The notes under the pieces: model-generated
Told to the model about the DNA's origin: nothing
Databases searched by the model: none
What the model saw: only the letters and a program-made list of their open reading frames with translations
Program-made: the position numbers and the translations under genes
Shown: positions 1-16,923 of the stretch, one piece after another
How the letters are laid out: each line of letters opens with the position of its first letter
Numbering within the stretch: position 1 is the stretch's first letter
Assembly (NCBI GenBank): GCA_016839765.1
Contig: JAEOTP010000055.1
Coordinates: forward strand, 1 to 16,923
DNA: 16,923 nucleotides
Direction of reading: 5' to 3'
Source of the DNA: Promethearchaeota archaeon
Lineage (GTDB): Archaea; Asgardarchaeota; Lokiarchaeia; Sigyniarchaeales; SOKP01

Positions 1-150
1 AGTTATACCTCTTTGTTTACTTTGTGGATGAGCATCAATCCCTGCAGTTGATATTATTTCACTTAATACAGAAGCTATCGCAGTTTTACCACAATCAATG
101 TGTCCAAACAATCCAATATGGATCGGAATTAATTTCTCAACGTCAATCAT
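1..150 (-). CDS. selB: Selenocysteine-specific elongation factor SelB/eEFSec, N-terminal part (continues off the window's left edge)
   Basis: Manual minus-strand translation from ATG at 150: MIDVEKLIPIHIGLFGHIDCGKTAIASVLSEIISTAGIDAHPQSKQRGIT. It has the G1 motif GHIDxGKT and the 'STA..D..PQS..RGIT' switch I typical of archaeal/eukaryotic SelB. A GTGAT SD-like element lies just upstream. tRNA-Sec and SepSecS are about 4 kb away. Confidence 0.9.
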   Translation of the reverse strand, partial: MIDVEKLIPIHIGLFGHIDCGKTAIASVLSEIISTAGIDAHPQSKQRGIT

Positions 151-318
151 AAGAATCACTATAGGGATAAAAAGCGACTATATATTTCCTTTAAGATTAA
201 AAAAGTAAAACATTTTCCTATATTTTTAATTAATCTTTTAAATATTGGACTCCAATAAAATTTAATTAAATAGAATTTACTTTTAAACATAATATCAATT
301 TTTAAATGTGAATAAAAA

Positions 319-1188
319 ATGAAATATTGCGTTTATTGCGGAAACCCCTTAAAATCTACAGATAAATATTGTATAATATGTGGAAAACCAGTACTTAGGG
401 ATATACAAAAACCAAAAGCTGCTCAAAAACCAAAAGATCTTATAAAAGAAAAAGTAAGAGAAATAAAAGGTGAAGAACCTTCAACCGAGATCGAAATTGA
501 AGAATATCCCGTAGAAGAAGTCGAAATTGAAGAGAAAGTAGAAAAGAAGAAAAAGGTTAAAAAAGGAGAAGTAAAAGTAGAAAAACCATTACCATTTGAA
601 GTAAAAGAACAAATGATCCTTTATATTGAATATAATGATATGCAATTGAATAAAAAGTTGTTAGTTGAGAAGTTAAAAGAAATTCAAAAATCTTTAGAAG
701 ATCCTCGTTATGATGTAGACCAGGAATTTAAAAAATCAATTAATGTAAAAATTGAAGCGATAAGGACACTAATCAATGAGCTTAAGCAAAATGAAATTGA
801 AGTTAAACAAAAAATGGTAGAACCATTTATTGTCCAGAGAATAAAGGATGATATTGATAAGAGAATTTTCCAACTCAAGAATTTAACTAAAGAATTCAAA
901 TTACATAAGATTAATAAGGAGACTTTTGAATCTCTTAGAGACAAATACAAACAAGAGAAAATAGATTTTGAGAATGAAAGAGAAGACTTAATATCCGGTA
1001 TGAAGCTATGGATAAAAGAATTGAAAATGGAAAAGTCAGATATTAAAGCAGAGAGAAATCTCAATAAAGGTAGATTTTCAGCTAAGGAAATTGAAGAAGA
1101 AGATTATAAAGAAAAAGATAAAGAATTTGAAGTAAAACTTAAAAAGATTGATGTGAAAATTACTACTTTAGAAGATCTTATTAAATAA
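319..1188 (+). CDS. Zinc-ribbon + coiled-coil protein, possibly CdvA-like
   Basis: N-terminal CxxC-x10-CxxC (CVYC...CIIC), a K/E-rich linker, then a long coiled coil with two similar turn motifs (FKLHKINKETFESL; FSAKEIEEEDYKEK) resembling the 'GEIS.E.Y' turns of CdvA-like coiled coils. The ORF is solid; the family is tentative. Confidence 0.6.
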   Translation: MKYCVYCGNPLKSTDKYCIICGKPVLRDIQKPKAAQKPKDLIKEKVREIKGEEPSTEIEIEEYPVEEVEIEEKVEKKKKVKKGEVKVEKPLPFEVKEQMILYIEYNDMQLNKKLLVEKLKEIQKSLEDPRYDVDQEFKKSINVKIEAIRTLINELKQNEIEVKQKMVEPFIVQRIKDDIDKRIFQLKNLTKEFKLHKINKETFESLRDKYKQEKIDFENEREDLISGMKLWIKELKMEKSDIKAERNLNKGRFSAKEIEEEDYKEKDKEFEVKLKKIDVKITTLEDLIK

Positions 1189-1233
1189 AATTATTCCAAA
1201 ATTTTATTTTATTTCCAATATTATTTAATATCG

Positions 1234-1359
1234 ATGAGGAAAAAATTAATTGGATTTATAATAGTTCTACTTGCTTTATCTCTTCTAACAATTGGAATTA
1301 TTGAAGCTCAATATTCAATAATTGGTAAACTTTATGAAGAGATGGCAGGAATTCCCTAA
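1234..1359 (+). CDS. Small (41 aa) single-pass membrane or secreted protein
   Basis: Below the ORF track cutoff: MRKKLIGFIIVLLALSLLTIGIIEAQYSIIGKLYEEMAGIP*. Basic N-terminus plus a hydrophobic stretch; it fills the intergenic gap and is followed by a T-tract. Confidence 0.65.
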   Translation: MRKKLIGFIIVLLALSLLTIGIIEAQYSIIGKLYEEMAGIP

Positions 1360-1360
1360 A

Positions 1361-1380
1361 ACTTTTTTGATAAAAAATTT
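1361..1380. terminator. Probable bidirectional T-tract terminator
   Basis: A T7 run on + and an A6 run (T6 on -) between convergent stop codons at 1359 and 1383. Confidence 0.4.
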
Positions 1381-1382
1381 AA

Positions 1383-1685
1383 TTAATCGTATCTCTTCAT
1401 TTTTCCTGTAGAAAGAGAATCCTCTAAAAAGCCTTTTTTCTGGTATATTTTTTCCTGAGATTTTCGGAATTTATTAGCTTCCTTGTAATGATTTTTACAA
1501 AGATAAATTTTATTTTGTTTATTCTCGTTATATCTTAAAGCTGCTTTTTCTACATACGATTTCCATTTACTCTCGGGAAGAGATCTTACTGCTACTTCAC
1601 TACACCCTTTCACAGAACATTTCTTTCCTTTATTTATTGTTCCGCTCAAATCTCTTTTTTCTTTTAGTTCCTTTGGGAGTTTCAA
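1383..1685 (-). CDS. Small basic putative Zn-binding protein
   Basis: C-x4-C (CSVKGC) ... C-x2-H (LCKNHY) ligand pattern, Lys-rich, TTG start. Resembles a conserved archaeal hypothetical family. Confidence 0.7.
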   Translation of the reverse strand: MKLPKELKEKRDLSGTINKGKKCSVKGCSEVAVRSLPESKWKSYVEKAALRYNENKQNKIYLCKNHYKEANKFRKSQEKIYQKKGFLEDSLSTGKMKRYD

Positions 1686-1769
1686 TTTTAAACACTTCCT
1701 AAAATTTTTATTAGGATTAAATATTATGTTTTTTAATTAATCAACATCTTAAAATTTTTCCTTTCTTTA

Positions 1770-2477
1770 ATGGATTCTTTAAACTTAGTATTTGATGAAA
1801 ACCTTATTCGCACGAAATTATTTCCTTGTGATTCACCCTCGAGAATAAAACTAAAAGATGAGTTCTTTACAAGTTCAGCTGTTCTGTTCTGCATTATTCC
1901 CTATAAAAATAAACCCTATGATTTAGTATTAATTCATCGCTCAAATCGTGGAAAGAGACATAGGGGGGAAATATCATTTCCGGGGGGTAAAATCGAACCT
2001 GATGATATCTCATTGAAAGACACCGCCTTAAGAGAAGCTGAAGAAGAAATTGGATTACCAAGAAAAAATGTAAAAATATTAGGTTGTTTAGACGATTTTC
2101 CGACTATGACTAAATTTGTAATTACTCCTTATGTTGCCATCATCAATAAGGATCAAAAATTAATAAAGGATGACATAGAAGTTCAGAAGATATTAAAAAT
2201 CCCAATAGATTTTTTTATAAGTAAGAAGAATTTTAGAGAACAAGCAGTGGATATCGATGGCAAGAAATTCCCTATCTTTTACTTTAACTATAAAGATGAT
2301 GAAAGTAAACAGACTTATACAGTTTGGGGAGCAACAGCCTATATGATATCTACTTTTATCGAAATTATTTATGGAATAACTATGTCAAACCTAGGTTTGA
2401 GACGATTTAAGTTAGAAAAAATAAAAGATCTTAAAGAATATATTAAATATAGGGACCAAATTACAAAAAAATTTTAA
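1770..2477 (+). CDS. Nudix hydrolase, CoA pyrophosphatase (NudL/NUDT7-like)
   Basis: CoA-Nudix motif LIHRSNRGKRHRGEISFPGG, Nudix box GGKIEPDD...ALREAEEEIGL, C-terminal VWGATA. Confidence 0.9.
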   Translation: MDSLNLVFDENLIRTKLFPCDSPSRIKLKDEFFTSSAVLFCIIPYKNKPYDLVLIHRSNRGKRHRGEISFPGGKIEPDDISLKDTALREAEEEIGLPRKNVKILGCLDDFPTMTKFVITPYVAIINKDQKLIKDDIEVQKILKIPIDFFISKKNFREQAVDIDGKKFPIFYFNYKDDESKQTYTVWGATAYMISTFIEIIYGITMSNLGLRRFKLEKIKDLKEYIKYRDQITKKF

Positions 2478-2512
2478 GATGGTATTGTAATCAATTAAAA
2501 ATGTAATGAATA

Positions 2513-3181
2513 ATGGATTTTATCTTTAATGAGAAAAAAATTGCAGAAAGCTTAAAACAATTAGATTCTCCTGAACGAATTTCAATGCATCATGAATACT
2601 TTGTAAATTCTGCAGTTATATTCTTAATAATTCCATATCAAGAAAGACCATATGAACTAGTCCTAATTCGAAGAACCAAACAAATAAATGATAAGCATTC
2701 TGGAGAGATGTCTTTTCCAGGGGGAAAATTTGATCCTGATGAAGATAAATCGTATTTAGATACCGGATTGAGGGAATTGAGAGAAGAATTAGGAATTCCA
2801 AGAAATAATGTGACCATATTGGGATGTATTGATGATCATCTCACCCCTAAAGGATTCATTATAACTGCTTTCGTAGCCTATATCAATAAAGACCAGAAAA
2901 TGATTAAACAAGTAGGAGAAGTCGAAGAGATCGTGAAAATTCCAATTACTTTTTTTGCTAATAAAAAGAATTTTAAAGAAAGAACTTATAAACTCAAGGA
3001 AGATTTAATTGGAGTAGGTAAATTCAAATATAATTCTCCAGATAATAAAAGATATGTAATATTTGGAGCCACATCTCACATCATTGTAAATTTTTTAGAT
3101 ACTATATACAATTTAGGTCTTATGACTCTGGGTTGCAGACGAATCACATGCGAAGATATTAAAGATAAAATCATTAATTAA
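2513..3181 (+). CDS. Nudix hydrolase, CoA pyrophosphatase (NudL/NUDT7-like), tandem paralog
   Basis: LIRRT...HSGEMSFPGG, GLRELREELGI, IFGATS; aligns along its length with the upstream gene. Confidence 0.9.
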   Translation: MDFIFNEKKIAESLKQLDSPERISMHHEYFVNSAVIFLIIPYQERPYELVLIRRTKQINDKHSGEMSFPGGKFDPDEDKSYLDTGLRELREELGIPRNNVTILGCIDDHLTPKGFIITAFVAYINKDQKMIKQVGEVEEIVKIPITFFANKKNFKERTYKLKEDLIGVGKFKYNSPDNKRYVIFGATSHIIVNFLDTIYNLGLMTLGCRRITCEDIKDKIIN

Positions 3182-3223
3182 TGATTTAAAGGATTAATTA
3201 GTTAAAGAATTAAAGGATAAAAG

Positions 3224-4246
3224 ATGGATGATAAAAATTCAATAGCAGGAAAAAATATCGTTGAAATTTGTTCACGAATAATGCCTTCTGAAACAGCAAC
3301 TATAGTGACTGATAAAGAAACCATAAATATTGGGGAACTTATAAAAAGGTTTGCTGAAAACATTACAAAAGAAATTAATTTTCATGTTTTAGAAGATTAT
3401 GCTGAAAGGCCATTAATATCTATACCAAAAAAAATTAAAAGTGATGTTGGAAAAAGCGATGTTTTATATTTCGCGGCTCAATCAAAACCGGGAGAATTAC
3501 ACCGATTTAGAGGGCCTCTAGTTAGACTTGCTATATCTAAAGGGAGAGAAATTCATATGCCAAATATTAATGATAAAATAATTCAAACTGGTATGCAAGC
3601 AGATTATTATAAGATTGCTTCTTTAACATTCTCGATTATGAGTTTTGCCACAATCTCTAAGTCTGCTAGAGTAGAAACTCCTGTAGGAACAAGTCTCAAA
3701 GTATCATTTTCAGATAAGCTAAGGTGGGTTCCAGATACAGGGCTATTATGGTATAAAGGTATGTGGGGTAATTTACCTGCGGGAGAAGCTTTTACTTGCC
3801 CTGAAAATGTCGAAGGCCTCATGGTTGTAGATGGCACTTTAGGAGATTTCTTCAATGAGAAATATGGAGACCTTAATAAAACTCCTGTTTCAATACCTAT
3901 TACAAATTCCCGGGCAAATATTGAAAATATTACATGTGAGAATCAAGAATTATTATCCGAATTTAAACAATATCTACAACAAGATGAAAATGCAAATAGA
4001 GTAGGAGAATTTGCATGTGGGACAAATATATCTCTGAAAAATTTTGTAGGGAACCTTTTACAAGATGAAAAATTCCCGGGCGTTCATCTTGCTTTTGGAA
4101 ATCCTTTTCCACAGCTAACAGGAGCTAATTGGGCTTCAATCGGGCACGTAGATGGGATAATGAAAAAATGTTCTTTATGGTTTGATGACCAAAAAATATT
4201 AGACGATGGTAAGTTTATTGAGGAAGAGCTTTTAAATTTGGATTAG
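3224..4246 (+). CDS. M29-family (AmpS/aminopeptidase T-like) metallo-aminopeptidase
   Basis: Motifs GNLPAGEAFTCP, GEFACGTN, LQDEKFPGVHLAFGN, HVDGI. Confidence 0.88.
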   Translation: MDDKNSIAGKNIVEICSRIMPSETATIVTDKETINIGELIKRFAENITKEINFHVLEDYAERPLISIPKKIKSDVGKSDVLYFAAQSKPGELHRFRGPLVRLAISKGREIHMPNINDKIIQTGMQADYYKIASLTFSIMSFATISKSARVETPVGTSLKVSFSDKLRWVPDTGLLWYKGMWGNLPAGEAFTCPENVEGLMVVDGTLGDFFNEKYGDLNKTPVSIPITNSRANIENITCENQELLSEFKQYLQQDENANRVGEFACGTNISLKNFVGNLLQDEKFPGVHLAFGNPFPQLTGANWASIGHVDGIMKKCSLWFDDQKILDDGKFIEEELLNLD

Positions 4247-4360
4247 ATTCTTTTTATTAAAATTTAAATGATTATTAATTTAATAGAAATCATAAAGAAA
4301 ATTAATCAAAAAATTCATTTCATTTCAATTATATTTTAATTTAATAAAGTTATTCAATAT

Positions 4361-4453
4361 GGCCCTTGACGGTTAGAGTGGTCTCTGACGCTGGGCTTCA
4401 AACCCAGTTATCCTGCGGAGGGATAGGGGTTCGATTCCCCTCGAGGGCCGCCA
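4361..4453 (+). tRNA. selC: tRNA-Sec (anticodon UCA)
   Basis: 9-bp acceptor GGCCCTTGA/TCGAGGGCC, G discriminator (4450), encoded CCA. 7-bp D-stem GTTAGAG/CTCTGAC with TGGT loop. 6-bp anticodon stem GCTGGG/CCCAGT with loop CT-TCA-AA (TCA at 4398-4400). Long variable arm TATCC...GGATA. 4-bp T-stem GGGG-TTCGATT-CCCC. This is the 9/4 fold of archaeal/eukaryotic tRNA-Sec. Confidence 0.97.
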
Positions 4454-4479
4454 ATCTTTATAAAAATAGCGTGATAAAT

Positions 4480-5847
4480 TTGATTGATTTTAATAAAATT
4501 ATTGATTATTTTAAAAGCACACCTATTCCTCAAAATATGTTGAATAGAGGGCAATTAGTTTTAAATGAGTTTTTAAATCCTATTAAAATTTTATTTGAGC
4601 AGAAAAATGTTCCTAAGGAACCTTGGAACGATGAGCAAATTGAGTTTTTCTTACAAACCCTCTCGAATATGGACACAGATAAAGATTTTAAGGCAGCAAG
4701 AGTAGGTGAAAGAGAAGCAAGAATAGCATCTAAAATACATTTGAAAACCTCAGCAGGATTCTGTCATGGTATAGGTAGAAGTGGTTTTCTGACGGCACCT
4801 CAACCTAAGGCTCCCGGTGGCTCTATCATGTATGAAATAACTAATTACTTAGCGAGAAATTTTCTTAAAAAATTTGGTTTACCTAATATAAAAAGTGCTA
4901 TAATTGTGCCATTATGTACAGGGATGTCTTTAGCTTTATGCATTGGGGCACTTAGACCAAATTGGAATAATAAAGACTTAAAAGATAAAAGAACTGTTCT
5001 TATTCCTCAAATTGATCATAAATCTCTTATTAAGGGATTGGAACTAATGGGTATAAAAAGAAAAACCATCGAAGGCAAGGTATTTGGTGATGCAGTAAGG
5101 ATTCCAGTTGAAGATATAAAATTAAGTATGGATAAAGATTGTTTTGCGGTTATTTCAGTAACAAGTTTTTTCCCTCCTCGCGAGCATGATAACATCAAAG
5201 AGATTAGTAAATTTGCTAAAGAAAACGATTTGGTTCATATTGTAATTAATGCATATGGGATTCAAAGTCGAGAATGGATGGATTTAATTCGTTCAGGAAT
5301 TGATGCAGGAAGAATAGATGCAATCATACAATCAACTGATAAAAATGTGCTTTCTCCAGTTGGCAGTGCTATTATTGCTTCCCCAGATAAGGAAATAATA
5401 ATTAAAATTAGTCAAGCGTATGCAGGACGCGCTTCCGCTACACCTGTAGTAAATTTTTTAATCTCTATGCTCGCTTTAGGTATTAAAGGATATCAAAGAT
5501 TAATGAATACTCAACAGAAAAACAGAAAATTATTAGAAGAAAAGATGAGTGAAGTTGCTAGAAAATTAAATGAGAGAATTTTAGATGTATTTAACCCAGT
5601 AGCCGTAGCAATGTCTTTAAAGAATTTGAAAAAAGAACATTTATCTACTTTAGGAGGAGCTTTATATAATTTAAGAGTCACGGGACCTAGGGTTTATAAT
5701 CCAGAAGAAAATGTTTTTGGAACGTGTTGTTCAAATTATTTAACTCCTTATATAGTAATGAATGCCGCAATAGGCGCAACCTCCGAAGATATAGTCTTAG
5801 CAGTTGAAAGATTTGAAAAGGCATACGCTCAAATTATTCAGAAGTAA
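4480..5847 (+). CDS. spcS: O-phosphoseryl-tRNA(Sec) selenium transferase (SepSecS)
   Basis: Motifs GEREAR, HGIGRSG...QPKAPG, PLP-lysine QSTDKN, YAGRAS, AAIG. Start moved from the track's 4366 (inside tRNA-Sec) to TTG 4480, which follows a GTGAT SD-like element; in-frame GTG 4471 is an alternative. Confidence 0.93.
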   Translation: MIDFNKIIDYFKSTPIPQNMLNRGQLVLNEFLNPIKILFEQKNVPKEPWNDEQIEFFLQTLSNMDTDKDFKAARVGEREARIASKIHLKTSAGFCHGIGRSGFLTAPQPKAPGGSIMYEITNYLARNFLKKFGLPNIKSAIIVPLCTGMSLALCIGALRPNWNNKDLKDKRTVLIPQIDHKSLIKGLELMGIKRKTIEGKVFGDAVRIPVEDIKLSMDKDCFAVISVTSFFPPREHDNIKEISKFAKENDLVHIVINAYGIQSREWMDLIRSGIDAGRIDAIIQSTDKNVLSPVGSAIIASPDKEIIIKISQAYAGRASATPVVNFLISMLALGIKGYQRLMNTQQKNRKLLEEKMSEVARKLNERILDVFNPVAVAMSLKNLKKEHLSTLGGALYNLRVTGPRVYNPEENVFGTCCSNYLTPYIVMNAAIGATSEDIVLAVERFEKAYAQIIQK

Positions 5848-5944
5848 AATCAATCAAAATATTTCATTCCTATTTCTAATAAAATAAAAATAAATAAAAA
5901 TGAGTAGAACTATATAATATTAAATATTATTAGGTTATCTAACT

Positions 5945-6622
5945 ATGGAGAATCGACTTTTAAATCAATTTAATAATGTAATTTCTACTCAATGGTCCTT
6001 CAAAGAAGTAGAAGAACCATATACAACATTAACACCAAGGGCACTATTTGAATTAGCGTATCACACTTGTAATTCTGTAACAATGAGAAATATTTTTATT
6101 AAATTATCTCCAAGTGAGGAAAAAGGTGGATTTCAAGCAATTTTTTATTCAAACAGTAAAAAATTCATCAGTATAGAAGGATTAGATGATGTTATAAGAT
6201 TGAGAAAATATTATCCAGAAGACTCTACTGGAGATAAACTTATAACTGAAATTCAACCAATATTAAATAAAAGAAAAGCCGAGTTTATCAAAAAAGATAA
6301 GCAGATTCAGACTCAAATTCTAAAAATTATATTAGTAGAGCGTAAATTAGATGAATGTGCGAATCTGGTAATGTTAAAAGAAATTAATAGGAAAATTTAT
6401 TTTGCTATTGGTGATGCTCGAGAAAGTGCCGCTATAGTACCTATTTTTATGGAAGCGGATGGCGCAAGTCTAGTACAACTCGCTTTGAACAAATGGATGA
6501 CCACAGTCCAAAATTTGGATCAAGAAAAAGTTTTTCCGGAAAATCTTGTCTCTGGATTACTAAAAAATCTAATGCAGATAAAAAAATGGATATTAAACTT
6601 AATTTCATTAAACTTAGATTAA
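5945..6622 (+). CDS. Hypothetical protein (225 aa)
   Basis: Long ORF with globular composition and codon style like neighbouring genes; no motif recognised. Confidence 0.8.
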   Translation: MENRLLNQFNNVISTQWSFKEVEEPYTTLTPRALFELAYHTCNSVTMRNIFIKLSPSEEKGGFQAIFYSNSKKFISIEGLDDVIRLRKYYPEDSTGDKLITEIQPILNKRKAEFIKKDKQIQTQILKIILVERKLDECANLVMLKEINRKIYFAIGDARESAAIVPIFMEADGASLVQLALNKWMTTVQNLDQEKVFPENLVSGLLKNLMQIKKWILNLISLNLD

Positions 6623-6685
6623 AGATTAATATCTAATAATTCAATAGTATCATTTAAACTATTTCTATTTTAATAACAAAAAGAG

Positions 6686-6837
6686 TGGTCCAGGGGGGAT
6701 TTATTCTTTAGAGAAGATTTTTCTCTTCTATTGAACCCCCGATCTCGGGTTTTTACGTATACAGACAACTTTTTTATTATTGTGCGTCTATAGGGCCTTA
6801 TAAGACCCGCGCTTTAACCAAGCTGAGCTACTGGACC
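6686..6837 (-). tRNA. tRNA-Ile (anticodon UAU) with two introns
   Basis: Minus strand: acceptor GGTCCAG/CTGGACC plus A73, D arm GCTCAGCTTGGTTAAAGC, anticodon stem CGGGT/ACCCG with loop CT-TAT-AA (anticodon 6800-6802), T arm GGGGG-TTCAAAT-CCCCC. Intron 1 is 47 nt in the anticodon loop (6751-6797 if at 38/39, 6752-6798 if at 37/38; same mature RNA). Intron 2 is 30 nt in the T-loop (6701-6730, 58/59). Confidence 0.9.
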
Positions 6838-6884
6838 TTTTGAAAGAAAATTTAAAATTCTAAAACTTTTACAAATCTTAATCT

Positions 6885-6900
6885 CTGTGCTAATGGACCT
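6885..6900 (-). repeat. Degenerate direct copy of the tRNA-Ile 5' end
   Basis: Plus strand CTGTGCTAATGGACCT (6885-6900) versus CTGAGCTACTGGACCT (6823-6838): 14/16 identical, 62 bp apart. Confidence 0.7.
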
Positions 6901-7016
6901 AATAATAATCATATAAAAACACAAAAACATAAAAATTTTTTTATTGTTGTACTCTGTTATATTTATAATTGAAGCATCAAAAAGAATAAATATATTATTA
7001 TTAAATAAATTTGAAA

Positions 7017-7023
7017 AGGTGAT
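7017..7023 (+). promoter_or_regulatory. Shine-Dalgarno-like AGGTGAT
   Basis: Matches the archaeal GGTGA SD core; the same core precedes the starts at 7446 and 16314. Confidence 0.6.
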
Positions 7024-7038
7024 AAAACTATAGCTGAA

Positions 7039-7434
7039 ATGCTTACAGATTTATTAAACTCCATTTATAAAAGAATTGCTCAATTAGGTCAAGCAATTCA
7101 AGGGCTAAAAACTTCTTTGGATGGATTAAATCAGAACATTGAAGAAAAAATAATAAATTTAAATGAAAAATTAAAATCATTTTCAGAAGAAATCGACATG
7201 ACTCAGACGAAACATATTGATGTTTTGAAAGAAATTGGAGAAAGTACTAAAGATGAATTGAAAAGAATTCAGGAAGGATTAGGATTAGATGCTTTAAACA
7301 CTTTAATTAAAAAACTTAATGAGTTTGAAAAATTATCTGGAGAGATATTAAATCAAGATACTGTTAATTTATTGCTATCTGAAGCTATAAGTTCTGTAAA
7401 GAATTTAAAGCAGAAACCTTCCAAAAAATTATAA
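7039..7434 (+). CDS. Small coiled-coil protein A
   Basis: 131 aa, heptad pattern over most of its length, no TM segment. The true start may be the in-frame ATA at 7030. Confidence 0.8.
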   Translation: MLTDLLNSIYKRIAQLGQAIQGLKTSLDGLNQNIEEKIINLNEKLKSFSEEIDMTQTKHIDVLKEIGESTKDELKRIQEGLGLDALNTLIKKLNEFEKLSGEILNQDTVNLLLSEAISSVKNLKQKPSKKL

Positions 7435-7445
7435 AAGGTGAAAAT

Positions 7446-7865
7446 ATGACAGAAAATTTATTGAATGAGATGATAAATAAAATAAATCAAATAACTTCTT
7501 CATTAGATGGTACTATTGCTCAGATTAATCAAATGAGTACAGCAATTCAAACCATGTCTCAGAAATTCTCAGAAGAAACGATCTCTGTCAATGAAAACAT
7601 TCGACTAATTGTCGAAGTACTAAAACAATTTAGAATGAAATCTAGTGAAAGTATTCAGGAATTAGCTGATACTTTTAATGCAAAATTAAAAGAATTATTT
7701 GATAAAAAATCTATAGAAGCTATATCAGAAGAAGAAAAGAAAGCCATAGATACAATTAGGAAAGCAGCTAAAACAGTTTCTAATAACCTCTATTACGCAC
7801 AACTTTTAAATATTATTCAATCAATTAGAGAAGAAACGAATAGAATAATGAGCTGTAAAGAATAA
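7446..7865 (+). CDS. Small coiled-coil protein B
   Basis: 139 aa, helical/heptad, GGTGA SD, 11 bp after the upstream stop. N-terminus resembles protein A (LLN..I..I.Q.....G). Confidence 0.82.
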   Translation: MTENLLNEMINKINQITSSLDGTIAQINQMSTAIQTMSQKFSEETISVNENIRLIVEVLKQFRMKSSESIQELADTFNAKLKELFDKKSIEAISEEEKKAIDTIRKAAKTVSNNLYYAQLLNIIQSIREETNRIMSCKE

Positions 7866-7939
7866 TAAATTCTTTAAATTATTATAATTACCAATTATTA
7901 TATTTTAGAAATATTTAATTTTAAGGAGTTTAAACATCT

Positions 7940-8842
7940 ATGCCAATTGGCAGTTTTGTGATATTATTACCATTAGATGCAGATTACAAAATTTCTGGAT
8001 ATTATTTTAAAGAAGGTAAATCAAATTTTGAGGTAACAAGCGATCTCTTTCTTAGATTAAATCTAGATCATACAAAAAACGAATATAATCTGTTAAAACT
8101 GAAAGATTTCCAAATTTTTTCATATCTTTATAGATTTAAAGGAAAACTAGCACGAAAGGCTTCAGGGGCAATAATTGGATTATTGTTGAAGGAAAATGAT
8201 AAGCCAGAGAAGTTTCGTTCATCCCTTAAATTGGGTGCTGAAGCAATAGAAATAATTGGTTTTAATTTAATAAACATGCCTCAGGATGATTTTAAATTAA
8301 TATTAAAAGATATTTACTTTGAGCATTTCGAGCCATTAATTGACATTTTAAAACCTGAAGCGCTAAAGGTAAGTATTATGTCAATCGCAAAATTTATGTT
8401 AAGTGGAGAAAAGAACGAAAGAAGAATTGCCACAGAACTTTTAAAAAAAGTAGAAAATGGTGAACATGAAAAAATATCTGAATATTATATTTCAGCTGAA
8501 AATGCCTTAAAATCATTAGATTACGATAAAGCTACGAAATTTTATAACAAAGCAGCCGAAGTTGCAGAAGAACTTTATATTATTGATATTGCTGAATCTT
8601 TAAATGAAAAAGCAAGTTTTTCAGGGCAAGTACCTGATTTATCAAAACAACGAGATAAAGCTGTACAATATGCAAGAACTTACCTTCGTAATGAGAATTT
8701 TCATTCAGCATATATTTCATACAAGAAAGCAAGTGAATTATCTAAAAAGTTAGTAGAATTTGATAAAGAAGAAGAATATCGATTAAAGGCTAAAGCTTTA
8801 GAAGAATTTTACAAAGTAGATGAAGAATACAAAAAAAGATAA
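7940..8842 (+). CDS. Putative longin/uDENN-like N-domain + TPR-like helical repeat protein
   Basis: The N-terminal ~110 aa show a beta-beta-alpha-beta-beta-beta-alpha pattern (MPIGSFVIL...ISGYY...FQIFSY...AIIGLLL...PEKFRSSL). Two C-terminal repeats: ALKSLDYDKATKFYNKAAEVAEEL and YLRNENFHSAYISYKKASELSKKL. Fold call by eye. Confidence 0.6.
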   Translation: MPIGSFVILLPLDADYKISGYYFKEGKSNFEVTSDLFLRLNLDHTKNEYNLLKLKDFQIFSYLYRFKGKLARKASGAIIGLLLKENDKPEKFRSSLKLGAEAIEIIGFNLINMPQDDFKLILKDIYFEHFEPLIDILKPEALKVSIMSIAKFMLSGEKNERRIATELLKKVENGEHEKISEYYISAENALKSLDYDKATKFYNKAAEVAEELYIIDIAESLNEKASFSGQVPDLSKQRDKAVQYARTYLRNENFHSAYISYKKASELSKKLVEFDKEEEYRLKAKALEEFYKVDEEYKKR

Positions 8843-8909
8843 ATAAATAATAGATCTAGTTTTATTGAATTTTTCTCTCTTGCTAAAGATTTGATAGATT
8901 TTCAAGATC

Positions 8910-9749
8910 ATGAAAGATTTAAAGAACAGAGTAATAGGATTAATTACAGATTTTGGTTCTAAAGGCTTACATTATGTAGCAACTATGAAGGCAGTCATAT
9001 TAAAAATTAATCCTAACGTTCAAATTATTGATATCAACCATTATATCACTCCATTTAATATTTATGAGGCCCGTTTTCTAATAAGTACAACATATAAATA
9101 TTTCCCCCAAGGTAGTGTATTTATTATAGTAGTTGATCCAGGAGTTGGAAGTTCTAGAGACATCTTAGCAATAAAATTAGTATCTGATTATTATTTTATT
9201 GGACCGAATAATGGAATCTTTACTAATGCATTTAAATCAAACGATATTAGTGAGTGTATAAAAATACAGAATGATAAGTATTTTATTAAACCTGTTTCTA
9301 ATACTTTTCATGGAAGAGATATAATGGCGCCGATAGGAGCCTATATCACGAAAAATGTTGAATTAAAGAATTTTGGTCCTTTTTTTGATTTAAAAGATTT
9401 TGCATCTTATCCTATTGAATATAAAGTCTCATTAAAAGAAAAGCAAATTAAAGGAATTATTCAATATATTGACCAATTTGGAAATGGAATAACAAATATC
9501 CCAATAGAGGCCAATAAAGTTGAGGGAAGTTCACTAAATTTGGAGGATGGAGATTTAATTCAATTTCGATTTAATGATAAAGAGTATAAAGGAATATTTA
9601 CTTCATTCTTTAGCTCTCAACCACCAAAAACTCTATTATTTATTAAAGGATCAACAAATTATCTCGAAATCTCAATTAATCAAGGTAATGCAGCAAAACA
9701 AATTGGTTTTAAGGTGGGAGATACTCTTATATTTAATGTAAAGGAATAG
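8910..9749 (+). CDS. SAM hydroxide adenosyltransferase (DUF62; chlorinase/fluorinase superfamily)
   Basis: Motifs LITDFG, VVDPGVGSSR, FIGPNNG, SNTFHGRDIMAP, YIDQFGN, LEISINQGNA. Confidence 0.93.
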   Translation: MKDLKNRVIGLITDFGSKGLHYVATMKAVILKINPNVQIIDINHYITPFNIYEARFLISTTYKYFPQGSVFIIVVDPGVGSSRDILAIKLVSDYYFIGPNNGIFTNAFKSNDISECIKIQNDKYFIKPVSNTFHGRDIMAPIGAYITKNVELKNFGPFFDLKDFASYPIEYKVSLKEKQIKGIIQYIDQFGNGITNIPIEANKVEGSSLNLEDGDLIQFRFNDKEYKGIFTSFFSSQPPKTLLFIKGSTNYLEISINQGNAAKQIGFKVGDTLIFNVKE

Positions 9750-9759
9750 GATCAAATTT

Positions 9760-10911
9760 ATGGAAAAAGAAATTTTAGCTTGTATTGAGAATAAAAACAT
9801 AAAGTTTCTTCATTCGGGTCAAATTTCAAAATATACCTTTCCTATGGAAAGACATGAAGCACATCAGAAAAAAATTAGCCATATTATTATTAGGTTTTTT
9901 ATAGTTACTATTTCACCAGATAATAAGATTTTATTTCTTGTTCAAAAAAGAAATAAAAAAAAGAAACAATTTCCAGAATATTTTACTGATTCAGCATCTG
10001 GACATGTACTCTATAAAAAAAATTTAAATTTAAATAATATTAAAGAAAATGCGAAAAGAGAATTAGAAGAAGAATTTGGAATTTCCCCAAAATCAGTTAA
10101 AAGAATGAAATTTTATGATTTAAACGCCGAATCAAACAATACAACTACAGAGATAGCTTATACATTTTTAGGTTTAGTCCAATATAACACCGAATTAAAA
10201 CCTAACCCAGAAGAATTAGAAATTAAAGAAAGTAGATTTTATACCAAAAAAGAATTGATAAATTTACTAGAAAATGAACAATCAATAGATTATTCCAAAA
10301 AAATATGGGAAAAAATTGCTGAATTGGACATTTTCAAATATTTTGGATTAAATAATGATTTAAAAAGGAATGAGAAAACTAAAAAAGAAATTGCATTATT
10401 TATGGGAAGATTTCAGCCATTACATCATGGTCATATATATATACTTAATTATTTATTAAAAAATTTTAAATTAATAAAAATAGGGATTGGAAGCTCTCAG
10501 CTTTCTAAAACAAAATCGGATCCTTTCACAAGTAAAGAAAGAATTCAATTTATTCAAGCCGCTTTAGAAAAAAGAGGAATTTCATCTGGAAAATATAAAA
10601 TTTACGAAATTCCTGACATTTTTAACGCAAAAAAATGGGTTAATCATGTAGTATCAATCGTAGGAAATTTTGATGCAATTTTTTCTAATAGTGAATGGGT
10701 AAGACAACTTTTTCAAAATCAAGGATACAGACTTGGAAGAAAGTTAATTATATTTAAGAAGAAATATAATGGCTCTAACATTAGAAAACTAATTAATAAG
10801 AAAAATTCTAATTGGAAACGTTTAGTTCCAAAAGAAATTTTTCAATTAATGATTGAATTTGGCGGAATTCAAAGAATTAAACAGTTATATAATACACAGA
10901 AATCATTATGA
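9760..10911 (+). CDS. nadM: Fusion: N-terminal Nudix domain + nicotinamide-nucleotide adenylyltransferase (NadM)
   Basis: N-half: VQKR...K..FP.YFTDSASGHV...AKRELEEEFGI (IDI/YfcD-like Nudix). C-half: FMGRFQPLHHGH, GIGSSQ, DPFTSKER, W..HV, NGSNIR, W..LVP (archaeal NMNAT). Confidence 0.88.
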   Translation: MEKEILACIENKNIKFLHSGQISKYTFPMERHEAHQKKISHIIIRFFIVTISPDNKILFLVQKRNKKKKQFPEYFTDSASGHVLYKKNLNLNNIKENAKRELEEEFGISPKSVKRMKFYDLNAESNNTTTEIAYTFLGLVQYNTELKPNPEELEIKESRFYTKKELINLLENEQSIDYSKKIWEKIAELDIFKYFGLNNDLKRNEKTKKEIALFMGRFQPLHHGHIYILNYLLKNFKLIKIGIGSSQLSKTKSDPFTSKERIQFIQAALEKRGISSGKYKIYEIPDIFNAKKWVNHVVSIVGNFDAIFSNSEWVRQLFQNQGYRLGRKLIIFKKKYNGSNIRKLINKKNSNWKRLVPKEIFQLMIEFGGIQRIKQLYNTQKSL

Positions 10912-11987
10912 ATAAATTAAAATATTTAGAAATTGATGGAGCTTTTGGAGAGGGTGGGGGTTCAATTTTACGCTTGAGTGCTGGATTTTCAGTATTGTTC
11001 AACCAACCAGTAAGAATTAAAAATATTAGAGCTAATCGTCCAAAACCTGGTTTAAGGTTACAACATCTTATTGGTCTACAAACTTTGGCCAACTTAACAG
11101 GGAGTAAATTGAAAGCTTTGGATGGTGAATGTAAAATTGGTACTCGAGACCTTATATTTAAGCCAAATTTAAATATTCAAGACAAAATAAAAATTAATGT
11201 TAACACAGCAGCTAGTATTGGTCTATTACTTCAGCCAATTCAAATTGCTAGCTTAAATTTTATGAAAACTGCACAAATCGAAATTATTATTAACGGAGGC
11301 GGCACATTTGGTAAATGGGCGCCAAGTTTAAATTATTTAATGAATGTAACATACCAGATTTTCAAAAAAAGTGGATTAAGTATATCAATTGATATAAACA
11401 AATATGGTTTTTATCCAAAAGGCGGTGCGTCAACTAAATGTACAATTTTTCCACCAAAAGTTATGTTAAAACCATTAAACCTAAAGGAATTAGGGACTAT
11501 TGATTTAATTCAAGGCGAAATTATATTATCAAATCAATTAAAGCAAAGTGGTAGAAATATTGGAGAGAGAATTAAAAAGTCAATAAATTTAGAATTAAAA
11601 AATCATCTAAAAATTGAAACAGATATAAAGTATGAATATGTTGAAGCAACTAGTACTGGTGTGGGTCTTTGTCTCTGGGCTCGTTCAGATACAGGAGCCA
11701 TTATATCCTCGGGAACTATTTTAGGGGAGAGAAATATTACTTCAGAAAAATTAGGAAAAATTGCTTCAAAAGAAATTTTAAAATATATCAAGAATGATAT
11801 ACCTGTTGATAATCATTTAAGTGACCAATTAATACCTCTAATAGCTTATAATAAAGAACCATCATCTCTTAGGGTGCTTGAAATTACTAACCATACTAAA
11901 ACTAATTTAGAATTAGTGAACCTCTTTACTCAGAGAAGTTATGAAATTATTAAGGAAAAAAATTCTTTTATAATCGAATTAAATTGA
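10908..11987 (+). CDS. rtcA: RNA 3'-terminal phosphate cyclase
   Basis: IDGAFGEGGGSILR, IRANRPKPGLRLQHL, GGT...WAP, GFYPKGG, catalytic-His motif VDNHLSDQLI, ITNHTKTN. ATGA overlap with the upstream stop. Confidence 0.95.
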   Translation: MNKLKYLEIDGAFGEGGGSILRLSAGFSVLFNQPVRIKNIRANRPKPGLRLQHLIGLQTLANLTGSKLKALDGECKIGTRDLIFKPNLNIQDKIKINVNTAASIGLLLQPIQIASLNFMKTAQIEIIINGGGTFGKWAPSLNYLMNVTYQIFKKSGLSISIDINKYGFYPKGGASTKCTIFPPKVMLKPLNLKELGTIDLIQGEIILSNQLKQSGRNIGERIKKSINLELKNHLKIETDIKYEYVEATSTGVGLCLWARSDTGAIISSGTILGERNITSEKLGKIASKEILKYIKNDIPVDNHLSDQLIPLIAYNKEPSSLRVLEITNHTKTNLELVNLFTQRSYEIIKEKNSFIIELN

Positions 11988-12021
11988 TTATTTTTTTTAA
12001 AAAAAAAAAAGTTTTTTGAAG
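11988..12021. terminator. Bidirectional poly-T/poly-A terminator
   Basis: A long T run followed by a long A run between convergent rtcA and C45 peptidase stops. Confidence 0.55.
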
Positions 12022-13248
12022 TTAAATCGGAATTTTTTCTTGGGCAATAGCAGGTGTTCCAATTCCGAAATAACCCTTTGTTCTAAATGAGGTTGCAAAC
12101 GAAGCAAGAGTCCACATACCCAGAAGATTCTCAGGATTCTCGTATCTAAGAATGCTCGCATCAGTATAATCATTATAGCTTTCAATAGCTATGCCATTCT
12201 TAATAGTAAATTTTTTTCGTTTTTCTAATGCATTTATAATTAGTTCCTCAGCTTTTTTTTGTCGTGCGATACTATATATGGGATCTAGTAAAAAAACCTT
12301 TAAATCTTCTGAGACATAAGTATTGGTTCTAACAGCAAATCCCCTCTTTTCAATATTGCTAATAGTAACTATATTCGGAGCTGTCTCTAAAGCAATAGCA
12401 TTTCCTTTCTTATCACAAATGATATAGTTGAAATAACAAGTGAGATTAGAGGTTATTACTGAAATAAAATCTTTAGCAGTCCGACAAGTTTCAAATGCAA
12501 TCCTAGATTTTAGTGAGGTGGGAACTCCAAACTCAGCGAACGCCCACGATTGAATTAAATTCTGAGTGCATGAAACTCTCTTATTTTTACCTATTACTAG
12601 AGATGATGCACCCATTCTTAATGAGAATACTTCATTTTTTCTAAAGACTTTATGGTGTACCCATGCAAAGGTAGGGAAAAACGCAAGGCCAAAATCCATT
12701 GTTTGACCATGTACAACATTCCGTCTTGAATTTTTAACTGCAAAACCTGTACACGCCCCAATGTTTTGTTGAGAAATCTGTAAAGGAATTAAAATTCCAT
12801 AATATACGTCTAAAAAGACATGCTGAAGTAAAATTTCATAATAAGTCAATCCTGTAGCATCCGCAATTCCCAACATTTCTGTATAGTATGGCTCGGGTAT
12901 TTCATATTGAGAAGCAAAATAAAGAATAAGTTGAAAATCAAGATTATATGCATCAATAAAATAATCGATTAAATTATCAAATGCAATAATTTGGTAAGCT
13001 AAATATTGCCCAGTTAAATATCCTAGCGTATAATAGTCTAAGGCTTGAATATATAAGTACTTTTGATTATCTCCTCGCCATTCAGCAAAAGAATAATCTG
13101 AATCTCGACATGAGGAATCTAAAGATATATCATTTGGATTATAATTCCGTATGCTAGTATCTGCTACAGATACGACTCCAAAAGCAACTCCCATAAGAAA
13201 AATGGTTGTAAAGAATAAACCTATAACTTTTTTAACATAACTTTTCAT
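12022..13248 (-). CDS. Secreted C45-family Ntn-hydrolase (autoproteolytic acyltransferase/peptidase)
   Basis: N-terminal signal/TM segment (KKVIGLFFTTIFLMGVAFGVV), EMLGIADATG, nucleophile motif GA|CTGF, HGQTMD, FNYIICD, RTNTY. Confidence 0.8.
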   Translation of the reverse strand: MKSYVKKVIGLFFTTIFLMGVAFGVVSVADTSIRNYNPNDISLDSSCRDSDYSFAEWRGDNQKYLYIQALDYYTLGYLTGQYLAYQIIAFDNLIDYFIDAYNLDFQLILYFASQYEIPEPYYTEMLGIADATGLTYYEILLQHVFLDVYYGILIPLQISQQNIGACTGFAVKNSRRNVVHGQTMDFGLAFFPTFAWVHHKVFRKNEVFSLRMGASSLVIGKNKRVSCTQNLIQSWAFAEFGVPTSLKSRIAFETCRTAKDFISVITSNLTCYFNYIICDKKGNAIALETAPNIVTISNIEKRGFAVRTNTYVSEDLKVFLLDPIYSIARQKKAEELIINALEKRKKFTIKNGIAIESYNDYTDASILRYENPENLLGMWTLASFATSFRTKGYFGIGTPAIAQEKIPI

Positions 13249-13566
13249 ATAAACCCAACCTAATCTGTTATTATATTCAAATGATCTCTAAACCTTATTG
13301 TAAAGGTTAAAAGATTTAAAAATAGTATATCTTAAACTATAAAAAATACGCTAAAACTAAATTTTTTTCCTGTAAAATATTTAACAGCAAAAATAGCTCA
13401 GTAGTGAACTATTAATATTATCATTATTGGAGATTTGAATATTAAAGAAGTGGCTAAAAGAAAAAAACAAAGATTAATAAAACCTTAAACTATTGTATAT
13501 TTAATATGGGTTCTCTTGGTCGATTTTCTAAATTCAATAAGAATTGACGAATTGTATACAACCCAG

Positions 13567-13586
13567 AAATCGTAAAAAATCGTAAA
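13567..13586 (+). repeat. Perfect tandem 10-bp duplication (AAATCGTAAA)x2
   Basis: Seen directly, ending 2 nt before the ATG at 13589. Confidence 0.75.
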
Positions 13587-13588
13587 AT

Positions 13589-14488
13589 ATGTCATCGACT
13601 ACCAGATGTCCGAGATGTGGGAATGAAGTTCGCGCAGATTTTTTTGTATGTGCTTTTTGTGGTAAACGCTTAAGAATTGAAAGGATTGAAAATTTTTTAT
13701 TTTTTAAACGAATTGAAACTGAGTGGACTACTCCTGATCGATGGTATACTATCCTTTTATGGTTATTTATAAAACCTAATAAAGCATTTTGGAGTATTAA
13801 TCATCGCAGAAAATCTGCTCCAGGTTATTTTATATTACTCTTTAACGCATTACTTTTTGGAGTCATGGGGTTAGCATTTTTCTCTCATTTCAATATACAG
13901 GATATCCCTCCATTAGATTATAGAATTTTTTTTTATAATTTAGTAATCTTTTTAGCTTTCTTCATCTTTGGGTTGGCATACTTTTTCATTTTTGGATTTA
14001 TTTTAATATGGCTATTCAAAAAGGGAGCAAACTATGCAGTTGGTTTTTCAGAAAAATTAGAATCATTTTTTGGGGGGTCAGAAAGAGAAGAATATAGTGA
14101 AGCAGAAATGAGTGTATTCAGTATTTATAAAGGAGGTACTTTACATCAGCAACAGGCATTTAAATATAAAATGATGTTTTGCTCATTTGCTCCTTTCTTA
14201 TTAATTAATCTTATTGAAATTATCATTATTTTAGCGGGTTTTCCGACCGTATCCATAAATGTACTAGGTTTATTTAATCCAACTATATTTAGTCAAATTT
14301 TTAATTCTTCGACATGGACAGTTTTACATTTCATTGATGCTATAACAATTGCGGTATGGATTCCAATATTAGTTGCACTTTCTATCAGAGAATTATCAAA
14401 CTCATCAACAACTCGAGTCTTATTATCCTCTCTAATAATAGGGATATTGGTGGCAGTAATTTTCTTTTTTTTGCGCCCAACATTTTGA
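13589..14488 (+). CDS. Zinc-ribbon + Yip1-like multi-pass membrane protein
   Basis: CPRC-x10-CAFC, then 'LFIKPNKAFWSI' (Yip1-type amphipathic P..AF motif) and about five hydrophobic segments. Confidence 0.72.
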   Translation: MSSTTRCPRCGNEVRADFFVCAFCGKRLRIERIENFLFFKRIETEWTTPDRWYTILLWLFIKPNKAFWSINHRRKSAPGYFILLFNALLFGVMGLAFFSHFNIQDIPPLDYRIFFYNLVIFLAFFIFGLAYFFIFGFILIWLFKKGANYAVGFSEKLESFFGGSEREEYSEAEMSVFSIYKGGTLHQQQAFKYKMMFCSFAPFLLINLIEIIIILAGFPTVSINVLGLFNPTIFSQIFNSSTWTVLHFIDAITIAVWIPILVALSIRELSNSSTTRVLLSSLIIGILVAVIFFFLRPTF

Positions 14489-14556
14489 GGATAAATTTAT
14501 TAACTCTAAATCTTCTTTTTATATAATTACTAGCAATTAAATCATTAAATAGTTAG

Positions 14557-15213
14557 ATGCCTAAAGAGAAGGATAAAAAATCGATTCTCAATTCTAATAT
14601 TGAATCAGATCTATATTCAATCATTAATACAATACTAAATCTTTATAAGAAATATCAGAATGGAATTTTGAAAGAAAATTTCTTTCAGAAGTCTATTAAG
14701 AATAGTATGAATGAGCTTTTGAAAATTAATTTTCTATTAAATGAAAATAATATAATACTCTCTGAGCTACTGGATAACATGAATTTTACTAAAAGATACT
14801 ATGAAGCAATTGATATAATAAATAGACTATCCTCTCTAAATTTTCCAGACAGCTTTTTAAGAAAAAATAGTAAGGAATTTCCCGAATATAATAAAACTAT
14901 AAGTTCTTCTATGCTTGAGCTTCCGGGAGTCACAGCACAAATTACATCTTCTTTTATAACATTATTGGATGCCTTAAAATTAGATGCATTAAATAATAAA
15001 GATGTAATCATGAAATTATTTGAGGATTTAAAAAAAAATCTAAATAGATTCCCTGGTTTAGAGTTAGTTCAAATTAAATTCGAAAATCTTTATAAATATG
15101 TTATAGATAATTATCAAAAGTTTTCTAAAAATAAGGAATTTAGAGATTTAATAGGGGATGATCTATACAAATTATATCATGAATTTCAAGATAAATTGAA
15201 TTTGAAAGGGTAA
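14557..15213 (+). CDS. vps28: Vps28-like protein (ESCRT-I subunit homolog)
   Basis: N-domain ESDLYSIINTILNLYKKYQNGIL and C-domain TAQITSSFITLLDALKL...L..L...LNR...DLYKLYHEFQDKL. These follow the Vps28 patterns (LYSII.T...LEK.Y; A..T..FIT..DALKL; DL..AY..F...L). The 218-aa length fits. Confidence 0.85.
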   Translation: MPKEKDKKSILNSNIESDLYSIINTILNLYKKYQNGILKENFFQKSIKNSMNELLKINFLLNENNIILSELLDNMNFTKRYYEAIDIINRLSSLNFPDSFLRKNSKEFPEYNKTISSSMLELPGVTAQITSSFITLLDALKLDALNNKDVIMKLFEDLKKNLNRFPGLELVQIKFENLYKYVIDNYQKFSKNKEFRDLIGDDLYKLYHEFQDKLNLKG

Positions 15214-15305
15214 ATAAAATAATAAAATTAATTAACTTTTTAAAATTTTATATCATATTAATTTAAAAGTCAGATCTCAATAATAAGAAACGAAAGGGAG
15301 CTTAA

Positions 15306-15575
15306 TTGCCACGACCAGGATTAAGATCAAAAGCACAAGCAAGAAAAAAATTAAAAACTCCAGGTAATCGGAATACAACTCATTACTGGAGAAAAAAACC
15401 CAGTAAAGCTCACTGTGCGATTTGTAAAAAACCTCTTCAATCAATTCCGAGATTAAGACCATCTGAAATGAAAAAAACAAATCTAACTTCTAGAAGAGCT
15501 AATAGAATAGAGAGCGGACGATATTGCGCTAAATGTTTGCAAGTTTTAATTAAAGATTCAATTTGGCATTCATAG
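15306..15575 (+). CDS. rpl34e: 50S ribosomal protein L34e
   Basis: MPRP..RS, KTPG, CAIC.KPL..IPR, R.NR...G.YC.KC; GGGAG SD before TTG. Confidence 0.95.
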   Translation: MPRPGLRSKAQARKKLKTPGNRNTTHYWRKKPSKAHCAICKKPLQSIPRLRPSEMKKTNLTSRRANRIESGRYCAKCLQVLIKDSIWHS

Positions 15576-15645
15576 GCTTCTTTTTTAAAAATATTGTTTC
15601 TTTTCAATTTTAATTCTTAGTTCACATTTTAAAGGGTTATTTGAT

Positions 15646-16182
15646 GTGATTCTTTCAATTTCAGGATTTCATGGAACGGGAAAATCTACAATTGGAAAAT
15701 TAATTGCTGAATCTCTTGGAATTACATATTATTCCACTGGAGAAGCGTTTCGAGAACTCGCAAAAGAGAAAAAGATGACACTAGCAGAATTTACTGAATA
15801 CGTTGAGAATCACCCCCACGTCGATCTTGAATTGGACGAAAAAATCATAGAAATAGCAAAAAATGATAATATTATAATAGATAGCCAGCTTAGTGGATTT
15901 CTCCTTAAAGATATAGCCGAATTTAAAATACATTTAATTTGCCCAATTGATATAAGAGTTAAAAGAATGGCAGCAAGAGACCAAACATCATATAAAACAA
16001 AACTAAAAGAAACTACTTTAAGAGAAAAGTCAGAGTTGGAACGTTTCAAGAAGCTTTATAATATTGATTTAAATAATGTTAAGGAAGTAAATGAAACATT
16101 TGATTTGATTATAAATACAGAAAATTTGACTATAGAAGAAGTTTTAAAACTAATACTTTTAAAATTAAAAGAATATTATTAA
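15646..16182 (+). CDS. cmk: Archaeal cytidylate kinase
   Basis: P-loop ISGFHGTGKST, STGEAFRELA, D.ELD, R.KRMAARD, RE.SE.ERF.KLY.ID; conserved position between L34e and L14e. Confidence 0.9.
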   Translation: MILSISGFHGTGKSTIGKLIAESLGITYYSTGEAFRELAKEKKMTLAEFTEYVENHPHVDLELDEKIIEIAKNDNIIIDSQLSGFLLKDIAEFKIHLICPIDIRVKRMAARDQTSYKTKLKETTLREKSELERFKKLYNIDLNNVKEVNETFDLIINTENLTIEEVLKLILLKLKEYY

Positions 16183-16313
16183 GCCTCAAATTACACAAAT
16201 CATAAAAGATTTATTTTTAGCATAATTTCTTAATTTACAAAAGAATGTTTATCTTTACTGAAGTCTAAATTCAGTATCGATAAAGAATTAAAAATAATTT
16301 GGTGACGAATTAT

Positions 16314-16583
16314 ATGAGTGTTTATGATATTGGAAGAGTTTGTGTAAAAACTATGGGAAGAGAAGCGGGAAACTACTGTGTTGTAGTAGATATCATTGAT
16401 AAAAACTATATTATAATTGATGGTTTAAAAATCCGAAGAAGAAGAGTTAATTACAAGCATATTGAACCATTACCTGAGCTAGTTGAAATTAAAAAAGGTG
16501 CTAAACACGAAGACGTCGAGGCGGCTATTAAAAAAGCTAAATTAGATAAAAAAATGAAAGAGATTGTTCAAATTCCTAAATAA
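16314..16583 (+). CDS. rpl14e: 50S ribosomal protein L14e
   Basis: IGRVCVKTMGREAG..CVVVDIID, RRRVN.KHIEP. Start moved to ATG 16314, after the GGTGA SD at 16301-16305. Confidence 0.95.
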   Translation: MSVYDIGRVCVKTMGREAGNYCVVVDIIDKNYIIIDGLKIRRRRVNYKHIEPLPELVEIKKGAKHEDVEAAIKKAKLDKKMKEIVQIPK

Positions 16584-16613
16584 CTGAAATTTACTAAATA
16601 AATTCAACTTTAT

Positions 16614-16728
16614 GCAAGCGTAGCGTAGCCTGGTAACGCGCTGGCTTGGAGAGGAAAAAAGAACCAATTTCTGCCCCCATTTAGCCAGTGTGGGCAACCA
16701 CTCGGGGGTTCAAATCCCTCCGCTTGCG
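16614..16728 (+). tRNA. tRNA-Ser (anticodon GGA) with a 31-nt intron at 37/38
   Basis: Acceptor GCAAGCG/CGCTTGC plus G73, anticodon stem CTGGC/GCCAG with GGA at 16648-16650, intron 16652-16682, long variable arm GTGG-GCAA-CCAC, T arm GGGGG-TTCAAAT-CCCTC, followed by a T-tract. Confidence 0.92.
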
Positions 16729-16763
16729 CTTTTTTTATATTATTTTTCTTCCTAAATCAGAAT

Positions 16764-16922
16764 CTAAACATCAGGAAATTCCAGAGATTTTACTTTACCG
16801 CCACCCATCATCTGTCCCATTCCACCAGAAGCTTGAGTTTGTAACTTGAAAATTCTTTGTATTAAAGTATTTATCCCAAGACTGCAAAGAAAATACCACG
16901 CGGTAAAACCGATCCATCCATG
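16764..16922 (-). CDS. EMC3/TMCO1 (DUF106, Oxa1-superfamily) membrane insertase, C-terminal part (starts beyond the window's right edge)
   Basis: Manual translation: ...HGWIGFTAWYFLCSLGINTLIQRIFKLQTQASGGMGQMMGGGKVKSLEFPDV*. WYFLCS followed by an amphipathic helix is typical of DUF106/EMC3, a family normally found beside rpl34e. Confidence 0.8.
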   Translation of the reverse strand, partial: HGWIGFTAWYFLCSLGINTLIQRIFKLQTQASGGMGQMMGGGKVKSLEFPDV

Positions 16923-16923
16923 A

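Follow-up and report, generated by a model that had tools for sequence, protein, structure and literature searches.

A two-intron tRNA-Ile(UAU) gene in an Asgard archaeon without TiaS, and a possible self-directed modification of its anticodon

The window examined here, a stretch of 16,923 nucleotides from a Promethearchaeota archaeon, carries on its minus strand a tRNA gene that in all likelihood provides an organism devoid of the TiaS/agmatidine route with its AUA-reading isoleucine tRNA. In the usual archaeal arrangement, AUA is read by tRNA-Ile2(CAU) after TiaS has installed agmatidine on it. The tRNA described here bears the anticodon UAU, and its gene is interrupted beside the anticodon by an intron that holds a conserved ACA. 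Our best explanation for the observations as a whole, to which we assign a probability of roughly 0.55, is that the precursor of this AUA-reading tRNA-Ile directs its own modification.

The gene runs from G1 at position 6837 to A73 at 6686, with the anticodon TAT at 6802-6800, and it matches the Rfam tRNA model RF00005 at 42.1 bits (E 3.8e-6) with two inserts. Removal of 47 and 30 nucleotides leaves a 75-nucleotide cloverleaf with a short variable loop, A73 and a C4-G69 pair. The cloverleaf, the Rfam match and the scoring of BHB splice helices confirm the first-pass annotation of a tRNA-Ile(UAU) with an A73 discriminator. ARAGORN misses the gene because of its two introns, and with relaxed settings it returns mostly false calls. 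The gene is divided as follows.

6686..6837, minus strand: pre-tRNA-Ile(UAU) gene, 152 nt, 75 nt when spliced, CCA not encoded (Rfam RF00005, splice-boundary scoring)
6798..6837, minus strand: 5' exon, positions 1-38, with the acceptor 5' strand including C4, the D arm, and the 5' strand and loop of the anticodon arm
6800..6802, minus strand: anticodon U34-A35-U36, identical in 39 genomes of the class
6751..6797, minus strand: intron 1, 47 nt, at position 38/39; its BHB helix joins 33-36 with 6756-6753 and is complete (4/4) only at 38/39
6793..6797, minus strand: intron 1 nt 1-5, predicted by the minimum-energy fold to pair with exon G28-C32 in an alternative structure, comparable to a guide RNA's 3' pocket strand
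6785..6792, minus strand: intron 1 nt 6-13, a predicted lower stem strand whose partner is intron nt 31-38 (6767-6760)
6781..6783, minus strand: conserved ACA, intron 1 nt 15-17, in 19/19 copies from family f1
6731..6750, minus strand: middle exon, positions 39-58, joined to the 3' exon in a relative without intron 2 (G020)
6701..6730, minus strand: intron 2, 30 nt, in the T loop at position 58/59, with a complete (4/4) helix only there
6686..6700, minus strand: 3' exon, positions 59-73, with G69 and the discriminator A73
6676..6684, minus strand: T-rich run 3' of the gene, a candidate terminator by its sequence, with similar runs in relatives

Every possible splice position was scored for the 4-bp central helix of a BHB, flanked by a 3-nt bulge at each splice site, and the helix is complete, albeit with relaxed flanks, at 38/39 and 58/59. 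The anticodon loop had been described as CU-UAU-AA whichever intron boundary is used. This is true of boundaries from 36/37 to 38/39, but boundaries from 33/34 to 35/36 would yield UAA. We rejected the UAA product because those boundaries form only 0-1 of the four helix pairs. Relatives in family f1 splice at 38/39 as well, with substitutions that preserve the helix, and members of other Asgard families splice at 37/38. The UAU anticodon therefore stands, given that the full helix exists only at 38/39 and that the relatives agree. From the D arm through the anticodon the sequence is nearly invariant within family f1, and the genome encodes two splicing endonuclease subunits. Intron 2 is optional among relatives, being absent from three of them (G020, G236 and G192). 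It resembles T-loop introns in other tRNA genes of the same genome (L021, G000:C25:33877-33929) and of relatives (L006, L012), which suggests that this intron may have been copied between tRNA genes.

Several other features of the window merit a brief description. A tRNA-Sec gene (4361-4449) stands directly ahead of a SepSecS gene (4366-5847) whose Pfam match begins at residue 102; the true start of SepSecS is later than listed because the listed TTG start falls inside the tRNA. A further tRNA gene (16614-16728) contains an intron, has a long variable arm and was read as Ser(GGA), and ARAGORN with introns enabled calls it Pro(TGG). A 300-aa ORF with weak TPR matches and the two small coiled-coil ORFs that precede it occupy 7039-8842, a fusion of Nudix and cytidylyltransferase-like domains (9760-10911) overlaps an RNA 3'-phosphate cyclase gene (10908-11987), and a tandem pair of Nudix-type paralogs lies at 1770-3181. 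A sigma-70 promoter scan of the window was uninformative, the host being archaeal.

The proposal that TiaS has been replaced or supplemented can be narrowed to replacement. The host genome (3.32 Mb, 29.7% GC, 96% complete) yielded no TiaS to a family search or to tblastn with six Asgard TiaS proteins, and among 400 genomes of the phylum the enzyme is present in 0/161 of the class, in 0/34 of five other families and in 184/205 of the rest. A survey of the class with one pattern that catches both TAT and CAT anticodons recovered the UAU tRNA in 39 genomes and an elongator tRNA-Met in 43. In fourteen genomes the pattern catches just the UAU tRNA and elongator Met; three of these genomes are closed (G032, G038, G171). 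No archaeal tRNA-Ile2(CAU) was found across the class, the lone Ile2-like CAU gene being bacterial-looking and on a 3.9-kb contig. Families that have TiaS present the opposite pattern: 27/50 genomes show Ile2(CAU), and none a true UAU tRNA. Ile2(CAU) is likewise missing from the host assembly, the tRNA set of which must be incomplete since elongator Met and Ile(GAU) genes are also absent.

The codon itself is in heavy use. ATA had been noted as common in the window, and indeed supplies 176 of its 524 isoleucine codons; genome-wide it makes up 3.55% of codons in long ORFs, about twice the share of ATG. At 145 conserved columns of IleRS and RpoB across the class, ATA aligns with Ile 89 times and with Met once, and on this basis we rejected reassignment of AUA to methionine. 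Because TiaS is absent, the class shows no archaeal Ile2(CAU), AUA means isoleucine and ATA is this frequent, the organism very probably depends on the tRNA-Ile(UAU) as its sole and essential reader of AUA.

UAU tRNAs of other kinds were also encountered in the survey. Those in G007, G325 and G336 are intronless and bacterial- or viral-looking, and one of two copies in G035 is DPANN-like (L054, L058, L059 and L038); these odd copies are probably binning contaminants or mobile elements. Such tRNAs are frequent in Patescibacteria, where they are intronless, and in DPANN, where most have a 37/38 intron (L060-L179).

Four more Asgard groups share the UAU tRNA, and there it is encoded directly behind a gene for IleRS-A that lacks INS, a block of ~60-80 aa (nomenclature of PMC13752280). 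In these other TiaS-less families the tRNA is hidden by several introns and sits 35-82 nt behind ileS. The pair occurs in G303 (Odinarchaeum yellowstonii), G300, G298, G042 and G044 (read as Atabeyarchaeia), G140, G149, G307, G168 and G169, and in 0/13 TiaS-bearing genomes; the same pair is found in the clade that holds the IleRS of Naiadarchaeales/Undinarchaeota (L355, L356). These synthetases, like that of the host, lack the INS block; the host enzyme has 15 residues there, versus 75-85 in INS-bearing enzymes. The INS-less enzymes form one clade (100/99) that is sister to the Undinarchaeota-containing clade (100/99), and a tree that unites them with the remaining Asgard IleRS-A is rejected (p-AU 1e-13). 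The host synthetase falls inside the IleRS-A-like clade among neighbors labeled Lokiarchaeota or Promethearchaeota, on which basis we read the host as a member of Lokiarchaeia, the class surveyed above. The class labels that NCBI gives to these MAG proteins are not reliable (family f19 is labeled Hodarchaeota).

The host's INS-less ileS gene lies on another contig (C26), unlinked from the tRNA, and three Lokiarchaeia (G198, G033, G170) have the UAU tRNA but yielded only an INS-bearing IleRS2, so the INS-less synthetase is not required. Atabeyarchaeia are without TiaS and Freyarchaeia, their sister group in published work (PMC11291895), have Ile2(CAU); either transfer of the cassette or differential loss is therefore needed. 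An RpoB tree alone does not reject a single clade of TiaS-less lineages (p-AU 0.12), and it identifies no root or donor. We also observed that many f1 relatives (e.g., L234, G225:C4) have a second, divergent IleRS of ~955-965 aa with an HYGH motif, which was not found in the host, and that in two relatives (L236 in G019, and G219:C31) ileS contains one in-frame TAG, attributable to error, recoding or a mini-intron.

The intron beside the anticodon has a peculiar and conserved design. An ACA begins at intron nucleotide 15-16 in 36/40 Asgard copies, compared with 0/20 introns of CAU tRNAs (a curated control of Met and Ile2 introns, adopted in place of an automatic scan whose hits were mostly false positives) and 6/368 background positions. 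By group, the motif is present in 19/19 copies of family f1, 6/8 of f2, 9/9 of the Odin-type, f19, Atabeya and f28 copies together, 2/2 of f7 once a nested intron is removed by hand, and 0/2 of f4. UAU introns of archaea outside Asgard have it in only 4/26 cases.

Folding of the precursor places this ACA in a structural context. In the minimum-energy fold (-47.9 kcal/mol, 3.9 lower than the BHB fold at -44.0), the intron is predicted to fold back on the exon such that U34-A35-U36-A37 form an unpaired loop, U33 pairs with A38, and 15 nt separate A38 from the ACA. The pairing between intron nucleotides 1-5 and G28-C32 forms 4-5 of its 5 pairs in 12/13 copies of family f1, and an internal intron stem of 7-10 bp is present in all ACA-bearing f1 and f2 copies. 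Outside these two families the introns are short and the stem is built differently: the 8 nt preceding the ACA pair with the 3' strand of the D arm in 98/104 cells, versus a shuffle mean of 84.9 and with 0/100,000 shuffles reaching 98, although this value overstates the case because the rows were chosen for having an ACA and include kin, two of them also having been offset by hand. Covariation of this stem across lineages includes two-sided changes at positions 20, 21, 22 and 23. In f1 and f2 the intron is longer and itself supplies the strand that takes the place of the D-arm partner, and the distance of the ACA from the pairing partner of C32 is still 13-14 nt. Family f1 additionally has its splice site shifted by one base relative to the other families, with the ACA and its spacing kept. 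That both motif and spacing have persisted while the architecture changed twice is the strongest indication that the element may be under selection.

These features resemble those of box H/ACA guide RNAs. [quoted passage not shown] In the predicted structure the ACA directly follows the lower stem, the 3' pocket strand is 15 nt, and all five pairs with G28-C32 form. However, the fold has no upper stem, K-turn or 5' pocket strand, and the element sits within the pre-tRNA rather than in a separate trans RNA. Because two defining features are lacking, we do not class the intron as an H/ACA guide. Guide geometry is also weak in family f2 and the Odin-type copies, where the upper stem has just 2-3 bp. 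A C/D guide was considered and rejected, intron 1 having neither a C nor a D box.

We propose that the precursor takes two folds. In the first, the helix between intron nucleotides 1-5 and G28-C32 would stack on the intron's own stem, leaving the UAUA loop open and producing in cis what amounts to half a box H/ACA guide-target complex. [quoted passage not shown] The precursor would then refold into the BHB form, from which the two-subunit endonuclease would excise both introns, and IleRS would charge the product with isoleucine. Pseudouridine at 34 may improve charging and favor A over G, and may also protect U34 from Elp3, likewise encoded, whose C5 modification causes that base to read AUG. 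The need for such a modification follows from two published observations: haloarchaeal U34 mutants acquire cnm5U and read AUG (PMC3895270), and in IleRS with ARD3 a conserved Arg mediates binding of both U34 and pseudouridine-34, with the latter predicted to bind better (PMC11685878). We put the chance of intron-directed pseudouridylation by Cbf5 at about even, and that of a truly self-guiding intron at even or a shade below. An intron-dependent modification of U34 had been a guess of the first-pass annotation, and the predicted structure now lends it support. A still more inclusive reading, in which the cis half-H/ACA intron yields Psi-A-Psi, traveled between DPANN and Asgard archaea together with an ileS-tRNA cassette and took the place of TiaS in about half of the sampled Asgard genomes, is tentative and falls somewhat short of even odds.

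Two objections concern the identity of the gene, and we consider both highly improbable. An assembly error, a pseudogene or an anticodon spliced to UAA could be suspected, particularly as the Atabeya-2 copy is marked 'possible pseudo' in a published supplement, but the tRNA recurs in 39 independent assemblies with exons conserved while introns vary, and independent assemblies 98-99% identical to this one also read TAT, which at the assembly level removes an earlier concern that the true anticodon is CAT. A BHB helix restricted to 38/39 and a short variable loop unlike that of tRNA-Leu dispose of the UAA product. The prospect that the tRNA carries methionine, AUA having been reassigned as in many mitochondria, is more remote still. 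A UAU anticodon can read both AUA and AUG, and elongator Met was not found in the host assembly; nevertheless, ATA in the host genome aligns with Ile (10), Val (8) and Leu (5) and never with Met, so that charging with Met, which had been raised as a way for the annotation to fail, is contradicted. Moreover, 43 relatives have a separate elongator Met(CAU), and in other lineages the gene lies behind ileS.

The remaining rivals accept the tRNA and dispute what its intron does; each is unlikely, and neither seems to us better than the other. Perhaps U34 is left unmodified and the ribosome simply rejects U:G, as in Mycoplasma mobile, with the ACA fold serving as an Elp3 shield, a timer of splicing or part of an excised intron circle. 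That organism and a B. subtilis mutant provide precedent (PMC3575796, PMC3895270), and AUA is evidently readable without the ACA device because intronless archaeal UAU tRNAs exist (L114) and the motif is scarce in non-Asgard introns; both f4 copies and 2/8 f2 copies dispense with it as well. This explanation leaves unaccounted for a fixed distance between ACA and anticodon across deep lineages in which the stem partner has changed. Alternatively, the same fold-back and the same dependence on the intron could serve another enzyme, whether TruA/Pus1-like, TruD/Pus7, Pus10 or a modifier that makes something other than pseudouridine. The constant ACA and a 14-16 nt spacing are instead hallmarks of Cbf5 binding (PMC11077068). 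The host encodes TruA, TruD and Pus10, with a single, ordinary gene of the TruA family. Yeast Pus1 acts on an intron-bearing precursor, a precedent for such an enzyme here, and Pus10 recognizes the shape of the acceptor-T arm with a CCA-like tail, to which the predicted fold may be likened, as an acceptor-T minihelix with U34 in place of U55. Yet no extra TruA/Pus1 copy was found in the host or other TiaS-less genomes, and the ACA-bearing family f19 has no TruA match.

Among known systems, eukaryotic tRNA-Ile is modified by the protein-only enzyme Pus1 in a manner that depends on its intron, and in Euryarchaeota the intron of pre-tRNA-Trp is a C/D guide that directs modification of its own wobble base. 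The latter employs C/D boxes for 2'-O-methylation, whereas the intron here has no such boxes. Eukaryotic tRNA-Ile(Psi-A-Psi) (PMC11685878) also has a UAU gene with an anticodon-loop intron and the same predicted end product, but it has a 37/38 intron and a companion IAU tRNA, in contrast to the 38/39 intron here. The description of this tRNA as eukaryote-like thus holds for function and not for ancestry: probable Heimdall-type Asgard families keep TiaS and Ile2(CAU), and the likelier enzyme is Cbf5 rather than Pus1. The anticodon is a parallel to the eukaryotic one, with no evidence that either descends from the other. Separate trans guides, namely sR115 of Sulfolobus islandicus (PMC11077068) and sR-h45 of Haloferax (PMC7075261), share with the proposed element an ACA after the lower stem, a target U 14-16 nt away, pairing on the 5' side of the target and an unpaired UVUN, and sR115 modifies an anticodon U across an intron (PMC11077068). 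Those RNAs differ in having an upper stem, a K-turn and two pocket strands, whereas here everything lies in one molecule and half of the pocket is missing. In Mycoplasma mobile (PMC3575796) the C34-modifying enzyme was similarly lost and a UAU tRNA kept, but that bacterial tRNA has no intron, its U34 is unmodified, and its bacterial-type IleRS is adapted.

Exchange of TiaS for a UAU tRNA is not new to archaea (PMC3239211, PMC6000648, PMC3575796). UAU tRNAs without TiaS have been published for Nanoarchaeum equitans, Ca. Korarchaeum cryptofilum and ARMAN-2/-4/-5 (PMC6000648, PMC3239211, PMC3895270), and our survey finds the same in many DPANN genomes. The published cases share with the Asgard gene the UAU anticodon, the lack of TiaS and Ile2(CAU), and, in ARMAN-2 and Korarchaeum, an intron beside the anticodon. 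What differs is that the trait here belongs to a whole class with large genomes and to four other Asgard groups, with a 38/39 intron, a conserved ACA fold-back and a link to INS-less IleRS-A. The literature searched, which included few subscription journals, contained no report of TiaS loss or a UAU tRNA in Asgard archaea, of the ileS-tRNA pair or of tRNA introns with an ACA element, and a 2026 preprint on Asgard tRNA introns mentions neither UAU, TiaS nor ACA.

About half of the 400 Asgard genomes are without TiaS, and the AUA reader of such genomes, which standard tRNA finders overlook or which is labeled a pseudogene, can now be annotated correctly. How UAU-bearing archaea avoid reading AUG has been a question since the Nanoarchaeum and Korarchaeum genomes. 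If our proposal is true, these archaea would have kept a tRNA intron for its function, would carry out a self-guided pseudouridylation that is absent from the literature searched, and would have arrived at the eukaryotic anticodon by an independent route.
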